Positions 1-64,000 of a stretch of 64,000 nucleotides of DNA are shown in pieces. Within the stretch, counting starts at the first letter, position 1; each line of letters begins with the position of its first letter. Source of the stretch: an uncultured Rhodobacteraceae bacterium. GTDB lineage: Bacteria > Pseudomonadota > Alphaproteobacteria > Rhodobacterales > Rhodobacteraceae. A model generated the notes under the pieces. The model was given only the letters and a program-made list of their open reading frames with translations, did no database searches and was not told where the DNA came from. The stretch is taken from NCBI GenBank assembly GCA_947489445.1, contig CANLDN010000008.1, positions 14,614 through 78,613 on the forward strand, in the 5' to 3' direction. The position numbers and the translations under genes were made by a program.

Positions 1-2
1 CA

Positions 3-227
3 CGGCAAATGTCCAATCCGGAGGAATTCTTTCAGGCCGAGTTACGCACTGGCCGCGAGCGTCGTGTGGACCTCGAAGCGCCTGTGCCGGTTCATCTGGT
101 TTATCGCACTGCCTTTACCAAGGCAGATGGACCTATGCAGTTCCGCCGCGACGTTTATGGCCGCGATGGCCGTATCTGGGACGCGCTGTCACGCGAAGGG
201 GTGGCAGTTCGCGCCGTTCGGGGGTAA
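3..227 (+). CDS. C-terminal end of a murein L,D-transpeptidase (YcbB/YkuD-like), 5'-truncated by the window edge
   Basis: Translation ...ERRVDLEAPVPVHLVYRTAF...MQFRRDVYGRD resembles the C-terminus of alphaproteobacterial YcbB-type L,D-transpeptidases; this gene typically precedes lpxD in Rhodobacterales. Confidence 0.75.
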   Translation, partial: RQMSNPEEFFQAELRTGRERRVDLEAPVPVHLVYRTAFTKADGPMQFRRDVYGRDGRIWDALSREGVAVRAVRG

Positions 228-258
228 ATCTGACCTTGGGTTTGACGCCGGGGGTAAG

Positions 259-1320
259 ATGACACATGCGATCAAAGACATTGCAGCGGCGCTCGGGGCA
301 CAAGCCTTTGGCGCCGTTGATATTTTGGTTGATAGCGCATCCGAACCCGCAACGGCGGGACCGCGCGATTTAGCTTTGGCGATGACGCCTGCTTATGGTG
401 CAGCTTTGGCAAAGGGTGCTGCGCGGGCGGCGGTCGTCTGGCAGGATGCCGACTGGCAGGCATTGGGGTTGGAGGCGGCAATCATTGCGCCGCGCGCCCG
501 GCTTGCGATGGCCGGTCTGACGCAGATGCTGGATCGTCCCCAAGAGGGGCACGGGATCAGTCCACAGGCGTTCATTGATCCGACCGCACAGATTGGCGCT
601 GATGTATCAATCGGGCCGTTTTGTGTGATTGGCGCCGGTGCCGTTATCGCTCGCGGCACGTGGTTGGCTGACCACGTCAGTGTCGCGGCTGGCGTGCAGA
701 TCGGCGCAGATTGCCAGATCCATGCTGGCGTACGGTTGCAGCGTGGTGTGCGGCTTGGTGATCGGGTCATCTTGCAACCGAATGTCGCGATAGGTGGCGA
801 TGGTTTTTCCTTTGTCAGTGCAGTCCCGTCGAATGTGGAACTGGCCCGCGAGACGATGGGAAATGTCCCGCTTAACGCCCCCGAAGATCCGACCTGGCAT
901 CGGATACATTCGTTGGGCGGGGTTGAGATCGGGCACGATGTGGAGATTGGTGCCAATTCCACCGTTGATGCCGGGACCATTCGGGCGACCCGGGTGGGCA
1001 AGGGGACCAAGATCGATAACCTGGTACAGGTTGGCCACAATGTCATTGTCGGCGATCATTGTCTGCTTTGCGCGCAAGCCGGTGTTGCCGGCTCAACCGT
1101 GATTGGCGACCGGGTTGTCGTCGGTGGCAAGGCAGGGGTGGCTGACAATCTGACCGTTGGGGATGATGTTGTTCTGGGCGGCGGTTCTGTCGTTTTGTCC
1201 AATGTGCCTGCGGGTCGTGTCATGATGGGCTATCCCGCCACCAAGATGCAGACACATATTGACAGCTACAAGGCGCTGCGCCGTTTGCCACGCCTTCTGA
1301 TGCGTTTGGGAAAAGGTTAA
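259..1320 (+). CDS. lpxD: UDP-3-O-(3-hydroxyacyl)glucosamine N-acyltransferase
   Basis: Hexapeptide repeats, IGGDGFSF, VEIGANSTVD and KIDNLVQVGHNV motifs. Start placed at ATG 259 (MTHAIKDIAAAL) rather than the ORF-track start at 64. Confidence 0.95.
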   Translation: MTHAIKDIAAALGAQAFGAVDILVDSASEPATAGPRDLALAMTPAYGAALAKGAARAAVVWQDADWQALGLEAAIIAPRARLAMAGLTQMLDRPQEGHGISPQAFIDPTAQIGADVSIGPFCVIGAGAVIARGTWLADHVSVAAGVQIGADCQIHAGVRLQRGVRLGDRVILQPNVAIGGDGFSFVSAVPSNVELARETMGNVPLNAPEDPTWHRIHSLGGVEIGHDVEIGANSTVDAGTIRATRVGKGTKIDNLVQVGHNVIVGDHCLLCAQAGVAGSTVIGDRVVVGGKAGVADNLTVGDDVVLGGGSVVLSNVPAGRVMMGYPATKMQTHIDSYKALRRLPRLLMRLGKG

Positions 1321-1384
1321 GTTCCTGTTTTAAATCCATGCGAAAATGCCTAAATCCAGTTTGAGCAAAAAACAGGCACAGCAG

Positions 1385-1645
1385 ATGAGCATCAAAGAAC
1401 AGATCATCACGATTATTGCCGAACAGGCGATGGTGGAACCGGCCGATGTGAAGATGTCGCACAGTCTGGAAGATCTGGGCATCGATAGCATGGCCTTGGT
1501 CGAAAGCATCTTTGCGATCGAAGAAGCGTTTGACATCACGGTGCCATTCAACGCCAACAACCCCAATGAAAGCAATTTCGATATCTCGTCGGTGGCATCT
1601 ATCGTTGCCGCAGTCGAGACGTTGAAAGCAGCGCAGGGTAAATGA
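1385..1645 (+). CDS. Acyl carrier protein (specialised NodF/AcpXL-like)
   Basis: Acidic 86-aa protein with the phosphopantetheine motif DLGIDSM, directly upstream of a ketosynthase. Confidence 0.9.
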   Translation: MSIKEQIITIIAEQAMVEPADVKMSHSLEDLGIDSMALVESIFAIEEAFDITVPFNANNPNESNFDISSVASIVAAVETLKAAQGK

Positions 1646-2854
1646 ATGCGTCGCGTGGTGATTACCGGTGCCGGGACGATCAACCCGCTGGGTGCGAATG
1701 TGCCTGCAACGCTAGAGGCTATGCGCGAAGGTCGTTGTGGCATCGGCCCGCTTGAGATTGCCGATGTGGATCGTTTGTCGATACAGATCGGGGGCCAGAT
1801 CAAGGGCTACGACGAAGCGGCCCATTTCAATCGCCAGCAAATTGCCCTTTATGATCGATTCACCCAGTTCACATTGCTGGCCGCCCGCGAGGCCATTGCC
1901 CAGTCTGGCCTGACATTCACCGGCGCATTGGCCGATCATTCGGGTGTCGTGCTTGGAACGTCTGGCGGTGGCCTGAATACGCAGGATGAGAATTATCGTG
2001 CGGTCTATGAGGCCGGTAAGAATCGCGTCCATCCCTTTATTGTGCCTAAGCTGATGAATAATGCAGCCGCGTCGCACGTGTCGATGGAGTGGAACTTGCG
2101 GGGCCCTTCATTCACGGTGGCGACGGCCTGTGCGTCCTCCAATCATGCGATGGGGCAGGCGTTCAACATGGTCCGCTGCGGTATGGCTAAGGTGATGGTG
2201 ACCGGCGGATCAGAGGCGATGTTATGCTTTGGCGGGATCAAGGCCTGGGAAGGGCTGCGGGTGATGTCCAAGGACGCATGCCGCCCGTTTTCAGCTACGC
2301 GCAATGGCATGGTGCAAGGCGAAGGGGCGGGGGTTTTCGTGTTCGAAGATTACGAACACGCAATGGCCCGTGGCGCGGATATTCTCTGCGAAGTTGCGGG
2401 CTTTGCGATGTCGTCGGATGCATCCGATATCGTGATGCCGTCCAAACAAGGTGCGGCACGGGCGATTGCGGGTGCGCTGAACGACGCCCGCCTGCCCAAG
2501 GACAGTGTTGGCTACATCAATGCCCATGGCACAGGGACAGCGGCCAATGACAAGACAGAATGCGCCGCAGTTGCGGATGTTTTCGGGGCGCATGCGGATC
2601 AGTTGATGATATCGTCAACTAAATCCATGCATGGTCATCTGATTGGCGGAACCGGTGCGGTCGAATTGCTGGCCTGTATCATGGCGTTGCGCGACGGGGT
2701 GGTTGCACCCACGATTGGCTATCAAGAACCCGACCCCGAATGCGCGCTGGACGTGGTGCCGAATGTCGCCCGTGATGCGGCAGTCAATGTGGTTCTGTCC
2801 AATGCCTTTGCGTTTGGCGGGTTCAACGCCGTTTTGGCCCTGCGAAGGCACTAG
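1646..2854 (+). CDS. fabF: Beta-ketoacyl-ACP synthase (FabF/NodE-like)
   Basis: MRRVVITG start, catalytic Cys in TACASSNHA, YINAHGTGT, STKSMHGH and SNAFAFGG motifs; starts immediately after the ACP stop. Confidence 0.9.
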   Translation: MRRVVITGAGTINPLGANVPATLEAMREGRCGIGPLEIADVDRLSIQIGGQIKGYDEAAHFNRQQIALYDRFTQFTLLAAREAIAQSGLTFTGALADHSGVVLGTSGGGLNTQDENYRAVYEAGKNRVHPFIVPKLMNNAAASHVSMEWNLRGPSFTVATACASSNHAMGQAFNMVRCGMAKVMVTGGSEAMLCFGGIKAWEGLRVMSKDACRPFSATRNGMVQGEGAGVFVFEDYEHAMARGADILCEVAGFAMSSDASDIVMPSKQGAARAIAGALNDARLPKDSVGYINAHGTGTAANDKTECAAVADVFGAHADQLMISSTKSMHGHLIGGTGAVELLACIMALRDGVVAPTIGYQEPDPECALDVVPNVARDAAVNVVLSNAFAFGGFNAVLALRRH

Positions 2855-2886
2855 AAGGCCGCGCATTCTGTAAATGGCGGCCTTCT
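2853..2886. terminator. Bidirectional intrinsic terminator hairpin between convergent fabF and ialB
   Basis: AGAAGGCCGC...CATT-ctgta-AATG...GCGGCCTTCT inverted repeat directly between two stop codons. Confidence 0.7.
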
Positions 2887-2891
2887 AATGA

Positions 2892-3506
2892 TCAGTTCTG
2901 CGTCACGACACCGTCGTAACCCGCGGTGAAGCCGGTGAGTGACAGCGTCAAAACAACTTCCTCGGTGGGCGCGGCAGCGGGGACTAAACGGACGGTGGCT
3001 GTGGCACCACGTTTGAACTGTTCCACCTCTGCTTCGGTAAAGCCAAGCCGGGCGACGCAGCCACCCGCATTACAGAACGTGAAAGGATACCGGCGCGCAT
3101 TTGCACCATCAACAGCCAGCGTCAATTGCTGCGTCAGAAGCGTTTCCAATGGGGCGACGATCGTCGCGCCAGCGGCAGCACGGGACCCATCGGGCAGACG
3201 GAAGAAATTGAATTCGGCAACCGGGGCGCCGTTTTCATCAGTAAGCAATTGATAAAGGTTGCACGGGTCATCTTGCCCTTCGGGTGACTTGATGCAGCGC
3301 ATCGCCCAATCGCCAAATTCCTGCAGAATGTAAGGCTGGCCGATCTGTGGGCCAACCGGTTCACCCAAGCTCAGATCCTCACCAGGCTCAGCTGCCGGTT
3401 CTTCGGTATTCTGGTCGTCAACCTGTGGCTCGCTCTCTTGTGCAAAGGCCATGCCGGCCTGGGTCAGCAAGGCGGCAACGAAAAGGGATTTGAGCGTACT
3501 GCGCAT
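2892..3506 (-). CDS. Invasion-associated locus B (IalB) family periplasmic protein
   Basis: Signal peptide; FGDWAMRC...C.LYQ, APLETLL and YPFTFC..GGCVA motifs typical of IalB proteins. Confidence 0.85.
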   Translation of the reverse strand: MRSTLKSLFVAALLTQAGMAFAQESEPQVDDQNTEEPAAEPGEDLSLGEPVGPQIGQPYILQEFGDWAMRCIKSPEGQDDPCNLYQLLTDENGAPVAEFNFFRLPDGSRAAAGATIVAPLETLLTQQLTLAVDGANARRYPFTFCNAGGCVARLGFTEAEVEQFKRGATATVRLVPAAAPTEEVVLTLSLTGFTAGYDGVVTQN

Positions 3507-3624
3507 ATGATAGGTCCTTTGTTATTTGCGCAGGGGCTTAGCATGCGTAGGCAGCTCTGTCAGTGTAAAAAGCGGGTTTTGCGGCGTTCTTCCGCTCACG
3601 TTTCCGATGGGATTTGTGCATAGA

Positions 3625-3648
3625 AAAAGGGTCCCGCAGGACCCTTTT
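3625..3648. terminator. Perfect 10-bp hairpin AAAAGGGTCC-cgca-GGACCCTTTT (terminator-like, or 5' stem of an sRNA)
   Basis: Inverted repeat read directly from the sequence, with A/T runs on both sides. Confidence 0.5.
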
Positions 3649-3764
3649 CCATTTTCTCCCTGTCGGACTTGGCCGACTAATTGCACGGGAAGCTACGCAA
3701 AGCTGGGACATCCGTCAACAGCAAATCAATGACGGAAACGTGATTGAGCGGGGCGCCGCAATCC

Positions 3765-3850
3765 AAAAAAAAAACCGTGCCCAAAGGCACGGCAAGTCTA
3801 ACAGGGAGGAAGTATGCCAACGCACGCATCAGCTGCGCGGATGACGTGCT
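3765..3850 (-). ncRNA. Putative alpha-r8/SuhB (MmgR-like) small RNA
   Basis: Minus strand reads: 5' hairpin (GCACG...CGTGC), then CUUCCUCCCUGUUAGACUUG (anti-SD-like core resembling the UUUCCUCCCU decamer of alpha-r8 RNAs), then terminator CCGUGCC-uuug-GGCACGG plus a 10-U tract. The 5' end is estimated. Confidence 0.6.
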
Positions 3851-3882
3851 TTAGACTGGCATGAAATGGTTAAGAATGTATT

Positions 3883-3896
3883 TTGATCACAATCAA
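3883..3896. promoter_or_regulatory. FNR/FnrL-type binding site
   Basis: TTGAT-CACA-ATCAA is a perfect match to the TTGAT-N4-ATCAA consensus. Confidence 0.7.
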
Positions 3897-3915
3897 ATCA
3901 CGAGGGACCCGTTAC

Positions 3916-5454
3916 ATGTCAGATCACATCTTTATGGGCGGCGGTGGCAATGGCTACGGCGCGCCACAAGTCTTGCGACAAGATAAGGCCAACCGCCATG
4001 GGTTGATCGCTGGGGCGACAGGGACAGGTAAGACGGTCACCCTGCAAATCATGGCGGAGGGATTTTCAGCCGCAGGCGTGCCAGTATTCCTGTCAGATGT
4101 GAAGGGCGATTTATCCGGACTTGCGGCGTCCGGATCACCTGAGTTCAAGCTGCACGATGCATTCATGAAGCGGGCAGAGACGATTGGTTTTGATCTGGAA
4201 TATGACAGTTTCCCTGTGACATTTTGGGATTTGTTCGGTCGGCAAGGTCACCCGATCCGCGCAACCGTGGCCGAGATGGGCCCCCTATTATTGTCGCGCC
4301 TGATGGAGCTGACGGATGTGCAGGAGGGCGTACTGAACGTCGCGTTTCGTGTCGCGGACGAGGAAGGGTTGCCACTGCTTGACTTGAAGGATTTGCAGGC
4401 CTTGCTGGTTTGGGTCGGTCAAAATGCCAAGGAATTGTCGCTGCGCTATGGCAATGTTGCCTCGTCCTCTGTCGGGGCGATCCAGCGCCAGTTGCTGGTG
4501 CTGGAAAACCAAGGTGGGACGGCGCTGTTTGGTGAACCGGCCCTTGTTTTGTCGGATATGATGCGCACCCGTGATGGTCGGGGCGAGATTAACATTTTGG
4601 CGGCGGACCAGTTGATGGGGTCGCCCCGGTTGTATGCGACTTTCCTGCTGTGGCTGTTGTCAGAGCTGTTCGAGGAGCTGCCGGAGGTCGGAAACCCGGA
4701 CAAACCCAAGCTGGTATTTTTCTTTGATGAGGCGCATCTGCTGTTTGACGATGCTCCGAAAGCGTTGGTGGACAAGGTTGAACAGGTGGCTCGCCTGATC
4801 CGATCCAAGGGTGTGGGCGTTTACTTTGTCACCCAGAACCCGGGCGATATTCCGGATGACGTATTGGGCCAATTGGGCAATCGCGTGCAGCATGCTTTAC
4901 GCGCGTTCACCGCCAAGGACCGCAAGGAGTTGAAGACGGCTGCCGAAACCTATCGCGACAATCCCGGTTTCGATACGGCCACGGCTATTCAAGAGGTTGG
5001 AACGGGCGAGGCTGTGACCTCATTCCTTGATCGTAAGGGCATCCCAATGGTGGTGGAGCGGACATTGATCCGGCCCCCGTCATCACAGTTGGGTCCAATT
5101 GATCAGGCGACCCGGGCGGCGATCATGAAAGCGTCTGATATGGCAGGGAAGTATGACACCGCTGCGGATCGCGAAAGCGCCTTCGAGATGCTGAACAAAC
5201 GGGCCGAGATTGCGGCGAAGGAAGCCGAAGCGGCAGAAGCTGCGGAGGCCGCGTTGGAAGAAAAAGAGCGCGAATTCAAAGCAGGCCGCCGCTATGATGG
5301 CGGCGGGATGGGGCGGTCGACGTCGCGCCGGTCCTCACGGTCGTCGGGTGGATTTGGCGGGGCGCTGGCTTCGGTTGTGGCCAAGGAATTGACCGGCACG
5401 TCGGGGCGCCGGTTGGTACGTGGCATTTTGGGTAGCTTGTTCAAGGGACGTTGA
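3916..5454 (+). CDS. HerA-like P-loop ATPase (DUF853/YjgR family)
   Basis: [16 protein letters not shown] Walker [19 protein letters not shown] Walker [18 protein letters not shown] and QHALRAFT motifs. Confidence 0.9.
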
Positions 5455-5494
5455 GGCAACGTAAGGTGGATCAAGATCCACCTTACGTTGCCGG

Positions 5495-7285
5495 TCACTC
5501 ACCCAAGGCAATACCCTCGCGTCGAGGATCGGCACCGCCCTGCAGCGTGTCACCAATCGCGATGGCATGCAGGCCAGAGTTGAGGCCGCGGATATTGACC
5601 TCATAGCCCAACTCTGTCAGGGGGTCTTCCAATGATATCAAATCGGTGCCTTCTTCGATGTCATAGGTGCCGAAGCGGTTCACCAGATGCGGCATGGACA
5701 CCGCTTGTTGCACATCCATCCCCCAATCGACATGAGCAATGATGGCCTTGGCCACATACCCAATAATTCGGCTGCCACCGGGGCTGCCAATGACCAGGGT
5801 CGGCTCCCCATCCTGGGTCACGATTGTGGGCGACATGGATGACCTTGGCCGCTTACCCGGTTCGATCCGGTTGGCGATTGGGTAGCCATCATTATGGGTC
5901 GCGAAGGAAAAATCGGTCAATTCGTTATTGAGCAGGAACCCCCGCACGAAAAGCCGCGAGCCAAACCCGTTTTCGATGGTAGTGGTCATGGAAAGCGCAT
6001 TGCCGTAACTGTCCACGATCGAGATGTGTGAGGTTGATGGGAATTCGATGCTCAGATCATCCCCCCACAGCTGTGCGTGGTCCCAGTTCGGGTTACCAGC
6101 TGTCACCTCTGGCAGGGCATCATCCCCTCGCAACAAGGTTGCGCGTTCGGCTAGATAGGCGGGGTCTGTAAGACCCTCGGTTGGCATAGGGACATAGTCG
6201 CTATCGGCCATGTAACGCCCCCGATCCGCGAATGCGAGCCGGGATGCATCACCGATCAGCCGCCATGTGTCAGGGTCAGCCGGATCGGAGATATCGTAGC
6301 TATCTAACATACCCAGGATCTGCCCGACGGTCAGCGCACCGGAGGAGGGTGGACCCATGCCGCAGACTTCAAAACTGCGGTAGGGCACGCAGACCGGATC
6401 GCGTTCAACAACATCATAGAGCGCCATATCCACGGTCGATAGCACGCCAGGGTTTCCCGGCGCGTTGCGGATGGTGGCCACGATATCCTCTGCAATGGGT
6501 CCGGTGTAGAATGCGTCTGTGCCGCGTGAGGCGATCTGGCGTAACGTGTCGGCATAGGCGGCGTTCGTCAGCAGATCACCAGCGGCCACGGCAGTACCCC
6601 CAGGAAAGAAATAGTCCGCGGTGTCGGGAAACCGTTGCAAGCGGTCCGCGTCGTTCGCAATCGCACCCGCCATGCGCGGTGAGACGATAAAGCCGCTGTC
6701 AGCCAGCGCAATCGCGTCCGTAAACAAATCTGCCCAATTGCTTTGCCCCCAGCGTCGATGCGCGTCTTCGATCAGTTTGGGTGTGCCGGGGGTGCCGACA
6801 GAAAGCCCGCCAACAACCGCATCGAAGAACCCCAGCCGTTCGCCGTTTTCATCCTGAAACAGTGTCGGTGTGGCGGCAATTGGCGCGGTTTCCCTGCCAT
6901 CAAGCGTCGTCATCTCACCGGTTGCGGCGTCGTACCAGACCAAAAATGCGCCACCACCAAGGCCGGAAGACTGCGGTTCAACCAACCCGAGCACCGCTTG
7001 CACGGCGACCATGGCATCGGCTGCGGTGCCCCCGTCAGCCAGGACAGCGGCCCCCGCCTCAACCGCCAGCGGATTGGCGGCGACAACCATCCAGTCATCT
7101 GCGCTGACAGGGCGGCCTTCCTGTTTCGCGGTCATGGCCGCATCAGCGGCACCGGACAGGTTGGCGAAGGCGGCCATCGCCGTCGCCTCTTCCGGCGATA
7201 CACTATCAGCGGCTTGCTGGGCAAAGGTTGGGGTAACGATGCAAAGGGTCAACAAACACGATGGGAACAGATGGCGAAGCGTCAT
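5495..7285 (-). CDS. ggt: Gamma-glutamyltransferase
   Basis: Signal peptide; VEPQSSGLGGGAF, DGRETAP, catalytic Thr in STSHISIVD, LLNNELTDFS and PGKRPRSSMSP. GAGGA SD precedes ATG 7285. Confidence 0.95.
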   Translation of the reverse strand: MTLRHLFPSCLLTLCIVTPTFAQQAADSVSPEEATAMAAFANLSGAADAAMTAKQEGRPVSADDWMVVAANPLAVEAGAAVLADGGTAADAMVAVQAVLGLVEPQSSGLGGGAFLVWYDAATGEMTTLDGRETAPIAATPTLFQDENGERLGFFDAVVGGLSVGTPGTPKLIEDAHRRWGQSNWADLFTDAIALADSGFIVSPRMAGAIANDADRLQRFPDTADYFFPGGTAVAAGDLLTNAAYADTLRQIASRGTDAFYTGPIAEDIVATIRNAPGNPGVLSTVDMALYDVVERDPVCVPYRSFEVCGMGPPSSGALTVGQILGMLDSYDISDPADPDTWRLIGDASRLAFADRGRYMADSDYVPMPTEGLTDPAYLAERATLLRGDDALPEVTAGNPNWDHAQLWGDDLSIEFPSTSHISIVDSYGNALSMTTTIENGFGSRLFVRGFLLNNELTDFSFATHNDGYPIANRIEPGKRPRSSMSPTIVTQDGEPTLVIGSPGGSRIIGYVAKAIIAHVDWGMDVQQAVSMPHLVNRFGTYDIEEGTDLISLEDPLTELGYEVNIRGLNSGLHAIAIGDTLQGGADPRREGIALGE

Positions 7286-7354
7286 GGTCTTCCTCATTCT
7301 TTATGTGAATGAGGTAGCATTGACCCAAGGGCAGCCAAAGGCAAGGGATGCGCG

Positions 7355-8656
7355 TCAGAGTTTGCGGATCTTGAGCGTGGCGATCCGGTTTTCGGCCTTG
7401 CTGAGCACTTCGAACCGGAAACCGTGGAACGAGAATACTTGCCCTTCAACGGGAATCATCTGTGCTTCGTGAATGACAAGTCCGGCTACGGTATTGGCCT
7501 CATCGTCAGGCAGGTTCCAATCATGCGCGCGATTAAGGTCGCGGATCGTCATGCCCCCATCGACGATATAGGCACCGTCAGAAGTTGCGGCGATTTGTTC
7601 TTCTTCGTCATCATCGAATTCGTCGGCGATTTCGCCCACGATTTCCTCGAGGATGTCTTCGAGTGTGATCAGCCCCTGCAACCCGCCATATTCATCAACG
7701 ACGAGCGCAAAATGCGTCTTTCGCTTGAGAAAGTTGCGCATCTGATCGTCAAGCGTCGTGGTCTCAGGAATAAAATAGGGTTCCATCGCGACGCGCGTCA
7801 CGTCGAAGTCGGCTAGACCTTTGGCATTCACCTCGCCGCCGCCAAGCAGCTTGTGCATGGCGCGCAACAGGTCTTTTGCATGGATCACGCCGACAATGTT
7901 TTCCTGATCATCGCGGAACAGCGGCAGGCGCGTGTGCTGGCTGGTTAGAATCTGCGCCAGAATATCCTGCGCGGGCTGGTTCGCGTCGATCATTTCGATG
8001 CTGGAGCGGTGCAGCATCACCTCTTCCACGGTGCGTTCGTTCAGGTCGAGCGCGCCAAGGATGCGGTCGCGGTCTTCCTTTTCGACGATCCCTTCGGAAT
8101 GACCTAATGACAGCGCGCCCGCAATTTCTTCGCGTACGGCCAGGATGTTGCTGTCAGGGTCAGTCCGCACACCGAACAGATACAACACACCGCGAACCAG
8201 GTAGCGTACGGCCGTCACGATAGGCGAGAAGATCAGGACGATAAAACCGATCGGGGCGGCCACGCGCGAGGCTACCGCCTCTGGATAGGTAATCGCAAAG
8301 GTTTTTGGCAGCACCTCGGCGAAGATCAAAACGAGCAGGGTCATGATCAGGGTGGCAGCAGCTACGCCGTTTTGGCCAAAAAATTGGGTCAGCACGGCAG
8401 TGGCGAGTGAGGTGGCGAGGATGTTGACCACATTATTGCCCAGCAACACAGAACCAATCAGACGTTCATTGTCTTCGGTGATATGCAACGCCCGTTCGGC
8501 CCCTTTGGACCCTTTGTCCGCGGCGGTCCGCAGTTTTCCACGCGATGCCGCCGTCAGTGCGGTTTCAGAGCCGGAAAAAAAGCCGGACATCACGAGCAGG
8601 ACCATAATTGCACCCGCCGTGATCCAAAAGGCGGCGTCAGAGATCGTCGGTTCCAT
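7355..8656 (-). CDS. HlyC/CorC (CNNM + CBS pair + CorC_HlyC) family transporter-associated protein
   Basis: SGFFSGSETAL, AEVLPKT, HTRLPLF, ALVVDEYG, ITLEDILEEIVGEI and GGMTIRDLNR motifs. Confidence 0.92.
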   Translation of the reverse strand: MEPTISDAAFWITAGAIMVLLVMSGFFSGSETALTAASRGKLRTAADKGSKGAERALHITEDNERLIGSVLLGNNVVNILATSLATAVLTQFFGQNGVAAATLIMTLLVLIFAEVLPKTFAITYPEAVASRVAAPIGFIVLIFSPIVTAVRYLVRGVLYLFGVRTDPDSNILAVREEIAGALSLGHSEGIVEKEDRDRILGALDLNERTVEEVMLHRSSIEMIDANQPAQDILAQILTSQHTRLPLFRDDQENIVGVIHAKDLLRAMHKLLGGGEVNAKGLADFDVTRVAMEPYFIPETTTLDDQMRNFLKRKTHFALVVDEYGGLQGLITLEDILEEIVGEIADEFDDDEEEQIAATSDGAYIVDGGMTIRDLNRAHDWNLPDDEANTVAGLVIHEAQMIPVEGQVFSFHGFRFEVLSKAENRIATLKIRKL

Positions 8657-8706
8657 CAGATACTTTCAATAAAGATATGGTCTTATGTAGGTTGTGTGCG
8701 CCTGCT

Positions 8707-9645
8707 TCAAGACTTGCCTGATTTTGCCAGCGGGTGGTGTTCCAGCACCAGTTCTTTCAACCGTTCATCCAGCACATGGGTGTAAATCTCGGTTGTGGCG
8801 ATATCGGCATGGCCCAGCATGGTCTGGATCGACCGCAGATCCGCACCGCCCGCCAGCAGATGCGTGGCAAAAGCGTGGCGCAGCGTATGTGGTGTCACTT
8901 TCGCCGGGGATACGCCACCGGCGACTGCGAATTCCTTGATGAGGCCAAAGAACCGATGCCGTGTCAGATGGCCTGCTTTGCCCCGCGACGGAAACAGGAA
9001 TTTTGACGGCGGTTTGCCGTCCTGTCGGGCCGCGTCTTCTGCGGTGTCCCGCGCGGCAAGATATGTGGCGAGTGCTTGCCTTGCAGGCGGCGATAGCGGC
9101 ACCATCCGTTCCTTTCCGCCTTTGCCCCGCACCAGCAGCATTCGCGGATCGCCGCGTGCTGCAGACACGGGCAGGCTGACCAGTTCGGTGACACGCATGC
9201 CCGTCGCATAAAGCAATTCCATCAGACAGGCATTACGCAATGCTTCGCGTCGGGTGTTGCGGGCGGCGTCCAGCAGCCGGTCCACTTCGCTGATATCCAG
9301 CGTTTTGGGAAGCCGCTGCGCGCGCCCGGGCCCCTTTATCTGGATTGCGGGGTTATCCTCGCGCAGGCCTTCTTCGAAGGCAAAGCGATAAAGCTGCTTG
9401 ATCGCTGATAGCCGTCGCGCGCGGGTTGATTTGGCCAATCCTTCGGCCTCGCAATCTATCAGGTAGCTTTCGATATGATCGCGGGTGGCGCTGACGTAGT
9501 GCAGTGATTTGTCGGCCAACCAGTCGCCAAAGGTTTGCAGATCGCGCGCATAGGCCAATTGTGTGTTGGTGGCCGTGTCCAGTTCGGCGGCCTGCGCCTC
9601 AAGAAATGTTTGCACCCAGCGGGCCATGGGTTGGTCTTGTGTCAC
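8707..9645 (-). CDS. xerD: Site-specific tyrosine recombinase XerD
   Basis: ELLYATGMRVTELV, GKGGKERMVP, TPHTLRHAFATHLL.GGADLRSIQ.MLGHADIATTEIYTH. Confidence 0.9.
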   Translation of the reverse strand: MTQDQPMARWVQTFLEAQAAELDTATNTQLAYARDLQTFGDWLADKSLHYVSATRDHIESYLIDCEAEGLAKSTRARRLSAIKQLYRFAFEEGLREDNPAIQIKGPGRAQRLPKTLDISEVDRLLDAARNTRREALRNACLMELLYATGMRVTELVSLPVSAARGDPRMLLVRGKGGKERMVPLSPPARQALATYLAARDTAEDAARQDGKPPSKFLFPSRGKAGHLTRHRFFGLIKEFAVAGGVSPAKVTPHTLRHAFATHLLAGGADLRSIQTMLGHADIATTEIYTHVLDERLKELVLEHHPLAKSGKS

Positions 9646-11168
9646 GTCGCCCGGTCCAAAAGCAGCAATTGCAGCGCGGCGCGGCGGGCAACGTCCTCCA
9701 GTCCGACAGATCGGAACAGCGCGATGGCGTCGGTGATCGACCGCGCATCACCGGAATACCCTTGATGGAATAACGCGATGGCGCGCAACACAGCCTCGCC
9801 CAATTTGCCATCATCAACAAGGTCACTCAGCGTAGGTGGTGGCAAGGCCCCGTTAAATGCGGACTGGATCGCCAGCTCTTTCGGACTTGTAACCCGCACC
9901 TCTTGCGGCACACCCCGCGCCAACGCGATGAGAAACGCGTCTTGATCGCTTTCGCCATTCATGGCGTTAATCGCGACGGTTTCATAATCCGGTGAAAGCA
10001 AACCGACCGCAAACGCGATATCGGCAGCGTTCTGACCAAGCGGGAGACCCTGCAATGCAGCACCATAAAGCTTGGCGAATTGCACCTCGGTTCGGGCCTG
10101 TTTCATCGCCTCCCATGCGTTTGGCAATGTGCGTGACACTGCATTTGGATCGCGCGCAGTGATCGCAACATCGAAGCGTTGTATCGCTTCTGCTCTGTCC
10201 CATATACCGCCCGACGCCGCAGGCGTCCGCGCTGTATAAAGGTCTTGCAGCACGTTTTCCGAAACCGCACCGTGACGCGCCAGCCGCTCTGCCGCTTCAA
10301 GCTGGGATTTCCAGGCGGTCGTGCTGCGCAGATCTGCATGGGAAAAAGCCAGAGGCAGGTTGGATGTGATCAGCGCCTCGCCAATGGCTTCGTGCATGCG
10401 GAACATGAGCGGGCTGACACGGGACGGCGGATCAAGGGCCGGTTCACCTTCGTATAGTTCGGGATCGAGGAAACGGGACAGAAGCTGTTCTTCCTGTTCG
10501 GTGATGTCGCCAAGCACCCGATGGGTGTTCAGTGTCAGAGCCGCCGCTGGCCAATCACCATTGCGTGCCAGGCAAAAAATGCGCGCGGAATAGGTGGGCG
10601 CGACGGAGGGTTTTTGACCCATGATGTCGCAGACTTCATCTTCGGTGCCGGTCAGCAAGGCCACGTCAAACCAGCGCCGGAACAAAGGTGCTGTGTCCGG
10701 TTCTGCCTGTTCGATAAGCGATTTGGCCTGCTCTAAAGCGCCCAGATCAAGCAGTTTGTCCACGCGCGCCAAGAACAGCGCACCATCAGCGCCCGCACCA
10801 ACGGGCGCATCAGCCTCAGCAAGCATCAAGACTTTGAGAAGATCCTGCACTGCGGGCAGTGTTTCGACCCGCTCTGCCCGGACAAGATCAACCAATACCG
10901 CCTCGTCACTGCCCGACCAAATGCTGCGCGGCAGGCCGGTGACATCGGATGGCAACAGGCCCACGGGGTCCTTTGATGGACGATCCAGTGGCGTCACGAC
11001 CACCTGTGGTGGCGATGCCGTCGGGCTGATCGGGGGTTCAAAAATCGGGGCGGTCACACTTTTTGACAGCCAGTCAATCGCCGATAATGGCTGGCCGGGG
11101 TCGTCCTGTGCTGCCGCAGGCAAACCCGCCAGACACAGGAATGCGATCAGTGATCTAGTTTGTATCAA
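9642..11168 (-). CDS. Conserved exported hypothetical protein (helical, signal peptide)
   Basis: 508-aa ORF with a signal peptide and PLSAIDWL motif; stop overlaps the xerD start; TTG start is uncertain. Confidence 0.75.
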   Translation of the reverse strand: MIQTRSLIAFLCLAGLPAAAQDDPGQPLSAIDWLSKSVTAPIFEPPISPTASPPQVVVTPLDRPSKDPVGLLPSDVTGLPRSIWSGSDEAVLVDLVRAERVETLPAVQDLLKVLMLAEADAPVGAGADGALFLARVDKLLDLGALEQAKSLIEQAEPDTAPLFRRWFDVALLTGTEDEVCDIMGQKPSVAPTYSARIFCLARNGDWPAAALTLNTHRVLGDITEQEEQLLSRFLDPELYEGEPALDPPSRVSPLMFRMHEAIGEALITSNLPLAFSHADLRSTTAWKSQLEAAERLARHGAVSENVLQDLYTARTPAASGGIWDRAEAIQRFDVAITARDPNAVSRTLPNAWEAMKQARTEVQFAKLYGAALQGLPLGQNAADIAFAVGLLSPDYETVAINAMNGESDQDAFLIALARGVPQEVRVTSPKELAIQSAFNGALPPPTLSDLVDDGKLGEAVLRAIALFHQGYSGDARSITDAIALFRSVGLEDVARRAALQLLLLDRAT

Positions 11169-11307
11169 GGGTGACAGGGCGCGTTACCTCTTGTGACGGG
11201 GCGGCAAAATCTGCCGGAAAAAAGATCGGCCCAACATAGGCGTAGGCCACAAGTGCCACGCCCGCCAGGAGTATCAAAAACAACAGTGCCTTGATCAGCC
11301 GCCACAT
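11155..11307 (-). CDS. Small single-pass membrane protein (50 aa), not in the ORF track
   Basis: Manual translation MWRLIKALLFLILLAGVALVAYAYVGPIFFPADFAAPSQEVTRPVTLDTN*; overlaps the next gene's start. Confidence 0.7.
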   Translation of the reverse strand: MWRLIKALLFLILLAGVALVAYAYVGPIFFPADFAAPSQEVTRPVTLDTN

Positions 11308-11457
11308 TGCCTGCCCCAATCTGCCAATTCTGCCTCAATATGTGGTCTAAGTGCCACGTGTTGAAGGGATTATATATGGCCTTTTGCGCAAGATCACGGC
11401 ATTCATTCATTAATTTTGCTGTTCGGCGGCACGTGGCCGAATTTTGGGGGCGTCTTA

Positions 11458-12018
11458 ATGGGTGATGGGCCGATGTTTCAACTGCACCGCACGGTGGTGC
11501 TGGTTGGCATGATGGGCTCTGGCAAGACGGCAATCGGGCGCGCGCTCGCCGCCCGGCTGGCAGTGCCTTTCGTTGACAGTGACTCCGCCATCGAGGAGGC
11601 CGCAGCGCTCACCATCGCTGAGATATTCGAGCGGGACGGAGAAGCGTTTTTTCGCGAACGCGAGGCCGAGGTGTTGCGCCGTTTGTTATCGGGGCCACCC
11701 GGGATCGTGTCGACGGGCGGTGGCGCATTTCTGGCTGAACGCAATCGTGATGCCATTGCAGAAATGGGTGTGGCCGTTTGGCTGAACGCCGATCTCAGAA
11801 CATTGTGGGAGCGGGTGCGCCACAAGGATACACGCCCCTTGCTGCGCACGGCCAATCCCAAGGCGACGCTGACTGCACTTTTTGAAGCGCGTAATCCAAT
11901 CTATTCTTTGGCCGGCCTGCGGATCACTGTCGGACGGACTGCCAGCATCGACGAAACCACACAAAACGTGATCGACACCCTCGCAACGCGGCCTGATATC
12001 CTGGAGAAAAATCTATGA
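11458..12018 (+). CDS. aroK: Shikimate kinase
   Basis: VVLVGMMGSGKT, FVDSD, GEAFFRERE, STGGGAF and RPLL motifs. Start could be 11473. Confidence 0.95.
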   Translation: MGDGPMFQLHRTVVLVGMMGSGKTAIGRALAARLAVPFVDSDSAIEEAAALTIAEIFERDGEAFFREREAEVLRRLLSGPPGIVSTGGGAFLAERNRDAIAEMGVAVWLNADLRTLWERVRHKDTRPLLRTANPKATLTALFEARNPIYSLAGLRITVGRTASIDETTQNVIDTLATRPDILEKNL

Positions 12019-13127
12019 CCTCTACTGTGCATGTTAATCTGCCAGGCCGGGAATATGACATCCATATCGGGCCGGGCGTTTTGGATCAGGCAGGTGCGCA
12101 GATTGCCGCGATGGGCGGGCGCCGTCATGTTTGCATCCTGACGGATGAAAATGTGGCTACGCTGCATTTGGCGCAATTGCAGGGGGCATTATCGGTTGCC
12201 GGACTGACATCGGTGGCTTTGACTTTGCCGCCGGGCGAGGCCACCAAATGTTGGGCACAGTTGGAGCGGTCGGTGGAATGGTTGCTCGGCCAGAAGGTTG
12301 AGCGTGGTGATATCGTCATTGCCTTTGGCGGCGGCGTGATCGGTGATTTGGCTGGGTTTGCTGCCGCTATATTGCGTCGCGGGGTGCGGTTTGTGCAGCT
12401 TCCCACCAGCCTGCTCGCACAAGTCGACAGCTCTGTCGGGGGCAAGACGGGCATCAATTCACCCCATGGGAAGAATCTGATCGGGGCATTTCATCAACCG
12501 TCTTTGGTGCTGGCTGACACTGCGCTGCTGGGGACGTTGACGTCGCGCGATTTCCTCGCAGGCTATGGCGAAGTGGTCAAATATGGGTTGTTGGGCGACG
12601 CCGATTTCTTTGATTGGCTTGAGGGGCAGGGGTCTGCGCTGGCGGCGGGTGACATGGATGCGCGCGTGCGCGCGGTGACGCGGTCCTGTCAGATGAAGGC
12701 TGATATCGTGCAACGTGATGAGACAGAGCAGGGGGATCGTGCGCTTTTGAACCTTGGTCATACATTCTGCCATGCGTTGGAGGCGGCGACGGATTATTCC
12801 GACCGGCTGCTGCATGGCGAAGGCGTGGCGATCGGTTGTGCATTGGCGTTCGAGCTGTCGGCGCGCATGGGTCTGTGCAGTCAAGAAGACCCCAGCCGCG
12901 TGCGAGCGCATCTGCGTGATATGGGGATGAAGGTCGACATCACCGATATTGCTGGCGATTTACCAGATGCCGACGGCTTGTTGGCGTTGATGGGCCAGGA
13001 CAAAAAGGTGCTGGATGGCACACTGCGCTTTATCCTGGCGCGCGGGATTGGAGAGGCGTTCATTACCTCCGATGTGCCGCCAGATGCTGTGCGCACGGTG
13101 TTACACGACGCATTGGCGCGCAGATAA
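12015..13127 (+). CDS. aroB: 3-dehydroquinate synthase
   Basis: GGGVIGDLAGF, PTSLLAQVDSSVGGKTGIN, LNLGHTF.HALE and HGEGVAIG motifs. Confidence 0.97.
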   Translation: MTSTVHVNLPGREYDIHIGPGVLDQAGAQIAAMGGRRHVCILTDENVATLHLAQLQGALSVAGLTSVALTLPPGEATKCWAQLERSVEWLLGQKVERGDIVIAFGGGVIGDLAGFAAAILRRGVRFVQLPTSLLAQVDSSVGGKTGINSPHGKNLIGAFHQPSLVLADTALLGTLTSRDFLAGYGEVVKYGLLGDADFFDWLEGQGSALAAGDMDARVRAVTRSCQMKADIVQRDETEQGDRALLNLGHTFCHALEAATDYSDRLLHGEGVAIGCALAFELSARMGLCSQEDPSRVRAHLRDMGMKVDITDIAGDLPDADGLLALMGQDKKVLDGTLRFILARGIGEAFITSDVPPDAVRTVLHDALARR

Positions 13128-13155
13128 AAAAGCCCGCCGGTTAGGGCGGGCCTTG
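13126..13155. terminator. Intrinsic terminator between convergent aroB and ssb
   Basis: AAAAAGCCCGCC-ggtta-GGGCGGGCCTT hairpin. Confidence 0.7.
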
Positions 13156-13171
13156 CGTGGTTCTGCCGTGT

Positions 13172-13684
13172 TTAGAACGGGATTTCGTCATCCATGTCGC
13201 TGCCGCCGCCACCGCCTTGCGATGAACCGCCGCCATAGCCGCCATCATTGCCGCCCCCGTAGGAACTGCCACCACCACCACCGTAGCTTCCGCCGCCCCC
13301 GCCGCCGTAATTGCCACCACCGCCGCCTTCGCCACGGCTGTCGAGCATGGTGAGTGTGCTGCCAATCCCTTGCAGGACAACTTCGGTCGAATAACGGTCC
13401 TGACCGGACTGATCCTGCCACTTGCGGGTTTGCAGCTTGCCTTCGATGTAAACCTTTGAGCCCTTTTTAAGATATTGCTCGGCGACACGTACCAGACCTT
13501 CGGAGAAAATTGCGACCGAATGCCATTCGGTTTTCTCGCGCCGCTCGCCGGTATTTTTGTCTTTCCAATTCTCTGACGTGGCGATCCGCAAGTTGCAGAC
13601 CTTGCCGCCGTTCTGGAAGGTTCGGACCTCTGGATCAGCCCCCAGATTACCAATGAGAATAACTTTGTTTACTGATCCGGCCAT
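13172..13684 (-). CDS. ssb: Single-stranded DNA-binding protein
   Basis: [24 protein letters not shown], Gly-rich linker and acidic DDEIPF tail. Confidence 0.98.
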
Positions 13685-13831
13685 ACTGGCACCTCCCGCG
13701 ATTCTTCTTTGCGCTTTTGTGACAGACCCGGGATGCCGCAACAAGGTTAACAGATCATTGCCTCGCAAGGGCTGACATCCTGCCTAAAAGAGATTACTTT
13801 GGATAAGTCATATTGGGTGGGAATTGATTTG

Positions 13832-14422
13832 ATGCGGATTTCAAGACCGATTTATACGGCGCTGATTGTTGTTATGGGTCAGGCCGCCTTGGCGGATGAG
13901 CAAGTATCGACAATGTCACGCGCTGGCCTGTTTCAAAGCCAATTATCCATCTTGGATGGCCGCGCAGCAGAGCAATACTCCAATTCCGTACGCCTGCAGC
14001 CACCACGTGTCGAAGTCCCCGGAGCCCCAGGAACTGTCCCGCGTTATGCGGGGGCTTATCGCGGTCCTTATCTTGATATGGCGCGTTCTGCAGCGTCGCG
14101 CCATCAGGTGCCAGCGGATTTGTTCCTGCGTTTGGTTCAGCAGGAAAGTGGCTGGAACGCTGATGCCGTTTCGCACAAGGGCGCGTTGGGGTTAGCCCAG
14201 CTAATGCCGCAGACAGCGCGCAGTCTGGGTGTTGATCCGGACGATATCTATCAGAACCTAGACGGCGGCGCGCGCTATCTGCGCCAGCAATATGAAACAT
14301 TCGGCAATTGGCGTTTGGCATTGGCCGCCTATAATGCAGGGCCTGGGGCTGTTCAGCGCTATGGCGGCGTCCCACCCTTTGCCGAGACGCAAAACTATGT
14401 TCTGGTGATCTGGGGGCGCTAA
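13832..14422 (+). CDS. Lytic transglycosylase (SLT domain)
   Basis: [45 protein letters not shown] and ETQNYV motifs. Confidence 0.92.
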
Positions 14423-14453
14423 GAAGTTTCTAGAAATTTCTTATGGTTAGGCC

Positions 14454-16538
14454 TCACTCTGCTGCGATTTGTATGACCGGTTCCATGTCTGCCAGATCTG
14501 CATCGCTGAGGTGGCACTTAATCTGATGACCTTCAGCAAGCATCCGCACTGGCGGGACTTCCTTTTCGCATAGACCGCCCGCAACCTTTGGTTTCCAGCC
14601 ACAGCGCGTCTGGAACGGGCAACCGCTGGGCGGGTTCATGGCCGAGGGGATATCGCCCTCCAGCACGATATGTTTTTTCTTTACCGATGTGTCGGCGATG
14701 GGAACGGCGGACAGCAAAGCCTCTGTATAGGGGTGGTAGGGCGGCGAAAACACCTGATCGGTGGTGCCGAGTTCGACCACATGGCCCAGATACATGACCA
14801 TGACCCGGTCACTGAGGTAACGCACGATCGACAGGTCGTGGCTGATGAATAGAAGCGTTGTCTTATGTTCGCGTTGAATTTCCATTAACAGATCGGTCAC
14901 CGCCGCCTGTACGGAGACATCGAGGGCTGAAACGGGCTCATCCGCAACCACTATCCGCGCGTCGCCCGCAAAGGCCCGCGCGATGCCAACCCGTTGTTTT
15001 TGCCCGCCGCTGAGCTGGCGTGGCATCCTGTCAGCGAAAGCACGTGGCAGTTTGACAAGGTCGAGAAGGTTGAGCATCCGTTCGCGGCGTTCTGCGTCGT
15101 TATTGCCGATCCCGAAGATTTCGAGCGCGCGCATGATCTGTCGCCCGACGGTCATGGAGGGGTTGAGCGTGTCGAAAGGGTTTTGGAAAACCATCTGGAT
15201 ATCGGCGATTGTTTTGGTGCCGCGCTTTTCGATGGGTGTGTCGCCAATGGATTGATTATCCAAAAGAATTTGGCCCTCTGTCGCTGTTTCTAGCCCCATG
15301 AGAACCTTGGCGAAAGTGGATTTGCCGCAGCCTGACTCACCGACGATGGCGAGGGTTTCGCTTTCGCGGGCTTCAAAGCTCAGTGTTTCGTTGGCCTTGA
15401 CCACTTTTTTGTCGCCGCCGCCGAAGAGTGCGTTGGCTGCCACCTCGTAGTATTTCTTGAGGTTGTCCATTTTCAGAACAACCGGACCGGGCGCTGGTTT
15501 CTCTTTGGTTTCAGAGGCTTGGATTGGGGCGTTCCAGTCGATTTCTTCGTGTCGCAGGCAGCGGGTCTGGTGCCGGTCGTTACCATGAATCTGCACCATG
15601 GGCACAAAATCTGCATCGCAGCGCCCTTCTTCGAAGTAGTCACAGCGCGGGCCAAAGTTGCAGCCATTGGGCCGCTCGTGAGGCAAAGGAAAGTTGCCGG
15701 GGATGGCGACGAGGGGCCGTGCGTTTTTGTCCGCGCCGGGCAGGGGGATGGAGCGGAACAGCGCCTGCGTATAGGGATGCTGCATCTTGTCGAAGACGTC
15801 TTCGATGCTGCCCCGTTCAACGGCCTCTCCGGAATACATCACGCAGATCCGGTCGCAGGTTTCCAGCACTAACCCTAAGTTATGGCTGATAAAAAGCATG
15901 GATGTGCCGTATTTCTTACCGAGATCCTTGACCAATTCGACAACGGCGGCCTCGACCGTCACGTCGAGCGCCGTGGTCGGTTCGTCAAGGATCAGCAAGG
16001 ACGGTTTTGACATCAGCGCCATGGCGATCACGATGCGCTGTTGCTGCCCGCCAGATAGCTGGTGGGGATAGCTTTTGAGGATGCGTTCGGGGTCGGGAAG
16101 TTTGACGTCGGTGACGACTTCCAATGCCCGCGCGTAGGCCTCTTTTTCGCTGACGCCTTCATGGATGATCGGCACTTCCATCAGCTGTTTGCCGATCTTC
16201 ATCGCGGGGTTCAGTGACGCCATAGGCTCTTGATATATCATGGCAATTTCGCTTCCACGGATGTCGCGGAGTTCTTCCGGTGACATCTCGCAGAGATCGC
16301 GGCCCTTGAACTTGATCGAACCGCCGACGATGCGGCCATTCACCCCCAAATCCTGCATCACGCCGAGGGCCACGGTGGATTTGCCGCAGCCGGATTCGCC
16401 AACCAGACCAAGGGCTTCGCCCGGCATGACCTTGGCTGAAAAATCCATCACTGCAGGGATTTCGCGTAGCCGTGTGAAGAAGGAAATGGACAGTTTGTCG
16501 ATCTCTAAGATGGGTTCTTGTTTGTCGAGAATGGCCAT
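14454..16538 (-). CDS. ABC transporter ATP-binding protein, fused DppD/DppF-type double ATPase
   Basis: Two GESGCGKS Walker A motifs, two LSGGQ signatures and Cys-rich C-terminal oligopeptide-transporter extensions. Confidence 0.95.
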   Translation of the reverse strand: MAILDKQEPILEIDKLSISFFTRLREIPAVMDFSAKVMPGEALGLVGESGCGKSTVALGVMQDLGVNGRIVGGSIKFKGRDLCEMSPEELRDIRGSEIAMIYQEPMASLNPAMKIGKQLMEVPIIHEGVSEKEAYARALEVVTDVKLPDPERILKSYPHQLSGGQQQRIVIAMALMSKPSLLILDEPTTALDVTVEAAVVELVKDLGKKYGTSMLFISHNLGLVLETCDRICVMYSGEAVERGSIEDVFDKMQHPYTQALFRSIPLPGADKNARPLVAIPGNFPLPHERPNGCNFGPRCDYFEEGRCDADFVPMVQIHGNDRHQTRCLRHEEIDWNAPIQASETKEKPAPGPVVLKMDNLKKYYEVAANALFGGGDKKVVKANETLSFEARESETLAIVGESGCGKSTFAKVLMGLETATEGQILLDNQSIGDTPIEKRGTKTIADIQMVFQNPFDTLNPSMTVGRQIMRALEIFGIGNNDAERRERMLNLLDLVKLPRAFADRMPRQLSGGQKQRVGIARAFAGDARIVVADEPVSALDVSVQAAVTDLLMEIQREHKTTLLFISHDLSIVRYLSDRVMVMYLGHVVELGTTDQVFSPPYHPYTEALLSAVPIADTSVKKKHIVLEGDIPSAMNPPSGCPFQTRCGWKPKVAGGLCEKEVPPVRMLAEGHQIKCHLSDADLADMEPVIQIAAE

Positions 16539-16635
16539 TAGATGCCTCCGAAATCAGCGTATGTTTTGTATGCAGAACCTATGCAGAAACCATGCGCATG
16601 ATTGATGCGCATAGTCTGTTTTGCTTGCCCTGACA

Positions 16636-18087
16636 TCAGTCTTTCAGGCTTTCTTCGCGTAGGCCGTCGGCCAGTAGGTTGAGGCCGAGGACCAGCGACA
16701 ACAATGCAACCGCTGGCGGCAGAGCCGGATGGGCGAAGATCAGGAGCAGTTTGCGCCCTTCATTGATCGTTGTGCCCCAATCGGGGCTTTCAGATGAAAG
16801 CCCGAGGCCGAAAAACCCCAAGGTGCCGAGCAGGATGGTCGTGTAACCAATCCGCAGGCAGAAATCGACGATCAGCGGTCCGCGTGCGTTGGGCAGGATT
16901 TCCCAGAGCATGATGTACCACGCACCTTCGCCACGGGTTTGGGCGGCGGCGACGTAATCGCGGGTGCGCAGGTCCAGCGTCAGCCCGCGCACGATCCGGA
17001 AAACGGTGGGTGCATTTACGAAGACGACCGAGACGAAGACGACGAGGATCGATATGTCGAAAAGATCCATCCATGCGGGCAGGAAGTCGATGACTGTTCC
17101 CCTTTGGTTGATGATCGACAGGTAGAGCCAGCCCAAAATGCCAAGGACGGGAACCAGGATCGCCGTCCGCTTGGCCGGTTGCGTGTAGTAGCGTGAATTC
17201 AGCAGCACCCCGAAGAAAATCAGCGGGAAGACAAACAGGACCGCGGCCATGTAGCTGGGGATGCCGGTCAGTACGATTTCCGGTGTGACCAGCAGGTAGA
17301 ATAGAAGGATCACAGGGAAGGCGAGGATCAGGTTTGCAACGAAGGACAGGATCGTGTCCAGCAGCCCCCCGTAGAAGCCAGCAGGCAGACCAAGCGTGAT
17401 GCCGACCATGAAGGCGAAGACTGTCGCCAGTGGGGCGATCGAGATGACGAAGACCGAGCCCACCACGACCCGGCTGAAGATGTCGCGTGCAAGGTTATCG
17501 CCACCAAGCAGATAATGGGGGATGGCCCCTGTGGTGCCTTCCGGGACCGGGATGCCGGGGCCCTTGTTTTTCAGCCCGGAAACTTGGCTGAGATAATCAT
17601 GCGTGGCGATCAGATCAAAGATACCGACGAAGAGCGCGGTAAAGACCCAGAACATCACGATTGCAAAACCGATCATCCCGACGGTGCTGTCAAAAAGTTT
17701 TCCGTAAAGGCCCAGCCTGCGTTTATAAAGGATCGAGACGCCGAAGGTGACCATAAGCGCCACCCAGACCGGCAGGAATTGTCGCGACATTTCCCCGATG
17801 ATCCCGGCGGTCCCATAGGGGGTAACGATCCCGCCGATCAGATAGGCGAGGACGAGTACCAGCACGAAGAAGAAGAGGTATTTGTTGACCGTTTCGACCG
17901 TGCCCAGCAGCCCATCGCGCCCTTGCAATGTGCCGTCCGCGTTGGCTTGCAGCGTCATGGGCGCGGCAAAGAAGCCAAGCACGATCTGGGCGAGGACGCC
18001 AAGTGCCAGGATTGCGGTGCCGAGCCCCAGTGCGGGGTTGAGGAATGCGCCAAGTGCGCCTGTCCATGTGAGAGGTTCCATGTCCAT
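16636..18087 (-). CDS. ABC transporter permease (DppC/OppC-like) with an N-terminal membrane extension
   Basis: HYLLGGDNLARDIFSRVV and RDYVAAAQTRGE (EAA loop) motifs. Confidence 0.92.
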   Translation of the reverse strand: MDMEPLTWTGALGAFLNPALGLGTAILALGVLAQIVLGFFAAPMTLQANADGTLQGRDGLLGTVETVNKYLFFFVLVLVLAYLIGGIVTPYGTAGIIGEMSRQFLPVWVALMVTFGVSILYKRRLGLYGKLFDSTVGMIGFAIVMFWVFTALFVGIFDLIATHDYLSQVSGLKNKGPGIPVPEGTTGAIPHYLLGGDNLARDIFSRVVVGSVFVISIAPLATVFAFMVGITLGLPAGFYGGLLDTILSFVANLILAFPVILLFYLLVTPEIVLTGIPSYMAAVLFVFPLIFFGVLLNSRYYTQPAKRTAILVPVLGILGWLYLSIINQRGTVIDFLPAWMDLFDISILVVFVSVVFVNAPTVFRIVRGLTLDLRTRDYVAAAQTRGEGAWYIMLWEILPNARGPLIVDFCLRIGYTTILLGTLGFFGLGLSSESPDWGTTINEGRKLLLIFAHPALPPAVALLSLVLGLNLLADGLREESLKD

Positions 18088-18093
18088 TCCCCC

Positions 18094-19140
18094 TTAAGAA
18101 ATACGAATGCGCGGGTTGAGAAAGACGTAGCCGATGTCTGATATCAGCTGCGTGATCAGCACCACGAAGACGGAGACGACGGAGACACCAAGCAGAAGTT
18201 CGATGTCGTTGTTCCCGGCGGCTTGCACCAGAACCCAACCGAAGCCTTTGTAATTGAAGAGTGTTTCGACGATCACGACCCCGTTCAGCAGCCACGGGAA
18301 TTGCAGCATGATCACCGTAAACGGCGCAATCAGTGCGTTGCGCAATGCGTGTTTGAGCACGATTGTCGGAAAGCTGACGCCTTTCAGCCTTGCGGTGCGG
18401 ATATATTGCGCCGTCATGACCTCGGTCATGGACGCCCGGGTCATCCGTGCGATGTAACCCATACCGTAAAGGGCGATGGTGATCACCGGCAGGAAGAAGT
18501 TTTCGAATGTGGCGTCTTCCATCGCGGAGGTTGCGGTGCCTTTGAACCAATTCATCCCGAACGTGGCGGTGGCGAAGACAGAGATGAAGACAACACCAGA
18601 GACATATTCCGGGGTGGCCGTAGAGACGATGGAGACGGTGGAGAGGCTGCGATCGGTCCGTGACCCTTCGCGCATACCGGCCAGCACGCCGATGATCAGC
18701 GCGCCGGGCACCATGACCATCATCACCCAGAACATCAGTTTTCCGGTCAGGCCCAACCGGGTGGCGACGATACCGCTTACATCTGCCTTGAATACTGTTG
18801 AAAAACCCCAGTCGCCTTGCAGGATGCCGCAGAAAGTTGAGGCATCTTCGAGCGCGACACCGGGGCCTGCGCAGCGGGCGCGTGTTTCACCGTCTGATCC
18901 TTCGATCACGTAGCCGGGCAGAACACCAAGCCATTGACCGTATTTGACCGGCAAGGGCTGGGAATACCCCCGATTTTCCAGCCAGCTGACCACGGCATCG
19001 TCCGTCATCCGCGCGTTGCCTTGAGTCTTGGCGAGTTTTTCGAGGTTTGGTGCGAGGTTCGTCAACCAGAAGACGATAAACGTCAGGCACAAGGCCGTGA
19101 GGATCATCACCCCAAGGCGGCGTAAAATAAACAGTCCCAT
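18094..19140 (-). CDS. ABC transporter permease (DppB/OppB-like)
   Basis: GDWGFS, ARMTRASM, YIRTARLKG, HALRNAL and GYVFLNPRI motifs. Confidence 0.93.
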   Translation of the reverse strand: MGLFILRRLGVMILTALCLTFIVFWLTNLAPNLEKLAKTQGNARMTDDAVVSWLENRGYSQPLPVKYGQWLGVLPGYVIEGSDGETRARCAGPGVALEDASTFCGILQGDWGFSTVFKADVSGIVATRLGLTGKLMFWVMMVMVPGALIIGVLAGMREGSRTDRSLSTVSIVSTATPEYVSGVVFISVFATATFGMNWFKGTATSAMEDATFENFFLPVITIALYGMGYIARMTRASMTEVMTAQYIRTARLKGVSFPTIVLKHALRNALIAPFTVIMLQFPWLLNGVVIVETLFNYKGFGWVLVQAAGNNDIELLLGVSVVSVFVVLITQLISDIGYVFLNPRIRIS

Positions 19141-19228
19141 ACAGGCCCCTGTTGGTCAGCAGACGGCGGGTCATTGCCTACCTTATTGTTTTGGGCAGCC
19201 CCGGTTTGCCGGTGGTCCGCCTGTCGTG

Positions 19229-19256
19229 AAAAGGGCCGCCCCATGTGGGACGGCCC
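19229..19256 (-). terminator. Stem-loop after the substrate-binding protein gene (mRNA stabiliser or partial terminator)
   Basis: Minus strand GGGCCG...CGGCCC followed by TTTT, between the SBP and the first permease gene. Confidence 0.55.
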
Positions 19257-19264
19257 GAAGGATT

Positions 19265-20920
19265 TTAGGCGGCAAAGGCCATTTTGTAGATCTGTGGCAG
19301 ATACGCGATGTGCATATCCCAACCGACCAGTCCGGGCTTGGCGTGACGGTAGAGCGAGCGCCAATAGGGTTGGATCGTCACACCTTCGTCGCGCATGATG
19401 GCCTGCAATTTGGCCATTACTTCGCGCCGGGCGTCTGCATCGGCGATCGAGTTCGCTTCGGCCAGCAATGCGTCGAACTCTTCATTAGCAAAGCCGCTTT
19501 CGTTCCAGGCTTCGCCAGAGCGGTAGGCCAGTGCCAGAATTTGCGTGCCCAGCGGGCGGTGGTTCCAGTTGGTGGAGCTGAACGGGTATTTGGTCCAGTC
19601 GTTCCAGAAGGTGGAGCCGGGGATGATTGTCCGTTTGACGTTGAAACCGGCATCGCGCAGCTGTGCGGCCACCGCGTCGGTGGTGTTTTTGCGCCAGTCA
19701 TCGTCGATGGAGACGATTTCCATTTCGAAATCGGCCATGCCTGCTTCGGTCAGCAGGGCAAGCGCGCCTTCGGGATCGTATGGCATGCCTTCGATATCGG
19801 CATATTCAGGGTGCATGGGGCCAACATGGAAGTTTTTGGCCGTCTGACCGCGATTGGCATAGCCGAGTTCCAAGCAGACCTCGTTATTGACGGCCATTGC
19901 GATAGCCCGACGTACGCGCACATCGGCATAGGGCTGCTTGCCATCAACTTCGGCCACTTGGTTGGGCCGGATCGCGATGGTCGCACCTGACGCCACTTCG
20001 GACCGTTCCCAGCCGATGCTTTCCATGATGTCAACGAAATCGCCGACAGTTTCATAGAGCATGTCGACCTCGTCCGCCGATGCGGCGGCGACCCATGCGG
20101 ATGGATCGGTGCCGTAGTCGATGAATTCGACGCGGTCGAGGAAGGCGCCTTTGCCGGCCTCATAGCCCCACCATTCGAAACCTTCATTGCGCACCAGCAC
20201 GCCTTTGACGCCGACTTCGATGCTTTCGGGCAGGTAGGGCCCAGTGCCGACAGGGTTGCCGACCATGTTTTCGGGGTCGAAATCAGCCGGGGTGATCGCA
20301 GCCGGATAGTCGGCCATGCCCGCAATCAACGAGATATCGGAGGCGGGCAGGTTCAGTTTGACGGTCGTGGCATCAACGACTTCGATGCCGCCTTCGACGG
20401 CTTGACCTGTGGCTTCATCGATCAGGGTTGCGAAACGTCCGGCCATGGAGTTGCCTTCGACGTTTTTGTCGCACCAGCCAGCGATGTTGCGGGCCACATC
20501 TTCGGCGGTGAAGTCGTCGCCATTGTTCCATTTAACGCCCGGCCGCACGTTGAGCGTGTATTCGGTGGCGTCGTCATTAACCGTCCAGCTTTCCAGCAGC
20601 ATGGGCGCGAAAGAACCGTCATTGTTATATTCGACGAGGTATTCCAGCCAGCCGTTGGAATAGTAAGCGATCTGGGTCCAGTCGTAGGTGCGCGGATCTT
20701 TCAGTGCGCGGACTTCCATCTGCATGCGCAATGTGCCGCCTTGTTGGGCGTGCCCGCCTGCCTTGGCCGGTGTGCTGAGCCCGAGAAGCCCGTAAGCGGC
20801 GGTTGTGGTCACACCAAGTGCGGTCGTGCGTGAAAGAAATTCCCGGCGGCTGAGTTTGCCTGCTTTTTCTTCGGCGGCATACATCAGTGCTGCTGGGTGG
20901 ATCTTTGTGGATTGCGTCAT
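19265..20920 (-). CDS. ABC transporter substrate-binding protein (family 5, peptide/nickel/opine), Tat-exported
   Basis: Twin-arginine motif SRREFL; LRPGVKWNNGDDFTAEDV-like motif (NVRPGVKWNNG), GTGPY and DVRVRRAIAMA. Confidence 0.92.
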   Translation of the reverse strand: MTQSTKIHPAALMYAAEEKAGKLSRREFLSRTTALGVTTTAAYGLLGLSTPAKAGGHAQQGGTLRMQMEVRALKDPRTYDWTQIAYYSNGWLEYLVEYNNDGSFAPMLLESWTVNDDATEYTLNVRPGVKWNNGDDFTAEDVARNIAGWCDKNVEGNSMAGRFATLIDEATGQAVEGGIEVVDATTVKLNLPASDISLIAGMADYPAAITPADFDPENMVGNPVGTGPYLPESIEVGVKGVLVRNEGFEWWGYEAGKGAFLDRVEFIDYGTDPSAWVAAASADEVDMLYETVGDFVDIMESIGWERSEVASGATIAIRPNQVAEVDGKQPYADVRVRRAIAMAVNNEVCLELGYANRGQTAKNFHVGPMHPEYADIEGMPYDPEGALALLTEAGMADFEMEIVSIDDDWRKNTTDAVAAQLRDAGFNVKRTIIPGSTFWNDWTKYPFSSTNWNHRPLGTQILALAYRSGEAWNESGFANEEFDALLAEANSIADADARREVMAKLQAIMRDEGVTIQPYWRSLYRHAKPGLVGWDMHIAYLPQIYKMAFAA

Positions 20921-21064
20921 TCTGTTCTCCCTGTGACTCGTCCATTGCTTTTCGGAAATAGAGTTTGCGCACGTGTCCCATGTATCAAACAACATCCCGT
21001 CCCGCGCTATCTCCGCACAAGTTTGGGGTGCAGGTCAACCGACGCTTTTGTCAAACATATGACA

Positions 21065-21095
21065 TTTACGACAGGTCATGTGTCGTAAAACGACA
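21065..21095. promoter_or_regulatory. Overlapping inverted repeats upstream of the ABC operon (candidate operator)
   Basis: TTTACGACA-N7-TGTCGTAAA (21065-21089) overlapping TGTCGT-AAA-ACGACA (21081-21095). Confidence 0.5.
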
Positions 21096-21140
21096 TTTTG
21101 AAATTGAAATATGAAAGTGCTTTGGTTCTGCGCTGCAGCA

Positions 21141-21953
21141 TTACGCCCGCGCGAGCCCACCCCGATTACGCCGGAAATCGGAGGGTGTTTGTCCGGATTT
21201 CTCCTGAAAACTGCGTGTGAAATAGGCCGCCGACTGAAAACCCAGCGCTTTGGCGACATCCTGAATTGGTGTGTGTGTATCGCGCAGTAATGTGCAGGCC
21301 TCAAAATGGATACGGTCATTAAGCAGTTCCAGCGCGGAGCGGTCGCAGGTTTGCTTGCAGCAGCGGGTCAGGTGTGTGGATGTGACATTCAGCGCAGCGG
21401 CATAATCGGCGACGCCCCGGTCAGAGTGGAAATCATGTGCAATCATTTCTGTGTAGCGCGCGACCAGTTTGGCGGCGGCAGAGTTGCGCCGCGCATCGAC
21501 CGTTTCGGGGTCACGGGCCTGCAATTGCCGTTCAACATAGATGCTGAGCAAACCAAGATGGCAGAGGGCGGCGCGCGGGTCACCATTGGGCTGGAGTTCG
21601 CGTTCGACCGCCTCCATCAGGTTTTGCAGCTCTTTCTGGGTGACGACGTCACGCAAGCGCAGATGAAACGGCGTTTCGGGCCAGTCGGTGCTGCTGGGCA
21701 GGCTCAATAACTGGGCAAAGACGGTTGGGCCGACCTCCATCCCATACATCGTATGGGCGGGTATAAAGATCAGGTTGTTGGGCCCATAGCCATTGGTCAA
21801 CCCTGCAACCGTGATCCGCCCCTGTCCCTTGGTGATATGGATCAGGCGCGGTGTTTCGTGGCTGCGCATGGCTTCGGTCCGCCAACGTGATGCCGGGCCG
21901 CCATATGTGATTGCCGTCAGGGCGAGCACCGACGGTTTCAGTTCTGTCATCAT
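21141..21953 (-). CDS. AraC-family transcriptional regulator
   Basis: N-terminal cupin-like region and C-terminal double HTH (VADYAAALNVTSTHL..., IQDVAKALGFQSAAYFTRSF). Confidence 0.9.
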   Translation of the reverse strand: MMTELKPSVLALTAITYGGPASRWRTEAMRSHETPRLIHITKGQGRITVAGLTNGYGPNNLIFIPAHTMYGMEVGPTVFAQLLSLPSSTDWPETPFHLRLRDVVTQKELQNLMEAVERELQPNGDPRAALCHLGLLSIYVERQLQARDPETVDARRNSAAAKLVARYTEMIAHDFHSDRGVADYAAALNVTSTHLTRCCKQTCDRSALELLNDRIHFEACTLLRDTHTPIQDVAKALGFQSAAYFTRSFQEKSGQTPSDFRRNRGGLARA

Positions 21954-22013
21954 GGTCATCAACTTTGCCTCAATGTTGATTTTTCACAAGTCTTGGCTGA
22001 AACCTGTTTGCAA

Positions 22014-22916
22014 TCAATCCATTGCATGATCAGCGAATCGCAGTGTTGCCGAAATGTCGGACATATCAGCAGGAAGCTGATGCCAGTCCTTATGCCGTGA
22101 TCTGAACCATGTGCGTTGCCGCTTGGCGTATTGGCGTGAGGCGATGATTGCAGCCTCGCGTGCGGCGTCCAGCGACATGTCGCCCATGAGATGGGCGATG
22201 AGTTCCGGTGCCCCGATGGCCTTTGATGACAGATGCGCAGGGTTCCAATGGGGCAGCATCGCGCGTGCCTCGTCCAGCGCACCAAGGTTCAGCATCTGGT
22301 CAAATCGGCGTGCGATCCTGTCGTTGAGCCAGTCTTTGGGGGCGTTGAGGCTGATGCAGGTCGCCTGTTCCATGGGCAAAAGCGGGGGTGGCGTGCTGTC
22401 TTGCCAATCAGCAAGACTGCGTCCTGTGTTTTGCAGCACCTCCCAAGCCCGCTGCACCCGCATGCGGTTTTGGGTGTCAATACGCGCCCTGGTTCGCGCG
22501 TCTAGATTATTGAGAAGTTCATTTAGAGGCAGTATGTTGGCGTGCTGCCTTAATGTATCTGGGGTGGCCGGTATCTCGGCCAGGCCTTGTGTCAGCGCGT
22601 TGAAATTCAGCCCTGTGCCACCAACGATGATGGGCCGCTTGGCGCCTTGCAGATACGAGGTCACATCGCGCAGCCAATGCCCGACGGAGTAATCCGCATC
22701 AAAGGGGACATGGCCGTAGAGTGCGTGTTTGGCTTCGGCCAAGTCGGCATCATCGGGCCGTGCTGTCAGGATGCGCCAGCCATCAAAGATCTGCAGCGCG
22801 TCGGCATTGACGATAACGCCGCCTTGAGATCGCGCGATATGCAAGGCAAGCGCGGATTTGCCGGAGGCTGTGGGCCCTGCGATCAGGACGGGTTTATGCG
22901 GCTGGATGGTGATCAT
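22014..22916 (-). CDS. miaA: tRNA dimethylallyltransferase
   Basis: [26 protein letters not shown] and [12 protein letters not shown] motifs. Confidence 0.96.
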
Positions 22917-23021
22917 CGCGCCATTAGTGCCGCCTGTATGAATTAGGGGCAAGCGGCCATTGAACCTGCCCCCGATTTCCGACATTTTGCGCGCTAACAA
23001 AAAGCGCATCAGGGGGACGCC

Positions 23022-23747
23022 ATGAGTGATACCGGGAAGACGACCTATAAACGGGTCATGCTCAAGATTTCAGGCGAGGCGCTGATGGGCGATACCTCTT
23101 TCGGGCTGCATCCGCCGACGGTGCAGCGGGTGGCTGCCGAGGTGAAGACGGTTCACGACATGGGCGTTGAGATCTGCATGGTGATCGGCGGCGGCAACAT
23201 CTTTCGCGGGTTGCAGGGCTCTGCCCAAGGGATGGAGCGGACGACGGCGGATTACATGGGGATGCTGGCCACGGTGATGAATGCGCTGGCCATGCAGTCC
23301 GCGTTGGAGGAGTTGGGTATTCACACGCGGGTGATTTCAGCGATTACGATGAACGAGGTGGCCGAACCCTATATTCGCCGCCGCGCTGTGCGTCACCTTG
23401 AAAAGAAACGGGTTTGCATTTTTGCAGCCGGGACGGGGAACCCCTATTTTACCACGGATACGGCAGCGACATTGCGCGCCAATGAGATGGCTTGCGAGGC
23501 GATTTTCAAGGGCACTAAGGTGGATGGCGTGTATGACAAGGACCCCGCCAAGCATGCTGATGCGGTCCGCTATGACAATGTGACTTATGATGAGGTGCTG
23601 CAAAAGCATCTGGGTGTGATGGATGCGTCGGCCATTGCGCTGGCGCGCGACAATGATTTGCCGATCATCGTGTTTTCATTGGATGAACCGGGCGGGTTCC
23701 GGGGCATTCTGGCGGGCGAGGGGACCTATACGATTGTCAAAGACTGA
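23022..23747 (+). CDS. pyrH: UMP kinase
   Basis: [33 protein letters not shown] and DGVYDKDP motifs. Confidence 0.98.
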
Positions 23748-24744
23748 CCCGAAAGAAAATATCGGGCGCGGTTGGGCTGTCACGGGTTTTGCCATTGGTC
23801 TGTTGGGTTTGGTCGCAGCGGTCGCATTCGTCTGGATCGAAACGGCGCGGATTGACCGGACCGTTGTTGGGTTAATGCAGACCGAGCAGGAGTTGCGGGC
23901 CAGCTATGCGGCGCTGCAGGCGGAGTATTCGGATACGCTGCGCGCGTTGGACAATGCAAATCGCGCGATGTCGGATGCCTCAACCGCATTTGCGGCGGAG
24001 GTGGACGGTACCCGTGATGCGGATCAGTTGGTGGCCCGCATGACGGCATGGTCGGTTTTGACGTCAGGGACCGCAGGTGATCTGGGAAAATCGGCGGCGT
24101 TTGAATATCTGGCGGATCAGGGCGAGGCGTTTCAGCATCTTGATCTGTCCTGCCCGGCGTTCGGCGCAGATGAGACCCGTTGTCTGGCACCGGTTCGCAT
24201 TGATCGCCTGCGTCTGAGTGATGCCTATTTGGATCATATCGACTTTCGTCATGCGCAGTTTGTGCTTTTGATGATGACAGGCGGGACCCTGAACGATGCG
24301 TCGATGGACTATAGCTTGTTCCGGTCGATCCGCCTGAACGAAACACGGGTGTTGGATGTGATGGCCCGAGGTGCCAGGTGGTATGATGTTGATGTGACTG
24401 GTGGTACGATACAACGTTCGGACTTTACCGGCGCCCGGATGGGCAGCGGTCGCTGGTCGGATGTGCGTATCTCTGACACTGTTTTTGATAATGCGCTGGT
24501 CGAATATGTGCAGTTTGATGATGTGCGGTTCAGTGGGGTTTCGTTTCGCGGTGCTGGCCTGTCGGGCACCCGGTTCGAAAATATGCGCGGGTTTGAGGAT
24601 GTCGATCTGACTGATGTCTGGGCATGGAGCGATCAGATGCCGGTGGGTATTGATCCCGATTTGGTTGCGCAATGCGTATTTCCGGCCGATCGTATTGAAG
24701 GCAGTTCGCCTGTACGTGGTGAACGCCGCCCGGCGGATTGTTGA
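23734..24744 (+). CDS. Membrane-anchored pentapeptide-repeat protein
   Basis: N-terminal TM helix ([18 protein letters not shown]), coiled-coil-like segment, then ~25 degenerate pentapeptide units. TTG start at 23734 chosen from the upstream GAGGGGA SD; it overlaps the pyrH stop. Confidence 0.75.
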
Positions 24745-24765
24745 GCAATGGGCGCGTGGACCGCG

Positions 24766-25260
24766 CTAGTTGTTGGTTTCGATATTCGCGCGTATGACCG
24801 GTTCGAGGTAGATAAAATCGTCCGGCGCGCCTGTAAAATTGCTTAAGGTCAGCCGGTTGTTCGAAAAATGGCTGAGCTGATAGCGCTCTAGAATGTTGTC
24901 GGGGAGTGCGCGGTCTTGGGGATCGACAATGCGCCAAGGGCCATCGCAGCGCTGCTTGGCATCTCGATATTCGCCCCGAAAGATACCCGGATCGTCTGCG
25001 TTATCGCGGCATATCTTGGCCCAGCCGAACCAGTCAATTCCGCCAATCTGAATGAAATCATCCGGTATCGGCTTGTTCCAGGTCAATGCGACCGCAGTGA
25101 TATCTTCCGGAAATGCGTCGAAATCTGTGGTGATCGTTGTGGCGCATCCGTCAATCATGGGAATGGCTGTGTGTTGGGTGCTGGGTCGGAGTGCCAAAAC
25201 AGCCGCAAGAGTAACACATGCGGTCGCGACAATAGCAATTATGCGCCCTTTCGGTGTCAT
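24766..25260 (-). CDS. Membrane-anchored hypothetical protein, candidate immunity protein 2 (paralogue of 25297-25782)
   Basis: N-terminal hydrophobic helix; shares DF..F.EDI.A....W..PIP.....IGG.D..G.A with the upstream gene; last gene of the putative effector operon. Confidence 0.7.
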   Translation of the reverse strand: MTPKGRIIAIVATACVTLAAVLALRPSTQHTAIPMIDGCATTITTDFDAFPEDITAVALTWNKPIPDDFIQIGGIDWFGWAKICRDNADDPGIFRGEYRDAKQRCDGPWRIVDPQDRALPDNILERYQLSHFSNNRLTLSNFTGAPDDFIYLEPVIRANIETNN

Positions 25261-25296
25261 CTGTCATACGACACAGTTTGATAAGTCATGGCAACG

Positions 25297-25782
25297 CTAC
25301 GGCGCGTATTCTATGTTTTGAGGCTGTGTCGGTACAAGATAGAACCAATCGCGTGGCGGGGTTGTTGTATCTTGACCGACGAGGAGTTGCTCATTTTCAA
25401 TGTAGGATATGACATAGTTACCGGCTTTTATATCGGGCAGCGGGTTGTCTGATGGATGTTCATATCGAAGAGGTCCGATGTAGCGAACGCGACTGTTCAG
25501 AAAATGCCCTTGGAAGATATTCGGTGGATCGTCGTCATTGCGCCAGGCCAATGCATAGCCGATTTCATCCACCCCACCAATGAGGTGAAGTTCAGGGGGG
25601 ATGGGTGCCGACCATGCCTGTTCAATCGCAGCGATATCCTCATCAAAGGGCACGAAATCAGCCATTTCTTCTGACGACTTGAGGAATGTTTCGGGCATCG
25701 TGCTCTCCTTTTTGAAGAAAACAAAAAAAACTGCCACGACCAGCGCGGCTGCACCGGCAAGAATGACTTGCTTACCGGACAT
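25297..25782 (-). CDS. Membrane-anchored hypothetical protein, candidate immunity protein 1
   Basis: MSGKQVILAGAAALVVAVFFVFF anchor; ATG overlaps the stop of the effector-like gene by 11 nt. Confidence 0.7.
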   Translation of the reverse strand: MSGKQVILAGAAALVVAVFFVFFKKESTMPETFLKSSEEMADFVPFDEDIAAIEQAWSAPIPPELHLIGGVDEIGYALAWRNDDDPPNIFQGHFLNSRVRYIGPLRYEHPSDNPLPDIKAGNYVISYIENEQLLVGQDTTTPPRDWFYLVPTQPQNIEYAP

Positions 25783-26602
25783 AAAGACCTGCCGGGAATG
25801 CAAAGCCGCTTGCGACTGTCCCCGAAGACGACACGGTCAGCGCGCGGTAAGTTGTTTGAAGCTGGATGATTTGGCGCGCAGGAACTTCAATTGCGGTGCC
25901 AGCGGGGGCATCCATCGTCCCGCCAACAATCGTTCGCAGGATAATATCCAAATCGGGTGCGGCAGAGACATTGCCGTTGACGCCTGATTGGGACGCGACC
26001 TCCAATGCGAAGGTGAAGCAGTGATTGCCGCTGACATCATACGCCGCTGCTGTGCGCGCAGCGACGGCGGCTTTGCGTGTTTCGGCGAATGCTTTCATTG
26101 TATCGAATGAACCGTTGGGCACTTTGACATATACGGCATTGAAATCGTACGGCCCGCCATTCGTGCGTGTCAAAGCCTGCATCAACGCGGCCCACGGCCC
26201 AGCATTGGGGTTGTCATCTTGATCGAATGTCATTGTCACGCTAGCCGGACCGGCGACACTGCGCACCGCGCCAAAATTCCCGCCATAGCGCCCATATTCG
26301 TAGTAAGCGACTTCACCGGTTAATCCGTTGTAAAAAGCGACACCGGCGTGACCCAGCCCAAGCACCCGTACCCCGGACGCATTGGAACTGCCGATTGATA
26401 ATGGTGGATTCGAGCGCGGTTGCGTGAAGGTTTCACGTACTGAGCGTTCTTCGTCGATGGCGGCCCGTTCCAGCAAGCTCATTTCCCCACGGATCGCATC
26501 GTATGGGATTGTGATTGGCTGATTGGGATAAACAATCGGGATCACGGCGTCACATGGTCCCGGGCAGCGGGCGACGGGATCGTCTGGTGCGTCATCCTGC
26601 AT
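25772..26602 (-). CDS. Putative papain/permuted NlpC-P60-fold toxin (TseH-like T6SS effector candidate)
   Basis: VIPIVYP, LGHAGV (His85), YYEYGRY (Glu102) and YD..GNHCFTFA (Cys195); lies directly after a DUF4123-like gene (TAATG overlap) and before two immunity-like genes. Confidence 0.65.
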   Translation of the reverse strand: MQDDAPDDPVARCPGPCDAVIPIVYPNQPITIPYDAIRGEMSLLERAAIDEERSVRETFTQPRSNPPLSIGSSNASGVRVLGLGHAGVAFYNGLTGEVAYYEYGRYGGNFGAVRSVAGPASVTMTFDQDDNPNAGPWAALMQALTRTNGGPYDFNAVYVKVPNGSFDTMKAFAETRKAAVAARTAAAYDVSGNHCFTFALEVASQSGVNGNVSAAPDLDIILRTIVGGTMDAPAGTAIEVPARQIIQLQTTYRALTVSSSGTVASGFAFPAGLYVR

Positions 26603-27567
26603 TACGATGATACATCCTTGCTGAGTTCATTTTTCAATCTCATGGCCCGTACCAAATCTGGTGCACCTTCGCTTTCGTCGAGTGCCTTCACCACGCGCGT
26701 GTCAGTCAATCCTGCGGGCAAAGGCGCCACACAGTCAATAACCATACCGATTGCCTCGCGCGACCGCAGGGGGATCCCCAAGACAGCTTGGTAAAGTGCG
26801 GCGGCCTGTTCTTTGCCCAATTGATGGTCTTGTGTGAGATGGGTAATCATATCACGTCGAAATCGCGCTTCAGTCACATGCGAAAGTGCCCGGAAAATCT
26901 CCGCGCTGAGGGTGATCTGCAACGGGGCAGGTGGCCCGGAGGAGGTGTTGTCCAGCGACAGGCGCTGGCAGGTATCGCCAAGTGTGATGAATGCGTTCAC
27001 CATCCCGTTTCCGAAAAATGCCTGCCGTTGTGTTCCGGTCATCGCCATAAGATAGGCGGTCACGAAATCGGTTTCCCAAAACCGAAAGAAGAACCATTTG
27101 CCGCTGGTATCTTTGATCCTTGTAAAATGTCTTAGATGTTTGACAACGGTCCCGAGATCCTCCGCGCTATGTAGAAAGAACCCGGCTTTCGGCCAGAACG
27201 CCGTCAGTACGTTTGCGTCGGTGATGAGACCCTTTGAAAGATCGTTGGTTCCATCGAGTGCTACGATCCAAGGCCCATTTTCGCTCAATTCATCGCGTGC
27301 TTTTCCTTGGAACAGGCTTTGATGGGCCATACGGCTATTTGCAAGTATCTCGGGCAGATGTGTTATGATTGCGCCGTCAAGAACCGCATAGGTGTTTATC
27401 CCGTTTGGTACGTCAAACAGCACGGACCATAGATGTGTTTGCGTTGCGTCCTGATCATCTGAGCAGGGATGCGCATCCTTTATCGTGTCAATCAAAAGCT
27501 GCGGCGTTTGATCAATACCGATTTCCAAATCCGGCGCTGAAGCAGTCATTATATTGCTATCACTCAA
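26602..27567 (-). CDS. DUF4123-domain protein (T6SS effector chaperone/adaptor family)
   Basis: YAVLDGA, SLFQG.A.DEL...GPWIV.L, W...GFFLHS...L..V.KHLRHF and GKWFFFRFWE match the DUF4123 signature as recalled. TTG start is uncertain (alternative ATG 27549). Confidence 0.8.
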   Translation of the reverse strand: MSDSNIMTASAPDLEIGIDQTPQLLIDTIKDAHPCSDDQDATQTHLWSVLFDVPNGINTYAVLDGAIITHLPEILANSRMAHQSLFQGKARDELSENGPWIVALDGTNDLSKGLITDANVLTAFWPKAGFFLHSAEDLGTVVKHLRHFTRIKDTSGKWFFFRFWETDFVTAYLMAMTGTQRQAFFGNGMVNAFITLGDTCQRLSLDNTSSGPPAPLQITLSAEIFRALSHVTEARFRRDMITHLTQDHQLGKEQAAALYQAVLGIPLRSREAIGMVIDCVAPLPAGLTDTRVVKALDESEGAPDLVRAMRLKNELSKDVSS

Positions 27568-27784
27568 CTTTCCCTGTCACGTTAGGCAGTCTGGTGGGGC
27601 CTGTCAAAGGTTGCTCAGCTTTGGGTCAGATTTGTGCGGAACGTTCTGTTTTGTATCGGCAGGCGGCATTGCGGGCTAATGAAAAAATGCGAAAATGCTC
27701 TGGATATCTCGACCTATACAATAGTCAGCTATTCCCGTAAAACGATGAAAAGCCGGGCAAAGCCCGTGAAGTGGAAGAGCAGAA

Positions 27785-28348
27785 ATGTCAGACGAATTTG
27801 AACTTGATACCGATGATCTGTCCCGCCGAATGGATGGGGCAATTGCCAATTTGCGCACGGAACTTGCGTCATTGCGCACTGGTCGCGCATCCGGGTCCAT
27901 GCTCGAACCTGTCATGGTGGATGCCTATGGATCGATGACCCCGATCAACCAAGTGGGGACCGTGAACGTGCCAGAGCCGCGCATGGTGACGATCAATGTC
28001 TGGGATAAGGGCCTTGTCGGCAAGGTCGAAAAAGCCATTCGCGAAAGCGGGTTGGGGATCAATCCGCAGCTGAACGGTACGATCATCATGCTGCCCATTC
28101 CTGAACTGAACGAAGAGCGGCGCCGCGATCTGACAAAGGTGGCCGGTCAATATGCCGAAAGTGCCCGGGTTTCGATCCGAAATTTGCGCAAGGACGGTAT
28201 GGATCAGATCAAGAAAGCCAAGGCGGATGGCATGTCGGAGGATGACCAGAAGTTCTGGGAAACCGAAGTGCAGGAGTTGACTGACGCCCACATCAAGACA
28301 GTTGATGATACGCTTGAAACCAAGCAGGCCGAGATCATGCAGGTCTGA
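27785..28348 (+). CDS. frr: Ribosome recycling factor
   Basis: [28 protein letters not shown] and ARVSIRNLR motifs. Confidence 0.98.
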
Positions 28349-28379
28349 CTGCCTGCTCACAGGAAAAAAGGTGGCTTTG

Positions 28380-29105
28380 ATGCCCAAGGACGCAGATAAG
28401 ACGACAGGCCCCGGCCATGTGGCGATTATCATGGATGGCAATGGCCGTTGGGCGCAGCAACGTGGCCGCCCCCGCCTGTTTGGCCACCATGCCGGTGCGC
28501 GCCGTGTCCGTGAAATTGTTGAAGCCTGCCCTGATTTGGGGGTCAAATACCTGACCATCTTTGCGTTTTCGACCGAGAACTGGAAGCGCACCCAGACCGA
28601 AGTTGCCGGCTTGATGAGCCTGTTTCGCAAATATCTTGAACGCGAGGCCCGTGATCTGTTCAAAAGCGGTGTTTGCGTGCGGTTTATTGGCGACCGCATC
28701 CGTTTGGATGACAAGCTGGTCACGCTGATGGATGAGTTGGAGTTGCTGACCGCAGATAATGATCGCGTGCATCTGACGGTCGCCCTGAACTACGGTGGCC
28801 GTGATGAGGTAACCCGTGCCGCCAAGCGTCTGGCCTATGAGATTGAGCAGGGCCGTTTGACCCATGATGAGGTCGATGCGGAAACGCTATCGAAGTTTCT
28901 GGATACCCATGTTTTGCCAGACCCTGATCTGGTGATCCGCACCAGTGGCGAAGCGCGTATTTCGAACTTTCTGCTTTGGCAGTCGGCTTATTCAGAATAT
29001 GAATTTGTGGACACACTGTGGCCGGATTTCACCAAGGCAGAGTTTGCACGGGTTCTGGACAGTTATGGCAACCGAGAGCGCCGATTTGGGGCTGTGTTGG
29101 CCTGA
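28380..29105 (+). CDS. uppS: Undecaprenyl diphosphate synthase
   Basis: HVAIIMDGNGRWA, FAFSTENWKR, LNYGGR and DLVIRTSGEARISNFLLWQ motifs. Confidence 0.97.
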   Translation: MPKDADKTTGPGHVAIIMDGNGRWAQQRGRPRLFGHHAGARRVREIVEACPDLGVKYLTIFAFSTENWKRTQTEVAGLMSLFRKYLEREARDLFKSGVCVRFIGDRIRLDDKLVTLMDELELLTADNDRVHLTVALNYGGRDEVTRAAKRLAYEIEQGRLTHDEVDAETLSKFLDTHVLPDPDLVIRTSGEARISNFLLWQSAYSEYEFVDTLWPDFTKAEFARVLDSYGNRERRFGAVLA

Positions 29106-29107
29106 TC

Positions 29108-29911
29108 ATGACAACCCCTGCGCCCAAACCAAGTAACTGGGATGATCTGACCGTCCGCATCGCCTCAAGCGCTGCGATGGTTGTTATTGGTGCGGTCGGT
29201 GTCATTTTGGGCGGTGTCTGGTTCCAGATGCTGGTGGTTTTCGTGACCGCCGTCATGGTCTGGGAATTGTGGATGATGATCCGCCCGGAGGAACCGACAA
29301 AGGGCATGTTGCTGGCTGCGTTGGTTGCATCGGTGATGTCGGGCCAATTGGCGCATGGGTCTTATTGGGGAATGCTGCTGTTTTTGGTGGTCCCGCTGAT
29401 TGGCGTTACGCAGCTGAAAACCGAGATCAAGACGTTTTTCATCTTTGCGCTTGGCATTCAGGTTGCGGGGTGGGGTTTGGTCCATTTCCGGATGGATTAT
29501 GGGTTTACCTGGCTATTGTGGTTGATGCTGGTCGTGATCGTCACCGATATCTTTGGCTATTTCGCTGGTAAGTCGTTGGGTGGCCCGAAGTTTTGGCCCA
29601 AGGTCAGCCCAAAGAAAACCTGGAGCGGGACCGTTGCCGGTTGGGTTGGGGCAGGAATTGTCGGGTTCATTTTCACCTTATTCACAAATGCGGGTCTGTC
29701 GATTGTCGTTATCTCCATGGTGCTTAGCTTTGCGGGTCAGATGGGCGATATTGCCGAAAGCGCGCTGAAGCGCCGGATGGGCGTCAAGGACAGTTCAACG
29801 CTGATCCCCGGCCATGGCGGCTTATTTGACCGTTTCGATGCCCTGCTGGGCGCCGCGTTGTTTATGCTGCTGGTGGCCGATGTGTTTGACGTGCCGGGAG
29901 TGGCCTTTTGA
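29108..29911 (+). CDS. cdsA: Phosphatidate cytidylyltransferase
   Basis: DIFGYFAGK, SPKKTWSG, GDIAESALKR and PGHGGLFDRFD motifs. Confidence 0.95.
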   Translation: MTTPAPKPSNWDDLTVRIASSAAMVVIGAVGVILGGVWFQMLVVFVTAVMVWELWMMIRPEEPTKGMLLAALVASVMSGQLAHGSYWGMLLFLVVPLIGVTQLKTEIKTFFIFALGIQVAGWGLVHFRMDYGFTWLLWLMLVVIVTDIFGYFAGKSLGGPKFWPKVSPKKTWSGTVAGWVGAGIVGFIFTLFTNAGLSIVVISMVLSFAGQMGDIAESALKRRMGVKDSSTLIPGHGGLFDRFDALLGAALFMLLVADVFDVPGVAF

Positions 29912-31077
29912 GGCGGATCACGCTGTTTGGTGCAACGGGGTCTGTCGGGCAAAGTGCGATTGATCTGATTGCACGGGATGGCGATGCCTATGATGTGGTG
30001 GCCCTGACGGGTGGTCGCAATGTCGCGCAACTGGCCGCAGATGCGCGTCGGTTGAACGCTGATCTGGCAGTAACCTGTTACCCTGAATGCTATGATGATT
30101 TGAAATCGCTGTTGTCGGGCAGCGGGGTAGAGGTTGCTGCAGGTCCGGACGCCATTACGGACGCGGCGGCGCGTCCTGTGGATTGGGCATTGTCGGCGAT
30201 TGTGGGGGCCGCAGGGCTGGTGCCGGGGCTGGAGGCGCTGGCCCATGGCACGACATTGGCATTGGCCAATAAGGAATCGCTGGTGACCGCAGGCCCGTTA
30301 TTGCTGGGCCGGGCGAAGGCGCATGGGGCAACAGTGTTGCCGGTTGATAGTGAGCATTCGGCGGTGTTTCAGGCCCTCGTGGGTGAACATATGGCGGCGG
30401 TGGAGCGGGTGATTATCACTGCCAGTGGCGGCGCGTTTCGCGATTGGCCGGTTGAGAAACTGGCGACCGCGACTCTGGCTGAGGCGTCGAGCCATCCAAA
30501 CTGGGATATGGGACAGCGGATCACGATTGATAGTGCTTCGATGTTCAACAAAGCGATGGAGCTGATTGAAACAAAAGAGTTTTTCAACGTATCGCCGGAC
30601 ATGATTGAGGTGCTGGTGCATCGTGAAAGCCTGATCCATGCGATGGTGGGCTTCAATGACGGTGCACTGATGGCCCATGTTGGCCCGCCTGATATGCGCC
30701 ATGCGATCGGGTATGCGCTACATTGGCCGGAGCGCAAGGCGCTGCCGGTCGAACGGCTTGATCTGGCCAAGATCGGATCGTTGAGTTTTGAGGCCCCGGA
30801 TGATGCCCGCTATCCTGCCTTGGCGATTGCCAGGCGGGTGATGGACGAAGGCGGGATGTCCGGTGCCGTATTCAATGCCGCCAAGGAGCGTGCCTTGGAT
30901 GGTTTTATTGCCGGTGAGATCGGTTTTCTGGATATGGCGCGGGTGGTTGATGTCACGCTCGACAAAATGTCATCATCTGATGGGCTGCAAAATGCCGCTT
31001 TAAGCCTAGATAATATATTAGAAACAGACCGGTTGGCCCGCATTCGCGCGGGTGAAGCCATGAGCCAGTTGGGATAA
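29908..31077 (+). CDS. dxr: 1-deoxy-D-xylulose 5-phosphate reductoisomerase
   Basis: GATGSVG, LANKESLV, PVDSEHSA, HPNWDMGQRITIDSASM motifs. Confidence 0.97.
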   Translation: MRRITLFGATGSVGQSAIDLIARDGDAYDVVALTGGRNVAQLAADARRLNADLAVTCYPECYDDLKSLLSGSGVEVAAGPDAITDAAARPVDWALSAIVGAAGLVPGLEALAHGTTLALANKESLVTAGPLLLGRAKAHGATVLPVDSEHSAVFQALVGEHMAAVERVIITASGGAFRDWPVEKLATATLAEASSHPNWDMGQRITIDSASMFNKAMELIETKEFFNVSPDMIEVLVHRESLIHAMVGFNDGALMAHVGPPDMRHAIGYALHWPERKALPVERLDLAKIGSLSFEAPDDARYPALAIARRVMDEGGMSGAVFNAAKERALDGFIAGEIGFLDMARVVDVTLDKMSSSDGLQNAALSLDNILETDRLARIRAGEAMSQLG

Positions 31078-31081
31078 CGCC

Positions 31082-32416
31082 TTGGATTTAATGCAGTTTG
31101 TGCCGATGTTCGGCAACTTTGCCTTTATGATTGTGGCCTTTGTTGTTGCCCTTTCGGTGATCGTCGCGATTCACGAATACGGCCATTATATTGTGGGTCG
31201 TTGGTGCGGTATCGACGCAGAAGTGTTTTCACTGGGGTTCGGTCCGGTTGTGTACAGCCGAATGGACAAGCGCGGCACCAAATGGCAGATCGCGGCCTTG
31301 CCGTTAGGCGGCTATGTGAAGTTTCTGGGCGATGCGAATGCGGCCAGTGTTGGGTCGGATGGTACGGTGGCCGAAGTTGATATGCGTCGCACCATGCTGG
31401 GTGCCCCGCTATGGGCGCGCACTGCAACGGTGGCGGCGGGACCAGTTTTTAACTTTATCCTCGCGATTTTGATTTTCACAGGCTCCATCATGTATCAGGG
31501 CCGATCGGTTGAACCGCTTACCTTTGGTGAACTGCGTGAGTTGCCGCCGAGTTTTGCGACGGAGCTGCGCGGCGGTGACGTGTTGCTGTCTGTCGAAGGG
31601 TTCTTGTTTGATGATCCCGAGCGGACAGATGGCCTGATTGATCTGCTGCCGATGAAAGAGCGTTTGGATTACGTTGTTTTGCGTGACGATGAGGAGATCG
31701 TCGCGGAAGGGCCGTTTTTAATGCCAACGGCGGTGTCTGCTGTGACGCCAAGGTCTGCCGCAGATGACGCGAATATCAAGGTAGGCGATGTGATTACGGC
31801 CATCGATGGCCAGCCTGTGTTTGCATTCACGCAGGTGCAGGAAATTGTGAAGGCGGCCGCGGGCGCACCGTTGCAACTGACACTGTGGCGCGACGGGCGG
31901 ACGGTCGAGGTAACGCTATCGCCCCGCCGGGTCGATTATCCGGCCCCGGAGGGCGGGTTTCAGACGCGTTGGCTGATGGGTATCAGCGGTCAGTTGTTTT
32001 TTGACGAAAAGACCGAGTTTGTCGGCGTTTGGGCTGCGACAAAGATCGGGGCTCAGGGGCTTTGGAACACGATGACGACGTCGCTGTCGGCGCTTAAGCA
32101 TATCATTTTCGGCCAAATCTCGACCTGTAATCTGTCTGGCCCTGTCGGCATCGCAGAGACAAGCGGGTCGATGGCAGAGCAGGGCGCGCAGAGTTTCATC
32201 TGGTTTATCGGGGCGTTATCGGCCGCTGTTGGTTTGATCAATCTGTTCCCGATCCCGGTTCTGGATGGCGGGCATCTGATGTTTTTCGCCTATGAGGCCG
32301 TGGCCCGCCGCAAACCAAGCGACCGTGCTGTGCAGGTATTTATGTTTGTCGGTCTTGCCCTGATCTTGTCGATGATGTCGTTCACGATCCTGAATGATAC
32401 GGTTCTGTGCCCTTGA
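31082..32416 (+). CDS. rseP: RIP metalloprotease RseP
   Basis: IHEYGH, AGPVFNF, PDZ region and NLFPIPVLDGGH. Confidence 0.96.
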   Translation: MDLMQFVPMFGNFAFMIVAFVVALSVIVAIHEYGHYIVGRWCGIDAEVFSLGFGPVVYSRMDKRGTKWQIAALPLGGYVKFLGDANAASVGSDGTVAEVDMRRTMLGAPLWARTATVAAGPVFNFILAILIFTGSIMYQGRSVEPLTFGELRELPPSFATELRGGDVLLSVEGFLFDDPERTDGLIDLLPMKERLDYVVLRDDEEIVAEGPFLMPTAVSAVTPRSAADDANIKVGDVITAIDGQPVFAFTQVQEIVKAAAGAPLQLTLWRDGRTVEVTLSPRRVDYPAPEGGFQTRWLMGISGQLFFDEKTEFVGVWAATKIGAQGLWNTMTTSLSALKHIIFGQISTCNLSGPVGIAETSGSMAEQGAQSFIWFIGALSAAVGLINLFPIPVLDGGHLMFFAYEAVARRKPSDRAVQVFMFVGLALILSMMSFTILNDTVLCP

Positions 32417-32529
32417 TCTGACGTCAAAATGACACCTTTTTGCCGTAATTTTTTGCTACATAGTCAGCAGTATTTTTGGCACTGGGTGAGCCCGTGGAAA
32501 CGTTGATTGCAGGCTATAAGGGACTGAGA

Positions 32530-32619
32530 TTGTTGATCCGTTTGAATATGGATTGGCTGCGTTTCGCTGTGATCATGCTGATTGCGCTTTACTCTGGCGC
32601 ATACGTTATGTTGAGCTGA
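32530..32619 (+). CDS. Candidate small hydrophobic protein (29 aa) between rseP and bamA
   Basis: TTG start 6-7 nt after AAGGGA; MLIRLNMDWLRFAVIMLIALYSGAYVMLS* (alternative ATG at 32548). Confidence 0.35.
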   Translation: MLIRLNMDWLRFAVIMLIALYSGAYVMLS

Positions 32620-32731
32620 ATCATCTTTCGACGACTATATATGCGCGTTACTTGATGCGTTTGTCGTTTTGACATCCCCCCATATTGCGGCTACTCCGAT
32701 GGGGACTGAGGTGTGAGCACAGGCGATCATA

Positions 32732-35044
32732 ATGCAAAGATTTGTGGGGCGCTTTTGGGCGCAGGGCGTAGCGGCGGTTCGCTGCATTGGGTTCATCTTG
32801 AGCCTGGCAATGATGACAGTGACAGCTGCCAATGCGCAGGCATTTTCATTCAACACGATCACGATTGAAGGCAACCAGCGTGTTGCCGACGGTACAATCC
32901 TGACCTTTGCTGGCATTGACCCCGGCGACCGTTTATCCACTGCGGGTCTGAATGATGCGGTCCAGCGGATCCGTGCCACGGGTTTGTTTGAAAGTGTGGA
33001 GGCGGTCCCCAGTGGTCGCACCTTGTTGATCCGTGTAGTCGAATACCCCACCATCAACCGCATCAATATTGAAGGCAACAGTCAGCTTCGTGATGCGCAA
33101 TTGTTGACGCTTGTCCAATCGCAGCCGCGCAGGGTCTATAGTCCGACGCAGGCCGAGGCCGATACCACCGCGATCACACAAGCTTATGCCCAGCAGGGTC
33201 GGATCAACGCCGTCGTGACACCACGCATCATCCGGCTGCCGGACAACCGTGTTGACCTGGTTTTCGAGGTTGTTGAGGCGGGTGTAACCGAGGTGGAACG
33301 TATTTCCTTTCTTGGGAACCGCACGTTTTCAGAGGGCCGTTTGCGGCGTGTTCTTGACACCAAACAGGCCGGTTTCTTGCGCACGGTTATTTCACGTGAC
33401 ACGTATTCGCCGGATCGGATCGCCCGTGATCGTCAATTGCTGACCGATTTTTACCGCTCGCGTGGCTTTGCGGATTTTGTGGTCCAGAATGTTGATGTTG
33501 CTTTGACCCGCGAACGCGATGCGTATCTGGTGACCTTTAACCTGCGTGAGGGTCAGCGTTTCACCTTTGGCAATGTGTCCGTTACCAGTGAGATTGACGG
33601 CGTGTCCGCTGCGGATTTTGAAGATGCCATTCGCGTGCGCCGCGGGGTTAACTATTCACCGGTTCCCGTCGAAACCGACATTTCACGTATCGAACGACTG
33701 GCGTTGCAGCGTGGTCTGAATTTTGTGCAGGTTGATCCGCGCATCACCCGCAATGACCGCGATTTATCATTGAATGTTGAATATGTGCTTGTCGCGGCCC
33801 CGCGTGTTTTTGTGGAACGCATTGATATCGAAGGGAACAGCACAACATTGGACCGGGTTATTCGTAACCAGTTTCGCGTCGTGGAAGGTGATCCGTTTAA
33901 TCCACGTGAAATTCGCCAAAGTGCGCGCCGTATCCGTGGGCTTGGGTTCTTTCAGAGTGCGGATGTCGATGCCCGCGAAGGGACAAGCCCGAACCAGGTG
34001 ATTGTTGACGTCGATGTTGTTGAACAGCCCACAGGCACCCTGACGTTTTCAGCCAACTACAACAGCGATACCGGTCCCGGTATCGCTGCCGGTTACAGCC
34101 AAAGCAATTTTCAAGGGCGCGGCCAGCGGTTTAGCTTTGACGTATCGACCGCTGAGAACAATCGTCGCCTCGCGTTCGGGTTCAGCGAGCCGAATTTGTT
34201 GGGCCGTGATCTGAGGTTTGGCATAGATCTTTCGTATGGCACGACAGACAACGAAAATGCGGCTTATGATACCGAAATACTCCGCCTGTCGCCGTCTTTG
34301 CGTTTCCCCGTCAGTGAGAATGGTCGTCTGTCGGTATTTTACGCATATGAATATGAGAATCTGACGGATGTGGACGCATCATCGGGTATCAGCCCGATCA
34401 TCATCGCAGAGGCGCAGCAGGGCGTGGTCAACACGCATTCGCTTGGCTATCGTTACAGTTTTGACACCCGCCGCACGGGTCTGAACCCGAATGCTGGTGT
34501 GTTGCTGCGGTTTGGTCAGGAATTTGGGTTTGGTGACACCCAGTTTATCAAGACTACGGCGCTTGCGGGTGCGGAAACGAAGATATGGAACGAAGAGATT
34601 ACTTTGCGTGCCACTTTGGAAGGTGGATATCTCGAGTATCAAGATGGCGATAGTCGCGTGACCAACCGCTTCTTTCTTGGCAGCCGTTTGATGCGTGGGT
34701 TTGAGCCTGGAGGGATCGGGCCGCGCGATCCGGTGACGGATGATGCGTTGGGCGGCAACGCCTTTGCTGTGGCCCGCCTGGAGGCTGAGTTCCCCTTGGG
34801 TCTGCCCAGCGAATATGGAATTACTGGAGGCGCATTTATCGACTATGGTTCGGTTTGGGACGTTGGTGAGACGGGCGGGGTTGATCCGCTTTATAATGAT
34901 TTTACGCCACGCGCGGTGGCCGGTTTGTCGATATTCTGGACCACGCCGATTGGCCCCTTGCGGTTCAACTTTACCGAGGCGCTACAGTCGGAAGAGTTTG
35001 ACAATCCCAAATCCTTTGATGTGACCATTTCGACAAGTTTCTGA
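32732..35044 (+). CDS. bamA: Outer membrane protein assembly factor BamA
   Basis: POTRA repeats (IEGNQR, IEGNSTTLDRVIR), barrel motifs MRGFEPGGIGP and TPIGPLRF, C-terminal Phe. Confidence 0.97.
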   Translation: MQRFVGRFWAQGVAAVRCIGFILSLAMMTVTAANAQAFSFNTITIEGNQRVADGTILTFAGIDPGDRLSTAGLNDAVQRIRATGLFESVEAVPSGRTLLIRVVEYPTINRINIEGNSQLRDAQLLTLVQSQPRRVYSPTQAEADTTAITQAYAQQGRINAVVTPRIIRLPDNRVDLVFEVVEAGVTEVERISFLGNRTFSEGRLRRVLDTKQAGFLRTVISRDTYSPDRIARDRQLLTDFYRSRGFADFVVQNVDVALTRERDAYLVTFNLREGQRFTFGNVSVTSEIDGVSAADFEDAIRVRRGVNYSPVPVETDISRIERLALQRGLNFVQVDPRITRNDRDLSLNVEYVLVAAPRVFVERIDIEGNSTTLDRVIRNQFRVVEGDPFNPREIRQSARRIRGLGFFQSADVDAREGTSPNQVIVDVDVVEQPTGTLTFSANYNSDTGPGIAAGYSQSNFQGRGQRFSFDVSTAENNRRLAFGFSEPNLLGRDLRFGIDLSYGTTDNENAAYDTEILRLSPSLRFPVSENGRLSVFYAYEYENLTDVDASSGISPIIIAEAQQGVVNTHSLGYRYSFDTRRTGLNPNAGVLLRFGQEFGFGDTQFIKTTALAGAETKIWNEEITLRATLEGGYLEYQDGDSRVTNRFFLGSRLMRGFEPGGIGPRDPVTDDALGGNAFAVARLEAEFPLGLPSEYGITGGAFIDYGSVWDVGETGGVDPLYNDFTPRAVAGLSIFWTTPIGPLRFNFTEALQSEEFDNPKSFDVTISTSF

Positions 35045-35565
35045 TGATGATCTGGCGTGCCATTGCTGTTTGGTTGATGCTGGCGGTGCCTGCGGCAGCC
35101 CAGCAATCGCAGCCTCAGGTCATGATCATTGATAGTGACCGGGTGTATGTGGAAACGCTTTACGGACGGCGCATTGCGTCTGACCTGGCGGTTCAGGCCG
35201 CCGAGTTGCAGGCAGAGAATGACCGCATCGTTGAGACGCTGACCGAAGAAGAGCGATCTTTGACCATTCGGCGCCCTGAGATGACACCAGAGGCGTTTCG
35301 CGCAGAAGCCGCGGCCTTTGATGCCAAGGTCCAAGAGGTCCGCCGCGTCCGCGATGCCAAGAATGTCGAGTTGCAGGTTGCCAATGCCGAGGCGCGCGCC
35401 CGGTTTGAAGAACGTGTGCAGGGCATTGTCGCCAATATCATGCTGGAGCGTGGCGCGTTTCTGGTGTTGGAGCAGCGCAATGTCGTTCTGTCGGTTAGAT
35501 CAGCCAATATCACCGATGATGCGATTGTGCGTATTGACGCCGAATTGGGGGATGGCACGCGGTAG
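35044..35565 (+). CDS. OmpH/Skp-family outer membrane chaperone
   Basis: Signal peptide, helical body, DITD..I..ID C-terminus; follows bamA. Confidence 0.88.
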   Translation: MMIWRAIAVWLMLAVPAAAQQSQPQVMIIDSDRVYVETLYGRRIASDLAVQAAELQAENDRIVETLTEEERSLTIRRPEMTPEAFRAEAAAFDAKVQEVRRVRDAKNVELQVANAEARARFEERVQGIVANIMLERGAFLVLEQRNVVLSVRSANITDDAIVRIDAELGDGTR

Positions 35566-35649
35566 CGGATGCTTGCCCGTGGCCGGATCGCTTGCTAGTC
35601 AGATGGCAAGTGGACGTGGATCCGCAGAAATAACAAGGAATTACCCTCT

Positions 35650-36111
35650 ATGTCCGAGCCCGTTACCCAAGCTGATATTCATCTTATTCAAAAGATACTG
35701 CCGCATCGCTATCCGTTTTTGCTGGTCGACAAAGTACACAGTATCAATGGCACGACCTCGGCGGTGGGCATCAAGAATGTTACAATGAACGAACCGCATT
35801 TTCAGGGCCATTTTCCGGGTAATCCGATTATGCCGGGTGTGACGATTGTGGAAGCAATGGCTCAGACGACGGCCGTGATGGTGGGAGCTTCGCTTGGGTA
35901 CGTCAACGGTGATCTTTTGGTGTATTTCATGGCCATTGATGGCTGCAAATTCCGCCGCAAGGTCGTGCCCGGCGACGTGCTGGAAATGCATGTCGAAACG
36001 ACGCGAGGCAAACCCGGCGGCAAGGTTTGGCGCTTTAAGGGCGTGGCGACGGTGGATGGTGAGATGGCCGCCGAGGCGGAGTTTACAGCCATGATGGATA
36101 TGCAGGGCTGA
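35650..36111 (+). CDS. fabZ: 3-hydroxyacyl-ACP dehydratase
   Basis: [21 protein letters not shown] and [12 protein letters not shown] motifs. Confidence 0.97.
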
Positions 36112-36893
36112 TGGCGGGTATTCACCCCAGTGCCGTGATCGCCGAAGGCGCTGTGATCGGTGATGGCTGCACCATCGGTCCGTTCTGTGTGATTGGTCCT
36201 GATGTCCGCCTTGGCGCCGGGGTCACCCTGAAAAGCCATGTGGTGATAGATGGCGACACCCATATCGGTGATGACACGACGATTTTTTCCTTTGCGGTGA
36301 TTGGCGAAATCCCTCAGGATTTGAAGTTCGATGGCGAGAAGACCCGTTTGCGCATCGGTGCCCGCAACCGCATTCGCGAGCATGTGACGATGAACACGGG
36401 CACCGCCAATGGTGGAGGCGAAACCCGTATTGGTGATGATGGGTTGTTCATGGCGGGCTGTCATATTGCACATGATGCCCAGATTGGCGACCGCGTGATT
36501 ATCGTGAATTCATCGGCGATTGCCGGTCATTGCATTATCGAGGATGACGTTATTGTTGGTGGTCTGTGCGGTGTGCATCAGTTCGTGCGCATTGGCCGTG
36601 GTGCCATTATTGGAGCAGTGACGATGGTGACGAATGATGTTGTTCCGCATGGGCTGGTGCAGGGGCCGCGTGGTGTGCTTGATGGTCTCAACCTTATCGG
36701 CCTGAAGCGTAAGGGCGTAGCGCGTGCCGATATCACAGCATTGCGCGCAGCGTTTCAGATGCTCAAAGATGGTGAGGGGACGTTTCAGGATCGCGCCCGT
36801 AGGCTGGCGGACGAAAGTGACAGCGATTATGTCCAGCAGATGGTGGCCTTTATACTTGGCGACACTGACCGCAATTTTCTGACGCCGGGCTGA
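36111..36893 (+). CDS. lpxA: UDP-N-acetylglucosamine acyltransferase
   Basis: IHPSAVI, PQDLKF, HIAHD and VHQFVRIG motifs. Confidence 0.97.
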   Translation: MAGIHPSAVIAEGAVIGDGCTIGPFCVIGPDVRLGAGVTLKSHVVIDGDTHIGDDTTIFSFAVIGEIPQDLKFDGEKTRLRIGARNRIREHVTMNTGTANGGGETRIGDDGLFMAGCHIAHDAQIGDRVIIVNSSAIAGHCIIEDDVIVGGLCGVHQFVRIGRGAIIGAVTMVTNDVVPHGLVQGPRGVLDGLNLIGLKRKGVARADITALRAAFQMLKDGEGTFQDRARRLADESDSDYVQQMVAFILGDTDRNFLTPG

Positions 36894-37792
36894 TGCTGGC
36901 ATTGATTGCAGGGATCGGGGATTTGCCGCCTGCGTTGGTGGCGCGATTGCCGGAGCCGCCGCTTGTCTGTGCGATGGATGGGTTTGAACCTGCGCTGACC
37001 CCGGACGTACGGTTTCGCATTGAGCATCTGGGCAGTTTTCTTAATGATCTACACGCCCGCGGCGTGACCCGTATTTGTATGGCCGGGGCGGTACGCCGTC
37101 CGGTTATTGATCCAGCTGCTATCGATACTGCGACCATGCCGTTGGTGCCAAAGATACAAGCGGCCATCGCAAAGGGCGATGATGGTGCGTTGCGGGTGAT
37201 TATTGCGGTGATGGAGGAGGCGGGATTCGCCGTGATTGCCGCCCACGAGATTGCCCCTGATCTGCTGCCGCCCACCGGGGTTTTGACCCGCGCCAAGCCT
37301 GAGGATTGGCATAAGGCAGATGCGGCAGAGGGTGAGGCTTGCGTCGTGGCCATGGGGAAAGCTGACAGCGGTCAAGCCTGCATTGTCAGGGTGGGCTGTG
37401 TTCTGGCTAAAGAGGATGCCGAAGGCACGGATGCCATGCTGGCCCGGTTTTTCGAGGCCTATGATCCACCGATGGCAGACAATCCATTGGAATATATCAT
37501 GGATTGGGGTGTCAGCGCAGTTAAAACGGTCAAGGATTTGCTGTCCGGTCTAGAGGAGATCCCGGCAACGGCAGATGACGGTATCCTTTTTAAGGCACCT
37601 AAGCCGCAACAGGACCGCCGTGCTGATCTGCCATTGATTGGTCCGGCGACCGCGATGAGGGCCGCAGAAGCCGGGCTGTCGGGGATCGTGATTGAGGCCG
37701 GGGGGGTTATGGTTCTGGAGATGGAGGCCGTTCGCCAAATCCTTGATGCGCAGGGCATGTTTCTGTGGGCCCGCCCCAGAGGTGACGCATGA
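36893..37792 (+). CDS. lpxI: UDP-2,3-diacylglucosamine diphosphatase LpxI
   Basis: LALIAG.GDLP, GDDGALR, D.GQAC, EDAEGTDAML and KAPKPQQDRRADLP.IGP; located between lpxA and lpxB. Confidence 0.92.
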   Translation: MLALIAGIGDLPPALVARLPEPPLVCAMDGFEPALTPDVRFRIEHLGSFLNDLHARGVTRICMAGAVRRPVIDPAAIDTATMPLVPKIQAAIAKGDDGALRVIIAVMEEAGFAVIAAHEIAPDLLPPTGVLTRAKPEDWHKADAAEGEACVVAMGKADSGQACIVRVGCVLAKEDAEGTDAMLARFFEAYDPPMADNPLEYIMDWGVSAVKTVKDLLSGLEEIPATADDGILFKAPKPQQDRRADLPLIGPATAMRAAEAGLSGIVIEAGGVMVLEMEAVRQILDAQGMFLWARPRGDA

Positions 37793-38940
37793 GAGTATTT
37801 GTGATTGCGGGCGAGGCGTCGGGCGACAAGCTGGGTTCCGCCTTGATGGCGGGGCTGAAGCAGTTGCGCCCGGAGGTGACATTTGATGGGGTCGGCGGTC
37901 CGCTGATGCAGGCCGAGGGGCTGGTCAGCCGCTTTCCCATGGACGAGTTGAGCGTGATGGGGTTGGCCGAGATATTGCCACGGTATCGCGCGCTCAAGGC
38001 CCGGATCAGGCAGATGGTCGAGGCGATTTTGGAAACCCGGCCTGACATCCTAATCACGATTGATAGCCCTGATTTTTGTTTGCGTGTCGCGCGCCTGGTG
38101 AAGGCCGCCAGTGATGTTCGCACGGTCCATTACGTGGCGCCGACCGTCTGGGCCTGGCGTCCGGGGCGGGCGAAAAAGATGGCGCGCCATATCGATCATG
38201 TGCTGGCGCTGTTTCCGTTTGAGCCGCCTTATATGCATGCGGCTGGAATGGACTGCGATTTTGTCGGGCATCCGGTTGTTGCAGAACCAGTGGCGTCGGA
38301 GGTTGAAGCGTCGGCTTTTGGCGAGGCCACGATTGTTCTGGTACTGCCGGGCAGCCGTAAGAGTGAAGTGTCGCGCCTTGCGGATCGCTTTGGTGAGGCA
38401 GTAATGCGCATTGCCGCGGCGGTGCCGGATGCGCGGTTTGTCATCCCGACCACCGGTGGCGTTCATGCGTTGGTGCAAGAGCGGGTCGCGCAGTGGTCTG
38501 TGCCGGTGACCGTGCTGGACCCGGGGTCACCTGATAAGGCCGCTTGGTTCAAACGGGCGGATGTGGCACTGGCCGCATCGGGGACTGTGTCGCTGGAGCT
38601 GGCGGCGAATGAGACGCCGATGGTGATTGCCTATGATATGGCTTGGCTGAGTCGCATCATCATCAGCAGCATGTTGCGCGTGGATACTGTGACCTTGGTC
38701 AATCTGGTGAGCGATACGCGCGTGGTGCCGGAGTTCATCGGCAAGGATTGTGCGGCGGAACCGATTACCGAAGCCGTGTTGCAAGTGTTGAAAGCACCGG
38801 AGGCGCAGCGTGACGCCATGGCGTTGACGATGGAACGATTGGGTTTGGGCGGGACCCCGCCAGGGCTACGCGCGGCGCAGGCGGTTTTGGATGGGTTTGA
38901 GCAAGCGACCGTCCAGAATGATAAGCCCAAGGGCGAGTAA
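37789..38940 (+). CDS. lpxB: Lipid-A-disaccharide synthase
   Basis: AGEASGDKLG, IDSPDF, HYVAPTVWAWR, LPGSRKSE and ASGTVSLE motifs. Confidence 0.97.
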   Translation: MRVFVIAGEASGDKLGSALMAGLKQLRPEVTFDGVGGPLMQAEGLVSRFPMDELSVMGLAEILPRYRALKARIRQMVEAILETRPDILITIDSPDFCLRVARLVKAASDVRTVHYVAPTVWAWRPGRAKKMARHIDHVLALFPFEPPYMHAAGMDCDFVGHPVVAEPVASEVEASAFGEATIVLVLPGSRKSEVSRLADRFGEAVMRIAAAVPDARFVIPTTGGVHALVQERVAQWSVPVTVLDPGSPDKAAWFKRADVALAASGTVSLELAANETPMVIAYDMAWLSRIIISSMLRVDTVTLVNLVSDTRVVPEFIGKDCAAEPITEAVLQVLKAPEAQRDAMALTMERLGLGGTPPGLRAAQAVLDGFEQATVQNDKPKGE

Positions 38941-39789
38941 GCCGAAACCGATGAAGGCGCGCAGCGGTAGGGCTTCGCCCAGCACCACCGCGCCAAGGAT
39001 GATCGCGACGGGTGCCACAAGCAGGGTGCAGAGCATCAGGTTGCCGCTGCCTGCCATCGCCAGCACGCGGTAATAGAGCAGGTAGGCCACGGCGGTGGCG
39101 ATGATTGCGTAATACGCGATAGCCGCCCATGTATCGGGTTGCAGGGTCAGGCTGATCGGCCCTTCGATGAACCAAGCGGCGGGGATCGTGATCAGGCTTG
39201 AACCGGTCAGCATACCTGCTGCTGCCACTTGTGGGGTCAGCCCGCCCATCATTTTACGCGCCCAAACGCCTGCAAGTGCATAACTGATTGTGCCGCCGAT
39301 GACGGCCAATTGCCCCAGTGAGCGGATGTCGAATTGCATGAGTGCGGAGAGACCGATCGCTGTGGCGACTCCGAAGAAGCCGAGGGTGACGCCGATGGCT
39401 TTGCGCATGGTCAGCCGTTCGTCCGCGAAGAAGAGCGCGGCGGCGATCACGCCAAAGATGGCGGTGGCCGCATTCAGGATGGAGGTCAGGCCGGTTTCGA
39501 TATGCAATTGTCCCCAAGCCATGAGGCTGAAAGGGATCACGTTGTTGAGCAGGCCCATGACAAGGAATGCCGCCCAAATGCGCGGTTCCTTGGGGATGGG
39601 GAGGCGGCGCAGGATGACGTAGGTCCAGAGGATCAGCATGGCCCAGCCGGTCCGGTGGGCGACAGTTGTTAGTGGGCCGATTTCATCGAGGGCGATGCGG
39701 ATGGACAGGAACGAGCCACCCCAAATAAGCGAGAGGACGAGGAGTTCGGCCCACGCGCGGGGCGATATGGTTTTCTGGACCAGTGTCAT
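38866..39789 (-). CDS. DMT/EamA-family transporter
   Basis: Ten TM helices; IWGGSF, LLNNVIPF and ILNAATAIF. The 3' end overlaps lpxB. Confidence 0.9.
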   Translation of the reverse strand: MTLVQKTISPRAWAELLVLSLIWGGSFLSIRIALDEIGPLTTVAHRTGWAMLILWTYVILRRLPIPKEPRIWAAFLVMGLLNNVIPFSLMAWGQLHIETGLTSILNAATAIFGVIAAALFFADERLTMRKAIGVTLGFFGVATAIGLSALMQFDIRSLGQLAVIGGTISYALAGVWARKMMGGLTPQVAAAGMLTGSSLITIPAAWFIEGPISLTLQPDTWAAIAYYAIIATAVAYLLYYRVLAMAGSGNLMLCTLLVAPVAIILGAVVLGEALPLRAFIGFGLLALGLIILDGRLLKPIQNRLRRA

Positions 39790-39848
39790 TTGGGGGACTT
39801 GAGCGGGTTGAGCCGATCGGCGCAACCCGGATCATGCGGCAGGGCAAA

Positions 39849-39891
39849 GAAAAAGCCCCGCCGGGATGGGCAGGGCTTTTTGGGTTTCGTT
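39849..39891 (-). terminator. Intrinsic terminator after the FadL-type porin gene
   Basis: AAAAAGCCC-cgcc...gggc-AGGGCTTTTT hairpin. Confidence 0.75.
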
Positions 39892-39901
39892 TTGCGCTGG
39901 C

Positions 39902-41011
39902 TTAGAAGCTATAGCCGACCGTCAGACCGACACCGACCGCTGTATTGTCTTCAAAATCAACCGACGTTCCGTCTGTCGCATCACCAAGCATGCTGTATTC
40001 AATGCCGCCTGAAATCTCGACATCATTCACGGTATAGCTGCCGCCAAAACCAAAGCTGGTGGTGCCATCGGTTGGTGCGAGGCGCGATGCTTCCTTATCA
40101 TTGCCGTCTTCAAACGTGATCCGACCGAATACTGAAAGATCTTCATTGATCCGCCGTCCGACACCAACCCGGTAAGTGAATACATCATCATCAATACCGG
40201 TCACCCGGTCGCCGGTTTCGTTTTCATAGCTTTCGGGCCGCACTTCCCAAACTGACCATTCAGCCCAGCGGATCGAACCAAAAAGCAATGTGTCCTGAGC
40301 GATGCCAGATTGGAAATCCAGGGTGACGGATTGTGGCATTTCAATCTCGGTCGTGCTTTCGACCTCTGGATTACCGGCAAATACTTCGGTTGTTTCGAAT
40401 TCGTGGGTCACGCCGCTTTCGTAGGTCAGAGATACACGTAACGCGATTTCAGGGCGTTCGTAGGCTGCCCCGACGACATAACCTACTTGCAAGTCGCTTT
40501 CAGTCTCGGCGCTGTATGGCGCAATGATGGCACCACCTGTCGCGCCAAAAACAAGGCTGGTTGGAATGTCGATTGTTGCTTCTGACTGGATTGCACGTAC
40601 GCCGCCGTAAACGGAAACGCCCTCTGCCGCGCGGTATTTACCGACGACAGCGATCTGGGTGCTGTTCCATTCGGCTGCAAGCCCATCATAAAATCCGGAA
40701 GTATAGTCTGCATCAGCACCGAAAGGTTGGTTGATGAAAAGCGCAACATCCAATTCGTTGGTCAATCCATACTTTAAGGCTGCACCCGCGCTGAAATAGC
40801 TTTCCGCCATATTGTCAGTTGAGCCCGTGCCCAGCGGCCCGCCGGGATATTCGCCCGAAACGTCAGGCGTGACTGAGGAAAAAGAAAGCTGCGCATAGTT
40901 CCCTTCTTCAAAAAGAACCGAATAGGCGTTGCCTGTCCGATCAATGCCTCCTGCGCTTGCAATGCTTGTGCTAAGCAGCAGCGCTGCGCCTGCTGTTAAT
41001 ACCTTTTTCAT
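39902..41011 (-). CDS. OmpP1/FadL/TodX-family outer membrane transporter
   Basis: Signal peptide, GGIDR N-terminus, QPFGADADY, YERPEIALRVSLTY, MPQSVTLDFQSGIA and C-terminal YSF. Confidence 0.85.
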   Translation of the reverse strand: MKKVLTAGAALLLSTSIASAGGIDRTGNAYSVLFEEGNYAQLSFSSVTPDVSGEYPGGPLGTGSTDNMAESYFSAGAALKYGLTNELDVALFINQPFGADADYTSGFYDGLAAEWNSTQIAVVGKYRAAEGVSVYGGVRAIQSEATIDIPTSLVFGATGGAIIAPYSAETESDLQVGYVVGAAYERPEIALRVSLTYESGVTHEFETTEVFAGNPEVESTTEIEMPQSVTLDFQSGIAQDTLLFGSIRWAEWSVWEVRPESYENETGDRVTGIDDDVFTYRVGVGRRINEDLSVFGRITFEDGNDKEASRLAPTDGTTSFGFGGSYTVNDVEISGGIEYSMLGDATDGTSVDFEDNTAVGVGLTVGYSF

Positions 41012-41070
41012 GTCCTCATCCCTGTCATGAATATTACTGTACCGGCGACCCTAAGGAGTGCCTGACCTTT

Positions 41071-41094
41071 GCGTCAATTCTTGACGCCACGTCA
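41071..41094. promoter_or_regulatory. Palindrome cluster upstream of the FadL-type gene
   Basis: GCGTCAA-ttc-TTGACGC overlapping TGACG-cca-CGTCA; a further TTGACGC at ~41142. Confidence 0.4.
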
Positions 41095-41167
41095 CACCCT
41101 TCGTCGAGTCGCTACGTTACAAAAATGCACTAAGGGCCGCGTTGACGCAATTTTTTAACACGAAAAC

Positions 41168-42034
41168 TCAGGTTTTTTGTAAACGTGTTGCGTGCGTGAT
41201 GTTGAGGTAATTCGCGGTAAAGATGAGAAGGGCGCCGACAAAAACCAGCACCTCGAGCGGTTCATTGTAGACCAGCATACCGACAATTGCGATCACGGGT
41301 AGCCGTACGAAGTCTATTGGCATAACGACGCTTGCAGGTGCGATGCTAAGTGCCTTGGTCAGGCAGAAATGTGCCACCAACCCGGCACAGGCGATCACGA
41401 TAACCCAAGGTGTTGCCGCCAGCGAGGGCAGGCTGATGTCGCCATCATAGCCAGCCGCGATCAACCCAAAGCCCGCCTGCATCACGGTCAGATAAAACAG
41501 GATCGTTGTGATCGTTTCTGTGCGTGTCAGTTTGCGGGTGAAGATGGCCGTCAGTGCGAAGAAGACCGCACAGCCTGCCGCCGCGATCAGTCCGGGGCTG
41601 ATATTGGCGGGGTCCGGCCGGGCCACAATCAGGATGCCGATAAATCCAATGCTTGCTGAGAGCAGTCCGATGGCTGTCAGCCGCTCTTTGAGGATCAGGG
41701 GTGACAGCAGGATCACCCAGATCGGTGTGGTAAATTCCAGTGCAAAGACCTGTGCCAAGGGCAGAACGGCGATGGCATAGAACCACAGGTTTTGGCCCGC
41801 GAAGTGACATATATTGCGCGTGAAATGCAGGCTGAGATTGTTGCGTCTGACTTGGCTCAGGGTCCCTGTGAACCGCGCGATGCTGACAACGATGACAATG
41901 CCGACGAGGCTGCGAAACAGCATGATCTCGAACGTGTCCAGTTCAAGACTGACGGCGCGCCCAGCCACGGCCATGGTGGTAAAAGATGTGATGGCCCCGA
42001 TCATCCAAAGTGCCGCGCGCAAATTGGTATTCAT
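41168..42034 (-). CDS. DMT/EamA-family transporter
   Basis: Ten TM helices; ELDTFEIMLFRS, GQNLWFYA, ALEFTTPIW and PIDFVRLP motifs. Start at MNTNLRAALW. Confidence 0.9.
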   Translation of the reverse strand: MNTNLRAALWMIGAITSFTTMAVAGRAVSLELDTFEIMLFRSLVGIVIVVSIARFTGTLSQVRRNNLSLHFTRNICHFAGQNLWFYAIAVLPLAQVFALEFTTPIWVILLSPLILKERLTAIGLLSASIGFIGILIVARPDPANISPGLIAAAGCAVFFALTAIFTRKLTRTETITTILFYLTVMQAGFGLIAAGYDGDISLPSLAATPWVIVIACAGLVAHFCLTKALSIAPASVVMPIDFVRLPVIAIVGMLVYNEPLEVLVFVGALLIFTANYLNITHATRLQKT

Positions 42035-42120
42035 CGCAGCACTGTATCGCAAGCCAACCGATGTCTTCGGGGGTATTCCATGAAGTGCAGTTGTGACGGT
42101 GCGCGGGGCTTTTGCAAGCC

Positions 42121-42732
42121 CTACTGCAGTAGATTGTCGTTGTTGCCGCCGGTCGCGGACCACATGATGGCCCGACCGAGGTTGAACCAGACGGCAGCGG
42201 TTTCGCGTCCGATCATACGGAGGTTGATTGATCCGTTCGCTTCCCGCCGCAGGCGGGTGGAATGGACTATGTGCAGATCGCGCATGCCCATCCACCAAAA
42301 ACTCGCCGCCGCGCGGGGTAGGTGGAACCCTTCGGTGACAAGGATCACGCGGTCATTCGTGTTTAGATACGGTCTGGAGAAGAGCGCGTTTTGCAGAGTT
42401 GAAAGTGAGCCGTTTTCGGTGGTGATGGCGTCGGCTGGCACCCCCAGACTGACGGCCAACTGCGCCATCATATCGCCTGCACCCGGTCCGTCCGGCACTG
42501 CCCGTCCGCCGCTGAAATGGATGCGTGCTGCGGCACCAGCATTGAAGAGCGCCGCACCCCTTTCGACCCGATTAATCGTGCTGCGGTGCAGTGTGCCGTC
42601 AGCATCCATGCCTGCGCCAAGTACCACAATGACGTCGCCCTTTGGTGTGTGTTCCGGGTGCATCACCGCAAAAATGACGATGCCTGTCGCTGTGAGGGCC
42701 AGTACGGCGATGCCCGCCATAATGAGACGCAT
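42121..42732 (-). CDS. YdcF/DUF218 (SanA/ElyC-like) protein
   Basis: DVIVVLGAG, FSGG, ENGSLSTLQNA, LVTEGFHLPRA and RE motifs. Confidence 0.88.
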   Translation of the reverse strand: MRLIMAGIAVLALTATGIVIFAVMHPEHTPKGDVIVVLGAGMDADGTLHRSTINRVERGAALFNAGAAARIHFSGGRAVPDGPGAGDMMAQLAVSLGVPADAITTENGSLSTLQNALFSRPYLNTNDRVILVTEGFHLPRAAASFWWMGMRDLHIVHSTRLRREANGSINLRMIGRETAAVWFNLGRAIMWSATGGNNDNLLQ

Positions 42733-42800
42733 GATGAGGCGGATGGTTTCGCTCCGTTCTTTGGGTCGTTAGGGTTTGCGCAGAAATGAGGAGAAGTGCA

Positions 42801-43397
42801 ATGCGCCTGGTGTTTGCCCTGATGCTGTGGTCGGGGGCGGCTGTTGCGGACCCAGTTGCTGATGTGGCTGCTGCCGCCGCCGCTGCGTTTGACGAGATGC
42901 CGCGTGTGCAGCGGGTCGATCAGATTGCGGGCCGCTGTGGCGCTGATGCGACAGTGAACGACCAGGTCGCCTATTGTACGACGCGGAACGTTATTTTTCT
43001 CGTATCCGATGGTTCCGTCGCCCCGTACTTGGTGGCCCATGCCTATGGTCATGCGGTGCAGGTCAGGCATGGCGTAGCGGATTTTGCGTTGGCGCAGATC
43101 AGGGCGCGGCGTAGTGAAGAAGCAATGTTGCGCGGCCTTGTTGCCCGCCAGGTCGATTGTGTGGCTGGTTTTCTGATGGTGCAGGCGGGGCTGCCGCAGG
43201 CGTCACTGATGGACTGGTTTGAGGCCGAACCCTTCACCGGGGTGCATTGGGGGCGCCACCCGTTGCGCGTAGGCCCCGTGGTCAGCATCGGTTTGGTCGA
43301 ACGGGACGCTTGGTTTCAGATCGGTCAGGCCGGTGATCTGGCCGCCTGTGCGCCGGGGGAGTTCACCGCGGACCTGCTGGTCGTTGCATTGCGCTGA
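42801..43397 (+). CDS. Exported YpfJ-like neutral zinc metallopeptidase homologue with a degenerate active site
   Basis: AYCTTRNVIF, YLVAHAYGHAVQ and ARQVDCVAG parallel the YpfJ AHE.GHHVQ and ELQADC.AG motifs. Confidence 0.6.
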   Translation: MRLVFALMLWSGAAVADPVADVAAAAAAAFDEMPRVQRVDQIAGRCGADATVNDQVAYCTTRNVIFLVSDGSVAPYLVAHAYGHAVQVRHGVADFALAQIRARRSEEAMLRGLVARQVDCVAGFLMVQAGLPQASLMDWFEAEPFTGVHWGRHPLRVGPVVSIGLVERDAWFQIGQAGDLAACAPGEFTADLLVVALR

Positions 43398-43402
43398 CGG
43401 CT

Positions 43403-44200
43403 TTATTGCGCTGATGTTTTTGGCGTCAGGGTTAGCCATTCCATGGCGTCGAGACGATTTTCGCTGAATGCCAATAACCGATGGTCGTCGTTGAACTGTG
43501 CCAACTCAGGGAACGAGCCAATCGGGATCGGCGCTTGGTGCAAGCTGGTATGGTCAAAAAATGCTGACGCGCGATCGATTAATGCCGCGCGTTTGGCCTT
43601 ACCTTCAGGTTGGTTTGTTCTGTGTAGTTCGATGATAACGTGGTGATTGCGTAAGATCTGCAATACAGTATCGTCGAGAAATTGAAACTCGGCACCTTCG
43701 ATATCGATCAGCACAACACCGGTCGGGTGTTCTTTCACGAGCTTATCAAGCGACGTCGCATCCGCCGTTTCGCGGATATCCAGCGTGACTCCATTCAGTT
43801 CAGCGACATCAGCAAGCGAGGCCCGACCCTGCGGCGCCTGTTCAAAGGCGATGACCTTGTCAAAAAGGCCGCCTTTCAGTGCGCCAACTGCGAAATACCC
43901 ATCCGCAGCGCCGATATCGATAAAGACATCTTGCGGACCAATCTTTAGGGCAGCGATGTAGTCCATGACTTGGCGTTCATACGTGCCCAGTATCTTGCCT
44001 GTGCGATCAAAACTGCCCCACCATGACTTTGCCGGCAGTTTCATGCCGCGAAAAGGACCATATGCGACCGTATCATCGTGCCATTCGCGCACGTGGTTGC
44101 ACATCGTGCGTTTGATATGGTTTATCGCCGATTTTCGGGCCTTGGGGCTGTGGTTGCCCCACTTTGCATCGTACCATTTCGCAAAACGTGTTTTTGCCAT
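43403..44200 (-). CDS. SAM-dependent methyltransferase, FkbM-like
   Basis: LGTYE, FIDIGAADGYF (SAM motif), VIAFE and LIDIEGAE motifs. Confidence 0.75.
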   Translation of the reverse strand: MAKTRFAKWYDAKWGNHSPKARKSAINHIKRTMCNHVREWHDDTVAYGPFRGMKLPAKSWWGSFDRTGKILGTYERQVMDYIAALKIGPQDVFIDIGAADGYFAVGALKGGLFDKVIAFEQAPQGRASLADVAELNGVTLDIRETADATSLDKLVKEHPTGVVLIDIEGAEFQFLDDTVLQILRNHHVIIELHRTNQPEGKAKRAALIDRASAFFDHTSLHQAPIPIGSFPELAQFNDDHRLLAFSENRLDAMEWLTLTPKTSAQ

Positions 44201-44201
44201 G

Positions 44202-45761
44202 CTATTCCCACTCGATCGTGCCGGGTGGCTTGCTGGTGATGTCATAAGTCACCCGATTGATTCCCTGCACTTCGTTGATGATCCGGGTGGCGGTTTCACC
44301 AAGGAATTCGTGGCTGAATGGGTAGTAGTCCGCAGTCATCCCGTCGACGGATGTAACAGCCCGCAATGCGCAGGCGAAATCGTAGGTGCGTCCGTCGCCC
44401 ATGACCCCAACCGTACGGACGGGCAGGATCGCCACAAAGGCCTGCCAGATGTCATCATAAAGCCCGTGTTTGCGGATCTGGTCGATATAGACGGCATCGG
44501 CCTTGCGCAGTATGTCGAGTTTTTCGCGGGTAATCTCACCCGGGCACCGGATGGCCAGTCCGGGGCCGGGGAAGGGGTGGCGTCCGATGAAGCTGGCGGG
44601 CAGGCCCAGTTCGCGTCCAAGGGCGCGAACCTCGTCTTTGAAAAGCTCCCGCAGGGGTTCGACCAGTTTGAGGCCCATTTTTTCGGGCAGACCGCCGACA
44701 TTGTGGTGGCTTTTGATCGTGACCGATGGCCCGCCTGAGAAGCTGACGCTTTCGATTACATCGGGGTAAAGCGTGCCTTGTGCAAGAAATTCGGCGCCTT
44801 CGATCACGTTAGCGTATTTCTGGAAGACGTCGATGAACAGCTTGCCGATGATCTTGCGTTTGGTTTCGGGGTCGGATTGGCCTTCAAGTTCACCAAGGAA
44901 CAGTTCTGTTTCATCTGCGTGGATGACGTGCAGGTTCATGTGGTCGCGGAACATGCCGACCACTTCGTCCGCTTCGTTCAGGCGCAGAAGGCCGTGATCG
45001 ACGAAGACGCAGGTGAGCTGATCGCCGATGGCTTCGTGCAATAGCGCCGCCGCGACGGACGAATCGACGCCGCCGGACAGCGCGCAGATGACTTGTTTGT
45101 CGCCGACCTGTTCTTTGATCGCCGCAATCGCCTGTTCGCGATAGGCGCCCATCGTCCAGTCGCCGGTGAAGCCCGCCAGCCGGACAAAGTTTTCATAGAG
45201 TTTTGCGCCGTTGGGCGTGTGGTGCACCTCTGGATGAAACTGGACGGCGTAAAAGTTACGCGCGACGTCCGCAGTAATGGCGAAAGGGGCGTTGGGTGAT
45301 GTGCCATAGACCGAAAATCCGGGAGCGATTTCAGAGACATGGTCGCCATGGCTCATCCATACTTGTTCTTTATCGGTTTGGAACCAGCCTTCGAGGAGGG
45401 TCAGTTTTCCTTCGGGTTTGACGAAGGCCCGACCAAATTCTTTGGTGCCATGGCCGCTGACCACTTTGCCGCCCAACTGCGTCATCATGGTTTGCTGTCC
45501 GTAGCAGATGCCAAGAACGGGCACGCCCATTGTGAACACACTGTTCGGCGCACGCGGTGAACCTTCTCGGGTGACGCTATCGGGGCCGCCTGACAGGATG
45601 ACCGCCTTGGGCGCGAAATCGGTCAGAAAATCATCGGTGACGTTCTGATAGGGGTGGATTTCACAGTAGACATTCAGCTCGCGCAGGCGGCGGGCGATCA
45701 GCTGCGTGACTTGGCTGCCGAAATCGATGATCAGAAGGCGTTCGTGGGTGCTGTTTTCCAT
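44202..45761 (-). CDS. guaA: GMP synthase (glutamine-hydrolysing)
   Basis: [36 protein letters not shown] and IKSHHNVGG motifs. Confidence 0.99.
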
Positions 45762-45901
45762 GTGCGCTTCTATAGCCGCTATGTTTCGCGGTGCAAGAGA
45801 GGCTGATGTCGCTTTTGCATGCCAAGCGGCGCAAAAGCCATGATGTGTTCCGGGGGGGAGCGGTATTCATACCTCACCATATGCCAAGGGAGTACGGGGA
45901 C

Positions 45902-47452
45902 ATGTCAGACGCACCGGTCAGATCAGGACGCCGCGCACGCGGTGGCGGCGGTGCAGCGCGTCGGGCGGAGCGCACGGCGGTCAGTGTCGAGACGGCCAAG
46001 TATATCGAACGAAATGTGCCCAATTATGAGGTCCTGACCGAGGAGGCCTTGGATGTGATTGAGGCCAATGCCGAGACGGTGCTGGCAGAGATTGGCGTGA
46101 ATTTCGTCGAAAACTCCGAAGCGTTGGCTCGCTGGAAAGAGGCGGGCGCTGATATTGATGGCGAGCGCGTGCGCATTCCGCGCGGTTTGGCGCGTAAACT
46201 GTGCGCAACGGCACCGTCCGAATTCACGCAACATGCGCGTAACCCCGAACGGAATGTGGTGATTGGCGGCAAGAACCTGGTTTTAGCCCCTGTTTATGGC
46301 CCGCCATTCGTGCGCGATGCCGAAGGTGGCCGCCGTTATGCGACCATGGCGGATTTCGAAAAGTTCGTGAAGCTGGGATATATGTCCAAATGGCTGCATC
46401 ATTCGGGCGGCACCGTATGTGAACCAACGGACGTGCCGGTGAATAAACGCCATCTGGATATGTTGCTGGCGCATATGATCTATTCCGACAAGCCATTCAT
46501 GGGCGCGGTGACTGAGCCAAGCCGGGCACAGGATTCGGTGGAGATGTGTGAAATCCTGTTCGGCAAGGAGTTTGTGCAGAACAACACGGTCATGACATCG
46601 TTGATCAATATCAACTCACCATTGACGTTTGATAATGTGATGATGGGCGCGTTGGAGGTTTTTGCCCAGAACAATCAGGCGTCCATCATCAGCCCGTTTA
46701 TCGTTGGTGGGGCTATGGCGCCCGTATCGGTTGCGGGTACGCTGACGCAGGTGATGGCAGAGGTGATGGCGGGCGTTGCCTATAGCCAGTTGATCCGACC
46801 CGGTGCGCCCGTGATCTTTGGTGCGTTTGTGACATCGATTGATATGAATTCCGGCGCGCCGACCTTTGGCACGCCTGAGGCGAGCCATATCACATATGGT
46901 GCCGGTCAATTGGCGCGGCGTCTGGGTCTACCATATCGGTCTGCAGGGTCGTTTTGCGGGTCGAAACTGCCAGATGCGCAGGCGGCCTATGAGACCGCAA
47001 ACAGTCTGAACATGGGTTTGCTATCAGGGGTGAATTTCATGCTGCATAGCTGTGGTTGGCTGGAAGGTGGGCTGGTCGCATCATTCGAGAAGTTTGTGAT
47101 GGATGCCGATCAGTTAGGCACGTTGCATCATTTTGCGCGGGGCGTTGATATGTCCCAGAACGGTCAAGCCATGGGGGCAATCCAAGAGGTTGGTCCGGGT
47201 GGGCACTACTTGGGCTGTGAACACACCCAAGCCAATTTCAAATCGGCGTTCTGGCGGTCTGATCTGTTTGATTACAAGCCGTTTGAGACTTGGGACGAAG
47301 AGGGTGCCCGGGATACCCAAGTGTTGGCCACTGCACGGGTTAAAAAACTACTCGATACCTATCAGCAACCGGCACTGGATCCCGATATTGAAGCGCGTCT
47401 GCGCGCCTATGTGGCCGAAAAAAAGGCCAGTATGCCCGACGCCTTCACATAA
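45902..47452 (+). CDS. Trimethylamine methyltransferase (MttB) family protein, non-pyrrolysine
   Basis: APSEFTQHARNP, APVYGPPFV, NINSPL, AGTLTQ, SIDMNSGAPTFGTPE and HSCGWLEGGL; no in-frame amber codon. Confidence 0.92.
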   Translation: MSDAPVRSGRRARGGGGAARRAERTAVSVETAKYIERNVPNYEVLTEEALDVIEANAETVLAEIGVNFVENSEALARWKEAGADIDGERVRIPRGLARKLCATAPSEFTQHARNPERNVVIGGKNLVLAPVYGPPFVRDAEGGRRYATMADFEKFVKLGYMSKWLHHSGGTVCEPTDVPVNKRHLDMLLAHMIYSDKPFMGAVTEPSRAQDSVEMCEILFGKEFVQNNTVMTSLININSPLTFDNVMMGALEVFAQNNQASIISPFIVGGAMAPVSVAGTLTQVMAEVMAGVAYSQLIRPGAPVIFGAFVTSIDMNSGAPTFGTPEASHITYGAGQLARRLGLPYRSAGSFCGSKLPDAQAAYETANSLNMGLLSGVNFMLHSCGWLEGGLVASFEKFVMDADQLGTLHHFARGVDMSQNGQAMGAIQEVGPGGHYLGCEHTQANFKSAFWRSDLFDYKPFETWDEEGARDTQVLATARVKKLLDTYQQPALDPDIEARLRAYVAEKKASMPDAFT

Positions 47453-47741
47453 GACGCGGCGCTGTATCGTTCATCAGCCTGACCTCGCCTGCGATGGCGA
47501 TCAGCGCTTCGACATGTCTGGCCGGAGAATAGTTGCCCGAACGTGTTTCGCGAGCCGTGTTCATTTCAGCCTCGATATCGAGCAGGCGGATGATGGCCTC
47601 TGCGTGGCGCGGCAGTTCCCCGGTCTGTAGCAAGCGCGGCAAATGTATCGCACGGCGATAGTCATCGACGCCGAATCGTGCCGCGCGGGCAAGCAGTCGA
47701 GGGCGTGTGAGGGTGTTAACTCTTGTTTGAATATCCAACAT
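47445..47741 (-). CDS. DUF6477-family protein (divergent partner of gafA; R. capsulatus rcc01866-like)
   Basis: RPRLL.RAARFG..DY.R..HL.RLL and Y..ARHVE.LIA motifs; divergent from the gafA-like gene. Confidence 0.75.
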   Translation of the reverse strand: MLDIQTRVNTLTRPRLLARAARFGVDDYRRAIHLPRLLQTGELPRHAEAIIRLLDIEAEMNTARETRSGNYSPARHVEALIAIAGEVRLMNDTAPRLM

Positions 47742-47882
47742 TTGTAAACCTTACTTTACGTTAAGTTGCATCAATCAGCATGACACATGCTTGACGGGTG
47801 TTGCCGAATCTCCATTAGTTAAGAACGCTCAGGTCAGATTTGTTTATCTTTTCGAAAGAATAGTTGACGGACGAAACACACC

Positions 47883-47899
47883 GTTAACAAATGAGTAAC
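47883..47899 (-). promoter_or_regulatory. CtrA-like binding site
   Basis: Minus strand TTAC-tcatttg-TTAAC: one mismatch to TTAA-N7-TTAAC, in the AT-rich divergent promoter ~90 nt upstream of the gafA-like ATG. Confidence 0.6.
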
Positions 47900-47989
47900 C
47901 ATACACGCCTAGGTTGAATTGCCGATACGCTAGCCTTGCTGGCGAACTTGCTTTTGCGTGTTGGGACTTTCGGTAAGGGGACGAGTGAC

Positions 47990-49111
47990 ATGACTGTACG
48001 ACAAGGGCCGGTAGGGCCCGAAAGGCTCCCGCATTGGGTTCCGGATGCTGCCCGCCACTATCTGGTGCATACGGAAACCGGCCTGTCGATCCGGGCGGTG
48101 GCCCGGGCGAGCGATTGCCATCCTTCAACAGTATTACGTCAAGTGCGCCGTTTTGAAGGACGGCGTGATGATCCGTTGATCGATGCCGCGCTCAAGTCAT
48201 TGTCAACTCAGGTTTCTGCCCATGACGTTGACCAAAAAAGGGATAAGGAAACGATGAACATTGAGTGTTGGAAGGGTGAGCCAAGCGAAGTGATTGGCCT
48301 GACGCAGACCCGGATTGACCAAGAGGCACGGCGTATTTTGCGCAGGTTGTGTGAACAGGGGGCGGTATTGGCCGTGGCCCGCGAGATGGAGACATCCGTT
48401 GTTGTTCGCGAGACGGGCGAGGGCGAACAGCTGCGCACAGCCGTTGTGGATCGCGAAATCGCTCAGGCTATGGCACTGAAAGACTGGATCACTTGCCCAC
48501 AACCGGACGGACGTATCGCCCGGTACTTTATTACAAATACGGGCCGGTCCGCCTTGCGTCGCCTGACCGCCGAGGACGAAAATCGGGCCAATGGGTTCGC
48601 CGAATTGCGCCCTGATTTCAATGGTGATGCAGGCTGGGACATTGCCGCCATCGAAGGTATCCCGCGCGAACCGGCCCGCTACCATGCCACTGAAAGCCCC
48701 TTGATTGGTCTGGCCCGCCGTCGGGATCGTGATGGCCAGCCATTCCTGAAACGTGATCTTGTGGCCGCGGGCGAACGGCTGCGCGAGGATTATGAATTGT
48801 CGCAGGTCGGTATGGCCCCGGTCGAGAGTTGGGAGGCCTTTGTGACGGGCGCTGTCGTTGACATAGAGGTGGACGGCCCGCCGGGATCTGTTGCTGCCCG
48901 TGCCCGTGTGCGCAATGCGCTCACCGATCTCGGCCCTGGTCTGGGCGATGTGGTGCTGCGCTGTTGCTGTTTTCTTGAGGGTTTGGAACAGACCGAAAAA
49001 AAGATGGGATGGTCTGCGCGATCTGGCAAGATTGTACTGCGCATCGCGTTGCAGCGTTTGATGCGTCACTACGAAGAAACGCAGGGGCAGTTCGCACCGA
49101 TGATCGGGTAG
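47990..49111 (+). CDS. gafA: Gene transfer agent activation factor GafA-like regulator (N-terminal HTH + C-terminal DUF6456 sigma4-like domain)
   Basis: LPHWVP..ARHYLVHTE.G.SIRAVAR...CHPSTVLRQVRRFE.RRDDPLID; C-terminal ESPL..LARRRD.DG.PFL, AAGERLREDYEL and LEGLE..EK.MGWSARSGKIVLRIALQRL. guaA/lipA synteny matches that reported for gafA. Confidence 0.82.
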   Translation: MTVRQGPVGPERLPHWVPDAARHYLVHTETGLSIRAVARASDCHPSTVLRQVRRFEGRRDDPLIDAALKSLSTQVSAHDVDQKRDKETMNIECWKGEPSEVIGLTQTRIDQEARRILRRLCEQGAVLAVAREMETSVVVRETGEGEQLRTAVVDREIAQAMALKDWITCPQPDGRIARYFITNTGRSALRRLTAEDENRANGFAELRPDFNGDAGWDIAAIEGIPREPARYHATESPLIGLARRRDRDGQPFLKRDLVAAGERLREDYELSQVGMAPVESWEAFVTGAVVDIEVDGPPGSVAARARVRNALTDLGPGLGDVVLRCCCFLEGLEQTEKKMGWSARSGKIVLRIALQRLMRHYEETQGQFAPMIG

Positions 49112-49211
49112 GGCCATGTGTCGCGTGCAGGTCGGTTATGCAGATATGCGTGAGCGTTGGACATTGCCGATGCGTGACACTAGGTAAGGGGGGAGTTCAC
49201 CGGAGCCACCC

Positions 49212-50171
49212 ATGCCCACACGCGACCTGAAAATTCCTGCCCAACGTCACCCTGAAAAGCAGCGGCGCCCCGATGCGCCGCAGCCAAAGAAACCTGATTG
49301 GATCAGGGTGAAGGCCCCGACGTCAGAGGGTTACAAAGTCACTCGCGACATCATGCGTGAAAACAAGTTGGTTACGGTTTGTGAAGAAGCCGGTTGCCCG
49401 AATGTGGGCGAGTGCTGGTCGCAGGGTCATGCCACAATGATGATTATGGGCGAAGTCTGTACCCGCGCCTGTACGTTCTGCAATATCGCGACCGGAAAAC
49501 CGCCTGAGGCGCTGGATGTGTTTGAACCGGGCCGCGTGGCGGATGCGGTCAAGAAACTGGGGCTGAACCATGTGGTGATTACCTCTGTGGATCGCGATGA
49601 TATCGAAGATGGTGGGGCAGAGCATTTTGCACAGACCATCCGCGCAATTCGCCGTCAGTCGCCAGGGACCACAATTGAGATTTTGACCCCCGACTTTATC
49701 CGCTGTGACCCTGCGGTGCTGGAAATCGTGGTCGAGGCAAAGCCGGATGTGTTCAATCACAACCTGGAAACTGTACCTGGCCTTTATCCTCAGGTGCGTC
49801 CTGGTGCGCGTTACTTCCATTCACTCCGCCTGTTACAGCGTGTGAAGGAACTGGACCCGACGATGTTCACAAAATCGGGCATCATGGTCGGGTTGGGCGA
49901 AGACCGGCAGTCCGTTGTTCAGGTCATGGAAGACATGCGCGCGGCGGATATCGACTTCCTGACGATCGGTCAGTATCTGCAACCCACCCCAAAGCACCAC
50001 AAGGTGGATCGCTTTGTGACGCCAGACGAATTTGCGGCTTATGAAAAGACGGCTTATGGCAAGGGCTTCTTGATGGTATCAGCAACCCCATTGACCCGAT
50101 CATCCTATCACGCGGGGGATGATTTCGCGCAGTTACGCGCTGCCCGGTTGCAGAAGTTTGGGCGGGGTTAG
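49212..50171 (+). CDS. lipA: Lipoyl synthase
   Basis: [11 protein letters not shown] and CTRACTFC cluster motifs; FNHNLETV and [11 protein letters not shown]. Confidence 0.98.
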
Positions 50172-51403
50172 GATGCGCGCGGCACGGTGTGCGCGTCTAT
50201 TCTGCCCGCATGAAGCTGTTTAATTTGCGTCTGTGCCTGGGTTGGTCGAGCGTATAGGAAACCTTGGCCCATTGTGACACCTAAAGCGCGCAACGTGTCG
50301 TGTTCTTCGATCTTTTCGATCCCTTCAGCAACGATTGTTGCATTTGTTTGTTTTGCAAAATGAACCATGGCCTGCGCCAGCGATTGTTTGGCTGTGTCGT
50401 TATGGATGTTCGAAACAAGATTGCGGTCGAGCTTGAGCAATTGAGCGCTGAGACCCAGGACGGTGCTAAGGCCGGAATAGCCTGCACCCAGATCATCAAT
50501 TGCGATACGGATACCGCGTGCGCGTAGTCTGTGCAGTGCGTCTGTCAGTTGTGGCAAATCTTCGATGATGTGATGTTCTGTCAGCTCAAGCACGACGCGG
50601 CCTGACAGATCGTGGGTGAGGATATCCAACAGGCGGGGGTCGCAAATGGTAGCTGGCCCCGCATTCAACGTCATGTAGATGTCATCGGGCAGATCAGGTA
50701 AATGCACCAATGCCTTATTGATCGCGGCGATTTCGAGTTCTCCCGCCATATTGGCCTGGGCTGCTAAATCGAACCATTTCAAGGGGTTTCCATTCAAACA
50801 TCCATTGAAACGGCTCAGCGCCTCAACCGCGACAGGCGTGCAATCATGCAATAAAACGATGGGCTGAAGCAGGGTATCAATCTGATCGGTATCGATGATC
50901 TGCTGTACCTGTTCGGCAGCAAGCCGCCGTTCTTCTGTCTTGTCCAGAAAGGCGTTCATCGATTTGGACGCCAAACGTGCAAACATGGAAACAACCTTAA
51001 GGTCGCGTTGATTCAAGGATGGTTTGGGCGTCTGCGAAAAGCAGCAAAACATGCCATATAGGCTGCCATCGCTGCGGCTGATTGGCACACTGATCAGCGA
51101 CCTGATGCGCGCGTCTTGCGTGAACCGCAAACCTTTTACAACGGGGTAGTCTTCGGTATCGGTGATCATGGGCGGAAGATCACCTTTGGCGATGTAGCCG
51201 CAGTACATTTCGTTGAGGTTTCTGCGTTCGCCCGGCTGGACAATCGCATGCGGTGTGTCGCTGGAGACATGCTGGAATTCGACACCATCCTCATGCGCCT
51301 CAGAGATGTAAGAGACGTCCATGCCCAGCAGGTCGCGTACCGTATCGAGCGCGTCCAATATCACCTGATTTGGTGCGGAAATTTGCGGATCCTTTTCAAG
51401 CAC
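50168..51403 (-). CDS. GAF + EAL domain protein (c-di-GMP phosphodiesterase)
   Basis: GAF ([22 protein letters not shown]) then EAL ([38 protein letters not shown]); GTG start. Confidence 0.88.
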
Positions 51404-51484
51404 GTGCGATACTCCGTCAATCTCGCGCCCCCAGGGGCAAGAGATACAGGCACGCGCGTTAACAAGTTCTGAATTTGTTGAGAC

Positions 51485-51658
51485 TCATCTGCCTGACCGC
51501 AAACTATCGGCCGTCGCCCAGTCGGGCCAGTATCCCAGCCATTCAAGTCCGACGATCGCAACGCAGGCCGCTATGATTCCAAAGACCAGTTTGATCCGTG
51601 CCGCGGATGGCGGGTTTTGCACCCAGCGCTTGGCCCGTACCAGCCAGATTGGGTTCAT
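51485..51658 (-). CDS. Small membrane protein (57 aa), not in the ORF track
   Basis: Manual translation [57 protein letters not shown]; ATGA overlap with the hpt stop. Confidence 0.72.
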
Positions 51659-52203
51659 GCCGCGTCATCCGTGAAGCGTACTTTGCCGATGAAAGGCAGG
51701 TTGCGATTGCGTTGTGCAAAGTCGATGCCATAGCCCACAACGAATTCATCCGGGATCTCAAACCCGGTCCAATGCGCCTTGAAGTCCACCTCGCGACGGG
51801 CAGGTTTGTCAAGCAGGGCAATAGACCTGAGCCGGGCAGGATGGCGTGTGTTGAGGTAATCGCTGACGTGTGAAAGCGTGTGCCCCGTATCGACGATGTC
51901 TTCAACGACCAACACATCGCGCCCCTCGATCTGTCCGCGTAAGTCTTTGAGAATACGGACTTCCCGGCTGCTTTCCATGCCATCGCCGTAGGATGAGGCC
52001 TCAAGGAAGTCCACCTCGACCGGTAGATCCAGTTCACGCACCAGATCCGCGATGAACACGAATGATCCGCGCAGAAGGCCGACCACGACCAGTTTGTCGG
52101 TATCTGCGAATTCTTCCTGAATTTCACGGGCGAGTGTTTCGATCCGGGCCGCGATGGATTTGGCGCTGATCATCGTGTCGATGACGTAGGGGCGGTGCGG
52201 CAT
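51655..52203 (-). CDS. hpt: Hypoxanthine phosphoribosyltransferase
   Basis: [27 protein letters not shown] and [11 protein letters not shown] motifs. Confidence 0.97.
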
Positions 52204-52287
52204 GTGGACGTCTCGCGTGTTCGTGGGTTGATTTTTCGGGTGGAGTTTACGACATCCTTGGGTGAAGTCACCCGTGAAAGACCGTTA

Positions 52288-52731
52288 ATGCCGACCCATT
52301 CTGAGACCAAGACGCTGCCCTACACCGCGCAGCAAATGTATGATCTGGTTGCAGATGTGGCCAATTACCCGAAGTTCCTGCCTTGGACGGCTGCGGCCCG
52401 TATTCGCAGTGTTGATGATCAGGGCGAAAGACAGGTGATGCTGGCCGATCTGGTGATTTCGTTCAAGGTATTTCGCGAGACATTTGGTAGTCGGGTCACG
52501 CTGTGGCCGCAAACCCGGCGCATTGATACTAAATACCTTGATGGACCATTTCAACATATGGAAAGTCAGTGGAATTTCAAAGATGTAGACGGCGGATGTG
52601 AAGTGTCGTTTTATGTTGATTTTGCATTTCGTAACCGTTTGCTGCAAGGTGCAGCCACGATGTTTTTCAACGAGGCGATGCAACGGGTTGTGCGTTCGTT
52701 CGAGCGCCGTGCAGCCGAGCTTTACGGTTGA
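52288..52731 (+). CDS. Coq10/RatA-family START-domain (cyclase/dehydrase) protein
   Basis: YTAQQMYDLVADV..YP.FLPW, DGPFQHM and FERRA..LY motifs. Confidence 0.9.
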   Translation: MPTHSETKTLPYTAQQMYDLVADVANYPKFLPWTAAARIRSVDDQGERQVMLADLVISFKVFRETFGSRVTLWPQTRRIDTKYLDGPFQHMESQWNFKDVDGGCEVSFYVDFAFRNRLLQGAATMFFNEAMQRVVRSFERRAAELYG

Positions 52732-54098
52732 TGGGTGCGCGCGGCACCGAGGTTGAGGACCAGCTTGCCCGCTTTGCCACCGCGAATATTCTGGACGACG
52801 ACGCGCGCAGGATCATGCGCCTTTCGATCTTTGATTGGACCGTGTGTGTGTTGGCTGGTCAGGCAGAGCCGGTTGCGGAAATCCTGTTGCGCAAGGGCCG
52901 ATTTGAAGGGGGCATAGCGCAATCCACTGTGATTGGCGGTGATAAGCTGCCTGCACCCCGCGCGGCCCTGATCAATGGCGCAATCAGTCATGCGTTGGAT
53001 TATGACGATACCCATTTTGATCATATCGGTCATACCAGCGTGGCGGTTGTGCCTGCGGCGCTGGCGGTTGCGCAGGCGCATGGCAAAACGATGGTGGATT
53101 TTGTGGATGCCGCCCTGATCGGGTCAGAGGCGGCAGTGCGCGTGGGCACGTGGCTTGGCCGGGACCACTATCAGGTGGGGTTCCATCAAACGGCCACATC
53201 CGGTGCATTTGGCGCGGCCCTTGCCAGCTTGCGATTGATGGAGGCGACACGCCCGAAGATCGTCAATGGGTTGGGGTTGGCCGCCACGCGTGCTTCTGGC
53301 CTGAAATCCCAGTTTGGGACGATGGGCAAGCCGCTGAATGCGGGGATTGCGGCAGAGGCCGGTGTTGAAGCGGCGTCCTGGGCGATGGCGGGTATGACAT
53401 CGGCGGATTGCGGATTGAGCGGCCCCTTGGGCTTTGCTGAGACCCATCACGGGGTGCCGGATGGGGCGGCGTTTATTGGGCTGGGCGCCGATTGGCGGAT
53501 GAAACATGTCAGGTATAAGTTTCATGCCTGTTGTCATGGGCTGCATGCGATGTTGGAAGCGCTGGGGTCGTTGGATCTGGATGCGGCTACGGTTGCCGCC
53601 ATTCATATCAAAACCCATCCGCGATGGATGTCGGTTTGTAACAAGGCCGCCCCGCGATCCGGGTTGGAGGCCAAGTTCAGCTATCGCCAAACGGCGGCGA
53701 TGAAGCTGATGGGGGTGGAAACCGGGGCGGTTCAAGCATTTAGCGATGATGTTGCGCTGCATCCTGCGTTAGAGGTACCGCGCGAACGGGTCCATGTTTT
53801 GGAAGATGGTCGGCTGAGCGAAATGCAGGCACAGGTGTCAGTCGATCTGTTGGACGGACGTCGTCTTGAGGCATTTCACGATCTTGCAGCCCCGATGGAG
53901 TTCGACATGCTTGAGGCGAAGCTGAAAGCCAAGGGGCGAGCGCTGATCGGTGAGGATGATGTGACGCGATTGTGGGAGGCCGTTCATGGGAACAGCCTCC
54001 GCACTTATGTTGATTTGCTTGGCACGGCGGCCCCGGTTGGCTGGACCGACACGCTTGATCTGGCGCTTGAAGCGTTTGATTATCTAAGCGACTTATGA
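52731..54098 (+). CDS. MmgE/PrpD-family protein
   Basis: NGAISHALDYDDTH, GFHQTAT, GLKSQFGTMGKPLNAG and KFHACCHGLHA; TGATG coupling to the upstream gene. Confidence 0.9.
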   Translation: MGARGTEVEDQLARFATANILDDDARRIMRLSIFDWTVCVLAGQAEPVAEILLRKGRFEGGIAQSTVIGGDKLPAPRAALINGAISHALDYDDTHFDHIGHTSVAVVPAALAVAQAHGKTMVDFVDAALIGSEAAVRVGTWLGRDHYQVGFHQTATSGAFGAALASLRLMEATRPKIVNGLGLAATRASGLKSQFGTMGKPLNAGIAAEAGVEAASWAMAGMTSADCGLSGPLGFAETHHGVPDGAAFIGLGADWRMKHVRYKFHACCHGLHAMLEALGSLDLDAATVAAIHIKTHPRWMSVCNKAAPRSGLEAKFSYRQTAAMKLMGVETGAVQAFSDDVALHPALEVPRERVHVLEDGRLSEMQAQVSVDLLDGRRLEAFHDLAAPMEFDMLEAKLKAKGRALIGEDDVTRLWEAVHGNSLRTYVDLLGTAAPVGWTDTLDLALEAFDYLSDL

Positions 54099-55274
54099 GT
54101 TGAACTCGTAAGCGCGTTCCCCGTGTACGCTGATGTCGAGGCCGGTCACTTCGGTTTCGTGATCGACACGCAGCGACGTGATGGCACGGCAGATGAAGAT
54201 CAGCGCGACAGTCACGACGATTGTGTATCCGCCAACGATTGCCAGCGATCCAAGCTGTGCGGCCCATGAGCCCGCACCGAAGGCTGCAATCATAATTGTG
54301 CCGAAGATACCCCCAACACCGTGCACGGCAAAGACATCAAGCGTGTCGTCGATCTTGACCACATTGCGGATCAAAACCACGGCTTCCTGACATAGAACCC
54401 CAGCAACTGAACCAATGATCAGCGCCTCGACCGGGCCGACAAAGCCCGATGCCGGGGTGATCGAGGCGAGGCCTGCGATTGTGCCGGTGACCATGCCGAC
54501 AAGGGATGATTTGCCGAATTTGATACGTTCCCACAATGCCCATGTCAGCGAAGCGGCGGCCGCAGAGATATGGGTGACCGTCAACGCCATCGCAGCACCG
54601 CCGTCAGCGGCAAGCTGACTGCCGCCGTTGAAACCGAACCAGCCAACCCAGAGCATTGCTGCGCCGATCATCACCATGCCGGGATTGTGCGGTGGCTTGG
54701 ACGGATCGCGACGTGCACCAAGGAAGATTGCAAGGACCAACGCCGCGAGCCCCGCGGTTTCGTGGACAACAATGCCGCCTGCGAAGTCGCGTACGCCGGT
54801 GTCACCAAAGATGCCACCATCGGCCAGCATGCCGCCGCCCCAGACCCAATGCACAACTGGCGCGTAGCACAGCAGCATCCAGAGGGATGAAAACAGCAGC
54901 ACGAACCCGAACCCGATCCGTTCGACATAGGCACCGACGATTAGGGCAGGGGTGATGATCGCAAAGGTCATCTGGAACGCAAAGAACAGGATCTCTGGCA
55001 GGGTGCCGGACAGTGTGTCGGCAGTGATCCCATCAAGGAACATCTTGTCGAGCCCGCCCCAATAACCGGTGTCACCGGAACCGAATGCGATGGAGTAGCC
55101 AAAGGCGAACCACAGGATGCTCATCAAACAGGCGATGGCGTAGCAGTGCATGAAGACGCTGAGCACGTTGCGCGCCCGCACAAGGCCACCGTAAAACAAA
55201 GCCAATCCCGGCAGTGTCATAAATAGTACAAGCGCCGTGGCCACGATAATCCACGCGGTATCCGCTCCGTTCAT
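54093..55274 (-). CDS. amtB: Ammonium transporter (Amt family)
   Basis: PGLALFYGGL, FQMTFAIITPAL, DFAGGIVVH, WFGFNGGS and DDTLDVFAVHG motifs. Confidence 0.96.
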   Translation of the reverse strand: MNGADTAWIIVATALVLFMTLPGLALFYGGLVRARNVLSVFMHCYAIACLMSILWFAFGYSIAFGSGDTGYWGGLDKMFLDGITADTLSGTLPEILFFAFQMTFAIITPALIVGAYVERIGFGFVLLFSSLWMLLCYAPVVHWVWGGGMLADGGIFGDTGVRDFAGGIVVHETAGLAALVLAIFLGARRDPSKPPHNPGMVMIGAAMLWVGWFGFNGGSQLAADGGAAMALTVTHISAAAASLTWALWERIKFGKSSLVGMVTGTIAGLASITPASGFVGPVEALIIGSVAGVLCQEAVVLIRNVVKIDDTLDVFAVHGVGGIFGTIMIAAFGAGSWAAQLGSLAIVGGYTIVVTVALIFICRAITSLRVDHETEVTGLDISVHGERAYEFNS

Positions 55275-55419
55275 TGTCCCCTCCTAGAGATTGGGTTTTC
55301 CCATTGGCGGGGGTTAGGGCGGATTCGGTCTGCTTAGAAAAGTAGCGGATACTCCCTGCGGCGCTTATCTTCGCGGCATTTTTTGGAGTGCGTGATATGG
55401 GGGCGGGAATTTGCCCTTT

Positions 55420-55436
55420 TGCCTAATTTAAGGGCG
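55420..55436. promoter_or_regulatory. NtrC-like site upstream of amtB
   Basis: TGCCTAATTTAAGGGCG (TGC-N11-GC[A/G]); a weaker TGCTTAGAAAAGTAGCG lies at 55331-55347. Confidence 0.5.
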
Positions 55437-55908
55437 AAAATGAATCTACCGCATCCTGCAGGAGTGCCAGAGCGTGTTTTGTGGCTGCCTTGCGCACCTT
55501 GTCGCGGCCCAGCGGTCCGAAGTCGACGGTTTCCGTTTTGGAGAAGTTGGCGCTGTCCAGCCCGAAACAGACCCGACCTTCGGGTTTGTGTTCCGATCCG
55601 CCGGGCCCGGCAATGCCGGTGATCGCGACTGCGATTTGCGCATCAGAGTGGGCCCGTGCCCCCGCGGCCATTTCGGCAGCGACGGGTTCGGATACCGCAC
55701 CATAAGCGTCTAAAGTCTCGGTTTTGACGTCAAGCATCTGTTGTTTGGCCGCGTTCGTGTAGGTGACAAACGTCCGATCGAAGATCGCCGAGCTGCCAGC
55801 AATATCGGTGATAGCCGCACTCACCATACCGCCTGTGCAGCTTTCTGCCGTGGCGATCATGATGCCTTTGGCTTTGGCGGTTTCCAAAAGGGTTTCAGCC
55901 AGTTTCAT
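55423..55908 (-). CDS. CinA C-terminal-domain protein (NMN deamidase, PncC-like)
   Basis: ATAESCTGG, GSSAIFD, FVTYTN, GAVSE and AITGIAGPGG motifs. Confidence 0.93.
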   Translation of the reverse strand: MKLAETLLETAKAKGIMIATAESCTGGMVSAAITDIAGSSAIFDRTFVTYTNAAKQQMLDVKTETLDAYGAVSEPVAAEMAAGARAHSDAQIAVAITGIAGPGGSEHKPEGRVCFGLDSANFSKTETVDFGPLGRDKVRKAATKHALALLQDAVDSFSPLN

Positions 55909-56387
55909 AGCAGGTGGTACAGCCCGCCAAGACCGATGACGCCAAGTGCTGCGAAAACGCCCGCGATCACGTCATCCAGCATAACACCGGTTGGACCGTG
56001 CATTCGGTCAGCCCAGCCGATTGGCCCCCATTTGGTTATATCAAAGAGCCGGAACAGCAGGAATGCCGCGATCCAGCCGGGCCAGAGTGCGGTGATATCG
56101 CTGGCGGTATAATAAGCCCCGAATGCGACGGGCAACAGTGCGATCCACTGGCCGCAGACCTCGTCAATCACAATCTCTGATGGATCATGGTCGTCTTTGC
56201 CGCGCGTTTCTTCGGCTGTGGCCCAGACGCCGACGAAGTAGGACAGAATTGCTCCGGCGACCAATCCCCATGGGCCGGTTAGGACGTAGATGACCCACGC
56301 GACGGGCAGGGCCGCCAGCGACCCCCATGTGCCGGGGGCAGGGCGCAGGTGTCCTGCATAAAAGAAGGTGGCGATCAGATGGGTCAT
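55905..56387 (-). CDS. pgpA: Phosphatidylglycerophosphatase A
   Basis: [27 protein letters not shown] and [10 protein letters not shown] motifs. Confidence 0.95.
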
Positions 56388-57535
56388 GGTTTTACCAATG
56401 TGACAGTTGCGATTGCAGCGATCCCTTCGCCGCGCCCGGTAAAGCCGAGCCGTTCGGAGGTGGTCGCCTTGACGCTGATCCGGGATGGATCAAGCCCCAT
56501 GATTTGTCCCATGGCGTTGCGCATGGCGGGTTGGTGCGGTCCGATCTTGGGGAATTCGCAGACCAGCGTACAATCGGCGTTGCTGATCGAATACCCCTGA
56601 TCAGACGCTAATTTGACAGCATGTTCCAGGAAAATATGGCTTGCCACCCCTTTCCATTGCGGATCGGACGGGGGGAAGTGCTGGCCGATATCGCCCATCC
56701 CCAAAGCGCCATAGATGGCATCGGTGACGGCGTGCATGCCGACATCGGCGTCGGAATGGCCTTGCAGGCTGCGGTCATGAGGAACCTGCACGCCGCACAG
56801 CCAGACATGATCGCCCTGTCCAAACCGGTGCACGTCGTAGCCGTTGCCGCATCTGACATCCATCATGCGTCCCATCAGTTTTTCCGCCCGGGCAAAGTCG
56901 CCGGGCGTTGTGATTTTGATGTTCTCTTCATCGCCTGCCACGATGGCCACGTCCAGCCCTGCGGCACGCGCAACGGCCACATCATCGGTGGCATCGCCGG
57001 TATTTGCCTGATGCGCGGCGAGCAGGGGGGAGAGGTGAAAGCCCTGCGGGGTTTGCGCACGGTAAAGGGTGCTGCGGTCCTGCATGCCGGTGACCTGATC
57101 GTTGGCCCCATGCCAGAGCGTATCGGTGACGGGTAGCGCGGGGGCGGCCCCTTGATGGGTCTGGAGCGCGGCCAAGACGCGGTCAATGGTTTGGACGGTG
57201 ACAAGAGGTCGCGCTGCGTCATGGATGAGGACGGCATCCACATGCCCGCCAAAGCCCTCAAGCCCCGCAAGGACGGAGTCCTTGCGCGTTGCGCCACCTG
57301 GAATGATTGCATGTGGTTCAACGTCGGGCGTGATGCCTGCCTCAAGATCTTCCGGACTCATCACCAGAATGACATGGTGAATGCGTGGGTGGTCGAGGAA
57401 TGTCGCAATGGCGTAGGAGGCGACTTGCTTCCCGTTAAGCCGCTGCCACTGCTTGGGGATTTCGCCGCCCGCGCGGGTGCCGCGCCCTGCTGCAACGATG
57501 ATCGCTGCGGTTATCAAATATTGGCTGTCGCTCAT
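56384..57535 (-). CDS. ispDF: Bifunctional IspD/IspF
   Basis: [37 protein letters not shown] and [17 protein letters not shown] motifs. Confidence 0.97.
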
Positions 57536-57593
57536 GCGCTTAGGTGTAAGAGCAGCGTGGTTCAGGCGCAATTCGTCAGTTTTACAGGCGAAA

Positions 57594-57610
57594 TGCCTAA
57601 TAATTAGGCA
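57594..57610. promoter_or_regulatory. NtrC binding site in the ispDF/dusB-ntrBC divergent promoter
   Basis: Palindrome TGCCTAA-TAA-TTAGGCA (TGC-N11-GCA, AT-rich core). Confidence 0.7.
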
Positions 57611-57702
57611 TATGCCACTTTTTCCGAATTCCACGGTAGGGGTTTCGTTGTGATCAAAGGGATTTCGACATATTTCAAAGGCAACGCACACCCTTTAGGC
57701 GA

Positions 57703-58704
57703 ATGACTGTTCATTTGGCAAACGACGAATCAATCATGCTGGACGATGTGGCCTTGCAGCCACCTGTCGCGCTTGCGCCTTTGGCTGGGATCACGGATTT
57801 GCCGTTTCGTCAGCTTGTGGCCTCTTTCGGTACGGGTTGGGTCGTGAGCGAGATGGTGGCCAGCCAGGAAATGGTGCAGGCCAAGCCCGGCGTGCGCGAG
57901 CGGGCCGAACTAGGGTTCGATCAGGCCGGAACGGCGGTGCAGATTGCCGGGCGCGAGGCGCATTGGATGGCAGAGGCCGCCCGGATGGTCGAGGCCAACG
58001 GTGCTGCGATGATCGATATCAACATGGGCTGTCCCGCCAAGAAGGTAACGAATGACTATTCGGGGTCGGCCCTGTTGCGGACGCCCGACCATGCCCTGAC
58101 CCTGATCGAGGCGGTTGTGAATGCAGTCAATGTGCCCGTGACGCTGAAAACGCGCCTTGGGTGGGATGATGATTGCCTGAACGCGGCAGATGTAGCGAAG
58201 CGGGCAGAGGCGGCGGGGATAAGGTTGGTCACGATCCATGGTCGCACACGCTGTCAGTTCTATAAGGGTTCAGCCGATTGGGCGGCGATCCGGGCCGTGA
58301 AGGATGCCGTCAGTATCCCGGTCATTGCGAATGGTGACATCGTGGATGCGCCAACGGCCCGCACCGCGTTACGTTTGTCAGCAGCAGACGGCGTGATGAT
58401 TGGACGGGGCGCGCAGGGCAGACCTTGGCTGTTGGCGCAAGTGGCCGCTGATTTGCATGGAACAAAAGCCCCTTCGGTGCCGCAGGGCCATGAACTGATC
58501 GAAATGGTGTGCAGGCACTACGAGGCGATGTTGTCGTTCTATGGCCAGGAACTGGGTCGCAAAGTCGCGCGCAAGCATTTGGGCTGGTATATGGATGACG
58601 CCGATACGCCGCCCGTATTGCGTAAGGCAATCCTGACGCATGTCAGCCCGCACCATGTGCTGCGGGATTTGCCAGAGGCGCTGACGCTGCAGGTGGCCGC
58701 GTGA
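57703..58704 (+). CDS. dusB: tRNA-dihydrouridine synthase B (NifR3)
   Basis: LAPLAGITD, DINMGCPAKKV, HGRTR.Q and ANGDI motifs; first gene of the ntrBC operon. Confidence 0.96.
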   Translation: MTVHLANDESIMLDDVALQPPVALAPLAGITDLPFRQLVASFGTGWVVSEMVASQEMVQAKPGVRERAELGFDQAGTAVQIAGREAHWMAEAARMVEANGAAMIDINMGCPAKKVTNDYSGSALLRTPDHALTLIEAVVNAVNVPVTLKTRLGWDDDCLNAADVAKRAEAAGIRLVTIHGRTRCQFYKGSADWAAIRAVKDAVSIPVIANGDIVDAPTARTALRLSAADGVMIGRGAQGRPWLLAQVAADLHGTKAPSVPQGHELIEMVCRHYEAMLSFYGQELGRKVARKHLGWYMDDADTPPVLRKAILTHVSPHHVLRDLPEALTLQVAA

Positions 58705-59777
58705 TTGTTGATACCGCCCTTTGGTCATCGCTGCCTGTCCCGGCTTTGATGCTGGACGCCGACGATATCATCATCTCGAGCAATCCGGCGGCAGAGAGCT
58801 TTTTGAACATGTCAGCCAAGGCGCTGACCGGGCAGAAGCTGTGGGAGCAGGTGATGATTGATGCGCCGCTTGAGGCGCCATTTGCGCGGGCCCGCAAAAA
58901 CCGCACCTCGCTATTTGTGAATGATGTAGATGTCGGCAGTGGTGAACGTGCGCCGATGCTGTGTAATCTGCAGTTTGCCCCCCTACAAGGGACTGACGAA
59001 ACGATGATCGTCATGATCAGCCCGCGCGAGATTGCGAGCCGGATCAATCAACATCATTCGTCCGAGAAGGCGGCAAAGTCCGCAATTGGCATGGCCGAGA
59101 TGCTGGCCCATGAAATCAAGAATCCGCTTGCGGGCATAACAGGTGCCGCACAGCTATTGTCGATGGGGTTATCACCCGAAGATCAGGAAATGACGGACCT
59201 GATCGTTGAGGAAAGCCGCCGGATTGTGAAGCTGCTGGAGCAGGTGGAACAGTTTGGCAATTTGCGCCCACCCGTGCTGAAACCAGTTAATATTCATGAT
59301 GTGTTGGATCGCGCGCGCCAGTCTGCCGCTGTGGGTTTCGGCGCGCATATGCTGTTTATCGAAGAATACGACCCATCGCTGCCACGCACGATGGCCGATG
59401 CGGACCAGCTTTTGCAGGTGTTTTTGAACCTGCTCAAGAATGCGTCGGAGGCAAATAAAGACGGTGGCGCGGTCCGGTTGCATACCTTTTATGAAACGTC
59501 TTTGCGGGTGCGCCGGTCCGATGGCACGCAAGCCCGCCTTCCGTTGCAGGTTGAAATTATTGACGATGGCCCCGGGTTGCCGCCCGAGATTGCCGATGAT
59601 GTGTTTGAGCCGTTCGTTTCTGGTAAAGAGAATGGCACTGGGCTTGGTCTTGCGCTGGTTTCAAAATTAATCGGGGACGCAGGCGGATGGATTTCTGTTG
59701 ATAGCGTACCGGGACGAACCGTGTTTCGTATTTCACTGCCGATCGCACCCAAAGACACCCAAACAGGAGAAGACTGA
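58701..59777 (+). CDS. ntrB: Nitrogen regulation sensor histidine kinase NtrB
   Basis: PAS domain, [25 protein letters not shown] and GTGLGL motifs. Confidence 0.95.
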
Positions 59778-61150
59778 TGGACGGAACCGTTCTAGTTGCT
59801 GATGATGACCGGACAATCCGGACGGTTTTGACCCAGGCGCTGACACGCGCCGGATGCAAGGTGCATGCAACATCGTCACTTGTCACCCTGATGCGGTGGG
59901 TCGATGAGGGGAAGGGCGACCTTGTGATCTCTGATGTGGTGATGCCGGACGGGAATGGCTTGGATCAACTCCCACAGATTTCTGAGGCGCGCCCGGGTTT
60001 GCCTGTCATTGTGATTTCAGCGCAGAACACCATCATGACCGCCATTCAGGCGGCAGAGGCGGATGCGTATGACTATCTGCCCAAGCCCTTTGATCTGCCG
60101 GACCTGATGAAACGGGCGGCCCGCGCGTTAGAGGTGAAACGCCGGGCGCCAACAACTCGCAGCCCCGACGTTGCATCGACGGAGCAGGGGGGCGATTTGC
60201 CGTTGGTTGGTCGCACGGCTGTGATGCAAGCGCTTTATCGTCTTGTGGCACGGGTGATGAACACGCAGTTGCCCGTGTTGATTACTGGCGAGAGTGGGAC
60301 GGGTAAGTCGTTGATTGCCCGCGCTGTGCATGATTTTTCTGATCGGCGCAGCCTGCCCTTCGTGGTGGTGTCAGCGAACGATCTTGAGGGGATGGATGGC
60401 CCGTCGACCGTGTTGAGCCGCGCAAAAGGTGGATCAATCCTGTTTGATGAGGTCAGCGACCTGACGGACGAAGCACAGGGCCGCATTGTCCGGATGCTGG
60501 ACAGTCTGGGCGATAATGCACCGCGGATCATGGCGACCTCGCAATCTGATCTGATGGCGCGGATGGAAGACGGCAGCTTTCGCGAAGACCTGTTTTACCG
60601 ACTTGGCGGTGTAACCGTTGATGTCCCGTCATTGCGCGAACGGGTTGATGACATTCCCCTATTGGCTGAGCATTTTCTGGCACGCGCGGAACGGGATGGC
60701 GCTCCCGTCCGCCGGTTTGGCGATGCTGCACTGGATCTGGTCCGTGCGTATAGTTGGCCCGGAAATGTGCGCCAACTGGAAAATGCTGTGCGCCGGTTGG
60801 TGTTCACCGCTGCAGAGGATGAGATTGCACGGGCTGAAGTTGAAATGGTTCTGGGCAACCAGCCGGCGATTGAGCCGTTGCGATCAGGTGGGGAAGGTGA
60901 AAAATTGTCAGCCAGCGTGGGCAAGCATTTGCGTCGATATTTTGACCTGCATGGTGGTGTTTTGCCGCCCCCCGGCCTTTATAACCGAATCCTGAAAGAG
61001 GTAGAGGCCCCGCTGATCGAGATTGCATTGGATGCAACAGGTGGAAATCAGGCAAAATGCGCTGATTTATTGGGGATAAACCGCAATACATTGCGCAAGA
61101 AAATCACTGACCTCGATATCCGCGTGACACGCCGCCGTAAGTTGATGTAA
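59777..61150 (+). CDS. ntrC: Nitrogen regulation response regulator NtrC (Rhodobacter-type, lacking GAFTGA)
   Basis: Receiver domain (SDVVMPD), [31 protein letters not shown] and Fis-type HTH. Confidence 0.95.
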
Positions 61151-61205
61151 AACCGCAACATAACCGTGGCACCGTTGCGTCAGCGTATCGGAAAGACCAC
61201 AGATT

Positions 61206-63503
61206 TTGGCGGTACCGTGGGGCTTGCCCCACCTCAATGACAGGGCTTTGCGCGTGCGGCGTACCCTTTTGGGATTAAATCTGACACGTCTGAGCCGTTG
61301 GCAACGCCAGCGTAGCATTCAGAATGCGTTCACGATCGGGCTGGTGCTGCTTGGCCCGCTTTTGGCTGCCGCCACATATCTAATTATTGGGCCATTCAGC
61401 CAAGGTGCCGCGTCGCCCTTGTTGCGCGTCGTATTGCTGGCCGATCTGATTTACGTGCTGATTGTTATGGCGCTTGTCATGCGGCAGGTCGCCCGGATGG
61501 TGGCCGCACGGCGTGCGAAATCGGCGGGATCACGGTTGCACCTGCGGTTGACGGGCGTTTTTGCGCTGTCAGCGCTGATCCCTACAGTGCTTGTCGCGGT
61601 GTTTTCGGTTCTTCTGATCTCACTTGGGTTGGATGGTTTGTTTTCGGAGCCGGTCGGGAACGTGCTGCGAACATCACTGACAACAGCAAAAGCCTATGAA
61701 GAAGAACACCGCCGTGAATTGACCCGTGATGGTCGGGCCCTGGCCGCGTATCTGAACCGCGAACGGCGGGCAAATTTGTTCATGGATGATGGCGAAGTAC
61801 GCTGGGCACTTGGTGAAGTGCAAGCGCAGATTGAGCGCGGTCTGAGCGAAGCCTTCGTGATTGATGGGCTTGGCAATATCGCAGCACGTGGTGCGCGATC
61901 ATACGAATTTGGGTATGAGCGCCCTGATGCTGCAGCTTTTGTTGAAGCTGATGACAAGGGTCTTGTGATCGTCGAAGACCTTGAAAACAATGAGTTTCGG
62001 GCCTTGATCCCGTTACCGGCCTTCCGCGATCGTTATCTTTATGTCACCCGCTTGGTCGACGGCAATGTGTTGTCTTTGCTCGATGATACCACCGAAACCG
62101 TTGAACAGTATGAACAACTGGCCAACGAGCGTGGTGGATTGCTGTTTCAATTCGGCCTTTTGTACCTTGGATTTGCGGTCGTCCTGATCCTGGGTGCGAT
62201 CTGGGGCGGGTTGTGGTTTGCCGAACGCCTGTCGCGGCCGGTGGGGCGGCTGGTTTCTGCGTCCCAGCGGGTGGGTTCGGGCGATCTGGATGTCCGCGTG
62301 ATTGAAGATGATGGCGATGATGAGATCGCGCAGTTGGGCCATTATTTCAATCAGATGACGGGGCGCCTGAAAGGGCAGCGTGATGAATTGCTGGAGACGA
62401 ACCGCCTGACGGAACGTCGGCGGCGCTTGTTTGATTCCGTGTTGAGTTCGGTGACCTCTGGTGTGGTCGGCTTGGATGAGGCGGGGCGGGTGACATTTGT
62501 GAACCCGTCGGCCCGCAGGTTGCTATCGGTGGGTCAGGATCAGGCGGATAGCGCACTGTCCGTAGCCATTCCGGAATTTGCTGCGTTGTTTGAGCAGGTA
62601 CGCAGCGCCGATAGCGACAGCGTGCAGGAACAGGTCAACCTGATCCGCAAAGGTCAGCAAGAAAGCCTGTTGGTCCGTATGTCACCCCGCCGCAACGCTG
62701 ATGGTGCGTTGGAGGGTTACGTAGTGGCCTTTGATGACGTGACTGATCTGGTCAGCGCGCAGCGGATGGCGGCCTGGGGGGATGTGGCCCGTCGGATCGC
62801 GCATGAGATCAAGAACCCACTGACACCAATCCAATTGTCGGCAGAGCGTATCAAGCGCAAATTCAGCGGGCAGGTGGGTCACGAGTCCGATAAACTGGAT
62901 CAAATGACTGATGTGATTGTACGTCAAACCAATGACTTGCGTCGCATTGTTGATGAGTTTTCCAAATTTGCGCGCATGCCAGAGCCACAGCTGAAAGTGA
63001 GCGACTTGACCAAATTGGTCGGCGATGCCGTCGCTTTGCAAAAGGCAGGGCAACCCGATGTCAAAATTCGGGCCGACCTGCCGGTTGAGGCTGTATTGGC
63101 AGAGTTGGATGGCACAATGATCAGCCAGGCATTGACCAATCTGATAAAGAACGCGGGCGAGGCGACCGAGACTTATATCGATAAGCGGGGCGGCGACGGT
63201 TATGTGCCGCAAATCAAGGTGGCGATGCGCCGCGAGGATGGTGTTGTGTCAATTGTCATTCAGGACAACGGGATCGGTCTGCCAGAGGATCGCGCCCGTC
63301 TGTTTGAACCTTATGTGACGACACGTGACAAGGGAACGGGCCTGGGGCTGCCCATTGTCAAAAAGATCATCGAAGAACATAGCGGCACGTTAACGCTGAC
63401 CGATGCCGAAATTTTCGAAGGGCAAGACCATGCCGGGGCTTGTGCCATAATCGAACTTCCAGTGATGCGCGCGCATACACAGGCAACAAAAATACCAGCA
63501 TGA
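61206..63503 (+). CDS. ntrY: Sensor histidine kinase NtrY
   Basis: TM helices, HAMP (DDEIAQL), [25 protein letters not shown] and GTGLGL. Start uncertain. Confidence 0.93.
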   Translation: MAVPWGLPHLNDRALRVRRTLLGLNLTRLSRWQRQRSIQNAFTIGLVLLGPLLAAATYLIIGPFSQGAASPLLRVVLLADLIYVLIVMALVMRQVARMVAARRAKSAGSRLHLRLTGVFALSALIPTVLVAVFSVLLISLGLDGLFSEPVGNVLRTSLTTAKAYEEEHRRELTRDGRALAAYLNRERRANLFMDDGEVRWALGEVQAQIERGLSEAFVIDGLGNIAARGARSYEFGYERPDAAAFVEADDKGLVIVEDLENNEFRALIPLPAFRDRYLYVTRLVDGNVLSLLDDTTETVEQYEQLANERGGLLFQFGLLYLGFAVVLILGAIWGGLWFAERLSRPVGRLVSASQRVGSGDLDVRVIEDDGDDEIAQLGHYFNQMTGRLKGQRDELLETNRLTERRRRLFDSVLSSVTSGVVGLDEAGRVTFVNPSARRLLSVGQDQADSALSVAIPEFAALFEQVRSADSDSVQEQVNLIRKGQQESLLVRMSPRRNADGALEGYVVAFDDVTDLVSAQRMAAWGDVARRIAHEIKNPLTPIQLSAERIKRKFSGQVGHESDKLDQMTDVIVRQTNDLRRIVDEFSKFARMPEPQLKVSDLTKLVGDAVALQKAGQPDVKIRADLPVEAVLAELDGTMISQALTNLIKNAGEATETYIDKRGGDGYVPQIKVAMRREDGVVSIVIQDNGIGLPEDRARLFEPYVTTRDKGTGLGLPIVKKIIEEHSGTLTLTDAEIFEGQDHAGACAIIELPVMRAHTQATKIPA

Positions 63504-63510
63504 GGACGAG

Positions 63511-64000
63511 ATGATGGGCGATATTCTAATCACTGATGACGAACGTGATATCCGAGAGCTGATTTCAGAAATCCTGCAAGATGAAGGGTTTACGACCCGC
63601 CTTGCGGGGACATCGGATGAATGTATGGCGCAGATAGCAGCCGAGCCGCCTGCGCTGATGATCTTGGATATTTGGCTCAAAGACAGCAGCATGGACGGGA
63701 TCGATATACTCAAGGCCGTCAAGCGTGATCACCCCGACATTCCGATCGTGATCATCTCTGGGCACGGCAATATCGAAATTGCGGTCGCTGCGATCAAACA
63801 GGGCGCCTACGACTTTATTGAAAAGCCGTTCAATATCGATCAGCTGATGGTGGTGATCCGGCGGGCAATGGAAACATCGCGCTTGCGCCGCGAGAACCTT
63901 GAGCTGAGACGCGGAGATGTCGCCAGCGCCGATATGTTGGGCGATAGTGCAGCGTTCCGAATGTTGAAATCGCAATTGGACAAGGTGACCAAATCCAATG
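63511..64000 (+). CDS. ntrX: Response regulator NtrX, 3'-truncated by the window edge
   Basis: Manual translation MMGDILITDDERDIRELISEILQDEGF...LDIWLKDSSMDG...ISGHGNIEIAVAAIKQGAYDFIEKPF; follows ntrY. Confidence 0.93.
   Translation, partial: MMGDILITDDERDIRELISEILQDEGFTTRLAGTSDECMAQIAAEPPALMILDIWLKDSSMDGIDILKAVKRDHPDIPIVIISGHGNIEIAVAAIKQGAYDFIEKPFNIDQLMVVIRRAMETSRLRRENLELRRGDVASADMLGDSAAFRMLKSQLDKVTKSN

Follow-up and report, generated by a model that had tools for sequence, protein, structure and literature searches.

A probable orphan T6SS cargo module, comprising a DUF4123 adaptor, a TseH-like hydrolase and two candidate immunity proteins, in the pyrH-frr spacer of an uncultured Rhodobacteraceae bacterium

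DUF4123 proteins are known only as adaptors for the VgrG tails of T6SSs, in which the adaptor binds a motif at the C-terminus of VgrG with its N-lobe and the effector with its C-lobe (PMC11582642). In the auxiliary VgrG-Tap(DUF4123)-effector-immunity modules, exemplified by Vibrio cholerae Tap-1/TseL (PMC4557670) and the Pseudomonas aeruginosa Tap proteins (PMC11582642), the adaptor gene immediately precedes its cargo gene, to which it is translationally coupled, with the immunity genes downstream. A survey of DUF4123 gene neighbourhoods distinguished five classes of cargo, Rhs, Tle, alpha/beta hydrolase, MIX and MATE, with no TseH class among them (PMC11582642). TseH of V. cholerae (VCA0285; PDB 6v98), which has no signal peptide and is followed by its immunity gene (TsiH, VCA0286), relies for recruitment on the C-terminal tail of PAAR2 (bioRxiv 10.1101/2021.05.11.443660). 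TseH is reported to poison Aeromonas dhakensis and to leave E. coli unharmed (PMC12542774).

The locus described here combines elements of both systems. The window, by which we mean the whole 64,000-nucleotide stretch analysed (C8:14614-78613), carries a minus-strand operon of four co-directional ORFs at 27567-24766, corresponding to 39.4-42.2 kb of contig C8. The features of the operon (the cassette) and its surroundings are as follows, in window positions.

26602-27567, minus strand: DUF4123 (Tap/TEC-type) T6SS adaptor, 321 aa, PF13503.
25772-26602, minus strand: TseH-like papain/NlpC-P60-type cysteine hydrolase effector, 276 aa, PF25218.
25297-25782, minus strand: candidate immunity protein 1, 161 aa from ATG 25782 (alternative 25297-25803, 168 aa).
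24766-25260, minus strand: candidate immunity protein 2, 164 aa, paralogue of immunity 1.
23748-27700, no strand: insert of ~3.95 kb between pyrH and frr, holding the cassette and a pentapeptide-repeat gene; right edge approximate.
23734-24744, plus strand: pentapeptide-repeat protein with an N-terminal TM helix, PF00805 at 30.9 bits, also PF13599 and PF13576.
23022-23747, plus strand: pyrH (UMP kinase) from its ORF translation, bounding the insert on the left, 77-84% identical at the DNA level to same-genus relatives.
27785-28348, plus strand: frr (ribosome recycling factor) from its ORF translation, bounding the insert on the right, its product 92-94% identical in aa sequence to the Frr of relatives.

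The four-gene arrangement given in the initial annotation holds, and both of its overlaps can be read directly in the sequence: a TAATG stop/start overlap at 26602 couples the adaptor and effector genes, and the effector and immunity 1 genes share 11 nt at 25772-25782. Genes 3 and 4 are spaced by 36 nt. Whole-genome searches also placed no vgrG, PAAR, hcp, tssB/C/K/M or second DUF4123 gene inside the window, as had been noted for vgrG, PAAR, hcp and tss genes from the 64 kb itself. The cassette resembles the Tap modules in having its adaptor directly upstream of, and coupled to, the cargo with immunity genes downstream, and differs from them in being detached from vgrG and PAAR and in carrying a TseH-like hydrolase, a cargo outside the five surveyed classes.

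The first gene does encode a DUF4123 protein. It matched PF13503 at 87.1 bits against a cut-off of 25.8, over residues 60-183 and profile positions 2-119 of 119. As in the Tap proteins, the DUF4123 domain forms the N-lobe of the adaptor. Searches against NCBIfam gave a weak, sub-threshold match of the adaptor to the Tla1 chaperone and nothing for the other three proteins of the cassette. The adaptor starts at TTG 27567, with ATG 27549 as an alternative start. The genome encodes six DUF4123 genes, of which this is one.

The second gene had been read as a His/Glu/Cys enzyme of TseH type, and profile, fold and residue conservation all agree. The protein matched PF25218 at 65.5 bits (cut-off 27; residues 20-206), and phmmer aligned it to PDB 6v98 with an E value of 7.8e-6, bringing the LGHAGV..YYEYGRY and NHC(F/M)TF motifs, and with them H85 and C195, into register. 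Its AF2 model (pLDDT 87.9) found TseH 6v98 as the sole PDB match in Foldseek (E 1.5e-9, TMt 0.84), and H85, E102 and C195 are invariant across 16 effector homologues. Identity to TseH in the structural alignment is ~18%, and the cassette effector extends ~70 C-terminal residues past the TseH core. Like TseH, it lacks a signal peptide in its ORF translation and is followed by an immunity gene, here by two instead of one. It is single-copy in the genome. No adjoining PAAR with a C-terminal tail is present as a loader; what lies upstream instead, as in most homologues, is a DUF4123 gene. This absence bears on the route of loading and not on the catalytic family.

Genes 3 and 4 encode two paralogous proteins with hydrophobic N-terminal segments, which agrees with the membrane-anchored pair first described. 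They share 34% identity (tblastn E ~1e-19 to 1e-20; blastp E ~1e-24 to 1e-25). The AF2 model of immunity 1 (pLDDT 91.9) has a helix at residues 3-23, predicted to be transmembrane, followed by a mostly-beta domain. The charges flanking this helix are ambiguous; in an alignment of the family all 17 members have an N-terminal hydrophobic anchor, preceded in most by positive charges, and from these homologues we infer a periplasmic topology for immunity 1. Such a topology, together with the position immediately downstream of the effector gene and conservation with it, is consistent with immunity proteins targeted to the compartment in which the toxin would act. This small family comprises 54 representative clusters among 1.84 billion proteins, and Foldseek, Pfam and PDB profile searches returned no significant relative.

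The same triad of genes recurs elsewhere. A DUF4123 gene lies directly upstream of the effector homologue in 13 of 15 genome loci, and an immunity homologue lies directly downstream in all 15 as well as on three metagenome contigs; a second, divergent locus in Jannaschia marina shares this layout. The upstream DUF4123 gene is absent at L032, which has a homologous effector, and at L057, where the effector is divergent, so the adaptor is not obligatory across the whole effector family. In a Nitrincola T6SS cluster the order is Hcp-VgrG-PAAR-DUF4123-TseH-like-immunity, and in a Sedimenticolaceae MAG it is VgrG-PAAR-DUF4123-TseH-like-immunity. The triad of Nitrincola lacisaponensis (JMSZ01000015.1; L018) shares 50% identity with the cassette in the effector, ~31% in the immunity protein and ~25% in the adaptor. 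It comes straight after ClpV, Hcp, VgrG and PAAR, with a VasX_N effector next in line, whereas the cassette triad is an orphan and the VasX_N effector of this genome lies beside the VgrG on contig C1. The initial annotation had suggested that pairing a TseH-type effector with a DUF4123 adaptor might be undescribed. We found no paper describing the pairing in the searchable literature; in public genomes, however, it is the rule for this subfamily, canonical VgrG-PAAR-DUF4123-TseH-like loci included. The pairing follows known adaptor logic.

The genome-wide search for tssB/C, vgrG, PAAR and eCIS genes located a single cluster of T6SS core genes, on contig C10 (TssA, B, C, E, F, G, K, M, Hcp, ClpV and Fha), and an eCIS-like cluster at 136-152 kb of C8, ~95 kb from the cassette. 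The T6SS core refutes the suggestion that the genome might lack a T6SS. The genome also encodes three full VgrG spikes, on C1, C4 and C5. Only the one on C1 has a linked PAAR and DUF4123 gene, and only this one carries the tail ...GITLEA..L.G.VSMGGSG..QV..L..AAN..LP..EEC, which is common to the Nitrincola and Sedimenticolaceae VgrGs encoded directly upstream of PAAR-DUF4123-TseH-like modules. A tblastn search with this tail found no second copy in the genome, and a small ORF bearing a VgrG docking tail inside the orphan module was rejected on the same result. Because it is the only VgrG with the tail seen upstream of homologous modules, and the only one linked to a DUF4123 gene, the C1 VgrG is likely the carrier, judging from sequence. 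If it is, six adaptors would compete for one tail. The T6SS, the three VgrGs and the matching C1 tail together support the original proposal of a detached cassette that is loaded in trans, on a spike from another locus.

The cassette lies in an insert between two housekeeping genes. Homology to relatives ends at the pyrH stop codon and restarts ~100 nt before frr, and in eight of ten same-genus genomes the pyrH-frr gap is only ~77-203 nt, representing the empty site; the insert was found in none of the same-genus genomes searched. The effector was missing from all 40 other genomes searched, 24 of them from the same genus, and was found in 7 of 401 genomes of the order. GC3 is 0.51-0.59 in the four cassette genes, 0.63 in the pentapeptide-repeat gene and 0.62-0.72 in the flanking genes. 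The rarity or absence of the effector in relatives, the empty site and the GC3 of the cassette below that of flanking genes argue for horizontal acquisition. The pentapeptide-repeat gene is convergent with the cassette inside the same insert; no such gene lies beside the module in any of the other homologous loci.

Neither an integrase nor a tRNA was found at the insert. Both edges carry an imperfect direct repeat of 17 nt, but relatives already have part of its right copy as ancestral sequence; site-specific integration was rejected on these grounds. Unrelated inserts occupy the pyrH-frr spacer in ~40% of genera for which both coordinates are listed. The Jannaschia pohangensis copy of the module, in which the adaptor is split, sits at the same pyrH-frr site, and a general variable spot accounts for this shared location better than a dedicated mechanism.

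We consider it very probable that the cassette is an orphan T6SS cargo module acquired horizontally into the variable pyrH-frr spot. In the mechanism we propose, the DUF4123 adaptor would bind the TseH-like hydrolase in the producer cytoplasm through its variable C-terminal lobe, and its conserved N-terminal lobe would attach the complex to the tail at the C-terminus of a VgrG, most likely that encoded at C1:915793-917868 and capped by the neighbouring PAAR. The single T6SS on C10 would then fire the loaded spike into neighbouring Gram-negative cells, where, once in the periplasm, the His85/Cys195 enzyme would attack the cell wall, presumably its peptidoglycan. With inner-membrane anchors and periplasmic domains, the two downstream proteins may each bind and block toxin arriving from sister cells, the second copy serving as a back-up or as orphan immunity against related TseH-like variants.

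Other explanations of the locus account for parts of the evidence. One of them would make the cassette cargo of the eCIS-like contractile injection system of this contig, whose genes at C8:144-151 kb specify a sheath, gp19-type tubes, a CIS_tube protein, a 592-aa spike and a PAAR; we regard this as highly improbable, since DUF4123 adaptors are known only from T6SS VgrG tails (PMC11582642), the homologous modules reside in T6SS or VgrG loci, the eCIS spike has no C1-type tail, and the cassette is neither within nor next to the eCIS cluster. It is about as hard to credit that the hydrolase is a housekeeping enzyme of cell-wall remodelling that has two membrane-bound proteins as its regulators and no part in interbacterial killing. 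Enzymes of NlpC/P60 type are common as autolysins and the gene does sit among housekeeping genes, but the protein lacks a signal peptide, has a DUF4123 partner, is encoded in none of the same-genus genomes searched and in so few of the order, and has homologues inside VgrG loci. A decaying or silent remnant, in which only the immunity genes matter, as protection against TseH-like attack by neighbours, is unlikely, if less so than either of these: detachment from any spike gene, the split adaptor in the Jannaschia pohangensis copy and the presence of two immunity genes for one toxin would fit, whereas the four ORFs are intact and translationally coupled, the catalytic residues have been kept, the adaptor has the score of a full-length DUF4123 protein, and the genome retains a T6SS and a matching VgrG tail.

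Within the reading of the cassette as a T6SS cargo module, one copy may neutralise the resident toxin while immunity 2 is non-redundant, an orphan immunity against non-self TseH-like variants, and we give this somewhat less than an even chance. At 34% identity the two copies have diverged as far as the immunity proteins of different genera, and the immunity tree does not support them as sisters, on which basis a recent duplication was rejected. In none of the other 17 loci, genomic and metagenomic, was a second copy seen. Immunity 2, which is 39% identical to its Jannaschia pohangensis homologue, keeps the Cys pair found in most aligned family members, and immunity 1 has lost it. An old tandem duplication followed by fast divergence would fit equally well, however, in a tree with 10 weak branches among its 14 inner ones. 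The presence of multiple immunity-type genes after a single effector also recalls the orphan immunity arrays of T6SS auxiliary clusters; in contrast to these, the cassette has only two, full-length copies and no effector remnants in between.

A bolder interpretation would make the pairing of DUF4123 with a TseH-like hydrolase a sixth, undescribed DUF4123 class of marine Rhodobacterales and some Gammaproteobacteria, in which the conserved ~70-residue C-terminal extension of the effector docks the adaptor in place of the PAAR2-tail route, the immunity proteins form a new fold family, one VgrG tail serves six adaptors, and immunity 2 is an orphan defence against foreign TseH-like variants. We offer this combination tentatively, as one that is, taken as a whole, less likely than not.

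The cassette is a real but fairly ordinary bacterial weapon module, and it leaves the current picture of T6SS effector loading unchanged. With it, the known cargo of DUF4123 adaptors would gain a class of cell-wall hydrolases, and a single catalytic family, TseH, would have two loaders to the T6SS spike, one a PAAR tail and the other a DUF4123 adaptor. Its immunity candidates define a small family, so far uncharacterised, whose confidently predicted fold has no match among solved structures. TssC is present in 12 of 41 genomes of the genus, and for roseobacter ecology the cassette would be one of six adaptor modules arming a patchily distributed T6SS.

The four co-directional minus-strand genes are a real orphan T6SS adaptor-effector-immunity module, rightly read as such in the initial annotation, whose observations (gene direction, both overlaps and a paralogous last pair) all match the ORFs and the sequence. 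The window occupies C8:14614-78613 of a 4.65 Mb genome in 29 contigs, and the cassette and its convergent neighbor are laid out as follows.

26602-27567, minus strand: gene 1, adaptor, ORF of 321 aa
25772-26602, minus strand: gene 2, effector, ORF of 276 aa
25297-25782, minus strand: gene 3, immunity candidate, ORF of 161 aa from ATG or 168 aa from an upstream TTG
24766-25260, minus strand: gene 4, immunity candidate, ORF of 164 aa
23734-24744, plus strand: pentapeptide-repeat gene with an N-terminal TM helix, its TTG start overlapping the pyrH end by 14 nt

Read in the sequence, genes 1 and 2 share a TAATG stop/start overlap, genes 2 and 3 overlap by 11 nt, and gene 4 is preceded by a 36-nt spacer. 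At 34% identity, genes 3 and 4 are paralogues of each other; a search of the genome found no further copy of either.

The initial annotation had called gene 1 DUF4123-like and proposed a profile search, which returned the Pfam DUF4123 family at 87.1 bits (cut-off 25.8); NCBIfam added nothing more than a sub-threshold Tla1-chaperone match. Its description of gene 2 as a TseH-type His/Glu/Cys enzyme is borne out at several levels. In Pfam, gene 2 scores 65.5 bits against TseH (PF25218; cut-off 27), and it matches the sequence of the T6SS effector TseH structure 6v98 with an E value of 7.8e-6, the motifs LGHAGV...YYEYGRY and NHC(F/M)TF lining up in that alignment. Across 16 aligned homologues (43-68% identical), H85, E102-Y-G-R-Y and N193-H-C195 are invariant, and a confident AlphaFold2 model built on that alignment (pLDDT 87.9) has 6v98 as its sole significant match in the PDB (E 1.5e-9, probability 1.00, target-normalised TM 0.84). 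Past the Pfam/TseH core lie approximately 70 C-terminal residues (207-276) that are conserved across the subfamily and confidently folded in the model.

Periplasmic T6SS immunity proteins are typically recognized by where the gene lies, by being conserved together with the effector and by being targeted to the envelope; on these three features genes 3 and 4 carry the standard signature and are immunity candidates. The gene following the effector is a gene 3/4 homologue in every related locus examined (15 genome loci and three metagenome contigs). Family members share pairwise identities of 30-40%; all 17 aligned members have an N-terminal hydrophobic segment, which in most is preceded by positive charges, and a Cys pair is common to most of them. 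In the AF2 model of gene 3 (pLDDT 91.9), residues 3-23 form a helix and a seven-strand domain comes after it, a fold without significant match in the PDB. Genes 3 and 4 themselves had no Pfam matches, no sequence relatives of the family were found in Pfam or the PDB, and the family is small, with 54 representative clusters in a set of 1.84 billion proteins. None of the other loci examined has a second immunity-type copy. The two copies may stem from an old duplication, or the second may have been recruited as an orphan immunity gene; a tree, itself largely unresolved, gave no support for genes 3 and 4 as sisters.

The initial annotation had seen no vgrG, PAAR, hcp or tss gene in the window, and whole-genome searches placed all of them elsewhere in the genome and none inside it, so the cassette is detached. 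The alternative that the genome lacks a T6SS falls away, with core genes on contig C10 and three VgrGs present; the proposed search for tss, vgrG, PAAR and eCIS genes recovered all four types outside the window. Contig C10 carries TssK and a 1210-aa TssM together with ClpV, TssG, TssF, TssE, Hcp, TssB, TssA and an FHA protein, and TssC is present as a single copy in the genome. Between the TssK/M and ClpV/TssB-C parts lie a caspase-domain protein (529 aa) and an M23 peptidase (772 aa) at C10:117853-121773. Within the genus T6SS is patchy (TssC in 12 of 41 genomes). The genome has several PAAR proteins and three full-length VgrGs, each of which has its own loader.

Contig C1: VgrG-PAAR-DUF4123-VasX_N effector
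Contig C4: VgrG-DUF2169-...-PAAR-like/GHH2 nuclease
Contig C5: VgrG-DcrB(Eag)-prePAAR Rhs-Imm44

Six DUF4123 genes were found, five of them, including gene 1, orphans. The four other orphan modules are at C2:436042-438480, C14:61248-63225, C9:72083-75327 and C12:95502-97706; their cargo (418, 249, 629 and 254/244 aa) had no significant Pfam match, the best being a sub-threshold 18.6 bits to DUF6782, and may be less characterized toxins than the TseH-like one.

Triads homologous to the cassette's point to a likely carrier. Nitrincola lacisaponensis has one in the order ClpV...Hcp-VgrG-PAAR-DUF4123-TseH-like-immunity-VasX_N, and a Sedimenticolaceae genome has VgrG-PAAR-DUF4123-TseH-like-immunity. 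The C-terminal tail of the C1 VgrG (...GITLEAASINLKGNVSMGGSGGAQVPTLQGAANAGLPLVEEC...) is clearly similar to the tails of both these VgrGs and occurs once in its own genome; the C4 and C5 VgrGs diverge past the gp5-like domain. In DUF4123 adaptors the N-lobe attaches to a motif at the C terminus of the cognate VgrG, and effector binding falls to the variable C-lobe (PMC11582642). From tail likeness, the single occurrence of the tail and this division of lobes, we infer that the gene 1 adaptor would dock the gene 2 hydrolase onto the C1 VgrG, and we regard the chances that this VgrG is their specific spike as evenly balanced. The cassette probably has a single docking spike.

The same contig, C8, also carries an eCIS-like contractile injection cluster, approximately 95 kb from the cassette and outside the window, of which the cassette is very unlikely to be cargo.

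C8:136000-152000: 731-aa sheath with a cadherin-like insert, two gp19-type tube genes, CIS_tube protein, 592-aa spike and PAAR

Nothing found links either DUF4123 or the cassette to this cluster, whose large ORFs (1302, 732, 309 and 270 aa) had no Pfam match. With its four ORFs intact and coupled and its catalytic residues conserved, the cassette is unlikely to be a silent remnant, and gene 2 is unlikely to be a housekeeping autolysin because it has no signal peptide, has an adaptor and is sporadically distributed.

The insert between pyrH and frr, the cassette plus the pentapeptide-repeat gene, is approximately 3.95 kb. Homology to relatives stops at the pyrH stop codon, and pyrH and frr lie approximately 77-203 nt apart in eight of ten same-genus genomes, the other two having an unrelated conserved membrane-protein gene (215/216 aa) there. 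The effector was absent from 40 other genomes searched (24 same-genus), and the pentapeptide-repeat gene adjoins the module in none of the other loci examined. GC3 is lower in the cassette genes (0.51-0.59) than in the flanking genes (0.62-0.72), with the pentapeptide gene at 0.63. Jannaschia pohangensis has a homologous triad at the same site, its effector only 51% identical; its DUF4123 adaptor (locus L020, 5084-6001) is broken into two ORFs of 120 and 181 aa, either a frameshift/pseudogene or a sequencing error. Unrelated inserts of 1-2.2 kb occur in six of the 15 genera with both coordinates listed. Across the family the spacer (seen in relatives L026, L027 and L064-L069) is variable in general, and a dedicated integration mechanism need not be invoked. 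The insert edges carry an imperfect 17-nt direct repeat (15/17 identical), at 23723-23739 in the pyrH 3' end and at 27711-27727, where the sequence again becomes homologous to that of relatives. Because relatives with an empty site have part of the right copy, the repeat may reflect chance or microhomology.

Few members of the order have the TseH family (7 of 401 genomes, 6 of 138 genera). Among the 15 genome loci that encode a close homologue of the effector, DUF4123 lies immediately upstream in 13. It was not detected in L038, a 4-kb contig with a 5'-truncated effector match. In a gammaproteobacterial MAG (L032, 5644-6762) the effector has no adaptor gene but an N-terminal extension of approximately 100 residues, which may be an alternative loading domain; this gene lies downstream of MbnB/TglH-type RiPP genes. 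A second, divergent locus in Jannaschia marina encodes a 230-aa TseH-like protein with DUF4123 upstream. In another genome (G098; L057, 1441-3404) a 202-aa TseH-family gene without upstream DUF4123 adjoins a TniQ-domain gene, a hint that a Tn7-like element may carry it.

The initial annotation had taken TseH-type effectors to be described with a PAAR partner, and V. cholerae TseH has indeed been described as using the PAAR2 C-terminal tail for loading (bioRxiv 10.1101/2021.05.11.443660), whereas the cassette's effector has a DUF4123 gene upstream instead. For Salmonella, TseH-like candidates that lack DUF4123 have been reported (PMC10469887), and a systematic survey of DUF4123 neighborhoods has only Rhs, Tle, alpha/beta-hydrolase, MIX and MATE (PMC11582642). 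We found no paper describing a DUF4123-TseH pair, and with that class missing from the survey the suggestion that the pairing may be undescribed was fair; the pairing is nevertheless expected from the general adaptor rule and evident from current Pfam annotation. The points of interest are modest: a TseH-type enzyme with a DUF4123 loading route, two copies from an uncharacterized immunity family, and probably just one docking spike.

Follow-up and report, generated by a model that had tools for sequence, protein, structure and literature searches.

A long-form TseH-family effector gene coupled to genes for a DUF4123 adaptor and two predicted immunity proteins in an uncultured Rhodobacteraceae bacterium

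Between the genes pyrH and frr of an uncultured Rhodobacteraceae bacterium there is a gene whose product had been likened, in a sequence-only reading, to TseH of Vibrio cholerae, that is, to a type VI secretion system (T6SS) effector. The question which this locus raises is what sort of protein this is and, if indeed it is an effector, by what route it might be delivered and upon what it might act. The DNA in question, here 'the window', is a stretch of 64,000 nucleotides (assembly GCA_947489445.1, contig CANLDN010000008.1, positions 14,614 to 78,613 of the forward strand), and all coordinates are those of the window. Its relevant features are as follows.

23748-27784, no strand: island of roughly 4 kb, accessory in nature and bounded by pyrH (23022-23747) and frr (27785-28348)
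23800-24744, plus strand: gene for a pentapeptide-repeat membrane protein (Pfam Pentapeptide matches), start uncertain
24766-25260, minus strand: predicted immunity gene 2 (164 aa), paralogous to immunity 1 but diverged from it, with an N-terminal hydrophobic anchor
25297-25782, minus strand: predicted immunity gene 1, encoding 161 aa when read from the ATG at 25782, with a membrane helix at the N-terminus and a predicted periplasmic domain that is beta-rich
25772-26602, minus strand: TseH-family cysteine-hydrolase effector gene, 276 aa, with Pfam, PDB, AlphaFold2 and Foldseek matches
26018-26020, minus strand: codon of the catalytic Cys195 (NHCFTF motif), invariant, aligned with the Cys of 6V98, 110 residues past the His
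26297-26299, minus strand: codon of Glu102, the third triad residue (YYEYGRY motif), invariant, 17 residues past the His
26348-26350, minus strand: codon of the catalytic His85 (GLGHAG motif), invariant, aligned with TseH His64
26552-26566, minus strand: C13-P-G-P-C17 cap, directly followed by D18, which is invariant, and by the first beta-strand (IPIVYP)
26602-27567, minus strand: gene for a DUF4123 (Tap/TEC-type) adaptor, 321 aa (Pfam PF13503, E=1.3e-24)

The effector reading frame is open throughout, its translation containing no internal stop. Much of what the sequence-only reading had described can be seen in that translation directly, i.e., the motifs VIPIVYP, LGHAGV, YYEYGRY and YDVSGNHCFTFA, the order of a His found before a Cys, and the positions which had been given for the codons of His85 (26350-26348) and Cys195 (26020-26018), for which the arithmetic checks out. 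So too with the N-terminus, MQDDAPDDPVAR..., which had been described as acidic and as without a signal peptide: it is acidic and possesses no hydrophobic, signal-like segment. Within this same acidic sequence (MQDDAPDDPVARCPGPCD...) is found C13-PGP-C17.

That the protein truly belongs to the TseH family is seen with profile, sequence and fold comparisons. Residues 20-206 match the Pfam family PF25218, "Type VI secretion system effector TseH-like", over profile positions 1-161 of 167, and do so with a score of 65.5 bits (E=7e-18), membership here being judged by a profile HMM score in excess of the curated gathering threshold, which is 27; the same match is recovered in a scan of the whole genome. 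Against all PDB sequences, phmmer returns a single real match at E=7.8e-6, namely the V. cholerae TseH "cysteine hydrolase" of 6V98, with the LGHAGV/GHAG, YYEYGRY and N-x-C-x-TF (NHC) motifs of the two proteins lining up. A model by AlphaFold2, for which 42 homologues were used, has a pLDDT of 92.4 and a pTM of 0.89, and 6V98 is also the sole significant match of that model to the PDB using Foldseek (E=5.7e-10, probability 1.00, target-normalised TM 0.86). The Foldseek comparison with TseH that had been proposed as a check of the sequence-only reading thus comes out in its favor, the resemblance to TseH is borne out by score, by sequence and by fold, and the observation stands confirmed, the Pfam similarity being far beyond what chance would supply.

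The catalytic residues, too, are as had been claimed, that is, an intact His85-Glu102-Cys195 triad. All three are invariant across 42 homologues of 43-78% identity (subfamily alignment) and are invariant as well in a 17-sequence alignment of the wider family, in which D18, G84, A86, G87, Y100, G104, R105, Y106, G111, V113, Y188, F198 and P241 also do not vary. They correspond to the published catalytic triad of TseH, Glu81-His64-Cys172 (PMC11160734), of which H64A is an inactive mutant in experimental use. The order is the same and the spacing nearly so, with 17 residues from His to Glu and 110 from His to Cys in the effector versus 17 and 108 in TseH. Given superposition upon 6V98 along with motif alignment, H85, E102 and C195 probably are juxtaposed in the folded protein.

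Less direct is the description of the effector as a permuted NlpC/P60 enzyme. Its catalytic His does precede its Cys, with a polar third residue, as is the case with permuted NlpC/P60 and LRAT-like papain-fold enzymes, and TseH itself has been described as an NlpC/P60 cysteine endopeptidase (PMC12663445). Unlike with those enzymes, however, Pfam NlpC/P60 and LRAT models do not match the effector at E<=1, nor does the effector model match any NlpC/P60 or LRAT structure in the PDB, using Foldseek, other than TseH. The "permuted NlpC/P60" label therefore is one which rests on the TseH literature.

How like TseH, then, is this protein? V. cholerae TseH is VCA0285 (PDB 6V98), is found with TsiH in the Aux3 cluster, and is, as is the effector, a PF25218 protein, the two folds being similar to the extent of the TM of 0.86. 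In addition to triad order and spacing, the two share the GLGHAG, YYEYGRY and N-x-C-x-TF motifs, a C-terminal P-x-x-x-(I/M)-x-x-L-(Q/R) helix, the absence of a signal peptide, and an immunity gene found downstream. They differ in that identity is only about 18% (Foldseek) and in that the effector, at 276 aa versus 223 aa, carries insertions at about residues 38-77 and 208-238 as well as a conserved acidic leader and CPGPC cap. These same two insertions distinguish the long form from canonical short TseH-likes, which are about 200-230 aa in length. The effector's C-terminal 70 residues were considered as well as a possible new domain, an idea that was rejected since P241 and the helix which follows are conserved family-wide, with the subfamily insertion spanning only about 208-238.

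Differences extend to the surrounding genes. Upstream of the effector is a DUF4123 adaptor gene, versus the PAAR-TTR gene VCA0284 in V. cholerae, and the locus therefore is not an Aux3-type module, i.e., PAAR-TseH-TsiH. There are two immunity genes, of a family without a Pfam or PDB relative, and the island in which the whole is located is an orphan one, with no vgrG nearby.

Proteins of this long form are not numerous. A word-indexed search returned 46 others, of which 44 reach E 1e-37 or better; most are full-length with 43-78% identity, the hosts being mostly marine Rhodobacterales (Litoreibacter, Jannaschia, Paracoccus, Thioclava) along with some Gammaproteobacteria (Nitrincola). Homologues already are named "TseH-like" in public databases. 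When the profile was searched exhaustively, 538 cluster representatives came up at E<=1e-3, just 15 of these at E<=1e-30, and among the matches listed most cover the core only, i.e., residues 78-210, with many of these located C-terminally in proteins 600-3400 aa long. With strong matches few and most matches core-only, the full-length architecture thus is that of a small subfamily. Those C-terminal, core-only matches fit as well with an earlier remark that similar motifs occur in some RHS C-terminal toxin domains, and Rhs/YD-repeat homologues have been reported in a study of V. cholerae (PMC4453574).

The effector gene is the second of four minus-strand genes arranged head to tail, these being, in order, adaptor, effector, immunity 1 and immunity 2; all four reading frames are intact and the genes are translationally coupled. 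The TAA stop of the adaptor gene overlaps the effector ATG (a TAATG junction), the most plausible ATG of immunity 1 (25782) overlaps the effector 3' end by 11 nt, and immunity 2 begins 36 nt past immunity 1. Scans for promoters and terminators did no better than with shuffled sequence. Beyond its Pfam DUF4123 match, the adaptor has a weak match to NCBIfam Tla1.

The two immunity proteins, which are 34% identical (E=3e-26), have no family in Pfam or NCBIfam and, using BLAST, no detectable similarity to the small ORFs found downstream of canonical short TseH-likes. The AlphaFold2 model of immunity 1 (pLDDT 88) consists of a membrane helix, residues 5-23, followed by a beta-rich domain for which PDB folds supply no relative (best E=0.47), and a hydrophobic N-terminal helix is seen in both proteins and, when starts are assigned correctly, in each of the 13 homologues. 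Of an effector that acts on the envelope, one would expect an immunity protein that faces the periplasm, and the earlier suggestion that the effector targets the envelope is in keeping with these membrane-anchored, periplasmic proteins, as predicted. A maximum-likelihood tree places immunity 1 together with the immunities from those loci that have the closest effectors (95/93 support), and immunity 2 outside of that clade. Immunity 2 therefore is no recent tandem duplicate, being either an old paralogue or an immunity acquired against variant effectors. Two cysteines that are common in the immunity family are kept by immunity 2 and both are lost from immunity 1.

The association among these genes is conserved. 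Among 13 related loci, which represent the close subfamily only, a homologous DUF4123 gene is found upstream of the effector in 12, a homologous immunity gene is found downstream in all 13, and the trio of adaptor, effector and immunity is found in 12. In Nitrincola, the homologue is part of a full Hcp-VgrG-PAAR-DUF4123-TseH-immunity-VasX cluster. The cargo effectors of DUF4123 proteins (Tap-1/TEC/Tla) are otherwise Tle lipases, VasX/MIX toxins, Rhs proteins, alpha/beta hydrolases and MATE, and a survey of DUF4123 neighbourhoods, as covering selected gamma- and beta-proteobacterial genera only, distinguished five effector classes, with TseH not among them (PMC11582642). The present locus nevertheless resembles such cargo systems in having its adaptor directly upstream, on the same strand and translationally coupled (TAATG), in the conservation of that linkage (12 of 13 loci), in having an adaptor subfamily that co-varies with the effector family, and in that its Nitrincola homologue displays the canonical order of vgrG-PAAR-DUF4123-effector-immunity. 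The difference is that a vgrG gene is found upstream of the adaptor in Nitrincola but is not found adjacent here.

What, then, of the setting? The interval between pyrH and frr is 4037 nt in this genome versus 119-844 nt in six genomes of the same genus, in which none of the island genes are present, and the effector is found in one of 61 sampled species of the genus and one of 301 sampled genera of the family. The island, that is, is accessory and acquired. In GC content it lies only a little under its flanks, and no integrase, tRNA or other flanking repeat is seen at it. A 17-nt imperfect direct repeat (23723 and 27711) was considered as an attachment site and rejected, the right copy being a conserved upstream element of frr which occurs also in island-free relatives. 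Also within the island, convergent with the toxin operon, is the pentapeptide-repeat gene, the start of which could be TTG at 23803 or 23809 or instead ATG at 23875, with the first approximately 42 codons of the long ORF being merely an alternative frame of pyrH. This gene is missing from related modules and is outside of the conserved module.

No vgrG or PAAR gene adjoins the module or is present within the island. The vgrG genes of this genome are located on other contigs, as is the T6SS core cluster, which includes Hcp, TssA, TssB, TssC, TssE, TssF and TssG as identified using Pfam, along with a 911-aa ORF which we take to be a putative ClpV. The genome encodes three full-length VgrGs and six DUF4123 proteins, and just one of the six DUF4123 genes adjoins a vgrG, from which it follows that adaptor-effector modules distant from vgrG are the norm in this strain. 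At least four effector candidates found beside these vgrG-distant DUF4123 modules have no Pfam family.

From these various considerations, the reading which we prefer, at a probability of roughly 0.8, is that the protein is an adaptor-loaded, VgrG-carried T6SS cargo hydrolase, one which acts in the periplasm of the target and which is blocked in kin by membrane-anchored immunity. The effector would be co-produced with the DUF4123 adaptor from the gene directly upstream. By analogy to characterised DUF4123 proteins, the N-terminal lobe of the adaptor would dock on one of the three VgrG spikes, at the C-terminal tail of that spike, with the adaptor's own C-terminal lobe holding the effector; DUF4123 adaptors are known to connect effectors to the C-terminal helix-turn-helix tails of VgrGs (PMC11582642). 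The T6SS encoded on another contig would then propel the spike and its cargo into a Gram-negative neighbour, in the periplasm of which the Cys195/His85/Glu102 triad would cut an envelope substrate, resulting in envelope damage and lysis. Sister cells, presumably, would be shielded by the two inner-membrane-anchored, periplasm-facing immunity proteins, with immunity 1 the cognate, lineage-matched partner and immunity 2 a paralogue, either older or acquired, by which variant effectors may be covered.

The likeliest substrate would be the peptide or amide bonds of peptidoglycan, as has been proposed for V. cholerae TseH and by analogy to work on that protein, which is toxic in the periplasm only, makes cells round up and burst, brings about the lysis of permeabilised cells, and is neutralised by TsiH (PMC4453574). 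Peptidoglycan is not a certain substrate, however, as the nearest reported structural neighbour of TseH outside of its family is the Lnb domain, that of a lipoprotein N-acyltransferase (PMC11160734). Given that neighbour, the same fold and the same delivery could be combined with a different chemistry, i.e., that of an LRAT- or Lnb-like acyl-hydrolase or acyltransferase acting on envelope lipids or lipoproteins. We consider this to be unlikely, however, as the rounding, bursting and lysis of permeabilised cells that are seen with TseH argue against it, as does the designation of TseH as a cysteine endopeptidase in later work (PMC12663445), and the family-invariant motifs of the effector are all held in common with TseH. 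Further from the preferred reading is the possibility that this is a stranded orphan cassette, without a cognate VgrG and not delivered, which is kept mainly for immunity against the TseH-like toxins of neighbours. The lack of an adjacent vgrG or PAAR gene speaks for such a remnant, the equivalent adaptor of Jannaschia pohangensis is split into two ORFs (120 and 181 aa), and one of the two immunity genes is not lineage-matched.

A remnant nonetheless is quite improbable, since its genes are intact, are coupled and are found in a conserved context. Catalytic and family-invariant residues are all kept, too, and the genome possesses a full T6SS core and three VgrGs. It also possesses, besides this adaptor gene, five further DUF4123 genes, four of which have no adjacent vgrG, which suggests that an arrangement distant from vgrG is normal for the strain. 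The same intactness, coupling and conserved context weigh against the effector being a non-T6SS protein, i.e., a housekeeping or otherwise exported cell-wall hydrolase, which we view as barely credible: the protein has no signal peptide, its gene is tightly linked to those for a DUF4123 adaptor and immunity in a dozen genomes, and its Nitrincola homologue is found inside of a complete T6SS auxiliary cluster. Nor is a gene housekeeping which, among congeneric species, is present in but one of the 61.

If the effector is indeed adaptor-loaded cargo, then a further question is what the adaptor might recognize, and here the N-terminal cap is a candidate. Among 41 homologues with an intact N-terminus, C13 and D18 are each present in all 41, C17 is present in 34, and some pair of cysteines (CxxxC, CxC or CxxC) is kept in 38. 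Canonical short TseH-likes begin straight at "D(V/I)VIPIVFPDY", without a Cys and without a cap, and in none of four genomic contexts do these have a DUF4123 neighbour. A second long clade (P0058, P0310) has an acidic leader along with a Cys that precedes the invariant Asp by three residues, and in two of its three contexts DUF4123 is upstream, both above the Pfam threshold. The one subfamily locus without DUF4123 (L034) has a longer leader and a single-Cys variant, ACEELLFD. The N-terminal Cys cap, that is, is limited to two long clades, with DUF4123 upstream at most of their loci. As the cap is conserved, restricted to long clades which usually have DUF4123, and absent from short forms, a role in loading is plausible, with the CxxxC cap serving as an adaptor-loading signal, as had been suggested previously, though the correlation is one that is phylogenetically confounded.

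In its specific form the idea is tentative and indeed somewhat doubtful, this being that the acidic leader and C-P-G-P-C cap are recognised by the C-terminal lobe of the DUF4123 protein or instead serve as a thiol or metal switch. With a switch, the hydrolase may be quiet in the reducing cytoplasm of the producer and become set in the oxidising periplasm of the target. A broader proposition, that an N-terminal CxxC or CxxxC marks DUF4123 cargo generally, was considered as well. Such a motif is seen in four of the six downstream effectors of the bacterium's own genome (P about 2.5e-5 versus a 3.7% background). It is seen in just 3-4 of 30 loci from other genomes, however (P about 0.1), those cases essentially representing one Tle2-like family, and the general rule therefore is unsupported and was rejected.

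The effector overall exemplifies, clearly but unremarkably, a known type of interbacterial weapon, and there is little here which is conceptually new given that a Pfam model, a crystal structure and "TseH-like" database names already exist. What the locus documents is a long-form TseH subfamily, one of mostly marine Rhodobacterales along with some Gammaproteobacteria, for which delivery, as by analogy, would be by way of a DUF4123 adaptor and not of a PAAR protein, which possesses a conserved Cys-pair cap, and which is paired with an uncharacterised immunity family having no relative of solved structure. A further point which it documents is that, in a Roseobacter-group genome, several DUF4123 modules are kept with no vgrG nearby. 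Were the above reading of the cap to be true, then TseH-like hydrolases would constitute a sixth class of DUF4123 cargo, one with a short, transplantable loading tag, and the cap, if it is an adaptor-recognition tag, would supply a compact handle on how DUF4123 adaptors choose their cargo.

The intergenic region separating pyrH from frr (window 23748-27784) looks like a recurrent landing site. Jannaschia pohangensis carries its own DUF4123-TseH-immunity module between these same two genes, exactly where the island lies in the window, with an effector that is 51% identical to the window's. In two same-genus relatives, this region instead holds unrelated inserts of 0.8 kb. Transfer of such cassettes between genera could proceed via homologous recombination in the flanking genes, which are highly conserved. 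The features concerned are as follows.

L031/L037 6818-9412, J. pohangensis module, between frr and pyrH
Window ~23800-24744, plus strand, pentapeptide-repeat protein (membrane helix at the N-terminus), sharing the island

The J. pohangensis DUF4123 adaptor is divided between one ORF of 120 aa and a second of 181 aa (L031 7084-8001), with a partial DUF4123 match kept by the first only. This adaptor may carry a frameshift and be in decay. The pentapeptide-repeat gene, for its part, is convergent with the toxin operon, and no such protein is found in any related TseH module; the first ~42 codons of its long ORF are merely an alternative frame of pyrH. As to the immunity proteins, immunity 2 (window 24766-25260) retains the two cysteines common in the family, in the motifs MxxxC, following the anchor, and GWAxxC, and these could form a periplasmic disulfide. 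Both have been lost from immunity 1 (window 25297-25782), the lineage-matched copy.

Outside of the window, the same genome encodes five more DUF4123 modules:

C2:436042-438157, DUF4123 module
C14:61248-63225, DUF4123 module
C9:72083-75017, DUF4123 module
C12:95502-97706, DUF4123 module
C1:910558-917868, DUF4123 module

As DUF4123 is rare in the class, found in 7 of 401 genomes, six copies within one genome is unusual. One of the five has the order VgrG-DUF4123-VasX_N toxin (904 aa)-immunity. Of the effector candidates adjoining these DUF4123 genes, at least four (400, 198, 603 and 254 aa) belong to no Pfam family, and another, of 244 aa, has only a weak match, below the Pfam cut-off, to DUF6782, a putative metallopeptidase family. 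Four of these candidates possess a cysteine pair in their N-terminal region, e.g., MGCETGNCPTC and GSVCQTCARP.

Among loci of the subfamily to which the window's effector belongs, DUF4123 is missing solely from L034, of a gammaproteobacterial MAG:

L034 5561-6762, subfamily effector locus lacking DUF4123

Here the leader of the effector is longer and the N-terminal cap is a single-cysteine variant (ACEELLFD), and upstream is an unannotated 102-aa ORF, adjoining a RiPP (MbnB/DUF2063) cluster. This arrangement may represent an alternative route of loading.

The canonical short TseH-like proteins (L080-L083), of about 207-231 aa, are encoded by isolated genes, directly followed in two of the four loci by a small ORF (109-120 aa). 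No T6SS genes lie within 6 kb of any of the four, and the matches include sequences from Planctomycetota and Polyangiaceae. That isolation from T6SS genes, along with such sources, raises a question about the delivery of short TseH-like proteins.
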